This document shows positions 1-48,301 of a stretch of 48,301 nucleotides of DNA, in pieces. The notes beneath the pieces are model-generated. The model saw only the letters and a list, made by a program, of their open reading frames with translations, had not been told where the DNA came from and searched no databases. Position 1 is the stretch's first letter. Each line of letters begins with the position of its first letter. The stretch lies in the NCBI GenBank assembly GCA_964414205.1, contig CAYPVP010000003.1, forward strand, positions 1 to 48,301. Direction: 5' to 3'. The position numbers and the translations under genes are program-made. Source of the DNA: an uncultured Bacteroidaceae bacterium (lineage in GTDB: Bacteria > Bacillota > Clostridia > Christensenellales > CAG-917).

Positions 1-20
1 AATTTACTAATATTGCTCAT
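1..20 (-). CDS. 5' end of an unidentified CDS running off the left edge of the window
   Basis: ATG at 20..18 on the minus strand, preceded by GAGG (complement of 26-29). It sits 33 nt downstream of the GT4 stop, so it is probably in the same operon. Only 6 codons are visible. Confidence 0.3.
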
Positions 21-53
21 TTTTTCCTCATTTGATTTTTTTTGCTAAATCAA

Positions 54-1157
54 TTACTCTTTTATTCTATCATAAATTTCAATATAGTTATTTGCTATTT
101 TGTTCCAATCAAATTTTGTGGCACATTCAACACAATTTGATGTTAATTTATCATAATTTTCAATGACAAGTTGAATTTTGTTTGCTATATCTTGTGCATT
201 GTTGCAATCTACCGAATATCCAACAACACCATCTTCAAATTGTTTGTCGAAACCTTCATTTTTTGTGTAGATAACTGGAAGCCCTTGACTGATTGCTTCT
301 GCATAAACCAAACCAAATGTTTCATGCTTTGATGGCATTACAAAAATATCATTTTTTTCATAGAAATTTACAAGTTGCTCTTTGTTCATAACTCCGTGAT
401 ATTCAACGAAATCATTTTGCATCAATTTGCTGTATTCTGCATTGTCAACAATTCTGCCTACAATGTTAAACTTGGAACAATAGCCCTTTTCTTGCAAAAT
501 TTTGATTGCTTCAATTGTTTCAATATGATTTTTATTCTTGTCAATCTGAGCCACGCAACAAATGTTGACAATCTTTTCATTGATTGCTTTTGAGTGTTCT
601 TTGTTTGCAAGGAAAAAATCATCAATTCCATTTGGTATCACTACTATTTTTGAATTGATTTGTGTTTTCAATGATTGTGGAATATACTTCAACAATTTAT
701 TTCGATAACTTTCACTAAGCAAAATTATTTGTTTTGCATTCAACAAAATTTTGACACCTTTCCACCACAGCAATTTTCTATATTTAAAAAACAAATTTAT
801 ATCTGTATTTCGTACAGCGACTATATATGGAATTGTTGTGTCTTTCCAAATTTTATATGCAATATTTCCATTTGTAAAAAGATAATGAGCGTGAATAATA
901 TCATAATTTCTATAATCAATATTACAATTTAATGCTTTGAAAATTTTTTTTTGCTTATATCCATAAAAGAACCTATCAATTGAATAGAAACATTGTTTTT
1001 TAAAAACATTATATTTCTGATATTCCAATTTGACATTATCATTATAATTTAATGGCAAAAAAACATCAGAAATATATTCATCTTTATTCAAGCGACAAAT
1101 TAATTCAGAATACAATTTGCTTGTATGATATGATGAACACAAATGCAAAACTTTCAT
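54..1157 (-). CDS. Glycosyltransferase family 4 (GT-B, GT1/GT4 type)
   Basis: C-terminal motif HETFGLVYAEAISQGLPVIYT is typical of GT4 (E-x7-E region). I moved the start to ATG 1157 (MKVLHLCSS), which has GGAG 6 nt upstream. The track start at 1169 is a TTG. The ATG overlaps the upstream TGA by 1 nt. Confidence 0.85.
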   Translation of the reverse strand: MKVLHLCSSYHTSKLYSELICRLNKDEYISDVFLPLNYNDNVKLEYQKYNVFKKQCFYSIDRFFYGYKQKKIFKALNCNIDYRNYDIIHAHYLFTNGNIAYKIWKDTTIPYIVAVRNTDINLFFKYRKLLWWKGVKILLNAKQIILLSESYRNKLLKYIPQSLKTQINSKIVVIPNGIDDFFLANKEHSKAINEKIVNICCVAQIDKNKNHIETIEAIKILQEKGYCSKFNIVGRIVDNAEYSKLMQNDFVEYHGVMNKEQLVNFYEKNDIFVMPSKHETFGLVYAEAISQGLPVIYTKNEGFDKQFEDGVVGYSVDCNNAQDIANKIQLVIENYDKLTSNCVECATKFDWNKIANNYIEIYDRIKE

Positions 1158-2476
1158 CACAATCTCCAATAACTATATCCACATTCATTTAGTTTTTCAG
1201 TTGACAATGCACCCTTCACATCAATGATTACTTTTTCAGCATTGTCACAATTTGTAAATAAACTATCAATTTGTTCAAAAGACATATTTCTAAATTCATT
1301 GTGGTTTACTGCAAAAACAAGGCAATCTGCATCTTTGATTTCATTCAAATCTACCAAATCAACGCCATATTCTTTTTTTGCGTCAACTTTGTTTGCGACT
1401 GGGTCAACAACAATTGGTTCAATCATATATTCTTTCAAGCGTTTGATGATGTCTTCAACTTTGCTGTTTCTTGTGTCAGGGCAATTTTCTTTGAAAGTGA
1501 TGCCCAAAATGACGACCTTTGCTTTTCTGACAATTTTGTTGGCCTTGATGAGTTCTTTGATGATGTTGTCAGCAACAAATGCTCCCATGCCATCATTAAC
1601 TTTTCTGCCAGCAGCAATAATTTGAGAATGATAACCGAGTTTTTCTGCTTGATAGATGAAATAGTATGGATCAACACCAATACAGTGTCCTCCAACCAAT
1701 CCTGGTCTGAACCCAAGGGCATTCCATTTTGTGTTCATGGCATCAATGACTTCGTTTGTATCAATTTTCATTTTGTCAAATGCCATAGCAAGTTCGTTGA
1801 TAAATGCAATGTTAATATCTCGTTGGCTGTTTTCGACAACTTTTGCTGCTTCTGCAACTTTGATTGATGAAGCCCTGTGAACTCCAACTTCAATGACGAG
1901 TTCATAGACTTTTGCAATTTCTTCAAGCGATTCAGCGTCCATTCCCGAAACAATTTTTTTTATGTTTTCCAATCTGTGAACCTTGTCGCCAGGGTTGATT
2001 CTCTCTGGGGAATAGCCAACTTTGAAGTCAATACCACATTTGAGTCCACTTTCTTTTTCCAAAATAGGAATGCAAACATCTTCGGTAACGCCAGGATAGA
2101 CAGTTGATTCATAGACAACAATGCTTCCCTTTGTCAAGTTTCTGCCAAGAATTGTGCTTGCACCAACAACTGGTGACAAATCAGGTGTATGGTCAAGATT
2201 TACAGGTGTAGGCACGGCAACAATGTGAAACTTTGCTTTTTTCAAATCGTTTTCATCGCTTGTAAAAAACACATTGCAGTTTTTGATGCCATCATCGCCA
2301 ACTTCGCATGTTGGGTCAACACCATTTTTATAGGTTTGGATTTTTTCTTTGTTCAAATCAAAGCCAATGACATCAACTTTTTTTGCAAATGCAACAGCGA
2401 TTGGCATTCCAACATAGCCAAGTCCAACCAAACTTATTTTTTCTTTTTTTTGCAAAATATCATCAAATAGTTTCAT
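1157..2476 (-). CDS. Nucleotide-sugar dehydrogenase, TviB/WbpO/Cap5O-like (UDP-N-acetyl-hexosamine 6-dehydrogenase family)
   Basis: N-terminal Rossmann motif GLGYVGMPIAVAFA. Catalytic-Cys motif GGHCIGVDPYY is typical of UDP-HexNAc dehydrogenases rather than Ugd. Length 439 aa. Confidence 0.85.
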   Translation of the reverse strand: MKLFDDILQKKEKISLVGLGYVGMPIAVAFAKKVDVIGFDLNKEKIQTYKNGVDPTCEVGDDGIKNCNVFFTSDENDLKKAKFHIVAVPTPVNLDHTPDLSPVVGASTILGRNLTKGSIVVYESTVYPGVTEDVCIPILEKESGLKCGIDFKVGYSPERINPGDKVHRLENIKKIVSGMDAESLEEIAKVYELVIEVGVHRASSIKVAEAAKVVENSQRDINIAFINELAMAFDKMKIDTNEVIDAMNTKWNALGFRPGLVGGHCIGVDPYYFIYQAEKLGYHSQIIAAGRKVNDGMGAFVADNIIKELIKANKIVRKAKVVILGITFKENCPDTRNSKVEDIIKRLKEYMIEPIVVDPVANKVDAKKEYGVDLVDLNEIKDADCLVFAVNHNEFRNMSFEQIDSLFTNCDNAEKVIIDVKGALSTEKLNECGYSYWRL

Positions 2477-3410
2477 TTTTAAATTCTTCCTTTGAATTGT
2501 ATTTATTTTTATTTTTCATCAACATGTATGCTTCTTTGATTGAAGTCAGTGGAGCAACTAAAACTGCAATCATCAAAAACCATAATGCGAGCAATAATTT
2601 ATGATTTCTTTTGTAGGCAACAGCCAAAACAGCAAAATGACGGCAACGAATATATTTTTTTTGATTGAAGTTTAATTCTTTGAAGAAACTTTTTTTGTAT
2701 TCGTACAACTTTTTTTCGCCAATGATTTTGTTTTTGCCAGTTGAAATTGCTTCGATGTCATATCTGTATGCTTTGATGTTATTTTGCTTCAAATATCCAA
2801 TTTTGCATTCGCTTTTGATGATTTTTGACATCAAATAGAATTCTTGTCCCATACATACATCATCAAAACCATTGATTTGTTGCAAAACGTTTTTTTTGAG
2901 CATAAAAGTTGGAGTTCCCGTTATGTGCTTTTGAAGATGATATTTGAAGAGATAGTCAGTATCAAAACTTTTGATGTCTTCACGACTGCGATAGTCAATC
3001 AGTTTGTTCTTTTCATCAAACAATGACAAATCGGTGAAGGACATATCCAAATTTGCTTCAAGCATACCATTGAGTTGCTCTTCGATTTTGTTTGGCAAAT
3101 ATTCATCATCGTCGTCCAAAAAGGTGATATATTCTCCTTTTGCCACTTCAATGCCTCTGTTTCTAGAATTTGAACCACCAAGATTCTTTTCATTTGCCAA
3201 ATAGACAATTCGAGCATCATTTTGACTTGCGACAAAGTCTTTCAAACCTTGTCTATATTCTAGCAAATCATCTCTGCCGTTGTCGTCCACCAAAACTATT
3301 TCAATGTTTTTGTAGGTTTGTTGTTGAAGAGATTGAATTGCTCTTCCAACCAAATCGATTTTTCGTTTATAAGACGGCATAATAATGCTGACCAAAACAT
3401 TCGTTTTCAT
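2463..3410 (-). CDS. Glycosyltransferase family 2
   Basis: N-terminus VSIIMPSYKR ... VDDNG ... FLDDDDE (DxD) is a GT-A fold signature. There is a C-terminal TM segment. Start moved to ATG 3410 with GGAG upstream; the track start is GTG. Confidence 0.85.
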   Translation of the reverse strand: MKTNVLVSIIMPSYKRKIDLVGRAIQSLQQQTYKNIEIVLVDDNGRDDLLEYRQGLKDFVASQNDARIVYLANEKNLGGSNSRNRGIEVAKGEYITFLDDDDEYLPNKIEEQLNGMLEANLDMSFTDLSLFDEKNKLIDYRSREDIKSFDTDYLFKYHLQKHITGTPTFMLKKNVLQQINGFDDVCMGQEFYLMSKIIKSECKIGYLKQNNIKAYRYDIEAISTGKNKIIGEKKLYEYKKSFFKELNFNQKKYIRCRHFAVLAVAYKRNHKLLLALWFLMIAVLVAPLTSIKEAYMLMKNKNKYNSKEEFKNETI

Positions 3411-3412
3411 AA

Positions 3413-4093
3413 TCACTCCGTTAGAACAACAAACAAGGTTTCAAAAATCAATTTGATGTTGTAACACAACCTCATTTGTTGAATGTATTTCAAGTTTAAT
3501 GCCAATTTTACAGGCATAATTTCTTCTATATAAGATTTTTCTGCATCATCAGAATTTTCCAAAATTTCGTTTTCATTTCTAAATTTGATTGACGCCATAT
3601 CCGTGATTCCAGGTCGCACAAGCAAAACATTTTTTTGTTCTGCATCATACAAGTCAACATATTTTGGAACTTCTGGTCTTGGTCCAACCAAACTCATGTC
3701 GCCAATCAAAACATTGATGAGTTGTGGCAATTCATCAATTTTGGCTTTTCTCAAAAATTTGCCAACACTTGTAATTCGCATATCGTTTGATGTTGAAAGT
3801 TGCAAACCTTTGCTTTCGGCATTTTTCACCATTGTTCTAAACTTCAAAATTTTGAATTGTTTTTCATTTTTGCCAACACGAGTTTGTTTGAAAAACACTT
3901 CTCCCTTGCTGGTTAGTTTTATTGCAATAGCAACAAACAAAAACAGTGGCGACAAAAGCAACAAACCAATTGCACTTGCAAAAATGTCAAACATCCTTAT
4001 GTTAAACAAAGAAAACCATTTTTTTGACAACATTTTTTTGTAGTCAAAGGAAGTTTCTGCGTTTTCTTCAAAAAATTTTTTTTCGTCGCTCAT
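3413..4093 (-). CDS. Small monotopic phosphoglycosyl (sugar-1-phosphate) transferase, PglC/WbaP-C/EpsL family; initiating enzyme
   Basis: 226 aa with a single N-terminal hydrophobic helix. Carries the conserved bacterial sugar transferase block KFRTM ... DELPQLINVLIGDMSLVGPRP. Shows 4-nt ATGA overlap with the upstream gene. Confidence 0.85.
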   Translation of the reverse strand: MSDEKKFFEENAETSFDYKKMLSKKWFSLFNIRMFDIFASAIGLLLLSPLFLFVAIAIKLTSKGEVFFKQTRVGKNEKQFKILKFRTMVKNAESKGLQLSTSNDMRITSVGKFLRKAKIDELPQLINVLIGDMSLVGPRPEVPKYVDLYDAEQKNVLLVRPGITDMASIKFRNENEILENSDDAEKSYIEEIMPVKLALNLKYIQQMRLCYNIKLIFETLFVVLTE

Positions 4094-5292
4094 AAACTTT
4101 TGACAACCTCCACAAAGTTTTTGATGATGAAGTCGACTTCTTCGTCAGTCAAACAAGTGTGAAGTGGCAAAGTGATTTCATTTTTATATCGTGCATATGC
4201 GTTTGGAAAGTTTGCAATGTCAAAGCCCAAATTTTTGTAGGCAGTGTGCATTGGCAATGGCTTGTAGTGAACGTTTGTTGCAATTCCTCGTTTTGCAAGT
4301 TCAATCACAACATCATTTCTTGTTTGTTCATCGGCACCAAGCAGTCTCACCAAAAACAGATGCCCACTGCTTGAAAAATCTTTGCCATAGTGTTTTGGAA
4401 GTTCGACATTCAAGTTTTCAAAGGCTTGATTATATTTTTCAATGATTGCTTTTCTTCTTTTGAGCATTGCGTCATATCGTGAAAGTTGTGCAATGCCAAT
4501 TGATGCCATGATGTCAGTCATGTTGCATTTTTGTCCACACATTTTGATGTCATATTCCCAAGCGCCAATTTGAGTTTTTGCAAGAGCATCTTTTGATTGT
4601 CCATGCAAACTCCACAACATAAATTGCTTGTATATCCACTCATCATCAAAGCCGTTGTCCTGTCTCCAAGTCACGGCTCCACCTTCTGCTGTTGTCAGGT
4701 TTTTGACAGCGTGGAAACTGAAAGATGTGAAATCTCCTGCTTGTCCACTTGAAAGCCCTTTTGAAGTTGCTCCCAAACTGTGTGCACCGTCAGTCAAAAT
4801 CAAAATTCTTGAAAGTTGTTGTTGCAAAATGTTTTCGCTTGCATGAAACAAATTTTGTTTTTTGGCGACAATTTCTCTCAATTTGTCATAGTCGCACATG
4901 ATTCCACCAACATCAACAGGAACAATCACTTTTGTTTTTTCTGTGACAAGGCTTTCAAGTTGGTGGTAGTCAATCTCGTAGTTGTCTTTTTGGCAATCGC
5001 ACAAAACAATTTTTGCACCAACATGTTCAATCACGCTTGCGCTTGCTGAATAGGTGTATGCAGAGGTTATGACTTCGTCACCTTTTCCAACACCAAAAAT
5101 ACGCAAAACCAGTTCTAAACCAGCAGTTGCCGAATTTAGGCACACTGCTTTGCTTGTTCCACAAAACTTTGCTATGTCATTTTCAAATTTTTTGGTTTTT
5201 GGTCCTGTTGTAATCCAACCTGATTTCAAAGTGTCAACAACTTCATCAATTTCGAGTTGTGAGATATCTGGTGGTGAAAAACTGATTTTCAT
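4090..5292 (-). CDS. DegT/DnrJ/EryC1/StrS-family PLP aminotransferase (PglE/EpsN-like sugar 4-aminotransferase)
   Basis: Family-typical N-terminus (SPPDI...E...V.L.SGW.T.GP...FE) and a fold-type I aminotransferase layout. Start moved to ATG 5292 (MKISFSPPD) with GGAG upstream; the track start is TTG. Confidence 0.8.
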   Translation of the reverse strand: MKISFSPPDISQLEIDEVVDTLKSGWITTGPKTKKFENDIAKFCGTSKAVCLNSATAGLELVLRIFGVGKGDEVITSAYTYSASASVIEHVGAKIVLCDCQKDNYEIDYHQLESLVTEKTKVIVPVDVGGIMCDYDKLREIVAKKQNLFHASENILQQQLSRILILTDGAHSLGATSKGLSSGQAGDFTSFSFHAVKNLTTAEGGAVTWRQDNGFDDEWIYKQFMLWSLHGQSKDALAKTQIGAWEYDIKMCGQKCNMTDIMASIGIAQLSRYDAMLKRRKAIIEKYNQAFENLNVELPKHYGKDFSSSGHLFLVRLLGADEQTRNDVVIELAKRGIATNVHYKPLPMHTAYKNLGFDIANFPNAYARYKNEITLPLHTCLTDEEVDFIIKNFVEVVKSL

Positions 5293-5524
5293 AAGTGCTC
5301 CACAAAAAAATATTTTATACAATTATACAACCAAAAGATGATTTTAACAAGTTATATTCACATTGAAATTGGATGCAAGTTGCAATCGAGATGAATATGC
5401 CATTTTGACTCTACAATTTGCATTTGTGCCTCCATATTTATTGTGAGAGTTGAACTGCTTGATTTCATCGCAGAATCGCTTGTTTTTTGGGTGACTAGAT
5501 TATGGGTTTTTGAATAAAATTTCT

Positions 5525-5553
5525 TTGAAAACTCAAACTTTTTGTAGTATAAT
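5525..5553 (+). promoter_or_regulatory. Sigma-70-type promoter: TTGAAA, 17 nt spacer, TATAAT
   Basis: TTGAAA at 5525-5530, 17-nt spacer, TATAAT at 5548-5553. The first ATG of the downstream ORF is at 5560, only 6 nt after the -10 element, which suggests a leaderless transcript. Confidence 0.55.
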
Positions 5554-5559
5554 TTGCTT

Positions 5560-6714
5560 ATGACAAAATTTTGTGAAAAAACTCAATCTGAATTTGTTGA
5601 AATGCTAAAAAATTTCTACAATGAAAAAAACATCTTTCCTGAAATTTCAAACAAAGATGAGTTTTTTGCATTTGCAAAAATGCACCAACTTTTACCATTG
5701 GTTTTTCATTTTGCAAAACAATGCAACCATTCTTTTGGAGAAGATGAAGACAAAATCTTGAAAATGCAAGCACTTGTTTTGGCTCAAACAATGGGCGTTC
5801 AAACTTGCCAAACGCAAAAATTTGCCAACTTTATGATTGAAAACAATTTGAAGTTTTCATTTTTGAAAGGACAGTTTGTCAACAAATTCTATCCACCATC
5901 GACACGCTCAATGGGTGACATCGACGTCTATTTCAACAAAGATGATGAAAAACAAGTGGTTGAATTTTTAGGCGAGCAAGGTTATAAAGTTGAAAAGGGA
6001 TTTGAGCAAGACATCAATGCTAAAAAGGGGAAAGTTGTTTTTGAATTGCACAACAATCTCTATTGGTTTGGAGTTGATGTTGCAAAATTTTGCAAAATGG
6101 ACAATAGTGGCTTTGATTTGCAAAGTCAAACATTGATTGTTGTTGTTCACATGCTCAAACACCTTGCAAACATGGGTTGTGGCATAAGACAAATTTTAGA
6201 TTTTGCGTTGTTGCTGAAACATGAAAGAAGCAAAATTGATTTGGTTGCCATTGAAAAGTTTGTAGAGTCGCTAGGGGTCAAAAAAGCATATGATTTTGTG
6301 CTTGCCGTCATGGACAAATGGTTTGAAACGAGTTTTTGCAACCAGCAAATTGACAAAACGGAACTTGAATTTGTTGAACAAAGAATTTTGCTCAATGGAA
6401 TTTTTGGTTTCAACACAGCCAATGAAAATGTGCTTTCAATGTCACGAAACAGTCATCTCGGACACTCAAAAACAAAAAACTTTTGGAGATTGATTTTTCC
6501 AACCTATGAAGCAATCAAAAGGACCTATCCAAAACTTGAAAAACATAGGTTTTTGCTACCGTTCTATCATGTTCATCGAATTTTCAAAAAGGGCTTTCAA
6601 AACAAGCGCTACAAAAGAATTTATACCATGCAAGACGACTTGAAAGAAGTTGATGAACTTGTCAAATTTAACAAAATTTTGGGACTTGCTGGCAAATATT
6701 ATGACAAAAACTGA
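5560..6714 (+). CDS. Nucleotidyltransferase-family protein (uncharacterised NTP_transf_5-like), often found near polysaccharide loci
   Basis: 384-aa ORF with a G-D-I-D-V (MGDIDVY) Pol-beta-like NTase motif. It is divergent from the glycan cluster. The first ATG is at 5560; the track start at 5554 is TTG and overlaps the -10 box. Confidence 0.6.
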   Translation: MTKFCEKTQSEFVEMLKNFYNEKNIFPEISNKDEFFAFAKMHQLLPLVFHFAKQCNHSFGEDEDKILKMQALVLAQTMGVQTCQTQKFANFMIENNLKFSFLKGQFVNKFYPPSTRSMGDIDVYFNKDDEKQVVEFLGEQGYKVEKGFEQDINAKKGKVVFELHNNLYWFGVDVAKFCKMDNSGFDLQSQTLIVVVHMLKHLANMGCGIRQILDFALLLKHERSKIDLVAIEKFVESLGVKKAYDFVLAVMDKWFETSFCNQQIDKTELEFVEQRILLNGIFGFNTANENVLSMSRNSHLGHSKTKNFWRLIFPTYEAIKRTYPKLEKHRFLLPFYHVHRIFKKGFQNKRYKRIYTMQDDLKEVDELVKFNKILGLAGKYYDKN

Positions 6715-6825
6715 AATGGAATAAAATGCAAACATGCAAATAAAGTGGCAAAAATTAAAATCAAATGCCACAAGCAAAACAATGTGGCAAAACTGAAATC
6801 AAGAAATAATAATTTATTAAAAAAC

Positions 6826-6854
6826 AAAAAAGGTAGAAATTTCTACCTTTTTTT
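6826..6854. terminator. Rho-independent terminator (bidirectional look)
   Basis: Perfect palindrome AGGTAGAAA/TTTCTACCT at 6831-6848, flanked by an A-run upstream and a T-run (6849-6854) downstream. Confidence 0.7.
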
Positions 6855-6982
6855 GATGTTTGTCAACTTGAATTGAATCAGGTGACAAAGAGTTGAATCA
6901 AATTTCCAATTAAACTTTATTTTAACTTGACATATATCAAATTTTAGATAAATTTGAAAATTGAACCCGAATCAATTCACGG

Positions 6983-7064
6983 TTTGTCACTGACTTTTTT
7001 AGTCAGCGTTGTTCAAACCACAATTTTGTCACTGACTTTTTGATTCAACATCGTTCAAATCACA
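6983..7064. repeat. Two tandem ~41-bp direct repeats (TTTGTCACTGACTTTTT..GTTCAAAyCACA)
   Basis: Unit 1 is 6983-7022 and unit 2 is 7023-7064. Unit 1 contains the inverted repeat CTGACT-N5-AGTCAG. Unit 2 runs into the thioredoxin stop codon. Confidence 0.7.
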
Positions 7065-7365
7065 TTTTTGCAAATTTTTCAAGTTCATTGATGTTTTTTA
7101 GTCCAACATCTTTGTTTGTGACGCTTCCATTTTCAAGCAAGAAAAGTGCAGGAATTGAGTAAACTTGAAATTGTCCTGTGACTTCTGGAACAATGTCAAC
7201 ATTGACTTTGACAACTTTGACATCTTCATGTTTGTCTGCAAAACTTTCCAAGACCGGTCCAAGCATTTTGCAAGGAGCGCACCAATCGGCATAGAAATCA
7301 ACAACGACTTTGCCTTCTTTTACTTCTTTTTCAAATTCATTTGAATTGTGAACATATTTTACCAT
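7060..7365 (-). CDS. trxA: Thioredoxin (active site WCAPCK)
   Basis: WCAPCK redox motif and about 101 aa. Start moved to ATG 7365 (MVKYVHN), preceded by AAAGGAGAAAAAAA. Confidence 0.9.
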   Translation of the reverse strand: MVKYVHNSNEFEKEVKEGKVVVDFYADWCAPCKMLGPVLESFADKHEDVKVVKVNVDIVPEVTGQFQVYSIPALFLLENGSVTNKDVGLKNINELEKFAKM

Positions 7366-7378
7366 TTTTTTTCTCCTT

Positions 7379-7570
7379 TCAGCCAAAATAGAAAGCATTT
7401 TTTGGACAATAATTGATGCATTTTCCACATTTTATACATTTTGAATCATCAATTTGTGGCAAGTTGAAGTTGTGTTGCGAAATTGCTTTTGCAGGGCAAA
7501 TCGCAATGCTTGGGCAATGGTGATTTTGTGGACATCGCATTTCATTGACTTTGATAAATCTGTTTTCCAT
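7379..7570 (-). CDS. Small 4Fe-4S ferredoxin-domain protein
   Basis: 63 aa with CIKCGKCINYCP (CxxCxxCxxxCP) plus a second Cys-rich segment CPQNHHCPSIAICP. GAGG RBS. Lies 13 nt upstream of trx. Confidence 0.7.
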   Translation of the reverse strand: MENRFIKVNEMRCPQNHHCPSIAICPAKAISQHNFNLPQIDDSKCIKCGKCINYCPKNAFYFG

Positions 7571-7630
7571 GTTGACCTCGATTCATTTTTTATAATCAAT
7601 TTAGCACATTCATCAAAGTTAGTATGTGAC

Positions 7631-8302
7631 TCAAATCACATAACTATTTTTGATTTTTTCCAAATCGAGAATGGAAATTTTTCCACGTGCCAAAGAAATG
7701 AATTTTTCTTGTTGAAGAAATTTGAGTGTTCTTGAAACGACTTCACGAACGCTTCCGATATATTTTGCAATGTCTTCGTGTGTCAATGAGAGTTCAATTT
7801 TGCCAGTGGAAACGGCTTCATCATACAAAAGCAAGGCAACTCGTTTGTCAATGTCGCAAAAGATATATTGTTGCAAAGTCCACAAAACTTCTTCATATTT
7901 TTCAGAGGACGTCTTGTAGACAAAAAGTTGAACATTGACATTGCTCATCAAAGAATCGATGACTTGTGGCGAAATTATGTAGGCTTGTGATGATTGCTGT
8001 GCTGTCATCATGATGTCAAGACCCGTCAAACTCAATGGACAGTTGTAGGACATCATCCAAACATCGCCTGCTTTCAAGCGAAACAATGTCACATCTCGTC
8101 CGTTTTCGGCTTGCAACGAAATGCGAAATTCACCCTGTTTCAAAATGACAATGCCAATGCAAGAATCGTTTTTGTTGTTGATTGGTTGAGATTTTTCAAA
8201 TTGCACTTTTTGGGTGTTTTCCAAAACAAGTTTTTTTTGACTTTGTGTCAAGGTGTCCCAAAAAGGCAAAGAAGAACTCAAAAATTTCTCACAATTTTCC
8301 AT
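7631..8302 (-). CDS. Crp/Fnr-family transcriptional regulator
   Basis: cNMP-binding-like beta-roll followed by a C-terminal HTH (HEDIAKYIGSVREVVSRTLKFLQQE). Start set at ATG 8302 with GGAG 9 nt upstream. Overlaps the upstream gene by 14 nt. Confidence 0.85.
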   Translation of the reverse strand: MENCEKFLSSSLPFWDTLTQSQKKLVLENTQKVQFEKSQPINNKNDSCIGIVILKQGEFRISLQAENGRDVTLFRLKAGDVWMMSYNCPLSLTGLDIMMTAQQSSQAYIISPQVIDSLMSNVNVQLFVYKTSSEKYEEVLWTLQQYIFCDIDKRVALLLYDEAVSTGKIELSLTHEDIAKYIGSVREVVSRTLKFLQQEKFISLARGKISILDLEKIKNSYVI

Positions 8303-9461
8303 GTGCATTGACTCCAAGCAAAAGTTCATTTTTGAGCATTTGCAATTCGTTGATGTTTGTTTCGGAAAGTGCAGAATGAATTGAAACAATGGTGTTGCAG
8401 ATGTTCAAATTTTTGGAATTTTGCAAAGTTGATTTGATGATTTTTCCTGCTTGTGGTGCCCAAGAACCATTTTCTATGATTCCAACTGTGCGATTTTGAA
8501 AGTTTTTGGCTTGCAAATGTGAAAGAAAGTCTTTCATTGCTGAAAAAATGTCGCCATCATAGGTTGTTGTTGCAACAACGAGATGCGAGTGTTTGAAAGC
8601 GTCTTCAATGTTTTCTGCCATGTCCGAGCGATTCAAGTCTGAAATTGAAACTCTGATGTTTTCTTTTTCAAGCATGTCTTTCAACATCATCACTGCTTTT
8701 TTGGTGTTGCCATAGATTGAGGTGTAGGCAATGAACACACCTTCAACTTCTGGTTTGTAGGCACTCCAAGTGTCATAGAGCGACAAATAGTAAGAAAGGT
8801 TTTCTTGCAAAATTGGACCATGCAAAGGACAAATTGTCGTGATGTCATTGCCTCCAAGTTTTTTCAAAATGTTTTGCACTTGCACGCCATATTTTCCAAC
8901 AATGTTGAAATAGTAGCGACGGGCCTCGCATGCCCATTCTTCTTGTGCGTCAAGTGCTCCAAATTTGCCAAAAGCATCAGCCGAAAACAAGATTTTTTCT
9001 GTTTCATCAACTGTCATCATGACTTCTGGCCAATGAATCATTGGTGCAAAAACAAATTTGAATGTTCTTGTTCCTGTTGAAAAGGTGTCGCCATCTTTGA
9101 CAACAATTTTTCTGTCTTCAAAATCCCAACCAAAAAAGTTTTTCAGTAGTGCAAAAGTTTTTTGATTGCCAATGATTTTCAAATTTGGAAATCTGTTTGC
9201 TATTGTCACAATGTTTGATGAGTGGTCAGGTTCCATGTGAGAAACAACCAAAAAATCAAGAGTTCTGCCATTCAATGCACTGTCGATGTTTTCAAGCCAT
9301 TTGTTTTTCACTTTGTTGTCAACGGTGTCAAACAAAAGTGTTTTTTCATCCAACACCAAATAGGAATTGTATGCCATGCCATTTGGCACAATATATTGTC
9401 CCTCAAAAAGGTCGATGTCATGAGTGCTTGCTCCAACATATACGGTTTTTTCATTTTTCAT
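8289..9461 (-). CDS. fprA: A-type flavodiiron protein (FprA/ROO-like O2 or NO reductase): metallo-beta-lactamase-like domain plus flavodoxin domain
   Basis: HMEPDHS di-iron motif and a C-terminal flavodoxin-like half (FIAYTSIYGNTKK). About 390 aa. Start at ATG 9461, preceded by GGAGGA. Confidence 0.85.
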   Translation of the reverse strand: MKNEKTVYVGASTHDIDLFEGQYIVPNGMAYNSYLVLDEKTLLFDTVDNKVKNKWLENIDSALNGRTLDFLVVSHMEPDHSSNIVTIANRFPNLKIIGNQKTFALLKNFFGWDFEDRKIVVKDGDTFSTGTRTFKFVFAPMIHWPEVMMTVDETEKILFSADAFGKFGALDAQEEWACEARRYYFNIVGKYGVQVQNILKKLGGNDITTICPLHGPILQENLSYYLSLYDTWSAYKPEVEGVFIAYTSIYGNTKKAVMMLKDMLEKENIRVSISDLNRSDMAENIEDAFKHSHLVVATTTYDGDIFSAMKDFLSHLQAKNFQNRTVGIIENGSWAPQAGKIIKSTLQNSKNLNICNTIVSIHSALSETNINELQMLKNELLLGVNAHGKL

Positions 9462-9659
9462 ATGAGAATCCTCCATCTAAATGATAATGCGAAATGGCAA
9501 GAAAGTAAATATAGAGTTTCTCAAAGTCGCAATTTTAATCGTTTTAACGCATTGAAAAATAAAAAAAACACCAAAAAGCATAGAAACAACTTGATGATGA
9601 AAAGCAAAAAGATTTTCAAACTGTTGAAAAACGAAAAATAGCATTAGAACACACGCATT

Positions 9660-9828
9660 TTTGGGTGGCAACAAGAAAATTGGAGAAATTGACTAACCAC
9701 AAAAATAGGGAAAGCAATAAACTAGAACGCAATATACTTGAAACAGTGGAAAGGGAAAAACAGCACTAATACGAAATGACTTTGGGGTCACAACAAGAAA
9801 AATGCAGAAAAGCACCAACCACAAAAAT
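9660..9828. repeat. Pair of imperfect ~47-bp direct repeats about 121 bp apart
   Basis: TTTGGGTGGCAACAAGAAAATTGGAGAAATTGACTAACCACAAAAAT (about 9660-9706) versus TTTGGGGTCACAACAAGAAAAATGCAGAAAAGCACCAACCACAAAAAT (about 9781-9828). Confidence 0.6.
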
Positions 9829-9967
9829 CACTTAAATCCAAAACCAAATTTGTGGCACGATTTTTGTTGTGCAATTCCAAAGTAGTTTTGTTTCGGTGTT
9901 TACTTTGCAAAGATAAATTTGTATAATGAAGATGATTGAAACAAAGAAAAAGGGAAAAATATAAACA

Positions 9968-10435
9968 ATGGAAAAATTTGTAAAAGAATCATATACAGAA
10001 CAAGTGCACATTTTGACACAAGCCGACATGAATGGCTACAAACGATTGTTTGGAGGCCGTTTGATGTCGTGGATTGACATTGTTGCAGCCGTTGTCGCAC
10101 GCCGACACTCATGCAAAAATGTTACAACTGCAAGTGTTGACAAATTGGAGTTTCGTGGACCTGCAAGAGAAAACGACACAATTTATATGACAGGAACATT
10201 GACCTATGTTGGCAGAACTTCAATGGAAGTTTGCGTTCGTGCTTTTGTTGAAGAATTGACAGGAGAAAGAAAACTCATCAACAAGGCATATGTTGTTTTG
10301 GTTGCACTTGATGAAAATGACCAACCAGTTGAAGTTCCAAGATTGGTTTTGCAAACTGACGCCGAAAGAAAAGAATGGGAAGGTGCAGAAAAAAGAAACA
10401 ATCTTCGCAAAAAAAGAAAAGAAGAAAAGTATTAA
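9968..10435 (+). CDS. Acyl-CoA thioesterase (hotdog fold, YciA/BFIT-like)
   Basis: Family-typical N-terminal half (HILTQADMNGYKRLFGGRLMSWIDIVAAVVARRH ... VTTASVDKLEFRGP). 155 aa. Confidence 0.8.
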   Translation: MEKFVKESYTEQVHILTQADMNGYKRLFGGRLMSWIDIVAAVVARRHSCKNVTTASVDKLEFRGPARENDTIYMTGTLTYVGRTSMEVCVRAFVEELTGERKLINKAYVVLVALDENDQPVEVPRLVLQTDAERKEWEGAEKRNNLRKKRKEEKY

Positions 10436-10616
10436 AATTGTAAAGGCGTTTCAACAAATCTAACAAACGAATAAATTTTCAAATTGACAATTTAGCAATG
10501 TAACAATCAAAAATTTTCAAACAGACAAACAAATAACTTAAAATCTAAAAATTTTATTTATCAATCTTATAATAGAAAAAATCAATATATAAATTTTCAA
10601 ATATATGAACATATAA

Positions 10617-10667
10617 ATATAGATTATATGAAATGTGCAAATATAGATTATGTGAAATATGCAAATA
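10617..10667. repeat. 24-bp tandem repeat, about 2.1 copies (ATATAGATTATrTGAAATrTGCAA)
   Basis: Units at 10617-10640 and 10641-10664, plus a partial third. Intergenic. Confidence 0.7.
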
Positions 10668-10828
10668 AACAAAAACTCAAATATATTAGATTGTAAAAGT
10701 TTACTTAGTTTACAAAATCTAAAAATACAAGATTAGATAAAAAAGATTGGAAAAATACAAATAAAAGGACAGTTTGATGCTTGCAAATGTGAAAATTGGT
10801 GATAGAATGTTTTGGATAGGAGGAAACT

Positions 10829-11953
10829 ATGGGGGTAGTTTATGTGCCAATGACAATCAGTCTGTTGGGACTTTCAATTATTTCAGCATTCATGCTGACG
10901 CAACCAATTGAAAGAAAACCAATAAAATTGATTTCCATTTTCTTGTTTGGTGCTACGATTGTCTTTGATACATTAGATTATGTTTTTTTTAAAGTATCGC
11001 CAAACATTCAGTTGAGAATTGTTTTTTCAACATTATTCTATATTTTTGAACCATTATTTATCTTTTCGTTCATGCATGACCAAAAGCCTGCAAAAAAGTG
11101 GATAAGATATCTTTTGTTTGTTCCAATGGTTTTGGAAGTGTGCATTATGATTGCAAATGTGTGGACAGGTTGGGTGTTTGCAATTTCAGAAAATGATGTT
11201 TTGCTTCGTGGACCATTGAACTTTTTTCCACATTTGATTTCACTTTGTGGGCTGTTTTATATCATCGGTTCAATCATCAAAAACTCATATGAATCAAGAA
11301 GATTTGAAGCGCCATTGTTCATTGTGATTCTAATCATTGTTTTGGCATTCTTTTTGGGCGAAATTTTTCTTGGTGTGCGTTTGTATGTTTGGAATGTTTC
11401 TGCATTGTTTGTTGAAATCTATCTTTGCACATTGTTTTTTAGAAGATTGCACCGTGACAGAATGACAGGGCTTTTGAACCGTGAGCATTTTGAAAATGCT
11501 CTCAAAGAAAATGTGAAAATCAAACAAAAATTCGCAGTTGTTTTTGACCTTGACAATCTCAAAGAAATCAATGACACCTATGGACACTTTGTTGGTGACA
11601 AATACATTTCTTTGGCAGGTGAAATTGTCAATGAAAACTTTTGTGACATTGGCTATGTCTATCGAATTGGTGGTGATGAGTTTGCTGTCATTGGAGCCTA
11701 TTTCAATCCACAAATGGTTCAGCAACGACTTGAAAATTGTTCCGTGATGTCAAAAGACGCAAAAGTTGGAATGTCCTATGGTTTTGCAACAGCAAAAAAA
11801 GGAGAAGGCATTTTGGCACTCTATCAAAATGCTGACAAAGAAATGTATCAAAACAAAACGCAAAGAAAACAAGATGTTTTGAATGAAGAAAAACCTGTGG
11901 CAGAAACAAAAGATTTCAAATTTGCCATTGATAAAAATGAAAAATCAAAATAA
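10829..11953 (+). CDS. Membrane-anchored diguanylate cyclase (multi-TM N-terminus plus GGDEF domain)
   Basis: About six hydrophobic helices followed by a GGDEF domain with intact RIGGDEF. AGGAGG RBS. Confidence 0.9.
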   Translation: MGVVYVPMTISLLGLSIISAFMLTQPIERKPIKLISIFLFGATIVFDTLDYVFFKVSPNIQLRIVFSTLFYIFEPLFIFSFMHDQKPAKKWIRYLLFVPMVLEVCIMIANVWTGWVFAISENDVLLRGPLNFFPHLISLCGLFYIIGSIIKNSYESRRFEAPLFIVILIIVLAFFLGEIFLGVRLYVWNVSALFVEIYLCTLFFRRLHRDRMTGLLNREHFENALKENVKIKQKFAVVFDLDNLKEINDTYGHFVGDKYISLAGEIVNENFCDIGYVYRIGGDEFAVIGAYFNPQMVQQRLENCSVMSKDAKVGMSYGFATAKKGEGILALYQNADKEMYQNKTQRKQDVLNEEKPVAETKDFKFAIDKNEKSK

Positions 11954-12030
11954 GAAATCTAATAGAAAATTTAAAAGAAAATTTAAAAGAGAAAACTAAT
12001 TTAAAATCTAATTAAGAGTTTGTTCAAGAG

Positions 12031-12061
12031 AAAAAGCCGAAACTTGCGTTTCGGCTTTTTC
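12031..12061. terminator. Bidirectional rho-independent terminator
   Basis: AGCCGAAAC-TTGC-GTTTCGGCT hairpin flanked by an A-run and a T-run. Lies between the convergent GGDEF and GRE genes. Confidence 0.85.
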
Positions 12062-12107
12062 AAAGGAAAGTAATTAGAATCGGCTTTTGCAAGCCATCTT
12101 TGAAAAT

Positions 12108-15100
12108 TTAGGAAAGTCCATATTCGGCACGGTTGATGAGTTCCATTTGCATTTCTTTGTTGCATTGGACAAAATAGGCATTGTAACCTGAAATTCTGAC
12201 CAACAAATCACGATATTCATCAGGGTTTGCCATTGCAGCACGCATAGTTTTGCTTGAAATGACGTTGAATTGCATTTGCATTCCACCCAAATCGCAATAG
12301 GCTTTTGCATATGCAAAAAGGTTGTCAACGGTTTGCTTGTGAGTGTCTTTTGCTGATGGTGTGACTTTGACATTGAATGCAATGTTGTTGTTCAAAGTGT
12401 GTGGGTCTAGTTTTGCAACGGCTGAAAGATTGTCAAGCAAGTTTTTTGATGCAGTTGGTTCTGGTGTGAGTCCAGGTGTGAAAGGCTTTCCTGCCAAACG
12501 ACCTGATGGCAAAGCACCTGTCAAAGTTCCAAAAGCAACGTGGTTTGACATTGACCACCAGCCTGTTGTATATCTTCCACCACGGAAATTTCGTTTTTCC
12601 CACAAATAGTCACTGATGAATTTTGTGACGGAGTTTGCCATTTGTGTGGCTTCTTCGCTTGCTGAACCAAATTGTGCAACTGATTTCATCAAAACTTGTC
12701 GCATGTCTTCAAAGCCAACAAAGTTTGCTTTTATGGCAGTCACAAGTTGTTGCATTGAATATTTTTTGTCTTCAAACACAAGTTTTTTGACTGCAAGAAG
12801 TGAGTCGGTGATGTCGGCAAGTCCAATGCAAGCAATTCCTGATGAATTATATTTTGCACCACCAAGTGTCACATCTTTGCCCTTTTCGATGCAACCTTCA
12901 ACACAACCTGACATCATTGGAGTTGGTCGAATGATGCTGTGCGCTTCGCCCAATTTGTTGTTGTAGTCGATGGAGTAGTCAAGCAAACTGAATGTTTGTT
13001 TTTTGAAGGCATCATAGAATTCTTCAAAAGTCTTGAAGTTTTCAGGGTCACCTGTTTTTGGGCCAAGTGTCCATCTCATCAATGGATGATAGCCGTTGTT
13101 GATTGCCATTTCAAGGCATGCAACAGTGTTGAACATCATGCAGTTTGTGTGTCCGATGTGCTTGCCAGTGATTGTTGGTTCAACGCAACCAGTTGCCGAC
13201 CAGTTGTTGAGTTCATTTTGTGGATAGTGGAAGCCATCAAGAGATTTCATGACGATTTCATCATTGTGAATTGATGGCGTTCCGTGAGTGTTGACATTCA
13301 CTTCGCATAAACGCTTCAAATAGGCAACGCTGTTTTTGGTGTTGTTGAATCTTGCGTTGATGTTTGGGTCACGAAGTCCCAACATTTCGGTGACTTTCAA
13401 AATGATGTAGGTCATGTCGTTGACTGCATCTTCACCATCTTGTGTGACTCCACCAACTGTGATTGCTTGGTTTGCACCTGATGCTCCAAACAAGTGGTTG
13501 CCCATGTCAGGAACAAGTGGTTGGTGGTCGGTCATTGCCATGAACAAGCAACCCATCAAATCTATTGAATGTTTGACAAAGTCGTCTTTTTCTTGTTTTG
13601 TTTTCAATTTGCTGATGCTGTTGGCAAAATATGGTTGCATGAGTTGGTCAAGTCGTCCAATTGAGAAACCAGCATTGAAGTTTTCAAGGTGAACAGCAAT
13701 CCAGTGAATCCAAATGGCTTGCATTGCCTCATCATAGGTTTCAACATTTCCTTTTGCAATTTTTGCACAAATTTTTGCAGTGTTCAAAAGTTCATTTTTT
13801 CTTGTTTCACATGTTTCAGTTTGTGCTTGATTGAATGCCTCTTGTGACAAGTGTTCGGTGTATGCCACAATTCCTTGATAGCAGGCTTTGATGGCGTTCA
13901 AAGTGTTGATTTTTTGAATGTCACTTTTGTTTGTTTTCAAAAGTTCATCTTCGCATTCTTTCACAATTCCAACTGCACCAATTTTCAAAAATTTTTCATG
14001 GTCGATGACTGTGTGTGAAAAAGCCGTTGTCTTCCACAAATAGTTGACTGCAAATCTTTCATCAGTTTTTTGGCAAGTTGGTTCGCCATATTTGTTTCTG
14101 ACATATTCTCTGAAATTGCGATTTAGCCAAAATGGGAACAATTCGCTGTTCACTTTTTTGATTTCTTCATCGGTCATTCGTTTGTATGGTGTATATGGTC
14201 TTGTGTCGGTTGAAAACAGTTCTGCCCAAATTGCAAGAGCAACTGCATCAGGATACATGATGACTCCAATTTCTTTTCCAGTGGTTGTGCCTGCAAGCAA
14301 GTCATTTTTTCTGATGACAGGCTTGTGCTTTTCCATAAGGTTTTTGAACATGAGTCCTTGTCTAAGTGTTGGGTCCCATGCTGTGCCATCGTTTTGTGTT
14401 TCAAAACCATTTTTTTTGTGCCAATCGGTGATGAGTTCAACTCTTTCCAAACAAAATTCAGGCATTTCGTTGAGGTGTCTGTCCAAAAATGGTTTCAAAC
14501 GAGGGAAATCATCAAGTTTGAATTTTGACAAATACTCGTCTTCGCCAATAAATTTCACGCCTTTGTCCACAAAATCGGCAGGCATATATTCTTTTTTGGC
14601 TTTTTTGACTTCATCTGGTTTGATTTCTTCCATGTGAGCATCAACTTGTCTTGATTTTGTAATTTCAGATGAAGACTTTTTCATTTTCTTTGATTGCATA
14701 TCTTTCAAAATGACAGAAATCAAAAAGTTGAAATATTGAATTTTCAAAAGGTTTCCACTTGTAGAAATTTTGTTTTTGAGCAACAACAACATGATTTCGT
14801 TTGGTGGAAGTGATGCCATAAGTTTCAATGCAACAGTGTTTTCGGCAATCAAAATGCACTCTGCTTGGTCAATTCCTTTCAGCACTTTTGCCTTGCCATC
14901 TTTGAAAACAATTGTTTGTGCAACATTTCCGTTTTCGGTGGTGATTCCAACAGACAAATTGTTCCAGCCATTGTCATATCTCAAAAAATCATTATATTTT
15001 TTGATTGTGTTGAAAAGTGTTGCCATTGCTTTCAAAGCAATTCTGACAGTTGTGTCAGCGACGCCTTTTTTTGCATCGGCAAGTTGAAATTTTTGTCCTG

Positions 15101-15131
15101 CAACAAATATCTTTTGTGTTTCTTGTGTCAT
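12108..15131 (-). CDS. Glycyl-radical enzyme (PFL2/dehydratase-eliminase-like) with an N-terminal SCP2-like domain; substrate unknown
   Basis: C-terminal glycyl-radical motif VRISGYNAYF (Gly codon at 12186-12188). Thiyl loop ATGCVEP (Cys codon 13185-13187, Glu two residues on), as in the glycerol/propanediol dehydratase, CutC and HypD class. Residues 1-145 (nt about 14697-15131) read as an SCP2 sterol-carrier fold. A Lys/Glu-rich linker follows before the canonical GRE N-terminus (CLERVELITDWHKK). Confidence 0.9.
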   Translation of the reverse strand: MTQETQKIFVAGQKFQLADAKKGVADTTVRIALKAMATLFNTIKKYNDFLRYDNGWNNLSVGITTENGNVAQTIVFKDGKAKVLKGIDQAECILIAENTVALKLMASLPPNEIMLLLLKNKISTSGNLLKIQYFNFLISVILKDMQSKKMKKSSSEITKSRQVDAHMEEIKPDEVKKAKKEYMPADFVDKGVKFIGEDEYLSKFKLDDFPRLKPFLDRHLNEMPEFCLERVELITDWHKKNGFETQNDGTAWDPTLRQGLMFKNLMEKHKPVIRKNDLLAGTTTGKEIGVIMYPDAVALAIWAELFSTDTRPYTPYKRMTDEEIKKVNSELFPFWLNRNFREYVRNKYGEPTCQKTDERFAVNYLWKTTAFSHTVIDHEKFLKIGAVGIVKECEDELLKTNKSDIQKINTLNAIKACYQGIVAYTEHLSQEAFNQAQTETCETRKNELLNTAKICAKIAKGNVETYDEAMQAIWIHWIAVHLENFNAGFSIGRLDQLMQPYFANSISKLKTKQEKDDFVKHSIDLMGCLFMAMTDHQPLVPDMGNHLFGASGANQAITVGGVTQDGEDAVNDMTYIILKVTEMLGLRDPNINARFNNTKNSVAYLKRLCEVNVNTHGTPSIHNDEIVMKSLDGFHYPQNELNNWSATGCVEPTITGKHIGHTNCMMFNTVACLEMAINNGYHPLMRWTLGPKTGDPENFKTFEEFYDAFKKQTFSLLDYSIDYNNKLGEAHSIIRPTPMMSGCVEGCIEKGKDVTLGGAKYNSSGIACIGLADITDSLLAVKKLVFEDKKYSMQQLVTAIKANFVGFEDMRQVLMKSVAQFGSASEEATQMANSVTKFISDYLWEKRNFRGGRYTTGWWSMSNHVAFGTLTGALPSGRLAGKPFTPGLTPEPTASKNLLDNLSAVAKLDPHTLNNNIAFNVKVTPSAKDTHKQTVDNLFAYAKAYCDLGGMQMQFNVISSKTMRAAMANPDEYRDLLVRISGYNAYFVQCNKEMQMELINRAEYGLS

Positions 15132-15153
15132 AATATCTCCAAATTTTTTGATT

Positions 15154-16080
15154 TTAGTTTAATTGACATGCAAGTTGTATGTTCCTTGATGTAAAAATTT
15201 CGTTCATTTTTTTGAGTTCGACTTGTGTTTGCCAAGTTTTGCCTTCGAGCGTTTTTTCGGGCATGTCAACGCCAATTTTGTCGTTTTTCTTTGTCCAAGT
15301 TGGGTTGTATGGCAACAAATCGGCTTGTTTTATGCCTTGTTCGTTCAAGAAGTTGGCAATTCCAACAAGATTTTCTTGTGTATCGGTTATGTTTGGAATC
15401 AATGGTGTTCGTGGCAACAGTTGCAAGTTGTTTGTTTTTGAAAATTCTGCAAGTCGAGAAAAGTTTTCTTTGATGATTTTGTTTTCAGTTCCACAATATT
15501 TTTTGTGTTGTTCGTTGTCGGCAATTTTCAAATCAAAATATATCATGTCGACATATGGCAACATAAATTTTTCAAAAGTGCCATAGTTGAATGCCCCACA
15601 AGTTTCAAGCAATGTGTGAATGCCATTTTCTTTGCATTTTTTCAGCAATTCTCCAACAAATTCTGGAAAGAGTGTTGCTTCGCCTCCTGAAACAGTGACT
15701 CCTCCACCTGAAACATTGTAAAATGGTTTGTATTGAAGGACTTTTTCAAACAATGCATCAACTGTCCAATCTTCGCCCACTTTTGAAAGTGCTTGTGATG
15801 GACAAACTTTTGTGCATTCAAAACATTTGATACATTTGTTACGGTCAACAAATTTGCTGTTTGCAAATGACAAAGCACCTTTTTTGCAAGTGTTCACACA
15901 TTTTTGACAGCCAATACATTCGTCCTTGTCAAAAGAAAGTTCAGATTCAATGAGTTTGCTTTCAGGGTTGTGACACCAAACACATTTCAAAGGACAGCCC
16001 TTGAAAAATATTGTAGTTCTGATGCCTGGTCCGTCGTCCAGTGAATTTCCTTTTATTTCCAAAACCTTTGGTGCAATCAT
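15154..16080 (-). CDS. Glycyl-radical enzyme activating enzyme (radical SAM, with ferredoxin-like auxiliary cluster insert)
   Basis: CPLKCVWCHNPE (CX3CX2C) near the N-terminus. Two further cluster motifs, CIGCQKCVNTC and CIKCFECTKVCP. GGGAGG RBS. Lies 22 nt upstream of the GRE. Confidence 0.9.
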   Translation of the reverse strand: MIAPKVLEIKGNSLDDGPGIRTTIFFKGCPLKCVWCHNPESKLIESELSFDKDECIGCQKCVNTCKKGALSFANSKFVDRNKCIKCFECTKVCPSQALSKVGEDWTVDALFEKVLQYKPFYNVSGGGVTVSGGEATLFPEFVGELLKKCKENGIHTLLETCGAFNYGTFEKFMLPYVDMIYFDLKIADNEQHKKYCGTENKIIKENFSRLAEFSKTNNLQLLPRTPLIPNITDTQENLVGIANFLNEQGIKQADLLPYNPTWTKKNDKIGVDMPEKTLEGKTWQTQVELKKMNEIFTSRNIQLACQLN

Positions 16081-16508
16081 TTGTGCCTCCCTTTTTTTTG
16101 ATGGTTGACAGTGTCAACGATTTATTCATAAAAAGTATAAGTAAAAATCAATCGATAAAAAAGTATTTATTACAGTTATGAAGTTTATATCATAAAAAAA
16201 CAAAAAGCAACAAAAAATTTACACATTCGATAAAAATTTATCAATTTGTAAAAAGTGTTCAAAAGTTTCTGAACAATTCGTAATTTTTGTTTAGTAATTA
16301 GGTTCAAAAATTCATAGTTATGTAAACATGTTGACATTGTAAAATTTGAACAAATGCAAATTTGAAGTTGAAATTTTTTGGTTTGAAAGCATAATATTTT
16401 TCATCAATATTGACAATGCTACACATTGGACTATAATGAAAACAAAGAAAAATAAATTCAACTTGTTTGCTATTTTTGGCACGAGTTGAAAACTTTAAAG
16501 GAGAAAAA

Positions 16509-17144
16509 ATGGAAAAATCAAAAAATAACAAATTGAAAAATTTGAAATTGACATCTGTTTTTGCAAGCATTCTCTATGTGATTTTTGGAATTTTGATTTG
16601 TGCGCTTCCAGAAACTGCAAGAACAATTTTGGTCTATACTTTTGGTGCGTTGTTGATTATGCGAGGACTTGTCAGCATGTTCAACTTTTTTGGCTATGGA
16701 TTTGAGCCTTTTGGTTTCATCAGAGGAATTGTTGAATTGACACTTGGCATATTGGTCATGTGCTATGCAGAATGGGTTGCAGGCACATTGTTTGGTGTGC
16801 TGTTTGGAATCTACTTTATTTTGAAAGCATTGCTTGAAATTCAAGAATCATTTGATTTGTCAAAAGCAGGTGTCAAAATTTGGTGGGTCAATCTTCTTTT
16901 TGCACTTGTGACATTGATTTTGGGAATTGTTCTTCTCATCAATCCATTTGTTGGTGCAAATGCTGTGATGATTTATATTGGGGCATCATTGATTGTTGAT
17001 GGAGTCCTTTCGCTCATTGCAATCATTTTTGTTGCAAGCAAGGTGAAAAAGATGAAAAAGACAGTGAAAGATTTGGTTAAGACAGACAAAAACGAACCAC
17101 TCGAAGCAGACTATGTTGTTGACAAAGATGGAAACATCAAATAG
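16509..17144 (+). CDS. HdeD/DUF308-family membrane protein
   Basis: Six hydrophobic helices with the repeating pattern typical of DUF308. Start moved to ATG 16509, preceded by AAAGGAGAAAAA. Confidence 0.6.
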   Translation: MEKSKNNKLKNLKLTSVFASILYVIFGILICALPETARTILVYTFGALLIMRGLVSMFNFFGYGFEPFGFIRGIVELTLGILVMCYAEWVAGTLFGVLFGIYFILKALLEIQESFDLSKAGVKIWWVNLLFALVTLILGIVLLINPFVGANAVMIYIGASLIVDGVLSLIAIIFVASKVKKMKKTVKDLVKTDKNEPLEADYVVDKDGNIK

Positions 17145-17255
17145 CAAAGTGAAACTTGCAACTTGAAAAGTTTGAAACACAAAATTGAAGCACGCAGTTT
17201 GAAACATAGTTTGAAATGCAAAATTTGATTTGAATGTAACACAAATTTAGAAAAC

Positions 17256-17286
17256 AAAAAGCAACCAATGATGGTTGCTTTTTTTG
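17256..17286 (+). terminator. Rho-independent terminator
   Basis: GCAACCA-ATGA-TGGTTGC hairpin (17261-17278) followed by TTTTTTT, with an A-run upstream. Confidence 0.8.
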
Positions 17287-17472
17287 ATGAACAATATTGT
17301 TGCTGCAATTTGTAGATTTTGAATGTTCAACGACAAGATGGCAGATTGAAAATGATGTTGTCAAGTTGTTGAATGATTGTTAGGTGTGTAGGTTTGCCAA
17401 TTTGTTGAATGGTTTTCAATGCGTAGACTTTTTGCCAAGATGTTGATGTTTTCATCAAACTTTTGACATACT

Positions 17473-17577
17473 TGTCAAAAACTTCATTCGCTTGTGACAA
17501 AAGTTCATTCACGGGTGGCAATGCTTCTCTCACTGGTGACAATACTTTGTTCAATCGTGACAATGCTTCATAAAAAT
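17473..17577. repeat. Five units of an exact 21-nt-period repeat (GTGrCAA...)
   Basis: GTGACAA/GTGGCAA/GTGACAA/GTGACAA begin at 17494, 17515, 17536 and 17557, with a degenerate unit at about 17473. In the minus-strand ORF 17327..17635 they translate as heptads EALSRLN/KVLSPVR/EALPPVN/ELLSQAN. Confidence 0.7.
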
Positions 17578-17591
17578 GCGTTTTGCCTTTG

Positions 17592-20351
17592 TCATTCAGA
17601 GCGAAGTGCCACAACAGGGTCTTTGTTGGCTGCAATGGCTGATGGAATCAAACCAGCGATAAAACTCAAACCAAGGCTTATTCCAATCAAAACAACTGGG
17701 TGCCACCAATAGAATTGCAACAGCCCAACAATTCCAATTTGTTTTTGCAAAATGATGTTTGCAATGAACATGGCAAAATAGGAGAATGCAATCGCCAATA
17801 CACCAGAAATCAACCCAATGATTGAAGATTCAGACAAGAAAACATTGTAGATGTCCGATTTTCGTCCACCAATGCTTCTCAAAACTCCAATCTCTTTTCG
17901 GCGTTCCAAAACAGATGTATAGGTTATGATTCCAATCATGATTGAAGAAACGATGAGTGAAATTGATGAGAACGCAAACAAAGCACGAGTCATCATGTCA
18001 GTCAAAGTGCCAACATAGTTCATCAGCACGGCAAGAGTGTCGGAATATTTGATTGATTGTTTTGTGGTGGAAATTTTTTCATAGCCAGAAAGAAGTGCAA
18101 GAATTTTGTCCTTGTCGGCACATGAATTTGCATAGATTTTGATTGTTTTTGGGTTTGTGAGGTCGGCAACACCATATGATGCCAAACATTTTGCATAGGT
18201 GTTTTCATCTTCTTCACTTGTGCTGAAAGCATTGCCAGTGAAAATGTTGATGTCAGTGTTTTGTTTTTGTGCAACAATCAAAGGGTGCGAATTTGTTCTT
18301 GCAATCATCTTTCTTGTAAAGTCACTTGTATAGCCAATGACACCTTTTATGAGTGTTGCATTGATGTTTTGCTTTGGTCGAACGACTCCAACGACTTTCA
18401 TTGTTTCGCTGTTTTCGTTGATATAGCCAGCATCTTTTGTCATGTCGACAGAATGTTTTGCCCAAGAACCACCATTTTTTTGATAAAAGTAGTCAGAATT
18501 TGCCATGACTTTGTATTCAAGATTTAGCAAATCATCTGCCGAGTAGTCTTTGTTGTAGAAGTCGCCATTTCCAAAAATTGCATCAAGGGCATTGTCGCCT
18601 TCAACCAAACCAAGACAGAACAAAGTGTAGTCATCAATTTGGTTTGATTTGTCGATTTTGACAACAATTTCATTGGCGTTTCTTGGCCAACGGCTGTTGT
18701 TTCCAACCAAGTCATATTGTTTTGTCAGCAAATCTCTGTTGTCAGGAATTTCATCCCAAACACTGAACATTTGCATCATGTTTTCAATTTGAGCAGTCAA
18801 ATCTCCCATGTCACCAATGACATCTTTTATGTCATCAAGAAATGGGTTGATTTTGACATATTTGTTTGTTTTTGTGACGTCGCAATACATTGTGAGTGGT
18901 GCTGCATAGTCATATTCCACAATGCCAAAGTCATCATTGAAATTTTTGTCCAAATATGTTTTGATTTCTTTCATGTCGTTTGGCTTGAAAAGAGTGTCGA
19001 GATATGGTGCAAGGTTGCCCATGATTTTGTTGATGAAAATGTCTTCTGAATTTGGATAGTCAGGTCTGACTTCGGTGTTTGCTTGTTGCAAAATGTCAAT
19101 CAACACTTGAACATCTGCGTTCTTTTCGGAAATTTGCAATGGATAGGTGGCAAGAGCGCTCTCTTCGGTGTTTTTGATGTAGATGTTGACACCTGTTGAA
19201 AGTGCCAAAATCAAGGCAATTCCGATGATGCCAATGCTACTTGCAAAAGATGTCAAAAATGTTCTTGTTTTTTTGGAAATCAAATTGCGTGCCGACAACG
19301 AAACTGCTGTTGACAATTTCATTGACACATTTTTGGCATTTCTTTTTTCTTCTCTTTTTTGTTTGCGTTTTTCTTTGGCAAGCAGTTTTGTTGTTTTAGG
19401 GTCACTTGTTTTTTCGCCAAGATTGTCTGAATCAGCAAGTGCTTCAATGTTTACTTTTTCTTCTGTATTCGCTGTTTCGCTTGCAACGAACTTTTTGCTT
19501 GAATCAACAGTTTCATTAGCAATGACCGTTTCGCTTGCAACTACTGTTTCATTTAAACCTGCTGTTTCGCTTGCAACTACTGTTTCATCTTCAACTTTTT
19601 GGTTTGAACTTGGGGTTTCGCTTGAATTGTCTTTCAAAAAATTTGATTCCAAAACATCTTCTTCTTCAAAGTCATCATATGGCATGCTGTCTTCCAAAAC
19701 AATTCCATCTTTGATTTTGACAACACGAGTTGCATATTGAATTGCAAGGTCATCGTTGTGAGTGACCATGATGACCAAATGGTCTTTTGCAATGTTTGCA
19801 AGCAAGTTCATGACTTGAAGTCCAGATTCACTGTCGAGTGCTCCTGTTGGTTCATCAGCCAAAATTATGGTTGGATTGTTGACAATGGCACGAGCGATTG
19901 CAACTCGTTGCATTTGTCCACCTGAAAGTTGATTTGGTTTTTTGCGAACAAGTTTTCCCAAGCCAACTTTTTCCAATGCTTCAATGGCACGGCTTTTGCA
20001 TTCTTCCTTTGAGTAGCCACCAATTTTTAAAGCGAGTTCAACGTTTCGGCGAATTGAAAGGTGAGGAATCAAATTGTAACTTTGAAAAACAAAACCAATT
20101 TCACGGTTGCGATAGGTGTCCCAATCACGCATTGAAAAATCTTTTGTTGAGCGACCATCAATCACCAAATCGCCACTTGTATATTTGTCGAGTCCTCCAA
20201 GAATGTTTAGCATGGTTGTTTTTCCACAGCCACTAGGGCCGAGAATGGCAACAAATTCATTCTTTCTGAAAGAAATTGAAATGTCATCAAGTGCCGTCAC
20301 CGAACTTTCTTTGGATTCATATTTTTTTGTTATGTGTTTTAATTCAATCAT
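17592..20351 (-). CDS. Fused ABC transporter, MacB/FtsX type: N-terminal ATPase, repeat-containing acidic linker, FtsX-family permease with a large extracytoplasmic domain
   Basis: Walker [10 protein letters not shown], signature [14 protein letters not shown], Walker [13 protein letters not shown]-terminal FtsX block [19 protein letters not shown] plus terminal TM helices. 919 aa. Confidence 0.9.
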
Positions 20352-20432
20352 AATTTTTCCTTGGATTCACAAATTTTTTTTACTTTTTTGTTGTCGAGCA
20401 GAAAAGTATAGAAACTTTAACTACCAAATCAG

Positions 20433-20461
20433 ATTATATACTATGCAAGACGAACATGCAA
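20433..20461 (-). promoter_or_regulatory. Sigma-70-type promoter for the ABC gene: TTGCAT, 17 nt spacer, TATAAT
   Basis: On the minus strand, TTGCAT is the complement of 20456-20461, the spacer is 17 nt, and TATAAT is the complement of 20433-20438. It lies about 80 nt upstream of ATG 20351. The -35 box is part of a direct repeat CTTGCAT-N6-CTTGCAT. Confidence 0.5.
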
Positions 20462-20911
20462 GTATTTTTTTAAATTCCAAAAAATTCGCTTGTTCTCTTG
20501 ATAGAATTGAAAGAATGTTTTGAACAAGGAAATGTTTTCCAACTCATTTTAGAACACTTTTGTGAATCATAGACATAATTAGTGTGTGAAAAAGGTGAAA
20601 AAATATCGATTGCAAAAAAATTACAAGCAAAGAGAAAAACAAACAATAACATAAACAAATGCACAAATAAGAAAGCAAGAACATAAATTTGGACTCAAAA
20701 AATAAGACAAAAAGAACGCAAACAAAAAAGCAAACACAAGCGCAACCAAGAAAGCAAAAATAAGCAAACAAGAACCTAAACAAATACATAAACAAGAAAG
20801 TAAATTAGAACACAAACAAAAACAACATAAAAGCGCAAAAAAGCCCAAAGAAAAAATACAAAAATCAATACATTATAAAACAGAAATAATCACAATAAAA
20901 TCACAAGACAA

Positions 20912-20952
20912 AAAGAAAAAAAAGAACGGTGTATCAATTTGACACACCGTTC
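20912..20952 (-). terminator. Rho-independent terminator of glmM
   Basis: GAACGGTGT / ACACCGTTC stem (20924-20932 / 20944-20952). On the minus strand it is followed by a long T-run (plus-strand A-run 20912-20923). Lies 13 nt after the glmM stop. Confidence 0.85.
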
Positions 20953-20964
20953 AACAAACAATAT

Positions 20965-22287
20965 TTATGCAAGTTCATTGATGACTTTTTCAACAGCCTT
21001 TTTCAATCTATTTGCAACGTTGTCAGCATATTCCATGCTGTCACATTCAACCATAATTCTAACTTTTGGTTCAGTTCCACTTTTTCTCAACAAAATTCTT
21101 CCTTTGTCGCCAATTTCTTTTTCCAACTCTTTTTGAGTGTCAAGCAAGAATTTGTTTTTCATGATTTCATTTTTGTGTTCTGAAATGATGTTCAAGTTGA
21201 TTTGAGGATAGCAAATGCTGTCATCAAGTTCTTCAAGCCCTTTGCCATATTCTTTGACAAGTCGAGCAAGATAGAGTGCTGTCAACAAGCCATCGCCTGT
21301 GCAAATGAATTCTCTCAAAATGATGTGTCCACTTTGTTCGCCCCCAACAAGCAAATCATCGTTCACCATTTTTTCCATGACATAGTGGTCGCCAATGTCA
21401 GTTCTAAAAAGTTTGATGCCGTTGTTTTTGAGTGACATTTCTGTTCCCATATTGGTGTGCAAAGTGCCAACAACAGCGTTGGAGTTGAGTTTTCCACATG
21501 CTTTCATGTGTTTTCCGATGATGTAAATGATGCTGTCACCATTGACAATTTTTCCATTTTTGTCAACAGCAATGATTCTGTCAGCATCTCCGTCAAAGCA
21601 AAAGCCTATGTCTGATTTGTTTTCAACTGTTTTTTCTGAAATGACCTCAGGGTGCAATGCTCCACAGTTTTCGTTGATGTGCTCGCCATCACCAGTGTTG
21701 AAGTAGCATTCAACATTTGCGCCCAAAGTTTTGAAAATTTTTGGAGCAATGAAACTCACAGCACCATTTGAGCAATCAAGAGAAATGTTCAAACCTGAAA
21801 GGTCAAAGTTGGCAGTTTTTTTCAAAAGTTCAACATATTGATTGTAGGCATTTTCATCTCTCAAAATTTGCCCTTTTCTGTCAGCAATGAAAGGACTGTC
21901 CTCATCAATGAAATTTTCAACAAAAACTTCTTCTTCGTCCAAAAGTTTGCGACCTTCAAAGTTGAAAACCTTGATGCCGTTGTATTCTTTTGGGTTGTGA
22001 GACGCAGAAAGCACAATTCCATATTGAGCATTGAGCAAAGGTGTCATGTATGCAATTCCTGGTGTTGAAATGATGTCAAAATTGACAATGTCAGCCCCTG
22101 CATCTGTTGCACCTTTTGCAAAAGAGTTCAAAAGTGCTTTGCCTGATGGTCTGGTGTCACGGCCAATGACAAGTTTTTTGCCCAAGGCAGATTTTCCGAG
22201 GCAGTTTCCCACCAAATAAGCAATTTTATCAGTAAGAAATTCGCCGTAGATGCCACGAATTCCATCAGTTCCAAAATATTTTTTCAT
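20965..22287 (-). CDS. glmM: Phosphoglucosamine mutase
   Basis: GTDGIRG N-terminus and the phosphoserine loop SASHNPKEYNGIK. 440 aa with a typical alpha-D-phosphohexomutase layout. Confidence 0.9.
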   Translation of the reverse strand: MKKYFGTDGIRGIYGEFLTDKIAYLVGNCLGKSALGKKLVIGRDTRPSGKALLNSFAKGATDAGADIVNFDIISTPGIAYMTPLLNAQYGIVLSASHNPKEYNGIKVFNFEGRKLLDEEEVFVENFIDEDSPFIADRKGQILRDENAYNQYVELLKKTANFDLSGLNISLDCSNGAVSFIAPKIFKTLGANVECYFNTGDGEHINENCGALHPEVISEKTVENKSDIGFCFDGDADRIIAVDKNGKIVNGDSIIYIIGKHMKACGKLNSNAVVGTLHTNMGTEMSLKNNGIKLFRTDIGDHYVMEKMVNDDLLVGGEQSGHIILREFICTGDGLLTALYLARLVKEYGKGLEELDDSICYPQINLNIISEHKNEIMKNKFLLDTQKELEKEIGDKGRILLRKSGTEPKVRIMVECDSMEYADNVANRLKKAVEKVINELA

Positions 22288-22304
22288 AATTATCCTACAT
22301 GCGT

Positions 22305-22964
22305 TTAAAGTTTTTTATACTTTGAACGATTTTCTTTGATGGTTTCACGCGCTCTTGCAATGCACATGCAATTTGCAGGCAAATTTTTTGTGACTGTGCT
22401 TCCAGCAGCAATGTATGCTCCATCTTCAACTTGGACAGGTGCAATCACATTGGAGTTGCTTCCAATGAAAACACCATTTCCAATGACACTTCTTTGTTTA
22501 GTTTCGCCATTGTAGTTTACAAAAATTACGCCACATCCGACATTGCATTTGAAACCAATGTCCGTGTCTCCAACATAGGCAAGATGTGCTGTTTTTGTGT
22601 TGAATCCAAGAGAACTGTTTTTGATTTCAACAAAATTTCCAATTCTGCAATGACTGTCAATGTGAGTGTGGGTGTGAATGTTTGCATATGGTCCAACAGT
22701 TGTGTTTGAGCCAACTTCTGAATCAACAATGCGACTGCTTTCAATCATAACTTCATCACCAATTATAGAGTTGATGATTTTTGAATTGCTATCGATGACA
22801 CAATTTTTTCCGATGATTGTACTTCCTTTGATTTTCACCATTGGAGAAATTTTTGTTCCCTCACCAATTTGAACTTCATCGTCGATGTAAACAAGGTCTG
22901 TATCTTCAAAAAAAACGCCTTCTTTTTTCAATGCTTCGATTTTATCGATGTATCTTTGTTCCAT
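22305..22964 (-). CDS. Stand-alone left-handed beta-helix acetyltransferase equivalent to the C-terminal (GlcN-1-P N-acetyltransferase) half of GlmU
   Basis: Hexapeptide repeats and GlmU C-terminal blocks (GNFVEIKNS, KTAHLAYVGDTDIG, NVGCGVIFVNYNG..K, VIAPVQV). There is no N-terminal uridylyltransferase domain. Start moved to ATG 22964 with GGAG upstream. Confidence 0.75.
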   Translation of the reverse strand: MEQRYIDKIEALKKEGVFFEDTDLVYIDDEVQIGEGTKISPMVKIKGSTIIGKNCVIDSNSKIINSIIGDEVMIESSRIVDSEVGSNTTVGPYANIHTHTHIDSHCRIGNFVEIKNSSLGFNTKTAHLAYVGDTDIGFKCNVGCGVIFVNYNGETKQRSVIGNGVFIGSNSNVIAPVQVEDGAYIAAGSTVTKNLPANCMCIARARETIKENRSKYKKL

Positions 22965-23475
22965 AATCTCCTCGATAATGCAAAAATATGGTTGAACTAG
23001 CAAACAAACATTTTTCACATTAACTTTCAAATTTTATATCACTGCTGTTATTTTGTCAACAATTTGTTGTTTGACTCAGATTTTGTCAAAGTTGTTGGCA
23101 ATAGGCGCACAAAAATTAAAAGTTGCTTTGCAATCGAAATTGAATGAACATATGTCAAAACAAAAATAGACACTTTTAAATTTTGAGGCTATACTTATGC
23201 TATGAATTTTTGAAAAAATATGAAAATGCACAGAAAAAAGAAAACAAGTTTATCATATTTTGCAAAAAGTGTTGAATATTGTTGTAAAACCAAGAAATAT
23301 CACGATGTTTTTGCCAAATATTGAAGATTTATCATTTTTGAGTGGAAATAATTTTTAATGGACATATAATTTTTATTTGGGTGAAAAAATAAAATTTTTT
23401 TTGACATTATTCCAAAAAATCAAAAAGCATTGAATTTTTCGGTCAAAAAAAAGGCTGAAACACAGAAAAAAATTG

Positions 23476-23504
23476 TTGACAGCAAAAAAACTTGTTTTTA
23501 TCAT
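23476..23504 (+). promoter_or_regulatory. Sigma-70-type promoter for nagB: TTGACA, 17 nt spacer, TATCAT
   Basis: TTGACA at 23476-23481, 17-nt spacer, TATCAT at 23499-23504. The ATG is at 23525, preceded by GGAGGA. Confidence 0.55.
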
Positions 23505-23524
23505 AAAAAACGGAGGAACGAAAA

Positions 23525-24247
23525 ATGAAAGTAAGAATTGCAAAAAACAAGCAAGAATTTGCTGAGTTCGCTTTTGAAGAAATGATTGATGTCATCAAAA
23601 ACAAACCAGACGCTATTCTTGGTTTAGCAACAGGTTCAACTCCAATTTGCCTTTATGAAAAGATGATTGAAGACCACAAGGCAAACAGGACAACCTACAA
23701 AGACATTCATTCATTCAACTTGGACGAATATGTTGGTCTTGACATTTCAAATGACCAAAGTTATGTGTATTTTATGAACGACAACTTGTTCAAAGGAATT
23801 GACATTGACAAAAACAACACAAATTTCTTGAATGGTATGGCAAAGGATGTTGACAAAGAATGTGCTAGATATTCAAAGTTGCTTTCTGAAAATGAAATTG
23901 ACATTCAACTTTTGGGAATTGGCTCAAATGGACACATTGCTTTCAACGAACCAGGAACAAGTTTTGACAGCAAGGCTCACAAAGTCGATTTGCAAGAAAG
24001 CACAATCAAGGACAATTCAAGATTTTTTGAATCAATCGCTACCACCCCAACACAAGCATTGACAATGGGACTCAGCGAAATTATGAAAGCAAAAAAAGTT
24101 TTGTTGATGGCAAACGGAAAAAACAAAGCCGATGCAATCTATGGTCTTGTCAAAGGACAAATGACAGAAAATTTGCCAGCAAGCATTTTGCAAAACCACC
24201 CAAATTGTGTCGTTGTTGTTGATGAAGAAGCAGGAAGCAAACTGTAA
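23525..24247 (+). CDS. nagB: Glucosamine-6-phosphate deaminase
   Basis: LGLATGSTP and GIGSNGHIAFNEPG motifs. 240 aa. Confidence 0.9.
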   Translation: MKVRIAKNKQEFAEFAFEEMIDVIKNKPDAILGLATGSTPICLYEKMIEDHKANRTTYKDIHSFNLDEYVGLDISNDQSYVYFMNDNLFKGIDIDKNNTNFLNGMAKDVDKECARYSKLLSENEIDIQLLGIGSNGHIAFNEPGTSFDSKAHKVDLQESTIKDNSRFFESIATTPTQALTMGLSEIMKAKKVLLMANGKNKADAIYGLVKGQMTENLPASILQNHPNCVVVVDEEAGSKL

Positions 24248-24399
24248 AATACAAAGAAAAAATAAAAAGCAAACAAGAAACTAGCAAAAATATGCAAGAA
24301 TAAACTTGCCAAAAGCAATTAAACAGCAAAAAGAAAATTTGGCAGTATTGGCAGTAAAAAACAAATTAAAAGTGTAAAACAAGAAAAAACTAGCAAAGA

Positions 24400-24432
24400 A
24401 AAAGCGTTTTCAAAATGAAAACGCTTTTTTTG
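24400..24432. terminator. Bidirectional rho-independent terminator
   Basis: AGCGTTTTC / GAAAACGCT stem (24403-24425), an A-run upstream and TTTTTT downstream. Lies between convergent nagB and the zinc-ribbon gene. Confidence 0.8.
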
Positions 24433-24524
24433 ATTTGCATAAAAATTTTGTCTTATGTGTTTTTTATTCTATCAGTATAATTTATAATTATCGAGAACAC
24501 AAAAAACTAAATACAAAATTTTGC

Positions 24525-24755
24525 TTATGCTGGGTTTTGTTCATTTTCTTGAAAATTTGCTGGAACAAGTCCTTTTTCTTTTGCTTTTTCAAATGACATG
24601 CATTTTGATTTGCAAATTGGACATTTTTTGCCTTTCAAAATATAGAAAGGAAGATACCATAGGAAACCACCAAGAAAAATTACAATGAACCAGTTGAACT
24701 TTTTTTGTGGGGTAACCATTCTTTTGCAATTTGGACAATACTTTGCTTTTGCCAT
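24525..24755 (-). CDS. Small LITAF-like zinc-ribbon membrane protein
   Basis: 76 aa laid out as CPNC, then a hydrophobic hairpin (FNWFIVIFLGGFLWYLPFYIL), then CPIC. AAGGAGA RBS. Confidence 0.65.
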   Translation of the reverse strand: MAKAKYCPNCKRMVTPQKKFNWFIVIFLGGFLWYLPFYILKGKKCPICKSKCMSFEKAKEKGLVPANFQENEQNPA

Positions 24756-24881
24756 AATATTTTCTCCTTGAAAATGTGTTTTTTTTAATAATAATCCAAA
24801 TAAATTGGAATGTCAATGTATAACTTCATAAATCTTGGAAAATAATTCAAAAATAATGGATTGTGTCTTATAATTTTTAAA

Positions 24882-25232
24882 ATGGTAATATTCGCTGAAA
24901 GATTAAAATATTTGAGAGAACGACGAGGGCTGATGCAAAAAGCCGTCGCCGTCGATTTGAATATTGGAAATACTACACTTTCAAACTATGAAAAAGACAT
25001 CAGTTCTCCAAGTCCCGAAATGCTTGTTGCGATTGCTGACTATTTCAACACTTCAATTGACTATCTTTTGGGTAGAACAAACAATTCGGCACCTATCTCA
25101 TCATCAGTCAAAGAAGAAGAAAAATATATTTCAACTGTTTGTCACAATCTCAATGATGAAAACAAAAAAAGTCTGTTTGACTATGCAGAATATCTATCGC
25201 AGAAATACAACAAAAACATTAAAAAAGATTGA
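24882..25232 (+). CDS. XRE-family helix-turn-helix transcriptional regulator
   Basis: HTH_3 signature (ERLKYLRERRGLMQKAVAVDLNIGNTTLSNYEKD ... LVAIADYFNTSIDYLLG). First ATG at 24882. TATAAT at 24869-24874 lies 7 nt upstream and there is no RBS, so the transcript is possibly leaderless. Confidence 0.8.
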   Translation: MVIFAERLKYLRERRGLMQKAVAVDLNIGNTTLSNYEKDISSPSPEMLVAIADYFNTSIDYLLGRTNNSAPISSSVKEEEKYISTVCHNLNDENKKSLFDYAEYLSQKYNKNIKKD

Positions 25233-25239
25233 GTTTGAT

Positions 25240-25295
25240 TTGAAAAACGGATTTTCATATGCATTGAAAAACGGATTTTCATTTGCATTGAAAAG
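25240..25295. repeat. 24-bp tandem repeat, about 2.3 copies (TTGAAAAACGGATTTTCATwTGCA)
   Basis: Units at 25240-25263 and 25264-25287, with a partial unit at 25288-25295. Starts 8 nt after the XRE stop codon. Confidence 0.75.
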
Positions 25296-25531
25296 TTGTT
25301 CAACTTGCAAAATCATGCAAAAATGTTTAAGGGTATTTTTTGTAGATTGCAAATTTTCAATTTGTTATTGTTGGAAATCAATTTTTTTATCGTAAAAAAA
25401 TCATTAAAATCAGTGAAAATTTTGACAAATATCATAAAAAATGTGATACATCAAATTTCAAAATCATGACAAACTCCAAGTTCAAAATGGTGATAATTCA
25501 AGGTTGATAATTGTGGCAAAATTGTGTCAAA

Positions 25532-25990
25532 TCACAGTTTGCAAGGGTTTTCTTTGATGTAGTCATCAAGAATTTTTGCACATTCAAAAACCAAATCGGC
25601 ACAACTGCGTTTTGTATAGTATGCCTCTGTTCGCTCACTTGGAACAGGGTTTGTTGAAGTTTCGCTTTGTGGCAACAAATTGCGACATATAATTGTGTTG
25701 TGATTTGAAATGAATTTTTTTGCCAATTCTTGAATTCTTGCATAGTGGTTGGCTTTTGATGTTTTGTCTTGTGGCAAATCATAGCCATACAAAAAGCCTG
25801 CAACAATAAACATTCCTGAAACAGCACCACAAACTTCACGCATCCTTCCCATTCCACCACCAAAAGACGATGACATTTTGAGCAGTTTGTCGTTTGGAAT
25901 GTCAATCAAGTCGCTGAATGCCAAAACCACTGATTGCGAGCAGTTGTAGCCTTGTTTGAAAAATTCATATGCTTTTTCTGAACGATTCAT
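25532..25990 (-). CDS. C_GCAxxG_C_C family protein (putative redox-active Cys protein)
   Basis: Motifs GYNCSQSVVLAF, GGGMGRMREVCGAVSG, ICRNLL and CADLV. Start moved to ATG 25990, preceded by GGAGAAAAAA. Confidence 0.75.
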   Translation of the reverse strand: MNRSEKAYEFFKQGYNCSQSVVLAFSDLIDIPNDKLLKMSSSFGGGMGRMREVCGAVSGMFIVAGFLYGYDLPQDKTSKANHYARIQELAKKFISNHNTIICRNLLPQSETSTNPVPSERTEAYYTKRSCADLVFECAKILDDYIKENPCKL

Positions 25991-26061
25991 TTTTTTCTCC
26001 AATTCGGTTGATATTGTTTTATATTTTGTATACACTACTATTAGCAAAAGAAATTCTTTTA

Positions 26062-26104
26062 CCCAAGGGCAGTAATAATTACCTTGGGATTTTCTTTTTT
26101 TTAT
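26062..26104 (+). terminator. Plus-strand intrinsic terminator with no plus-strand gene upstream (orphan)
   Basis: CCCAAGG (26062-26068) / CCTTGGG (26082-26088) stem with a 13-nt loop, followed by ATTTTCTTTTTTTT. On the minus strand no U-tract follows the hairpin. Confidence 0.55.
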
Positions 26105-26264
26105 TTTAGGTGTGACTTTGTGTGCAATTTCAATTTATCTTTTGCGTTTTCAAAAGTCAATCATTTTTCATTGTGAAAAATTTGACATATTAGACAAAAT
26201 TGTTGACAAATCTACAAAAAGAAAAATATTCCAACAAAAATTTCAAACTTATGCACTCAATTTG

Positions 26265-26293
26265 TTGACAAGATATTGTAATTATTATAAACT
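26265..26293 (+). promoter_or_regulatory. Candidate promoter of the riboswitch-permease transcript
   Basis: TTGACA at 26265-26270, then TATAAA (15-nt spacer) or TAAACT (17-nt spacer). The aptamer starts about 20 nt downstream. Confidence 0.45.
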
Positions 26294-26313
26294 TCAATCA
26301 TCTATTTGTTTTG

Positions 26314-26376
26314 CCAATATAATCGAATGATATGGTTTCGAGTCTCTACCAGGCACCGTAAATGCTTGACTATTGG
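26314..26376 (+). promoter_or_regulatory. Purine riboswitch aptamer, guanine/hypoxanthine-specific (C at the specificity position)
   Basis: P1 is CCAAUA/UAUUGG. Conserved UAUAAU, L2 GAUAUGG, J2/3 UCUACC, P3-L3 AGGCACCGUAAAUGCUU, and J3/1 GAC (the C74 equivalent) followed by U. Aligns almost base-for-base with the B. subtilis xpt G-box. Lies upstream of a purine permease. Confidence 0.9.
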
Positions 26377-26417
26377 ACATTGTGTTCTAAAAACAATGGA
26401 ATTTTCCATTTTAGATG

Positions 26418-26487
26418 CTAGGGACGATGTTCGACGTTTGAAATCTTTTTGATGATTATGTTGAATGTGGGACCCTAGTTTTTTTTG
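26418..26487 (+). terminator. Putative riboswitch expression platform/terminator
   Basis: CTAGGG (26418-26423) pairs with CCCTAG (26473-26478), followed by TTTTTTTT (26479-26486). The internal structure is not resolved by eye. Confidence 0.45.
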
Positions 26488-26545
26488 TTTCAAAATTGAC
26501 TCTCACGCAAAACGCAACAAATGAAAAACCGTGGGAGGTATTTTT

Positions 26546-28204
26546 ATGGAAAACAACGAACAAATCGTTGAGCAACAAGAAGAAATTGCAACTGCTCCAA
26601 ACAACAATGGCAAAAAACCATCAAAGTTTGTGAATGCACTTGACAGTTTCTTTCAAATTTCAGCAAACAAGAGTTCATTCCGTGCTGAAACAGTTGGTGG
26701 TCTTACAACATTCTTTGCAATGTGCTACATCTTGATTGTAAACCCAGGTGTTATGACAGGCGAATGGGGTCCAACTCCAATTCATAATGCTGTTTTCATT
26801 GCAACTGCTCTTGGTGCAATCATCGGAACATTGCTCATGGCACTCTACGCAAAAATGCCATTTGCACAAGCACCAGGCATGGGACTCAACGCTTTCTTTA
26901 ATTCAGTTTTCGTTGCAAACGGTGTTGGTTTTGCTGCTGTTAATGCTGGTTCAATTGAAGCATATCAAGGTGGTATGGCTGTTATTTTTGTTGCAGGTCT
27001 TTTGTTTATGCTTTTGTCATTGACAGGACTTCGTGAAAAAATTGCAAAAGCAATGCCTGCATGTTTGAAAACTGCAATCACTGCTGGAATCGGTTTGTTC
27101 ATTGCAAAAATTGGTCTTGGACCAAACGGATTTGGACTTTTGAATGGTGCTGGAAAAGTTGCAAACATGAACTTCTTTACAGGTGGCGCAACATGGTATA
27201 CCTTTGCACCAATTCTTGCTGGACTCATTGGTTTCCTTATGATTGGTTTGCTTTCAAAAACAAAAGCAAGCAAATTCAATGTTATTATTGCAATCATTTC
27301 TTCAACTGCTCTATTCTATTTGTTCAACATTGGAAATAGTGGTGCATACTCTGTATTTACAGGTGGCATTCAAAACCCAATTGATGCTTTCAAAGATTTT
27401 GGCAATTTGGGTATTGGTGCTGCATTCAAGGGCTTCCAATACTGGGATGCAAACATTGCATTGAACCTCGTTTTGCTCATCATCACATTCTGCTTGGTTG
27501 ACATGTTTGATACACTTGGAACACTTCAAGGCGCAGCAACTGAGGCTGACATGCTCGATAGCAAAGGCAACCCAAAAAATCTTGGAAAATGTTTGATGGC
27601 AGACTCAACAGCAACTGTTGTTGGTGGAATTTTCGGAACATCAACTGTCACTACTTTTGTTGAATCGGCTGCTGGTGTTGGTGCTGGTGCAAGAACTGGT
27701 TTCTCTTCACTCATCGTTGCAATTTTGTTCTTTGTTGCAATGTTCCTGTCACCTCTCGCTGCAATCATTCCTGCATGTGCTGTTGGTCCTGCTCTTGTTT
27801 ATGTTGGCGTTTTGATGCTCAAAAACATCATAAATGTTGATTTCAAAGATATGTATTCTGCAATTCCTGCATTCCTTACAGTCATTGTCATGCCTTTGGC
27901 AGGTTCAATTTCTGATGGTATCGGTGTTGGTATGATTGCTTACATGTTCATGAACATCATCAAAGTTCTTTTCTCAAAATATATTGATAGAAAAGCATAT
28001 TTCTCAACTGCAAACATGGTTGAAGGATACAAACAAATTCCTACCAAGTTCAAGAATTTTGCTGCAAAATTCAAGAAAGGTGCAGAAATTGTTGAAATTC
28101 CTGAAATTGAAGATGAAAATGTTGGTGCATTCTGGTCAAAAGATTTGATTATTTATGGTGTTGCAATTCTCTTCATTCTTCGTTTCTTTATGGTTACAAT
28201 GTAA
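26546..28204 (+). CDS. NCS2/AzgA-family purine permease (guanine/hypoxanthine/adenine; PbuG/PbuO-like) with a long C-terminal extension
   Basis: Family-typical N-terminus (FRAETVGGLTTFFAMCYILIVNP) and about 12 or more TM segments. Start at ATG 26546 after GGGAGG. Sits downstream of the guanine riboswitch. Confidence 0.85.
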   Translation: MENNEQIVEQQEEIATAPNNNGKKPSKFVNALDSFFQISANKSSFRAETVGGLTTFFAMCYILIVNPGVMTGEWGPTPIHNAVFIATALGAIIGTLLMALYAKMPFAQAPGMGLNAFFNSVFVANGVGFAAVNAGSIEAYQGGMAVIFVAGLLFMLLSLTGLREKIAKAMPACLKTAITAGIGLFIAKIGLGPNGFGLLNGAGKVANMNFFTGGATWYTFAPILAGLIGFLMIGLLSKTKASKFNVIIAIISSTALFYLFNIGNSGAYSVFTGGIQNPIDAFKDFGNLGIGAAFKGFQYWDANIALNLVLLIITFCLVDMFDTLGTLQGAATEADMLDSKGNPKNLGKCLMADSTATVVGGIFGTSTVTTFVESAAGVGAGARTGFSSLIVAILFFVAMFLSPLAAIIPACAVGPALVYVGVLMLKNIINVDFKDMYSAIPAFLTVIVMPLAGSISDGIGVGMIAYMFMNIIKVLFSKYIDRKAYFSTANMVEGYKQIPTKFKNFAAKFKKGAEIVEIPEIEDENVGAFWSKDLIIYGVAILFILRFFMVTM

Positions 28205-28232
28205 TCAAAACGAACACAATTCAAAACAATAC

Positions 28233-28264
28233 AAAAAAAGGCTACGCATTGCGTGGCCTTTTTG
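28233..28264 (+). terminator. Rho-independent terminator
   Basis: GGCTACGC-ATT-GCGTGGCC hairpin (one G-U pair) followed by TTTTT, with an A-run upstream. Confidence 0.8.
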
Positions 28265-28690
28265 CATTCTTTCATTCCACTTTCCACAAGAGGCAAAAAG
28301 TTAAATAGTAAAAAGTTAAGAGTCAAAGTCAAAGAGAAAAGAAAAAAGAGTCGAATAATTAAAGAGTCAAAAGTTAAAAGTTAAAAGTTAAAATTCAAGA
28401 GTCAAAGATTCAAGAGTAAAATATTTATAAATAAAATGCGACATATATGTTGCAAGTCACACAAGCATCAAAGTGTCACAAATTTGCAATGAAAAAGACA
28501 ATCAAAATGCAAAACCAAAATTAGAAAGTGGAAAGTGCAACAAAAATGTGGAAATCTCAAAAATTTGCAAATCTTCAAACTTTCATTGGCGACAACAAAG
28601 TTGAATTGCAGATTTGTTGTTTTGCTTGCTAATGTCTTTATGATATATTATAATATAGTAATTAAATTTGAATTGGAGTATTGAGTTGCT

Positions 28691-30832
28691 ATGGCAAAGA
28701 GATTGACAGAAGAAAAGAAAATCACAGACTTTTTTGCATCAGATGTTTTCACGGACAGTGTTATGCGTGAAACCATGCAGGCTCAGGACTATGATGCCTT
28801 GCGAAAAGTCATTGATGATGGTGGACAACTTGAAATGGACCTTGCTGACAAAGTTGCAAATGCAATGAAAGATTGGGCAATGTCAAAAGGCGCAACTCAC
28901 TATACTCACTGGTTTCAACCATTGACAGGGGCAACTGCCGAAAAGCATGATGCTTTCATTTCGATTGACAGTGATGGCAAAACCATTTTGGAATTTTCTG
29001 GCAAAGAACTTTCAAAAGGGGAAGCCGATGCTTCAAGTTTTCCATCTGGTGGCATAAGAGCAACATTTGAGGCTCGTGGCTACACTGTTTGGGATGTCAG
29101 TTCTCCTGCATTTTTGAAAAAGTCAGAAGGTGGTGCAAGTGTTTTGTGCATTCCGACTGCATTTTGTTCCTACACAGGCGAAGTTCTCGACAAAAAGACT
29201 CCGTTGCTTCGTTCAATGGTCGCGCTCGACAAAGAGGGAAGAAGACTTTTGAAACTCTTGGGAATTGAAAGCAACAAAGTCTATTCAAATGTTGGGGGCG
29301 AACAAGAATATTTTCTCGTTGACAAAGAAATGTATAAAAGACGTGATGATTTGCGTTTTACTGGTCGCACAATTTTTGGCGCTCCTGCTCCAAAGGGACA
29401 AGAAAAAAATGACCAATACTATGCAAACATTCGTGAAAGAGTTCTAAACTACATGGCAGATTTGAATGAGGCATTGTGGAAACTTGGAATCAACGCCAAA
29501 ACACAACACAATGAAGCAGCACCTGCTCAACATGAACTTGCACCAATCTACAACAGTTGCAACATTGCAACCGACCAAAACCAACTCACAATGGAAATCA
29601 TGAAGAAAGTTGCTGACAGACACGGACTGACATGTTTGCTTCATGAAAAGCCATTTGCAGGAGTCAACGGAAGTGGAAAGCACAACAACTGGTCACTTTG
29701 CACAGCCGAAGGTGAAAACTTGCTGAAACCTGGCAAAACACCTGAAAGCAACAGAGTTTTCTTGTTGTTTTTGCTTGCTGTCATTGGTGGTGTTGATGAA
29801 TTTCAAGACCTCATTCGCATGAGTGCTTCAAATGCAGGCAACGACAGACGACTTGGTGGAAACGAAGCACCTCCTGCAATCATTTCAGTTTACATTGGCG
29901 ACCGTTTGGAGGCAATGTTTGAAAACTTGGAAAGTGGTGCACAAGGCATAAACAAAATCAAAGAATATTTGAAAATGGGCATTCCAAACAGCCCAAAACT
30001 CAAAAAAGATGACAGTGACAGAAACCGAACATCTCCATTTGCATTCACAGGAAACAAATTTGAATTCAGAATGGTTGGTTCATCACAATCTCTTGCAACT
30101 CCAAACATTGTGTTGAACACTGTTGTGGCAGAAATGCTTTCACGCATCAGTCAAGAAATTGAAACTGCACTTCAAGAAACAAACAATTCATGTGACATTG
30201 ACCATATTGTTTCAACAATCATCATGAACTGGACAAAGAAATATCGCCGAATTATGTTCAATGGCAACAACTATTCTGATGCTTGGAGAATAGAAGCAAA
30301 AGAAAGAGGACTTTCTGAAATCAACAACTGTGTTGATGCCTATGAAGTCATGATTCGCCAAGATGTCATTACAATGTTTGAGCGTCAAGGCGTTTTGAAT
30401 GAAAAAGAAAGTGTGGCTCGACATGAAATCTATTTGTCAGAATATTCAAAAACTATAAACATCGAAGGCTTGACTGCATTGTCGATTGCAAAAACTCAAA
30501 TTTTGCCAACAGCAATGCGCTATCAAGGCAAAATTGCAAAACAAGCCTACCACTTGAAACAACTTGACAAAGCGTTTGCAAAAACTCAAATGAAAGTTCT
30601 CAACGATTTTGAGCAAAAAATTGAACAACTTGACAAAGACATTGTTGCACTTGAAAACGCACTTGACATTGCAACTTCGACTTTGGAAGTCAGAAGCAAA
30701 GCCGTTGCCTATCGTGACTTGGTTGTCACCTCGATTGACAGCATGAGAAAAACAGTTGATGCTTTGCAACTTGTGACAGACAAGAAAGAATGGCCATATC
30801 CAACCTATTCTGACTTGTTATTTTATGAATAA
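28691..30832 (+). CDS. glnN: Glutamine synthetase type III
   Basis: 713 aa, the GSIII size class. Carries blocks HNEAAPAQHELAPIY and GVNGSGKHNNWSL, which are characteristic of GlnN-type enzymes. Confidence 0.85.
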   Translation: MAKRLTEEKKITDFFASDVFTDSVMRETMQAQDYDALRKVIDDGGQLEMDLADKVANAMKDWAMSKGATHYTHWFQPLTGATAEKHDAFISIDSDGKTILEFSGKELSKGEADASSFPSGGIRATFEARGYTVWDVSSPAFLKKSEGGASVLCIPTAFCSYTGEVLDKKTPLLRSMVALDKEGRRLLKLLGIESNKVYSNVGGEQEYFLVDKEMYKRRDDLRFTGRTIFGAPAPKGQEKNDQYYANIRERVLNYMADLNEALWKLGINAKTQHNEAAPAQHELAPIYNSCNIATDQNQLTMEIMKKVADRHGLTCLLHEKPFAGVNGSGKHNNWSLCTAEGENLLKPGKTPESNRVFLLFLLAVIGGVDEFQDLIRMSASNAGNDRRLGGNEAPPAIISVYIGDRLEAMFENLESGAQGINKIKEYLKMGIPNSPKLKKDDSDRNRTSPFAFTGNKFEFRMVGSSQSLATPNIVLNTVVAEMLSRISQEIETALQETNNSCDIDHIVSTIIMNWTKKYRRIMFNGNNYSDAWRIEAKERGLSEINNCVDAYEVMIRQDVITMFERQGVLNEKESVARHEIYLSEYSKTINIEGLTALSIAKTQILPTAMRYQGKIAKQAYHLKQLDKAFAKTQMKVLNDFEQKIEQLDKDIVALENALDIATSTLEVRSKAVAYRDLVVTSIDSMRKTVDALQLVTDKKEWPYPTYSDLLFYE

Positions 30833-30837
30833 GAAAT

Positions 30838-32346
30838 ATGAAACTTTATAGACGCAACAAAAAACAAGCCATTGAACTTGAAAACGAAGCCCAAAAAGAA
30901 GTCATCGAAGAAAAACCTGTCGATGAGTTTTTGGGTGGAGAATATTTTCCTAGTGACGAAATTTCACAAGATGAGTTGATTGACAGTGTAGATTTTTTGG
31001 AGTCAACTCACAACAAATTGAATGCCAACCCTTCAAGAATTGGTGGAAGTTTGGGTGAAAAAAGAACGGCAAGACAAATTAGGGACATTTGTTCAAATGA
31101 AATTGGAATTTTGTCCAGAATGGAATCGTTCAACACAAATTTTTGGTGTGGAAAAGCCAGCATTTTGTTGTTTGGAATTGGCTATGCCGTTGCATTTTTG
31201 TTCTATTTGATTTCTTTTGCTTTTGATGGTGCAGTGGGAATTGCATTTTCGTTTTTTGTTGGACTGTTTGCACTTTGTGATTTTATTTTTGCAATGATGA
31301 GTGTGTTAGGTTTTGATTTTTCAAAAAAAGTTAGAACCAAAAAAACTTCGTATAATGTGATATCATTTTTGAAGCCACGCAATGCTTCAATCACCACTGA
31401 TGAAAATGGTGATGTTCAGTCCAAAATTGGCAAAAAACTTTTGTTGGTTGCTGGTTATGATGGAAAATTTGGAAACAATTTTGACACAAAACCAAAATTT
31501 ATGGAAATTGGAGTTTTGTGTTCAATTTGTTCATCGGCAATGTTTTTGATTTTTTGTTTGCTGAGAACTTGTTTGGGAGTCAACAATGTTGCAAAAATTG
31601 TGACATTGGTTGTTTTGCCAACCTTGTTTGTTGTGCCTGCAATTTTCTTTTTGGTGTCATATGTGTCATTTTCAAAAAGAAAAATAATTGAAAACAATGA
31701 AATTTCAGTTGCCACATCTTTGGCAGTTTTAAAATTTTTGAAAGATGAATGTCGTGTTCCAGATGATTCAGCAGTTGGCTTTGTTGCATTTGGTTCAGAA
31801 AGTTTTGGCAACAAGGGAGCAAAGGCTTTTCTTGATGCCTACAAAGATTCTGAATTGCTCAAAGGAGCAACTGTTTTGAATGTTTCAGAATTGCTCAACG
31901 GAAAAATGAAAGTTGTTGGCACTGACAAATTGCGAAAAATTGAAAATGATTCTCACCTTGCCAACTTGACTTATGATGTATGCACTCAAAAGGATTTTGA
32001 CATAGAAAAATATGATGGAATTCAACATTCGTTTTATGGCTATTCATCAAATATTTTTGCCAAAGCAGGTTTCAAAACATTGACACTGACAGCAAAAGAC
32101 ACCTCTGTCAATTTGTTGAAAGAAAATTGTGAAGAAGACATTGAAAGACAAACATTGGAAAACAATTTCTCATTGATTGCAAGTGTGGCAATGGCAATTT
32201 TGCAAGAAAAAGAGCCTGTCGAAAAAATTCAAAAGTTTGTTGCAAATGAAGATGTTTGCACAAATCAATCTGAACAAACCACAGAAATTGCAAAAATTGA
32301 AAACAACGAGAAAACAAATTCGACAAAATCTGACAAAGAGAATTGA
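30838..32346 (+). CDS. Multi-pass membrane protein of unknown function, with weak and degenerate M28-peptidase-like motifs
   Basis: 502-aa ORF starting 6 nt after the glnN stop. It has two clusters of TM helices. Segments RIGGSLGEKRTARQIRD, LLLVAGYDG, ENNEISVATSLAVLKFL and VGFVAFGSESFGNKGAKAF resemble M28 blocks, but the metal ligands appear substituted. The alignment was done by eye only. Confidence 0.5.
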   Translation: MKLYRRNKKQAIELENEAQKEVIEEKPVDEFLGGEYFPSDEISQDELIDSVDFLESTHNKLNANPSRIGGSLGEKRTARQIRDICSNEIGILSRMESFNTNFWCGKASILLFGIGYAVAFLFYLISFAFDGAVGIAFSFFVGLFALCDFIFAMMSVLGFDFSKKVRTKKTSYNVISFLKPRNASITTDENGDVQSKIGKKLLLVAGYDGKFGNNFDTKPKFMEIGVLCSICSSAMFLIFCLLRTCLGVNNVAKIVTLVVLPTLFVVPAIFFLVSYVSFSKRKIIENNEISVATSLAVLKFLKDECRVPDDSAVGFVAFGSESFGNKGAKAFLDAYKDSELLKGATVLNVSELLNGKMKVVGTDKLRKIENDSHLANLTYDVCTQKDFDIEKYDGIQHSFYGYSSNIFAKAGFKTLTLTAKDTSVNLLKENCEEDIERQTLENNFSLIASVAMAILQEKEPVEKIQKFVANEDVCTNQSEQTTEIAKIENNEKTNSTKSDKEN

Positions 32347-32607
32347 AAAAATTCTTCAAAGAAGAAAAAAAATCAAAAAAAGCAAAGAATTGCATGAAAC
32401 AAAACAAAATGCCATTGACAAAAAGTCGTATAAAGTGCAATATATAATCAATTTAACATCTAGAAAAGCAGGCAAAAAGAAAATTTTTTTTAATTCAACA
32501 GTAAAAAAACAAAAAAATAAAAACATTTCAACAGTCCAATTTGTTGGACAATAGTTTTTCATACTTTCTTTACAATGAAATCAACAAAAACTAAGGAGAA
32601 ATGGAAA

Positions 32608-32973
32608 ATGTATTTTGAAATTGGGTTGAAATGTGGTAGTTTTGCAAATGGAGAATATTTTAGAGTGAATGTTCCTGTTTTTGCTGAAAAAATGGTTGAT
32701 GCAATCATTTTGGCAGAAAAATTTGAGTTTGCAAACAAAAAATGTGAAAATCTTGTCATCGATGCAAGGGAAATTGATTTTGCAAGATTTTGTGAATTGA
32801 AAAACGATTTGCGACGTGACGAAGTTTTGAAATGCAAAACATCACGTGACCAAAGATTTTATGCTGTCTTATCTCATAGATTTGTTAGAGAATTTGAATT
32901 GAAGAGGGAAAATTGCAAAAAAATTGAAAAATTCAATGAGGTTATGTGTTGTTGCAATTTTAAAGCAGCATAA
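32608..32973 (+). CDS. Hypothetical small protein (121 aa), probably co-transcribed with the WYL regulator
   Basis: ATG 32608 is preceded by AAGGAGA at 8-nt spacing. It ends 21 nt before the WYL gene. I recognise no motif. Confidence 0.55.
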   Translation: MYFEIGLKCGSFANGEYFRVNVPVFAEKMVDAIILAEKFEFANKKCENLVIDAREIDFARFCELKNDLRRDEVLKCKTSRDQRFYAVLSHRFVREFELKRENCKKIEKFNEVMCCCNFKAA

Positions 32974-32994
32974 AACTACATTCAAGGAGTACTG

Positions 32995-33990
32995 ATGGCA
33001 AAAGGTAACAATCAGAAAATCAAAATTATCAAATTGTTGGAAATTTTGAATTCCGAAAGTGATGAAAAGCATCCAATTACAACTCAACAACTTGTGTTGC
33101 GTCTAAATTCAATGGATATTGATGTGGAAAGGAAAACGGTCTATGATGATGTCAATGCTTTGATAACATGTGGCTTTGACATTGTTTCAACAAAGATTGG
33201 ACATTCAAATGCCTATTATATTGGCAGTAGAAAATTTGAACTTTCTGAAATCAAAATTTTGCTTGATGCTGTTGAATCTGCTTCGTTCATAACCGAAAAA
33301 AAATCAAAAGTTTTGTCGCAAAAATTGCTTGAACTTGTCGATGTGCACAATGCTGAAATGCTTGAAAAACAAGTGTTGTTTGACAATGTTGTGAAACATA
33401 GCAATGAAAAAATCTATTATAATGTTGATGCAATTTCAAATGCTATCATTGAAGAAAAAAGAATTGAATTTTGCTATTTTGTTCATGATGTTGATGGCAA
33501 CATAGTTTTGAAACGCAATGGAGCAAAATATCTTGTTTCTCCATGGAAATTGATTTTTACTGAAAACAACTACTACCTTATTGGAGTTTTGGAAGAAGAA
33601 AAAGAGTTTAGACATTTTAGACTTGACAGAATGCAAAGTGTGGAAATTTTGGAAAGCAAAATTTGTGAAACCGTTGCAAGAGAAAAAAGACGAATTGTTG
33701 GAGACACCAAACGCATTTTTTCAATGTTTAAAGGTGAAGAAAAAACAGTTGAACTTGTTGCTGACAACACTCTTGTTGATGTCATCATGGACAAATTTGG
33801 TGAAAACATAAAAATGACAAAACTGAATGAAAAACAGTTTTCTGTCTTGGTGAGAGTGGAAATCAGCGATATGTTTTTTGCTTGGTGTTTTGGTGTTGGC
33901 GAAAAATTGAAAATCAATGCGCCATTTGAAGTTGTAAATGCGTTTAAAGAAAAATTTGTTTCCTATCAAAAACATTGCTTTGAAACCTAA
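32995..33990 (+). CDS. WYL-domain transcriptional regulator (wHTH, WYL and C-terminal extension)
   Basis: N-terminal wHTH (IIKLLEILNSESDEKHPITTQQLVLRL). WYL domain (VSPWKLIFTENNYYLIGVLEEEKEFRHFRLDRMQSVEIL). AAGGAG RBS. Confidence 0.85.
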   Translation: MAKGNNQKIKIIKLLEILNSESDEKHPITTQQLVLRLNSMDIDVERKTVYDDVNALITCGFDIVSTKIGHSNAYYIGSRKFELSEIKILLDAVESASFITEKKSKVLSQKLLELVDVHNAEMLEKQVLFDNVVKHSNEKIYYNVDAISNAIIEEKRIEFCYFVHDVDGNIVLKRNGAKYLVSPWKLIFTENNYYLIGVLEEEKEFRHFRLDRMQSVEILESKICETVAREKRRIVGDTKRIFSMFKGEEKTVELVADNTLVDVIMDKFGENIKMTKLNEKQFSVLVRVEISDMFFAWCFGVGEKLKINAPFEVVNAFKEKFVSYQKHCFET

Positions 33991-34122
33991 ATACATTTTC
34001 AAATAGATTTTCAAAACATTTTGCAGAACAAAGAAAAATTCACAAAGGCATAAAAAGTTGCGCAAAAACTTTGCAGGATAGATTGTCACACAACTATTTT
34101 TGCTGTATAATTCCTTTGTCGC

Positions 34123-34196
34123 TGGGATATGGTGTAGTGGTAGCACAAAGGTCTCTGACTCCTTTGGTGTAGGTTCGATTCCTATTATCCCTGCCA
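34123..34196 (+). tRNA. tRNA-Gln (anticodon CUG), genomically encoded CCA
   Basis: 74-nt cloverleaf folded by hand. Acceptor TGGGATA/TATCCCT, D arm GTGT-AGTGGTA-GCAC, anticodon loop CTCTGAC, T arm GTAGG-TTCGATT-CCTAT, discriminator G plus CCA. Positions 1/72 are U/U and 31/39 are U/U. Confidence 0.8.
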
Positions 34197-34204
34197 AAAA
34201 AGCC

Positions 34205-34248
34205 GTCCAATCAAATCTATTTTAGGTTTGGTTGGACATTTTATTTTA
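34205..34248 (+). terminator. Rho-independent terminator after the tRNA
   Basis: 11-bp stem GTCCAATCAAA / TTTGGTTGGAC (one G-U pair) with an 11-nt loop, followed by ATTTTATTTT. Confidence 0.7.
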
Positions 34249-34475
34249 CAACAGCCGAAAGCAACAACCAACAGCCGAAAGCAATAACCAACAACCAACA
34301 GCCAAAACCAACAACCAACAGCCAAAACCAACAATCAACAGCCAAAACCAACAACCAACAGCCAAAACCAACAACCAACAGCCAAAACCAACAACCAACA
34401 GCCAAAACCAACAATCAACAGCCAAAACCAACAACCAACAGCCAAAACCAACAACCAACAGCCAAAGCCAACAGG
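34249..34475. repeat. Tandem array of about 11 units of a 20-bp A/C-only repeat (CAACAGCCAAAACCAACAAC)
   Basis: Two variant units (CAACAGCCGAAAGCAAyAAC) at 34249-34288 and a 7-nt insert. Eight near-identical units follow from 34296 to 34455 (only C/T variation at the last base), then a partial unit. There are no spacers, so it is not a CRISPR array. Confidence 0.95.
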
Positions 34476-34551
34476 GAAAAGTCAAACGAAATTGAAAATG
34501 CAAAAATGGAAAATTGATAAATAAGTGAGAACACAATAACTTGCATTATGC

Positions 34552-34597
34552 AAAAAAAACAAGCCAATCTTGTCAAAGGCTTGTTTTCTATTTTTTT
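34552..34597. terminator. Bidirectional rho-independent terminator
   Basis: ACAAGCC / GGCTTGT stem (34559-34584) with AAAAAAA upstream and TTTCTATTTTTTT downstream. Confidence 0.75.
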
Positions 34598-34667
34598 GCT
34601 TGTTCCATGTGGCTTAATCGATTCGACTTTGCATTGAAATCAATTCTTTTGAAATTTGTTTTGCTAC

Positions 34668-35228
34668 TCAATCTCTTGAACTTTGATAGCGTGGCAAAAT
34701 TGCCAAAAACACACCAAGGAACAAATATACAATTGAAATTATGCCCACACTGAATGAAAGTGGGTCATTCTTTGAAAGTTCTTGCAAATAGGACACATTG
34801 TTGAAAGAAGTGTCTCCATTTTTCAGTGCCACAAAAAGTGGGAAGAAACAAAGCAAAACTGATGTCGCACATATCAATGCAGGCAAAATTATATGTTCAA
34901 TTTTTGCAAATTTTCCAAACAGCAAATGGAATATGTCACGAATGATTGCAATGAACGAAAACAACAACAATAGAATTGGTGTGAACCACACAAGTCCATT
35001 CAACCAATCAGTCTTGAAAAGTTGAGACAGTTCAGCAATGCCTTCTGCTGAAAAAATTTTCAAAAATTGTCCAATTCCGTTGAAATATTGCAAAGTAGGC
35101 ATGCTACCAGTTGATTGAATGACATTGATACTTACAAGATACGAAATTATGTTTATTGCAAAGAAGAATGCACTAAACAAAAACATAATCAAACAACGAG
35201 TGCGTTGTGGTCTTGAAAAAACAGCCAT
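34668..35228 (-). CDS. Hypothetical integral membrane protein (about 5 TM)
   Basis: 186-aa ORF with AAAGGAGAAAAT upstream of ATG 35228. Hydrophobic helices run throughout. Confidence 0.6.
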   Translation of the reverse strand: MAVFSRPQRTRCLIMFLFSAFFFAINIISYLVSINVIQSTGSMPTLQYFNGIGQFLKIFSAEGIAELSQLFKTDWLNGLVWFTPILLLLFSFIAIIRDIFHLLFGKFAKIEHIILPALICATSVLLCFFPLFVALKNGDTSFNNVSYLQELSKNDPLSFSVGIISIVYLFLGVFLAILPRYQSSRD

Positions 35229-35306
35229 ATTTTCTCCTTTGTTTTGTCAATTTGTTTTGAAAACAAATTTGAATGAAAAACGATTTGATTTGTATTTTAG
35301 CAATGC

Positions 35307-36128
35307 CTAGTTGAGTTTTGGAAGTCTAGGCTTGCGTTTGACAGAGGCCGTGATGATTGAAGCAATGAAATTTATTGCCGAAGCAACAGCCAGTGCAAAC
35401 ACAACTGAATTTGTTGTGATTGTTCCAATCATGAGTTCTGCAAAATTGAATTCAAATTTTGCAATCAACATAATAATTGGTTCTGCAAAAATAGTGATTG
35501 CTGACACCAACAGTGCAAAAACTGCAAAAATGACGTTCCACGCTCTTGAAAACTTTGATGTGCAAAAGCCAATGAAGTTTGCAAACAAAGTGATGACAGA
35601 GAAAACAAGCAAAGCAAATTGCAGAGCATAATAGATGCCTGAAACAAGTTGTTCACCTTGGAACAAAAGTGCAATGCTTTGAAAATCTGTCGCAAGCAAA
35701 TAGACAAAGTTTAAGCCTCCAACATTTTGGAACATAGCATTGAGTCCAGCATTTTGAAAATCAAAAATGTTCAAACTCAGCAAAAGTCCAAGAATGTTGA
35801 AAACAACAATTGCAAGTGGAAAAAGCATCATAACAAAAGCACGACTTCTGACTTTATATTTTGTTTTAGAGGCCTTTTTTTGTTTTGTGTTGTCGGCATT
35901 TTCGGCATGCATAACTTGTTGAGAAATCTCACTCGTGTTTGTTGCCGTGATTGGTTGAACAAGTGTTTCTGTTCGTTCTTGTGGAAGAATTGCAGAAGAG
36001 ATGTCAACACTGATTGTGACACCACATTTTGGGTTTGGACATTTTATTCTGTGTTTATAGCCAACTGGGGCATTTGCAGGTGGCTCAAAACTGATTTCAG
36101 TTTTGCAACTTGGGCATCTTGTATACAT
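35307..36128 (-). CDS. Zinc-ribbon (MJ0042-type) membrane protein
   Basis: N-terminus MYTRCPSCKTEISF...IKCPNPKCGVTISV has two CxxC pairs. About five TM helices follow. Start moved to ATG 36128 after AGGAGA. Confidence 0.65.
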   Translation of the reverse strand: MYTRCPSCKTEISFEPPANAPVGYKHRIKCPNPKCGVTISVDISSAILPQERTETLVQPITATNTSEISQQVMHAENADNTKQKKASKTKYKVRSRAFVMMLFPLAIVVFNILGLLLSLNIFDFQNAGLNAMFQNVGGLNFVYLLATDFQSIALLFQGEQLVSGIYYALQFALLVFSVITLFANFIGFCTSKFSRAWNVIFAVFALLVSAITIFAEPIIMLIAKFEFNFAELMIGTITTNSVVFALAVASAINFIASIITASVKRKPRLPKLN

Positions 36129-36266
36129 GTTGTCTCCTAATTTACATGATATTATATCCACATCTAAATCATTTTAAAACAAATGATATTTGATGTCAAC
36201 AACTCCAAATTAAAATATTTTTGAAGATATGAACTCCAAACACAATATATTGTGGCTTTGCAAAGC

Positions 36267-36298
36267 AAAAACAAAAAAAGTCCACAACATGTGGACTT
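36267..36298 (-). terminator. Rho-independent terminator
   Basis: AGTCCACA / TGTGGACT stem (36279-36297). The minus-strand T-run corresponds to the plus-strand A-run 36272-36279. Confidence 0.75.
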
Positions 36299-36334
36299 TA
36301 CAATTTTGTAAATTATTTTTTCATAGTTTGTTGA

Positions 36335-36874
36335 TTATTTCAATGTAACAATGAATTTTGCATCTTTTTTGACGACCAAATCAGAAACGCCATATTTTGG
36401 AGCATCGCCATTTTTCTCGGTTGAAACAGCATAGAAAGTTGTTCCATTCCAAACGATGGTGTCGCTTTCAACAATCATTTCTGCATTTGATTTGTCATTT
36501 GTGTAGAAAACAAATGATTTTGTGTCAGAAGATTTCATAATTCCCAATTGAGTGATGATTGGAAAGTCTTTCACTGTTTTGATGTCAAAAGTATAAACAA
36601 TTTTGTTGCTTGCCTTTGCACCTGTGAGCAAATCATGCAACGATTGAGCGCCGTTTTTTCCATAGATGTGTGAAACTGATGAATCGGTTGTTGTGATTTT
36701 ATAGTTCCAATAGATTGTGTTTTCTTTGTCAATTTCACCAATTTCAATGACAAGTGAGTTTTCAGGTGCAAGAACTGGTGGCTTTGGGTCACAAGCAGTC
36801 ATGCAAACAGCAGAAACAGCAATCAAAGTTGCAACCAAAAAGAAAATGGCTGATTTTTTAAAAATTTTATTCAT
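36335..36874 (-). CDS. Secreted lipoprotein of unknown function (possibly DUF4430-like)
   Basis: Signal peptide with lipobox (AVCMTAC). GGAGG RBS. 179 aa. The DUF4430 resemblance is by eye only. Confidence 0.6.
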   Translation of the reverse strand: MNKIFKKSAIFFLVATLIAVSAVCMTACDPKPPVLAPENSLVIEIGEIDKENTIYWNYKITTTDSSVSHIYGKNGAQSLHDLLTGAKASNKIVYTFDIKTVKDFPIITQLGIMKSSDTKSFVFYTNDKSNAEMIVESDTIVWNGTTFYAVSTEKNGDAPKYGVSDLVVKKDAKFIVTLK

Positions 36875-37295
36875 AATTTTGCCTCCGTGAGCAATGTATC
36901 AAGTTTTGATTGAAAACAATTCAATATGAAAAATTTTAGTTTAAATATGCTGTTTTGTCAAGCATAAAGTTTTGTTGTACAAATTGAAGGGGACTCAAAA
37001 AATGGAATTTTGCAAGAATTGTACAAAATTGTTTGACATACACTCAATTTTGAAGCAATAGTGCCGATTTTGTCACGCAGGTCAAAACTCAATCAACAAT
37101 GTCAAACACCAACGCAGTGACTCAACACAACACAAACGAAACAAAAAATAAATGAATTATTAAACATGAAATTTAAAAATAAAAATGAATACAAAAAAAA
37201 TCATTTGTTAACCTTGAAAATAAAAAGAAAAAAACTAAGCAAAAACAAATCACTTGTCAAACATGAAATTCAAAAGAAAAAAGCGAATACAAAAT

Positions 37296-37327
37296 AAACA
37301 AAAATAAAAGCAGAGAAATTTCTCTGC
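37296..37327 (-). terminator. Rho-independent terminator
   Basis: GCAGAGAAA / TTTCTCTGC palindrome (37310-37327), followed on the minus strand by TTTTATTTTTG. Confidence 0.8.
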
Positions 37328-37337
37328 TAAAATTTGG

Positions 37338-37667
37338 CTATGCTTCTTGTTTGGTTTGAAGTTTGTCCATCATTTTTTGTTTTAGATTCAGATAGGCATT
37401 TGAAATTTCCAAAACATATCTTTGTCTGTCACTTGATTCCAACGAATTCAACAGTCTTCTGTCGCACAGTTGCGAAATTGGATTTTTGATTTCTTGTCCT
37501 TGATTCAAAATTTCTCGCATTTTTGACAGCACCGTCAGTTCCATTGGTGTCAGTTTTTGCATGTCCGAAACGGTATGCATGTTGTGATAGTTGTTCTCCT
37601 GCAATCGCATTTTTGCCTCACTTGCAAGATTGCGAATCTTGCACATTGGATGTTTGATGTTACTCAT
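37338..37667 (-). CDS. Hypothetical protein (109 aa)
   Basis: ATG 37667 is preceded by GGGGAGGA. I recognise no motif. Confidence 0.55.
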   Translation of the reverse strand: MSNIKHPMCKIRNLASEAKMRLQENNYHNMHTVSDMQKLTPMELTVLSKMREILNQGQEIKNPISQLCDRRLLNSLESSDRQRYVLEISNAYLNLKQKMMDKLQTKQEA

Positions 37668-37855
37668 ATAAATCCTCCCCTTAAACACGAATATATCACA
37701 CAATGTCAACAAAAAAATTGCAAAGCAAAATTAGAGCAAAAATGCCAAAAGAAGTCTAAAAATTGAAAAATTCGACAATAAATTTTGTAAAGTGAAAAAA
37801 GGTATAAAATGCCTGATTGTGTCCGAACTTGCATTTTATACAATCAAAAGGCAAG

Positions 37856-40192
37856 TTAAAATGCCTTTTCTGAAACAATTTGTTTCAACTTGGAAATTGT
37901 GTCGCTGGCATCTTTTGCATAGATGCAGTTGATTTCTTTTGCAAAACTTTGGGTGATGACAGCGCCACCAACAATGATTTTGAGGTTAGGAAAAATTTTT
38001 CTTGTTTCGCAAACAGTGACAGCCATATTTTCAGCCGTGGTTGTCATGAGTGCCGACAATCCCAAAATGCAAGGGTAGTTTTGTTTAACAGCATCAACAA
38101 CTTTTTGAACTTTAACATCTCGTCCCAAATCAATGACTTTGTAGCCATAGTTTGAAACCACAGTTTTGACAATGTTTTTTCCAATGTCGTGAATGTCGCC
38201 TTGAACGGTTGCCAAAACAAACGTTGCTTCATAGTTTTGTTTTTTGTCAGTTTCTTGCAGTTTATGTTCAATTTGTTCAAAAACGCATTTTGCTGAATCG
38301 GCTGATGCAATCAACTGTGGCAAAAACAATTTTCCTTGTTCATACAATTTTCCAACTTCATCAAGTGCTGGAATGATGAATTTTTGAGAAAGTTCCAAAG
38401 GTTGAATTGCAATCATCAATTTTTTTGCCAAATTGACAGCGAGTCCACTTTGACCTGTGATGATTGCATCTTCAATGCTCATGTTTGTTTCGGAAACTTG
38501 TTTGACAACAAAGTTGTTTGCATTTTGAATGTATTTTTCGCTTGCATTGTCTTTTGCAAGCAAAAAGTTTTTTGCAAGTTCACTGCCTTTCAAACCTTTG
38601 AACGCAGGGTTGACAATGGCAAGATTCAAGCCATTTTCAACTGCCATTTCCAAAAACATGGCATTGATGTCTTCTCTGTTTGGCATTCCAAATGAAATGT
38701 TGGACACGCCAAGAGCAGTTTTGATGCCCAAACTTTTGACACCTTTCAAAGCGTTTAGAGTGGAAAGAGCATTGCCCTTTTGACTTGCCTCTGACATGGT
38801 CAATGTGTCAATGACAACATCATTTTTGTCAATTCCACATTGTTGACAGGCATTGACAATTTTTGTTGCAATTTCAACTCGTTTGTCAGATTCAAAAGGA
38901 ATTCCGTTTTCATCCAAAGTCAGCCCAATGACGACTGCGCCATATTTTTTCACCACTGGCAAAATTGTTTTCAAACTTTCATCTGAACCGTTGACGGAGT
39001 TAACAATGGCTTTTCCGTGATAGAGCCTGAGTGCTTGTTCGATTGCTTGTGGCTTGGAACTGTCGATTTGCAAAGGCAAAGTGCAAACATTTTGCAATTT
39101 TTGAACAACAGTTTTCATTGCCAAAACTTCATCAATGCCCGAAACTCCAACATTGACATCAAGAATGTCAGCACCCTGAGATTGTTGCTTGACGCCTTCG
39201 GAAATCAAAAAGTCAAAATCTCCTTCTCTGATTGCTTGTTGAACTCTTTTTTTGCCTGTTGGGTTGATTCTTTCGCCAACAATTTTGTTTCCATCAAGTG
39301 AAACAGCCATTGATTGGGAACAAATTATGCAAGATTTTTCTACTTTTTGTTTTTCAAATGTTTCATTTTTGAATTTGGACAACAGTTTGATGTAGTGTGG
39401 CGATGTTCCACAGCACCCACCAAGCACATTTATGCCAAGTTTTTTGATTTGGTAAACGGCATCAGCAAATTGTTGTGCTGAAATGCCATAAATTGTTTTT
39501 CCGTTTTCAAATTTTGGCATTCCAGCATTTGCTTTGATAAAAATTGGCAGATTTGTGAGCCTTGCAAATTCTTTTGCAACTGGCAACATTTCGATTGGAC
39601 CAAGTGAGCAATTTGCTCCAATCATGTCAACTCCAAGCCCAACAGCAGTCACAACAAAACATTCAACTGATGTGCCAAAAAAAGTTCGACAGTTTTCATC
39701 AAAAGACATTGAAACGGCAAGTGGAAGATTTGAAGTTTCTTTGCAAGCCAAAATGGCAGCACGCATTTCTGCCAACGATGTCATTGTTTCGACAACGATA
39801 AAATCTGTTTTGTCATTTGCAATTTCAACAATTTCTTTGAAAGCAGAAATTGCATCTTCAAAGTCAATTCCACCTTCTCCAATCACTTTTCCGAGAGGTC
39901 CAATGTCCAGTGCGACATATTTTGGGTTTGCTTGTCTTGCGATTGAAATTGCCGAAGTGATGACGTTTTGCAGTTTATCATGGCTGAATTTGAAATGGTT
40001 TGCACCAAAAGTGTTGGTGTAGACAACATCGCTTCCACTGTCAACGTAGTCTTTGTGACAAGACAAAACAATGTCTGGCGATTCAATGTTGAGTTTTTCC
40101 AAAAAGTAGCCAACAGGTTTTTGAGTTCTTTCAAGAAGCAAACTTCCCATAGCGCCATCAAGCACAAGGTTTTGATTGAAAAGAGTTGTCAT
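37856..40192 (-). CDS. metH: Cobalamin-dependent methionine synthase, short form (Hcy-binding, pterin-binding and B12-binding modules, no activation domain)
   Basis: N-terminal homocysteine S-methyltransferase module (GANCSLGP, GGCCGTSP). Pterin-binding barrel. C-terminal B12 motif GDIHDIGKNIV (DxHxxG). 778 aa. Confidence 0.9.
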   Translation of the reverse strand: MTTLFNQNLVLDGAMGSLLLERTQKPVGYFLEKLNIESPDIVLSCHKDYVDSGSDVVYTNTFGANHFKFSHDKLQNVITSAISIARQANPKYVALDIGPLGKVIGEGGIDFEDAISAFKEIVEIANDKTDFIVVETMTSLAEMRAAILACKETSNLPLAVSMSFDENCRTFFGTSVECFVVTAVGLGVDMIGANCSLGPIEMLPVAKEFARLTNLPIFIKANAGMPKFENGKTIYGISAQQFADAVYQIKKLGINVLGGCCGTSPHYIKLLSKFKNETFEKQKVEKSCIICSQSMAVSLDGNKIVGERINPTGKKRVQQAIREGDFDFLISEGVKQQSQGADILDVNVGVSGIDEVLAMKTVVQKLQNVCTLPLQIDSSKPQAIEQALRLYHGKAIVNSVNGSDESLKTILPVVKKYGAVVIGLTLDENGIPFESDKRVEIATKIVNACQQCGIDKNDVVIDTLTMSEASQKGNALSTLNALKGVKSLGIKTALGVSNISFGMPNREDINAMFLEMAVENGLNLAIVNPAFKGLKGSELAKNFLLAKDNASEKYIQNANNFVVKQVSETNMSIEDAIITGQSGLAVNLAKKLMIAIQPLELSQKFIIPALDEVGKLYEQGKLFLPQLIASADSAKCVFEQIEHKLQETDKKQNYEATFVLATVQGDIHDIGKNIVKTVVSNYGYKVIDLGRDVKVQKVVDAVKQNYPCILGLSALMTTTAENMAVTVCETRKIFPNLKIIVGGAVITQSFAKEINCIYAKDASDTISKLKQIVSEKAF

Positions 40193-40200
40193 TTGGTCAC

Positions 40201-40824
40201 CTATTTTTTCGATTTGTAGTTTTTGCAGTAGCCAACAAAGGCTGAAACTGTTTTTGATGGCAACATCATGTTTCCATCAGTGAGTTGAATCCCCAAAACT
40301 TTTTCAGCATTCAAAACATCAAGAAAAGATTTTTGAAAATTGAGAGATGTGTCACCATAGCCCAAACTGAATCTTGGTGTAGTGAACATATTTTCTTTTT
40401 CTGCGATTGTTGAAAGATTGTTTGAAATTTCATCGCAAAATTTTTCTATCAATTCAAGATAGGCAAAATTGAGAAGAACAGCAAGTTGAATGTCAGAAAC
40501 TTTGGCTTTTTCAATTTCAAAATCAGGTTGCCTGCCTAGTGTTGCACAGAACATAGCAATTTTGCTTGAATTTGCAAAGTGCGTTGCCAAACTTTTGGAC
40601 GGAATGCGCAAAGTTGCACCATTGATGTTTATGATTGGCAATTTTTCGTTCAAGTCATTTTTTTCAATGTTGAAATCAAAATCTCTCACAACAAACTTTG
40701 GTGTGATTGAAGCATTGGCAATTTCAACAGCCTTTTCAAGAGTTGTTGAATCGTGAAAAAGTGGAGTGACTGAATGTGAATAGGCATTCATCAATTCTTT
40801 TTGTGTGATGAAAACATTGTTCAT
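40201..40824 (-). CDS. Stand-alone methionine synthase activation (AdoMet-binding) domain protein
   Basis: 207 aa, located between metF and metH with translational coupling (ATGA overlap with metF). Carries a C-terminal RFSLGYGD-like motif typical of Met_synt_B12. Split arrangement as seen in Clostridia and Thermotoga. Confidence 0.7.
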   Translation of the reverse strand: MNNVFITQKELMNAYSHSVTPLFHDSTTLEKAVEIANASITPKFVVRDFDFNIEKNDLNEKLPIININGATLRIPSKSLATHFANSSKIAMFCATLGRQPDFEIEKAKVSDIQLAVLLNFAYLELIEKFCDEISNNLSTIAEKENMFTTPRFSLGYGDTSLNFQKSFLDVLNAEKVLGIQLTDGNMMLPSKTVSAFVGYCKNYKSKK

Positions 40825-41678
40825 TTTCTTGCTCCTTCAAAATGATTGAAAATTCTTGTTGCGACTTTGCCTTTGTTCATTGTGTAAAGGTGAATGCCAT
40901 CAACTCCGTTTTGATGCAAATCTTCAATTTGTTTGATTGCAAAATTTATGCCTTGTTCAAAAAAGTATGGACTGTTTTTGTTTTCATCAAACAGTGTTTG
41001 CAAATTTTGTGGAATAGATGCGTTTGACAATGCGACAATTCTTGAAACTTGTGTTTCGTTGACAATTGGCATGATTCCTGCTTCAACAGGCAAATTTATG
41101 TTTTGTTGTTTAAGTTTGTTGAGAAATGTATAAAATTTTTCGTTGTCAAAAAACATTTGAGTGATGAGATGTTCAATTCCTGAATCGACTTTTCGTTTGA
41201 GATTGTCAATGTCTTCATCAATGTTTTTTGATTCTGGGTGCTTTTCAGGATAGCATGCTCCAATCAAATTGAATTCAGGTGCAATTTTTTTGATTGCCAA
41301 AGCAAGTTCGTTGGCGTGCCTAAAATTGAAAAATTGCGAGGAATCACAAATGTCACCTCTCAAAACCAAAATGTTGAAAATGTTTTTTCGTCTCAAAATC
41401 TCAATTTCTTTTTCAAGTTTTTGTTCAGTCATGTTGACTGCTGTCATGTGAGCGACAGTTTGCATGTCAAAAGCATCATGTGCAATGGTTGCAACATCGG
41501 CAGCCGTTTCAGCACCATTTCCACCAGCGCCATAGGTGATTGAAACAAAATCTGGATTGAGTTTTTGAATGTCTTTCAAGGCTCTGACAACAACTTCAAT
41601 GCTACCACTTGTTTTTGGTGGAAAGACTTCTGCTGACATAACAAATTTTTTGTTTGAAAAAATTTCCCCTGTTTTCAT
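40821..41678 (-). CDS. metF: Methylenetetrahydrofolate reductase
   Basis: N-terminus FSAEVFPPKT ... SITYGAGG, typical of MetF. Start moved to ATG 41678 after AGGGGA. Confidence 0.85.
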   Translation of the reverse strand: MKTGEIFSNKKFVMSAEVFPPKTSGSIEVVVRALKDIQKLNPDFVSITYGAGGNGAETAADVATIAHDAFDMQTVAHMTAVNMTEQKLEKEIEILRRKNIFNILVLRGDICDSSQFFNFRHANELALAIKKIAPEFNLIGACYPEKHPESKNIDEDIDNLKRKVDSGIEHLITQMFFDNEKFYTFLNKLKQQNINLPVEAGIMPIVNETQVSRIVALSNASIPQNLQTLFDENKNSPYFFEQGINFAIKQIEDLHQNGVDGIHLYTMNKGKVATRIFNHFEGARK

Positions 41679-41786
41679 AGTTTCCCCTACTACTTTCAAA
41701 AATACTTTGAAAAATGAATTATAATTTTTTTCAGTATAGCATTGATTGAGAAATATGTCGACAAATTAAGAATGAGAGAAAAGTGA

Positions 41787-41832
41787 AATTCACACTCAAA
41801 CCTTGAAGAAAGATGAGAGTGTGAATTTTTTA
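41787..41832. terminator. 12-bp-stem hairpin, terminator-like in both directions
   Basis: AAATTCACACTC (41787-41798) / GAGTGTGAATTT (41817-41828). A T-run follows on the plus strand and TCACTTTTCTC follows on the minus strand. Lies between the COG4908 gene and the metF promoter. Confidence 0.6.
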
Positions 41833-41863
41833 TATGCTGTAAAAAAAATAAGATGTAGCAAAG

Positions 41864-42093
41864 CAAACTGTAAATGCTGAAAAGCAAAAAAAGATGTCGC
41901 AAAGCAAACTGTGAAATGCTGAAAAGCAAATTATTATGTTGAAATCAAACAGTTGTGATGTTGAAATCAACCTGTCAGATTCCACAATTCAAACTTTGCT
42001 ATGTCACAAATCAATGAGGTTGAAAAACAAACTATGTTATGTGGCAATTCAAACTTTGCTATGTTGAAAAGCAAACTATGACATGTTGTAGAC
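41864..42093. repeat. Degenerate tandem array of about 11 units with 20-22 bp period (CAAACTnTGnnATGyTG-like)
   Basis: Units start at 41864, 41885, 41905, 41927, 41946, 41968, 41990, 42012, 42028, 42050 and 42072. The last unit overlaps the stop codon of the 42076..43545 CDS. Confidence 0.75.
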
Positions 42094-43545
42094 TTTGTTG
42101 TATCTTTTTCTTTTGATGCTGGGTTTCAAAGAATTGTCGGTGTTTGATTCAACAACAATTTCAACTCCTTCTTTTGTAAGAATTTCAACTGCATTTTTTT
42201 CAAACTCAAAACTCTTTATGTTTCGCGTGAATGCCAAGACATAGTGGTTGTTGAAACTGATTGAAGAACAGGAATAGTGATTGTGCAGTGATGGCGTAAT
42301 CAAAAATTCATATCTGTCAACAAGCGATTGAAATTCATCAGGAGTTTTCACTCTGCCAATGGCAGAAAAAGCAACGGTAGTTGGAATTTCGCCAACAATT
42401 CTAGAAGCCAATTTCATGCCAAAAGTTTTGAAACAAAGAGGAATAGCACCCAAAATAGGGCTTTTTTGGTCACGAATGTTTGTGTTTATGTTTTTGACAA
42501 GCCAATCTTTTTCGGTGCATTCTGCCAAACGAGATTTGATTTTGTCAATGATTTCTTGCAGTGTAGCATTGTCGTTTTTTTCGCCAATTTGAGCAAAATA
42601 GGCAAAGTTGCGAACTGTTTCAGATTGAAGTCGTGTTCTAAGGTTGATTGGAATTTCCAAAACGATTGGTTTTTTGCTGTTGGTGTTTTTCTTGCATTTT
42701 TGTGATGCTTTTATCAAAACTGCTGAAAGAAAATGTGTTATGGAGCAATCATATTTTTTTGCTGTCGCTTTGAGTTGGTCTTCTTTCATGTTGAGCAAGT
42801 TGATTTCTGTGTTTTTTCCAAGAGATTTGCCTTTGAGAGTGAACGCAGGAACGCCTGTGCGAGAAGCAAAAGATTTGAGGTCTGCATGGCGAGCATAACT
42901 GTCTTCCATTTCGTCAACAGTTGGTTGATTGTTTATGTCAAGTCGGTTTGTCATTGACGCAATTTTGTGACCAGTCAATTCAAAATAGCGAGCCATCAAT
43001 GTGTTGACAAAAAGCACAGCACCAGTTCCATCGGTCAAACAGTGAAAAACTTCAAAGCCGATTCTGTTTTTTTTGAAAGTAACACGGAACAAATGCTGTT
43101 CTGATTTGAGCGAAACAGGCAAACAAGGTGTTTCCCCGTCTTGACTTATGCGAGCCTTTTCTTTTGTTTTTTGAAGATAAAACCAAAAAACACCTGCTTT
43201 CAAAACGCAGTCGAAAGTAGGAAAGCGTTTGACAGTGTCTTCAAGTGCTTGTTGCAAAGGTGCAAGTTGAACATTATCGTTCAAAACAACTGAAATGCGA
43301 AAAACCATGTTCCATGTTCGTGATTTGTTTGCAGGATAAATTTTTGCAGCATTGTCCAAAGGATACCAGTTGTCATCTTTGCTTGGAACAATGTCTTCAT
43401 TGATGTGCCACTTGCCAGAAAGTGATTTGGTTTTCTCTTTTTGTGGGGAGGCAAAACTGCTGTTTTTCAAAGTGTTTTCGAGTTCAGCCTCAGCAGAAAT
43501 TTGAAAACATTCCATATTTTTTTCTTCTTTTTTTTGTTCAATCAT
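42076..43545 (-). CDS. Condensation-domain-like acyltransferase (COG4908 / alcohol acetyltransferase-like)
   Basis: HCLTDGTGA matches the HxxxDG catalytic motif of the CAT/condensation/WS-DGAT superfamily. N-terminal WYPLDNAAKIYPA block. GGAG RBS. 489 aa. Confidence 0.65.
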   Translation of the reverse strand: MIEQKKEEKNMECFQISAEAELENTLKNSSFASPQKEKTKSLSGKWHINEDIVPSKDDNWYPLDNAAKIYPANKSRTWNMVFRISVVLNDNVQLAPLQQALEDTVKRFPTFDCVLKAGVFWFYLQKTKEKARISQDGETPCLPVSLKSEQHLFRVTFKKNRIGFEVFHCLTDGTGAVLFVNTLMARYFELTGHKIASMTNRLDINNQPTVDEMEDSYARHADLKSFASRTGVPAFTLKGKSLGKNTEINLLNMKEDQLKATAKKYDCSITHFLSAVLIKASQKCKKNTNSKKPIVLEIPINLRTRLQSETVRNFAYFAQIGEKNDNATLQEIIDKIKSRLAECTEKDWLVKNINTNIRDQKSPILGAIPLCFKTFGMKLASRIVGEIPTTVAFSAIGRVKTPDEFQSLVDRYEFLITPSLHNHYSCSSISFNNHYVLAFTRNIKSFEFEKNAVEILTKEGVEIVVESNTDNSLKPSIKRKRYNKVYNMS

Positions 43546-43830
43546 AATTTACTCCAAATAAATGGTAAACAAAAATCAATTTGAAACAATGCTTGAAGTG
43601 TTTTGCAATGTTTGTGAGGTTTGCTACCTAAACAGATTATATACCATATTTCACAAAACATGCAAGCGAAAAACAAGAAAAATCTGAAAACAATTTTGCC
43701 AGCATAGAAAAATATAGATAAAATCACGCAAAATAATGGAGAAAGAATAGCAATAAAATGTTGATAATCTTGACATTGACTATAATTTGTGGCATACTTT
43801 TTTAGATTATCAAAATAAGGACAAGAAAAA

Positions 43831-44742
43831 ATGGATAGTGAAAAAATTGCCAAGTTAAAGCGTTTGAAAAAAGAAAAAAATGCTGTGATTTTGGCACATT
43901 ATTATATAAGCGAAGAAGTGCAAGAGGTTGCCGACTATGTTGGTGATTCGTTTTTTTTGAGCAAACTCGCCACCAAAATTCCTGAAACAACCATATGTTA
44001 TGCTGGCGTCAAATTTATGGCAGAAAGTGCAAAAATTTTGAACCCTGACAAAACGGTGCTTATGCCAGATTTTGATGCCGATTGTCCAATGGCACACATG
44101 GCAACAGTGGAAAAAGTCAAAGAAATGAAAGAAAAGATTGAAGATTTGGCAGTTGTTTGCTACATCAATTCAACAACTCAACTCAAATGCGTTTCAGATG
44201 TTTGCGTGACAAGTGCAAATGCAGTCAAAATTGTGAAAAATTTGAAACAAAAAAACATATTTTTTATTCCTGACAAAAATTTGGGAAACTATGTTGCAAA
44301 GCAAGTGCCTGAAAAAAATTTCTTTTTCAATGATGGCTATTGTCCAATTCACAATTTCATTTCATTGCAAAGCGTGCAAGGTTTCAAATTGAAAAACCCA
44401 AATGCAAAAGTGCTAGCACACCCAGAATGCCCTGAAAACATCTTGAATGAAGCCGATTTTGTCGGTAGCACTTCAATGATAATTGACTATGCAGAAAAAA
44501 GTTGTGAAAATGAATTTTTGATTTTGACTGAAAATGGAATTGCATTTGAACTCAAAAACAAATTGAACGGCAAAAAATTCAGTTTTGTTGAAGATGACAA
44601 ATGCTGTGAAGATATGAAAAAAATTACAATTGACAAAGTCATTGATGTTTTAGAAAACAACACAAATGAAGTTTTTGTCGATGAAAAAACAAGAGAAATG
44701 GCGTTGATTCCACTTGAAAGAATGTTGGAAATGGCAAAATAG
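43831..44742 (+). CDS. nadA: Quinolinate synthase
   Basis: 303 aa with typical blocks (ILAHYY, VADYVGDS, CPMA, HPEC) and three cluster Cys residues. Confidence 0.9.
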   Translation: MDSEKIAKLKRLKKEKNAVILAHYYISEEVQEVADYVGDSFFLSKLATKIPETTICYAGVKFMAESAKILNPDKTVLMPDFDADCPMAHMATVEKVKEMKEKIEDLAVVCYINSTTQLKCVSDVCVTSANAVKIVKNLKQKNIFFIPDKNLGNYVAKQVPEKNFFFNDGYCPIHNFISLQSVQGFKLKNPNAKVLAHPECPENILNEADFVGSTSMIIDYAEKSCENEFLILTENGIAFELKNKLNGKKFSFVEDDKCCEDMKKITIDKVIDVLENNTNEVFVDEKTREMALIPLERMLEMAK

Positions 44743-44746
44743 GAAA

Positions 44747-46069
44747 ATGGAAAAATTTGATACGATAATTGTGGGAACGGGCGTTGCTGGACTGTATGCA
44801 ACTCTCAACCTCGAAAGAAGCAAAAACATTTTGTTGATTACAAAAGATGACCTTGAAAACAGTGACTCCTATTTGGCGCAAGGTGGAATTTCTGCGTTGC
44901 TTTCTGATGAAGACTATGACACCTATTTTGAAGACACCATGAAAGCAGGAAAATATAAAAACGACAAAACTGCCGTTGCTGAAATGATTCGTCAATCTCA
45001 CTCTATTGTTGGAGATTTGATTGAAATTGGTGTCGATTTTGACAGAACCCCTGATGGAGACATTGCATTTACAAGAGAAGGTGGACATTCAGTTTTCAGA
45101 ATTTTGCACCACAAAGATGTGACTGGCAAAGAGATTGTTGAAAAACTTATGGCAAGTGTCAAAAAACTTCCAAATGTGACAATGCGTGACCACCAAACAA
45201 TGGTTGACCTTGTGACCGATGGCAACGAATGTCGTGGAATTGTTGTCAGAAAAGAAGATGGAAGCCTTGTTCAATATTTTGCTCGTGACACAATTTTGGC
45301 TACTGGTGGAATTGGTGGGCTTTTTAGAAACTCCACAAACTTTCCTCACATCACAGGTGATTCATTTGCACTTGCAATTCGCAACAACATCGAACTTGAA
45401 AACCTAAACTACATTCAAATTCACCCAACAGTTCTTTTTTCAAAAAACAAGGGAAGACGCTTTTTGATTTCTGAATCTGCAAGAGGTGAGGGCGCATATT
45501 TGGTGAATGAAGATGGTGAAAGATTTGTAAACGAACTTTTGCCTCGTGATGTCGTGACTGATGCAATTTGCAAAGAAATGCAAAAGTCAAACACTGACCA
45601 TGTCTATTTGAACTTTTCAAAAATTGAAAAAGAAGAAATTTTGAATCACTTTCCAAACATATACAAAAGATGCTTGGAAGAAGGCTATGACATCACCAAA
45701 GAGCCAATTCCTGTCACACCTGCTCAACACTATTTGATGGGTGGAATAAAGGCTGATTTGAACGGACAAACTTCAATGAAAAACCTTTTTGCTGTTGGAG
45801 AAACTGCTTGCAATGGTGTTCATGGTGCAAACAGGCTCGCCAGCAACTCTTTGCTTGAAAGTTTGGTCTTTGCTCGCAACGCATCAAGAAAAATCAACAA
45901 TGACAAATCACCAATGAAAGAAACAATGCCACTTGCTGATGCTCAACTCAAAATCTATGAAGATGTTGAAAAATGGAGCGAAAACAATCGACAAATGGTT
46001 ATGAATGAAATAAAAGAAAAGGACAAAGAATTTTATGATAAATGGTGCAACTTTCAAACTCAACATTGA
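44747..46069 (+). CDS. nadB: L-aspartate oxidase
   Basis: FAD motif DTIIVGTGVAGLY. QGGI and RFLISESARGEGA blocks. C-terminal HGANRLASNSLLE. Start moved to ATG 44747. Confidence 0.9.
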   Translation: MEKFDTIIVGTGVAGLYATLNLERSKNILLITKDDLENSDSYLAQGGISALLSDEDYDTYFEDTMKAGKYKNDKTAVAEMIRQSHSIVGDLIEIGVDFDRTPDGDIAFTREGGHSVFRILHHKDVTGKEIVEKLMASVKKLPNVTMRDHQTMVDLVTDGNECRGIVVRKEDGSLVQYFARDTILATGGIGGLFRNSTNFPHITGDSFALAIRNNIELENLNYIQIHPTVLFSKNKGRRFLISESARGEGAYLVNEDGERFVNELLPRDVVTDAICKEMQKSNTDHVYLNFSKIEKEEILNHFPNIYKRCLEEGYDITKEPIPVTPAQHYLMGGIKADLNGQTSMKNLFAVGETACNGVHGANRLASNSLLESLVFARNASRKINNDKSPMKETMPLADAQLKIYEDVEKWSENNRQMVMNEIKEKDKEFYDKWCNFQTQH

Positions 46070-46922
46070 CAACTACATCAAACTCGCTTTGCAAGAAGAC
46101 ATAACAAGCGAAGATGTCACAACAAATGCTGTTATGCCTGTGCCTGTTTGGGGAACGGTCGATTTGATTGCAAAAGAAGACGGAATTCTTTGTGGAATTG
46201 ATGTTTTCAAGCGTTGTTTTGTGTTGCTTGATGAAACCGTAGAATTTGAAATTTCAAAAAAAGATGGCGACAAAATGCACAAAGGCGAAGTGATAGCAAA
46301 AGTTTTTGGCAACATTGACATTTTGCTGTCAGGTGAAAGAGTTGCACTCAACTATCTTCAAAGAATGTCAGGCATTGCAACTTTCACTCGTCAGTGTGCT
46401 CAAATGCTTGAAGGCACAAAAACAACTTTGCTTGACACAAGAAAGACAACGCCAAACAATCGAATTTTTGAAAAATATGCTGTCAAAATTGGTGGTGCAA
46501 CAAACCATCGCTACAATTTGTCTGATGGAGTCTTGTTGAAAGACAACCACATTGGGGCTGCGGGAAGTGTTAAAAAAGCAGTTGAAATGGCAAAAGCCTA
46601 TGCTCCATTTGTCAGAAAAATTGAAGTTGAAACTGAAACTTTGGACATGGTGCAAGAAGCCGTTGAAGCAGGTGCTGACATCATCATGCTTGACAACATG
46701 ACAAACGAAACAATGAAAGAAGCAATCAAGTTGATTGATGGCAAAGCACAAACTGAATGCTCTGGCAATGTCACCAAAGAAAGACTGAAAGAAATTGCCG
46801 AAATCGGTGTTGATTTTGTTTCGTCAGGTGCGTTGACCTATGGTGCTCCAATCATCGATTTGTCACTCAAAAATCTTCACCCCGTTGACAAAAATGCAAA
46901 GTTGTCAATCAAAAAAATGTAG
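46035..46922 (+). CDS. nadC: Nicotinate-nucleotide pyrophosphorylase (carboxylating)
   Basis: ALQEDI...DVTT N-terminus. LDTRKTTP, KDNHI and IMLDNM blocks. Overlaps the nadB 3' end by 35 nt if ATG 46035 is the start. Confidence 0.9.
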   Translation: MINGATFKLNIDNYIKLALQEDITSEDVTTNAVMPVPVWGTVDLIAKEDGILCGIDVFKRCFVLLDETVEFEISKKDGDKMHKGEVIAKVFGNIDILLSGERVALNYLQRMSGIATFTRQCAQMLEGTKTTLLDTRKTTPNNRIFEKYAVKIGGATNHRYNLSDGVLLKDNHIGAAGSVKKAVEMAKAYAPFVRKIEVETETLDMVQEAVEAGADIIMLDNMTNETMKEAIKLIDGKAQTECSGNVTKERLKEIAEIGVDFVSSGALTYGAPIIDLSLKNLHPVDKNAKLSIKKM

Positions 46923-47121
46923 CGATAAAGTTTTGATTTTTGCCAAGTTGCAAATTCAACTTTCAATCAAAAGCAATGAAGAAACAATGTTAAAGTCAAT
47001 GAACAAGCGAATTGAAAACTCACTAACTACCAAATTGAATTGCAAACAAAAGCAAAGTTTATCTATTGAAAATTGCAAATCTAAACATTAAAAAGATTCA
47101 AAATTGAAAGAAAATAAAAAC

Positions 47122-47152
47122 AAAAAAACCACACTCAACAGTGTGGTTTTTC
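47122..47152. terminator. Bidirectional rho-independent terminator
   Basis: CCACACT-CAAC-AGTGTGG hairpin (47129-47146) flanked by AAAAAAA and TTTTT. Lies between convergent nadC and the uL15-like gene. Confidence 0.85.
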
Positions 47153-47310
47153 ATTTTTGAATTGAAATGCTGTAAAACGTAATGTTGCCAACCCAATTTT
47201 CACCTATTTGGCAATAAATAAGTTATGCAATGATTTAGAAATGCAGTTTACGGTAAAATTAAGTTGTGACAACTACGGTCAAATTAAAATGTTGCAACTC
47301 AAAGATAATT

Positions 47311-48297
47311 CTATTTGACATTGCTGATGAGAGTGACTGTGCCACCAAGCAAAACAATCATTTTTTCAGCAATGTTTGTTATGCTGTTTGCTTCAACATT
47401 CAATTTTTTGTCAAGTGTTTTGCCAGCAGTGATGTTCAAAAAACTTGCAACTTGTGGAATCAATCCTTTTTGTTTCAGCGTGTCAAGATTGACAATTTCA
47501 TCATCATAGTAGGCTTTTGCGATGACATCAAGACTCACATTGACTTTGTTTTGCAGAAGAACATCTTTCGTAATGGTGTTTCTCACAAGTTTTACATCTT
47601 CATCTGAAATTTCATCTTTTGCAGTTGCCGTTGTTGTCGAAAAAATGTTTTTGTTTCTGATTTCTTGCAAAACTTTCAGTTTGTTGAATTCCAATGTTTT
47701 CATTTCTGAAATCACAACAACTCCCAAATTTTTTTCAATGGCTTCTTCATTTGTCATTTTTTCATATTCGTTGGAATAATCTTTTTCTACAAAATTGAGT
47801 TTTGGTTGAAAGTCGTTTATTGCAAACATATTGCAAAGTAGTTCAAGAGCAAGGTCGCAACTTTTTTTGTTTTTAATTTTGATTTTGCATGGAGTCTTTT
47901 TATATTTTTCTTCTTCGACAATTTTGTTTTTTGCACTTTCATTCAAATCATTTTCAGACAAAGCAATGAAAAGAGTGAGAATTTTGCCAATAATCACAAA
48001 CTTTGCTGTGATAAAACTTCCGACTTTGAAATTTTCCGAGGTTTTGAAAATTTTTGATGTTGATTTTTTTATGGACAGCAATTTGTTTTTTATTGATGAA
48101 TAATATTGTTTGATTTCATCATCAAGTTGTCCAAGTTTTACAACATAATCAGTTTTGTATTTTTTGACAACAACTACATCTTGTTTTTCCTCAAAATTCA
48201 AAATTTCAGAATCTTCAAAAGTTTGGGAGTCATCTTTGTTGTCAAACAAAAATATGTTGTTATCAAATTTTTTTGATGAAGCAATTTTATATATCAA
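47311..48297 (-). CDS. Lys/Glu-rich hypothetical protein with a C-terminal uL15 (ribosomal protein L15)-like domain; the 5' end may lie beyond the window
   Basis: The C-terminus VNLDTLKQKGLI...AGKTLDKKLNVEANSITNIAEKMIVLLGGTVTLI parallels the bacterial uL15 C-terminus (VNLDKL...GNGKLEKKLTVKANKFS.SAKEAVEAAGGTAEVI). The ORF is open to 4 nt from the window edge and its first codon is TTG. Confidence 0.6.
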   Translation of the reverse strand: MIYKIASSKKFDNNIFLFDNKDDSQTFEDSEILNFEEKQDVVVVKKYKTDYVVKLGQLDDEIKQYYSSIKNKLLSIKKSTSKIFKTSENFKVGSFITAKFVIIGKILTLFIALSENDLNESAKNKIVEEEKYKKTPCKIKIKNKKSCDLALELLCNMFAINDFQPKLNFVEKDYSNEYEKMTNEEAIEKNLGVVVISEMKTLEFNKLKVLQEIRNKNIFSTTTATAKDEISDEDVKLVRNTITKDVLLQNKVNVSLDVIAKAYYDDEIVNLDTLKQKGLIPQVASFLNITAGKTLDKKLNVEANSITNIAEKMIVLLGGTVTLISNVK

Positions 48298-48301
48298 ATA
48301 C

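Follow-up and report, generated by a model that had tools for sequence, protein, structure and literature searches.

The window, the whole 48,301-nt stretch of DNA analysed here, encodes an oxygen-sensitive glycyl-radical enzyme (GRE) with an SCP2-fold domain ahead of its catalytic barrel. This fusion protein, SCP2-GRE, belongs to a widespread, wholly uncharacterised family that probably converts a greasy alcohol to an aldehyde. The gene forms part of an intact two-gene operon on the minus strand, with the activase first, followed by the GRE after a gap of 22 nt. Both open reading frames were found at exactly the positions given in the earlier note, and the GGDEF and DUF308 genes it placed on either side were confirmed. 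The activase scores 289 bits against a cut-off of 174 on the glycyl-radical activase model TIGR02494 (NCBIfam), while none of the named activase equivalogs among the NCBIfam models is reached. As had been described, it contains a CX3CX2C motif, here CPLKCVWC, and motifs for two auxiliary clusters of the ferredoxin type.

Table 1 Features of the SCP2-GRE operon, in window positions
Feature	Position	Strand	Basis or remark
Weak terminator-like hairpin	12081..12096	(-)	12 nt past GRE stop codon; consensus match only
SCP2-GRE fusion protein, 1007 aa, intact	12108..15131	(-)	ORF, Pfam, NCBIfam, full-length AlphaFold model
Glycyl radical domain, residues 885-988	12168..12479	(-)	Pfam PF01228 (Gly_radical), E 4e-22
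RISGY motif, contains G982	12183..12197	(-)	Translation check
PFL-like ten-stranded barrel, residues 219-868, holds active site	12528..14477	(-)	Pfam E 2e-157
Thiyl (Cys) loop GCVEP	13176..13190	(-)	Translation check; residue mapping; conservation
H373 codon	14013-14015	(-)	Residue mapping
Connector, residues 128-198	14538..14750	(-)	Secondary structure and pLDDT of model; conservation
SCP2-like module, residues 22-127	14751..15068	(-)	AlphaFold, Foldseek, conservation, hhalign, translation
GRE-activating enzyme, radical SAM, 308 aa	15154..16080	(-)	ORF; Radical_SAM, Fer4 x2 (Pfam); TIGR02494
Promoter-like site TTGATA-17-TAAATT	16216..16244	(-)	136 nt upstream of activase start; consensus match only

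By sequence alone, the SCP2 assignment of the N-terminal region is marginal. PF02036 aligns with residues 63-135 at 19.5 bits (E 1.3e-3), just below the gathering score of 21.3, and only 2 of 24 family members give E<0.01 for Pfam SCP2. A profile run against the sequences in the PDB picks up SCP2 at E~0.5 only. The fold, on the other hand, is clear: the AlphaFold model has a pLDDT of 85-97 across residues 21-160 and shows two helices at the N-terminus, a sheet of four to five strands and further helices. When the module was compared with the PDB using Foldseek, the top ~45 matches were all SCP2 domains, the best being UbiJ-SCP2 (E 2.4e-6). Other matches include SCP2, MFE-2 SCP2L and the SCP2 domains of SdsA1 and Pisa1. 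On the basis of the predicted structure, residues ~22-127 are a real SCP2-fold domain, in agreement with the SCP2 pattern previously picked out by eye. The matches also extend to the SCP2-like domains of Eis-type acetyltransferases (GNATs), which are structural in role; SCP2 folds are not always lipid binders, a counterpoint to a lipid-carrier reading. The module is conserved across the fusion family, with W56, T65, V70, F76, G79, P109, P110, E112 and G126 invariant, and occurs on GREs only in a search of 1.84 billion representatives. The region that follows had been described as a Lys/Glu linker; it is indeed rich in Lys, Gln and Glu, but is for the most part one long predicted helix (residues 128-165), followed by a low-confidence segment (~166-185). 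A conserved D189-x-G-V motif (D189, G191 and V192) leads from this connector into the GRE barrel.

The enzyme was initially considered an orphan, but its fusion architecture recurs in at least 120 clusters and at least 72 species-level MAGs, which form a family with 55-60% identity and an invariant active site. The hosts are anaerobic bacteria of gut, digester and peat habitats; members abound in rumen and gut Bacillota, and the family is present in Smithella, Syntrophaceae and Desulfomonilia. In a sister clade, which includes the cultured Desulfosarcina ovata, the module is split off as a separate gene of ~150 aa located between the GRE and the activase. The fused module aligns with this standalone SCP2 family with an hhalign probability of 99.3%, and UniRef names the standalone homologues 'SCP2 domain-containing protein'.

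An AlphaFold model of the full-length protein was obtained with a pLDDT of 84 and a pTM of 0.89. Both radical loops read earlier as GRE hallmarks, RISGY and GCVEP, were verified by translation, and the corresponding PFL-like and Gly_radical domains by Pfam. Active-site residues were mapped onto GD, HypD and PD, and conservation was scored over 120 sequences. By homology, C649 is assigned as the H-atom abstractor and E651 as the general base of the CXE motif. The CXE motif, H373 and G982 are invariant in 120/120 relatives. Further key barrel residues are N486-A487-G488-F489-S490, N554, H661-T662-N663-C664-M665-M666 and W859. Position 554 is Asp in 117/120 relatives, whereas the window protein and the two relatives nearest to it have Asn, so the substrate of the window protein may differ from that of the majority. 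An invariant Ala-Gly pair (A487-G488) stands where GD has His-Ser and HypD and CutC have an amine-binding Asp, a substitution compatible with a roomier site. In the 120-sequence alignment, the invariant Cys664-Met665-Met666 adjoins the pocket residue N663, and may recall the Cys/Met pair of class III ribonucleotide reductase (RNR).

All eliminases retain the CXE motif, and GD His164 protonates the leaving hydroxyl (2026 GRE review). The invariant CXE motif, the equivalence of His373 with GD His164 and the Foldseek ranking all agree with the 1,2-eliminase/dehydratase class proposed in the earlier note. In this ranking GD, PD, AfPFL2, CutC and HypD come first (TM 0.88-0.91), followed by the X-succinate synthases BSS and MASS (0.79-0.83). 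No NCBIfam equivalog model reaches 45% of its cut-off (HypD 424/1100, CutC 406/1050, HpsG 368/1000), and the catalytic domain shares at most ~28% identity with any solved GRE. None of the characterised GRE families includes the catalytic domain, whose closest structural counterparts are the diol dehydratases. The earlier statement that characterised GREs lack an SCP2 module also stands, with no SCP2 or lipid-linked GRE described in the 2026 GRE review.

While the window itself offers no clue to the substrate, as had been noted, the gene context of relatives provides strong ones. An aldehyde:ferredoxin oxidoreductase (AOR), Fe-alcohol dehydrogenase (Fe-ADH) or aldo-keto reductase (AKR) lies no more than 3 genes away in 23/71 loci of relatives. 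Because some of the loci counted are near-duplicate contigs or come from Thermodesulfobacteriota genomes with strong synteny, the raw neighbourhood counts overstate the number of independent events. An aldehyde-handling neighbour is missing from roughly two thirds of the loci, the window included. All 18 AORs in the flanks are within 3 genes of the GRE, and the aldehyde-handling neighbours occur in at least four different gene orders across two phyla. Frequent companions of these genes are a TetR regulator, a ligase closest to fatty-acid-CoA ligase families and a long FadE-type acyl-CoA dehydrogenase (ACAD).

We lean towards a radical 1,2-eliminase of the diol-dehydratase type, converting a hydrophobic alcohol or diol to an aldehyde with the SCP2 module handling the substrate. 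The enzyme class and catalytic residues are established, and by homology the chemistry would proceed as follows. The activase, with SAM and a [4Fe-4S] cluster, would place a radical on Gly982, from where it would move to Cys649. The resulting thiyl radical would take a hydrogen from the carbinol carbon of the substrate, and Glu651 would deprotonate the carbinol hydroxyl to give a ketyl radical. Following protonation by His373, the leaving group on the adjacent carbon (OH, possibly OR) would be lost, and return of the H-atom from Cys649 would yield the aldehyde.

In SdsA1, Pisa1 and UbiJ, the SCP2 domain serves as an accessory for hydrophobic or amphiphilic substrates (SDS and secondary alkyl sulfates; polyprenyl quinone intermediates). 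We propose the same role for the module: by analogy, it may bind lipid, gripping the apolar portion of an alcohol or diol that is poorly soluble or resides in the membrane, and feeding this substrate to the barrel. Judging from the gene context of relatives, the aldehyde could be oxidised by a tungsten-type AOR, with the acid entering beta-oxidation via the fatty-acid-CoA ligase and ACAD, or alternatively be reduced by Fe-ADH or an Fe-S AKR, and the TetR repressor would control expression. Candidate substrates, unranked, are long-chain 1,2-diols; alkyl- or acyl-glycerols and other ether lipids; sphingoid amino-alcohols; and alcohol ethoxylates.

The module could instead be a structural or regulatory accessory that stabilises the barrel, gates the channel or aids activase docking, the substrate being small and soluble. 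We consider this unlikely, though deserving of attention. In the split clade, the position of the gene between GRE and activase resembles that of a stoichiometric small subunit, inviting comparison with BSS beta/gamma or HPAD gamma, and substrate-channel gating is known for GRE small subunits. In addition, the most conserved module motif (LPPNE) looks more like an interface than a cavity lining, the high pTM of the full-length model suggests that the module is packed in a fixed position against the barrel, and the Eis-type GNATs illustrate that purely structural SCP2-like folds exist. However, the SCP2 proteins that match the fold best (UbiJ, SCP2, MFE-2 SCP2L and the alkylsulfatases) are genuine ligand binders, no SCP2-like protein is among the known GRE small subunits, and the recurrent fatty-acid-CoA ligase and ACAD neighbours indicate a long-chain product. 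These same two neighbours would also suit a hydrocarbon-activating GRE of the X-succinate-synthase type, with the module bringing alkanes or terpenes, as would the occurrence of the family in Smithella, Syntrophaceae and Desulfomonilia and a best PDB sequence match to A. fulgidus PFL2, debated as dehydratase versus alkylsuccinate synthase. This is nevertheless very improbable: the eliminase hallmarks (CXE and the GD-type His) are invariant, the TM-scores to BSS and MASS are clearly below those to eliminases, and beta, gamma and delta small-subunit genes are absent. Furthermore, fumarate addition does not explain the AOR, Fe-ADH and AKR neighbours, and the rumen and gut Bacillota in which the family abounds are not known hydrocarbon degraders.

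A thioredoxin-2 gene is found within 3 genes of the GRE in 8 loci, which redox-neutral elimination does not explain. Together with the RNR-like appearance of Cys664-Met665-Met666, it could point to a net reduction, a radical dehydroxylation like that of class III RNR requiring an external thiol reductant. We regard this as highly unlikely, as the thioredoxin gene lies on the opposite strand and in one syntenic lineage only, partners that handle aldehydes are commoner and have a wider phylogenetic spread, and the barrel is PFL-like and eliminase-like as opposed to RNR-like. It is hardly credible that the N-terminal extension serves to target the enzyme to, or encapsulate it in, a bacterial microcompartment or other assembly, as proposed for some CutC and PD extensions. 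GRE-associated microcompartments are common for aldehyde-producing eliminases (2026 GRE review), and some CutC enzymes carry long N-terminal extensions (9f3w, 1150 aa). However, tblastn over 89 loci (1.41 Mb) detected no shell-protein homologue, the Pfam annotations precomputed for looked-up loci contain none, and the 105 residues of the module fold as an SCP2 domain and not as an amphipathic targeting helix.

Among known systems, the proposed eliminase most resembles GD (1R8W/1R9D) and PD (5I2G/9RCO), B12-independent, C-O-cleaving GRE 1,2-eliminases. These share the barrel (TM 0.89-0.90), the glycyl and thiyl loops, the CXE base (E651 = GD E435), the leaving-group acid (H373 = GD H164), an activase type with two auxiliary clusters and an aldehyde product, the latter implied for the window family by neighbour genes of relatives. 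In contrast, the window protein is only 27-28% identical, has ~200 extra N-terminal residues including the SCP2-fold module, and does not reach the subfamily model TIGR01774 (494 vs 678 bits, NCBIfam); its family is without microcompartment context. Relative to GD, the pocket carries A487-G488 for H281-S282, N663 for D447, D/N554 for Y339 and W859 for Y640. 

SdsA1 (2CFU), Pisa1 (2YHE) and UbiJ-SCP2 (6H6O) possess the same fold as the module (Foldseek E 2e-6 to 5e-4, probability 1.0), despite an identity of only 12-18% and the sub-threshold Pfam score of the module. The partner differs: the module precedes a radical enzyme in the same chain or is encoded next to one, whereas SdsA1 and Pisa1 are metallo-hydrolases and UbiJ is part of a quinone-biosynthesis complex. 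BSS beta/gamma, MASS beta/gamma/delta and HPAD gamma are encoded by small separate genes, as is the SCP2-like protein inside the GRE-activase operon of the sister clade, and known beta subunits cover the substrate channel of hydrophobic-substrate GREs (2026 GRE review). Those subunits are Fe-S or rubredoxin-like and accompany decarboxylases and X-succinate synthases; none is SCP2-fold and none is found on an eliminase-class GRE. By sequence, the best-scoring solved GRE is Archaeoglobus fulgidus PFL2 (2F3O; 377 bits), which keeps GCVE, is functionally unassigned, lacks the SCP2 module and is ~28% identical, while the window protein has a much closer match in the unfused GRE of the split-clade locus L083 (512 bits).

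Translation of the 1007-residue protein shows the GCVEP Cys loop and the RISGY glycyl motif that the earlier note had read in the sequence, and Pfam assigns a PFL-like domain (PF02901, residues 219-868, E 2e-157) and a Gly_radical domain (PF01228, residues 885-988, E 4e-22). The full-length AlphaFold model (pLDDT 84, pTM 0.89) has a TM of ~0.9 to solved glycyl radical enzymes (GREs) in Foldseek. The sequence carries the hallmarks of the superfamily: a PFL-like barrel with a glycyl domain, a catalytic Cys and an adjacent activase. ORF calling places the activase and GRE tightly spaced on the minus strand, with a gap of 22 nt. The activase carries CPLKCVWC and two CxxCxxCxxxC motifs, and scores 289 bits on NCBIfam TIGR02494 (cut-off 174). 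No riboswitch or other RNA element was found near the operon with Rfam. The flank on one side encodes GGDEF, 4HBT thioesterase, FprA-like flavodiiron, Crp/Fnr regulator and thioredoxin proteins, and the other side DUF308 and a MacB-like ABC-FtsX protein. As anticipated, these neighbours gave no clue to function. The organism is a novel bacterium low in GC (31-40%), and each of its housekeeping proteins that was tested is alone in its cluster at 90% identity.

Coordinates of features in the window and in loci of relatives
Feature	Position	Strand	Details
GRE gene	12108-15131	(-)	1007 aa; PFL-like and Gly_radical domains
RISGY glycyl motif	12183-12197	(-)	from translation
GCVEP Cys loop	13176-13190	(-)	residues 648-652; from translation
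Codons of residues 552-554	~13470-13478		pocket-lining loop
Activase gene	15154-16080	(-)	308 aa; Radical_SAM and two Fer4 stretches (Pfam)
Promoter-like site upstream of activase		(-)	consensus match only
Weak hairpin after GRE stop codon		(-)	consensus match only
Sigma-70 promoter	16410-16437	(+)	perfect 12/12 consensus (TTGACA-16-TATAAT), ~30 nt upstream of DUF308 gene; intergenic region shared divergently by DUF308 gene and activase
Purine riboswitch	26295-26392	(+)	Rfam RF00167, 66 bits; upstream of 557-aa ORF
557-aa ORF	26531-28204		presumed transporter of purines or xanthine
tRNA gene	34123-34193	(+)	Rfam RF00005, 60.7 bits
Second ordinary-length GRE + activase (loci L008 / L042)	~17318-20604		locus coordinates
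808-aa ORF (split-system locus L083)	2793-5219	(+)	GCA_054041115.1; directly upstream of the GRE; zero matches in Pfam or NCBIfam
DUF6765 gene (locus L086)	11391-12449
DUF6765 gene (locus L087)	13419-14390
DUF6765 gene (locus L088)	12131-13102

Active-site residues were mapped by pairwise HMMER alignments, and their conservation was scored over 120 sequences. C649 aligns with C433 of glycerol dehydratase (GD) and C434 of HypD and is invariant (120/120), as is E651, the counterpart of GD E435 in the CXE motif; all eliminases retain this motif (2026 review, Imrich et al., PMC13450708). The leaving-group acid GD H164, which protonates the departing hydroxyl (Imrich et al., PMC13450708), corresponds to the invariant H373. 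In Foldseek, the first ranks for the full-length model went to GD (1r8w), 1,2-propanediol dehydratase (PD; 5i2g, 9rco), A. fulgidus PFL2, CutC, HypD and HpyG. These structures gave a TM of 0.88-0.91 at 26-28% identity, with the X-succinate synthases below them (0.79-0.83). The CXE motif, H373 and the fold ranking together point to a 1,2-eliminase of the dehydratase type that cleaves C-O bonds. The enzyme is best placed in this class, in agreement with the earlier assignment, which the invariant C649-V-E651 and H373 support. Position 554, equivalent to GD Y339, is Asp in 117/120 sequences; the window protein and the two relatives nearest to it have Asn. Positions 552-554 read S-G/S-A-N in the window protein and the relatives P0002 and P0003, and S-S-S-D in 117/120 relatives; this stretch of the pocket-lining loop has low pLDDT (residues 550-553). 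Variation here may switch specificity between family members.

The N-terminal module (residues ~22-127) had been read by eye as SCP2-like. Its fold stands on structure prediction, but the Pfam match does not reach threshold: PF02036 gives 19.5 bits, short of its gathering score (21.3), and E<0.01 in only 2/24 family members (best 1.4e-5). A profile search of PDB sequences returned SCP2 chains as the sole recurring family, at E~0.5. With the SCP2 signal of the N-terminus thus staying sub-threshold in Pfam, NCBIfam and PDB sequences, the fold assignment rests on structure prediction and profile-profile links. An AlphaFold model of the module, built on 24 aligned N-terminal regions, has a pLDDT of 85-97 over residues 21-160 and a predicted order of helix-helix, four strands, helix-helix, strand and long helix. 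The top ~45 Foldseek matches against the PDB are SCP2 folds only (target-normalised TM 0.6-0.66), led by UbiJ-SCP2 (E 2.4e-6, target-normalised TM 0.61-0.66). Other matches include yeast, human, insect and archaeal SCP2, MFE-2 SCP2L and two alkylsulfatases, SdsA1 and Pisa1, through their SCP2 domains. The predicted model settles the module as an SCP2 alpha/beta fold. The supposed Lys/Glu linker that follows is modelled mostly as one long helix (128-165), and only then as a lower-confidence connector. Invariant module positions in the family alignment are W56, T65, V70, F76, G79, P109-P110, E112, G126 and F134.

The protein had been called an orphan, which holds in that it has no assigned function, but it belongs to a large family. 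The survey of the SCP2-GRE architecture that the earlier note proposed found the fusion shared by the best 120 database matches (964-1009 aa, 54-77% identity, 96-99% of the query aligned), all of which carry the extension, and by 72 loci matched in a profile scan of GTDB species representatives, every one in a MAG. The lineages are Lachnospiraceae, Oscillospiraceae, Anaerovoracaceae/Mogibacterium, Syntrophomonadaceae, Tepidimicrobium, Smithella, Syntrophaceae, Desulfomonilia, Spirochaetota and Actinomycetota. They were sampled in guts, those of ruminants among them, and in biogas reactors, peat and fen. When 1.84 billion representative proteins were searched exhaustively with an HMM of the module, 206 matched. 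All examined matches of at least 400 aa consist of the module followed by a PFL-like domain, so the module looks GRE-specific.

Several family loci depart from this pattern. In two divergent members from the search of representative proteins, P0198 (1007 aa) and P0208 (984 aa), the SCP2-like module and the PFL-like barrel are retained, but there is no GCVEP Cys loop and the glycyl motifs are changed (VRVGACCARF and VRSAGAGALF). Both could be paralogues that have lost activity, or aminoacyl-radical (Ala) variants, such as are mentioned in the 2026 GRE review (PMC13450708). In a delta proteobacterium MAG (CAVVYZ010000015.1, locus L065) the GRE is split over about five consecutive ORFs, reflecting either a pseudogene or frameshift errors of long-read assembly. 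Nearly identical 988-aa SCP2-GRE loci (L024, L028, L031) occur in the taxonomically incompatible bins Phascolarctobacterium succinatutens, Collinsella aerofaciens and Escherichia coli, and most likely derive from a mis-binned single uncultured gut organism rather than from horizontal spread. In an Anaerovoracaceae MAG (JBGUKU010000101.1, loci L008 / L042), the SCP2-GRE operon is followed 5 kb downstream by a second GRE (790 aa), which has an activase of its own; genes for an Fe-S aldo-keto reductase and a DUF218 protein lie in between.

Weaker module-HMM matches of 145-215 aa were suspected of being noise because they have no Pfam matches. This was rejected, since gene contexts and hhalign show a real standalone family. 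It is coherent, comprises at least 816 clusters, and its cultured members bear the UniRef name 'SCP2 domain-containing protein'; hhalign shows its homology with the fused module at a probability of 99.3% (E 3.8e-20). In every context examined (loci L083, L081/L082 and L088, Desulfosarcina ovata AP021879.1 and Desulfolithobacter dissulfuricans AP024233.1), the standalone gene sits between an 817-830-aa GRE and its activase. The D. ovata trio spans 3,958,913-3,962,786. The unfused GRE of this split clade is the closest relative of the window protein outside its own family (33% identity, 512 bits), above every solved GRE (at most 377 bits each); it shares the catalytic framework of the window protein, with different pocket positions. 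The fused and split arrangements provide independent evidence that the SCP2-like protein works together with the GRE. A DUF6765 gene usually lies downstream of the split-clade activase. In each of the two cultured Desulfobacterota genomes and on one metagenomic contig it comes after the GRE, SCP2 and activase genes, and the split system may include it as an additional component.

Neighbourhoods were compared by calling ORFs in 71 family loci and clustering the neighbours; the raw counts include near-duplicate contigs. In a first pass the activase was found within 3 genes in 49/68 loci. A TetR regulator occurs in 19 loci (all ≤2 genes from the GRE), a tungsten-type aldehyde:ferredoxin oxidoreductase (AOR) in 18 (all ≤3 genes away), and a polyferredoxin and an AMP-forming ligase closest to fatty-acid-CoA ligase families in 14 each. 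A long FadE-type acyl-CoA dehydrogenase is found in 9 loci, thioredoxin-2 in 8 and an EEP phosphoesterase in 5-6. Directly downstream of the GRE lies an Fe-S aldo-keto reductase (AKR) in 4 loci and an Fe-alcohol dehydrogenase (Fe-ADH) in 2, one of them encoding P0003, the nearest contextualised relative of the window protein. An aldehyde-handling enzyme (AOR, Fe-ADH or AKR) lies ≤3 genes away in 23/71 loci, and in 21/51 of those having at least 3 genes on each side. Gene order is Fer4<AOR<, TetR>GRE in Thermodesulfobacteriota and GRE>FeADH-Fer4>AOR, GRE>AOR or GRE>AKR in Bacillota, and this difference between phyla speaks in favour of functional coupling and against synteny kept by descent. 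In Thermodesulfobacteriota loci (L005, L050-L052, L055, L057, L059, L062, L063, L067), thioredoxin-2 and/or the EEP phosphoesterase recur between GRE/activase and the fatty-acid-CoA ligase. A simple pathway of elimination and oxidation accounts for neither; one possible role of the EEP enzyme is to free the true substrate from a phospholipid head group.

The simplest reading of these results is that the GRE makes an aldehyde. By homology, a Gly982 radical would generate the Cys649 thiyl, which would abstract hydrogen at the carbinol carbon of the substrate; deprotonation by Glu651 and loss of the vicinal leaving group with help from His373 would then give the aldehyde. By analogy with SdsA1, Pisa1 and UbiJ, the SCP2 module would bind the apolar part of the substrate and deliver it to the barrel. 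The gene context of relatives suggests that the aldehyde would be oxidised to the acid, converted to the CoA thioester and passed to beta-oxidation, or else reduced to the alcohol. An acid that is activated to CoA and beta-oxidised implies a fatty-acid-like product, which matches a lipid-carrier module. Candidate substrates are long-chain 1,2-diols, alkyl- and acyl-glycerols and other ether lipids, alcohol ethoxylates, and sphingoid amino-alcohols, whose amine Asp554 could bind. None of the 72 genome matches among GTDB species representatives bears the names Pelobacter, Syntrophotalea or Acetobacterium, so a PEG/ethoxylate lyase is only one candidate among several. With its N554/SGAN pocket and no TetR or aldehyde-enzyme neighbours, the window protein may differ from the majority in substrate and regulation.

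The core interpretation of the earlier note, a GRE eliminase with an SCP2-like module, gains support from CXE, H373 and the SCP2 fold. Its main alternative, which we regard as somewhat unlikely, is that the module is a purely structural or channel-gating accessory. A module for microcompartment targeting is rejected, as a search with approximate seed sequences found no shell genes across 1.41 Mb of loci, extending what had been noted for the window itself. A hydrocarbon-activating enzyme is disfavoured by the CXE motif with its His partner and by the Foldseek ranking. The thioredoxin genes could point to a thioredoxin-dependent reductive reaction, but they are lineage-restricted and lie on the opposite strand, and this reading is likewise disfavoured. 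The most far-reaching version of the lipid-eliminase reading is one we consider unlikely: that SCP2-GREs and the split clade are the missing anaerobic enzymes attacking membrane- or surfactant-type lipids directly by radical 1,2-elimination, with the aldehyde passing to the tungsten AOR and beta-oxidation. Possible substrates would then be lipids with a free carbinol beside C-O(R), such as alkylglycerols, archaeol-type diethers, long-chain 1,2-diols and alcohol ethoxylates, and ether cleavage or diol dehydration would yield a fatty aldehyde or alkoxy-aldehyde. On this version the GRE would be the first with a lipid as substrate and its module the first GRE accessory to serve as a lipid carrier, and ether-lipid and ethoxylate breakdown in methanogenic habitats (rumen, digesters, peat) could be accounted for.

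GRE eliminases are a fast-growing class with relevance to health (TMA, H2S, collagen breakdown) and biotechnology. The present analysis defines a large, phylogenetically broad, uncharacterised GRE clade marked out by a partner of SCP2 fold, which is either fused to the GRE or a separate small subunit, and the neighbourhoods of relatives point to a hydrophobic aldehyde entering fatty-acid metabolism. If correct, glycyl-radical chemistry would reach lipids or amphiphiles, and GREs would gain a new type of accessory subunit. The clade would then be a candidate for anaerobic routes without known enzymes, such as ether-lipid, long-chain diol or ethoxylate cleavage. The finding comes as a surprise for the field, with the substrate and the lipid-carrier role put forward as proposals. 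As the split version occurs in the cultured, fully sequenced Desulfosarcina ovata and Desulfolithobacter dissulfuricans, the hypothesis is testable now.

Measured against the characterised families, as the earlier note had suggested, the window GRE reaches no NCBIfam equivalog (HypD 424/1100, CutC 406/1050 and PflD-type 368/1109 bits, score/cut-off) and also misses the PFL2-3 subfamily model TIGR01774 (494 vs 678 bits). It shares the His164-type acid with GD and PD, as H373, but the GD substrate set H281, S282, Y339, D447 and Y640 is replaced by A487, G488, N/D554, N663 and W859, invariant except at 554. A487-G488 fall in the loop that holds the amine-binding acid of CutC (D216) and HypD (D278), which is an invariant Ala487 in the family. 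From these residues, the pocket is distinctive and probably roomier. The C-S lyase models also remain below equivalog level (HpsG 368 and HpfG 362 bits, cut-off 1000), and for IslA, IseG and HpsG both the sequence scores and the Foldseek TM (0.82-0.86) are among the lowest for eliminases. The X-succinate synthases differ in that the CXE glutamate is present in the window family, and no small-subunit genes of their type were seen in family neighbourhoods. To our knowledge, characterised GRE eliminases all act on small soluble molecules and none has a lipid-carrier module. Literature searches on GREs with SCP2 or sterol carriers, on GREs with PEG and ethers or with AOR in Smithella, and on an anaerobic PEG acetaldehyde lyase found nothing relevant; a limonene GRE paper proved unrelated, its enzyme being fumarate-adding. 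Neither the comprehensive 2026 review (PMC13450708) nor any paper retrieved describes a GRE accessory of SCP2 fold, whether fused or as a small subunit. GRE eliminases as such are already known, and the apparent novelty lies in this accessory.
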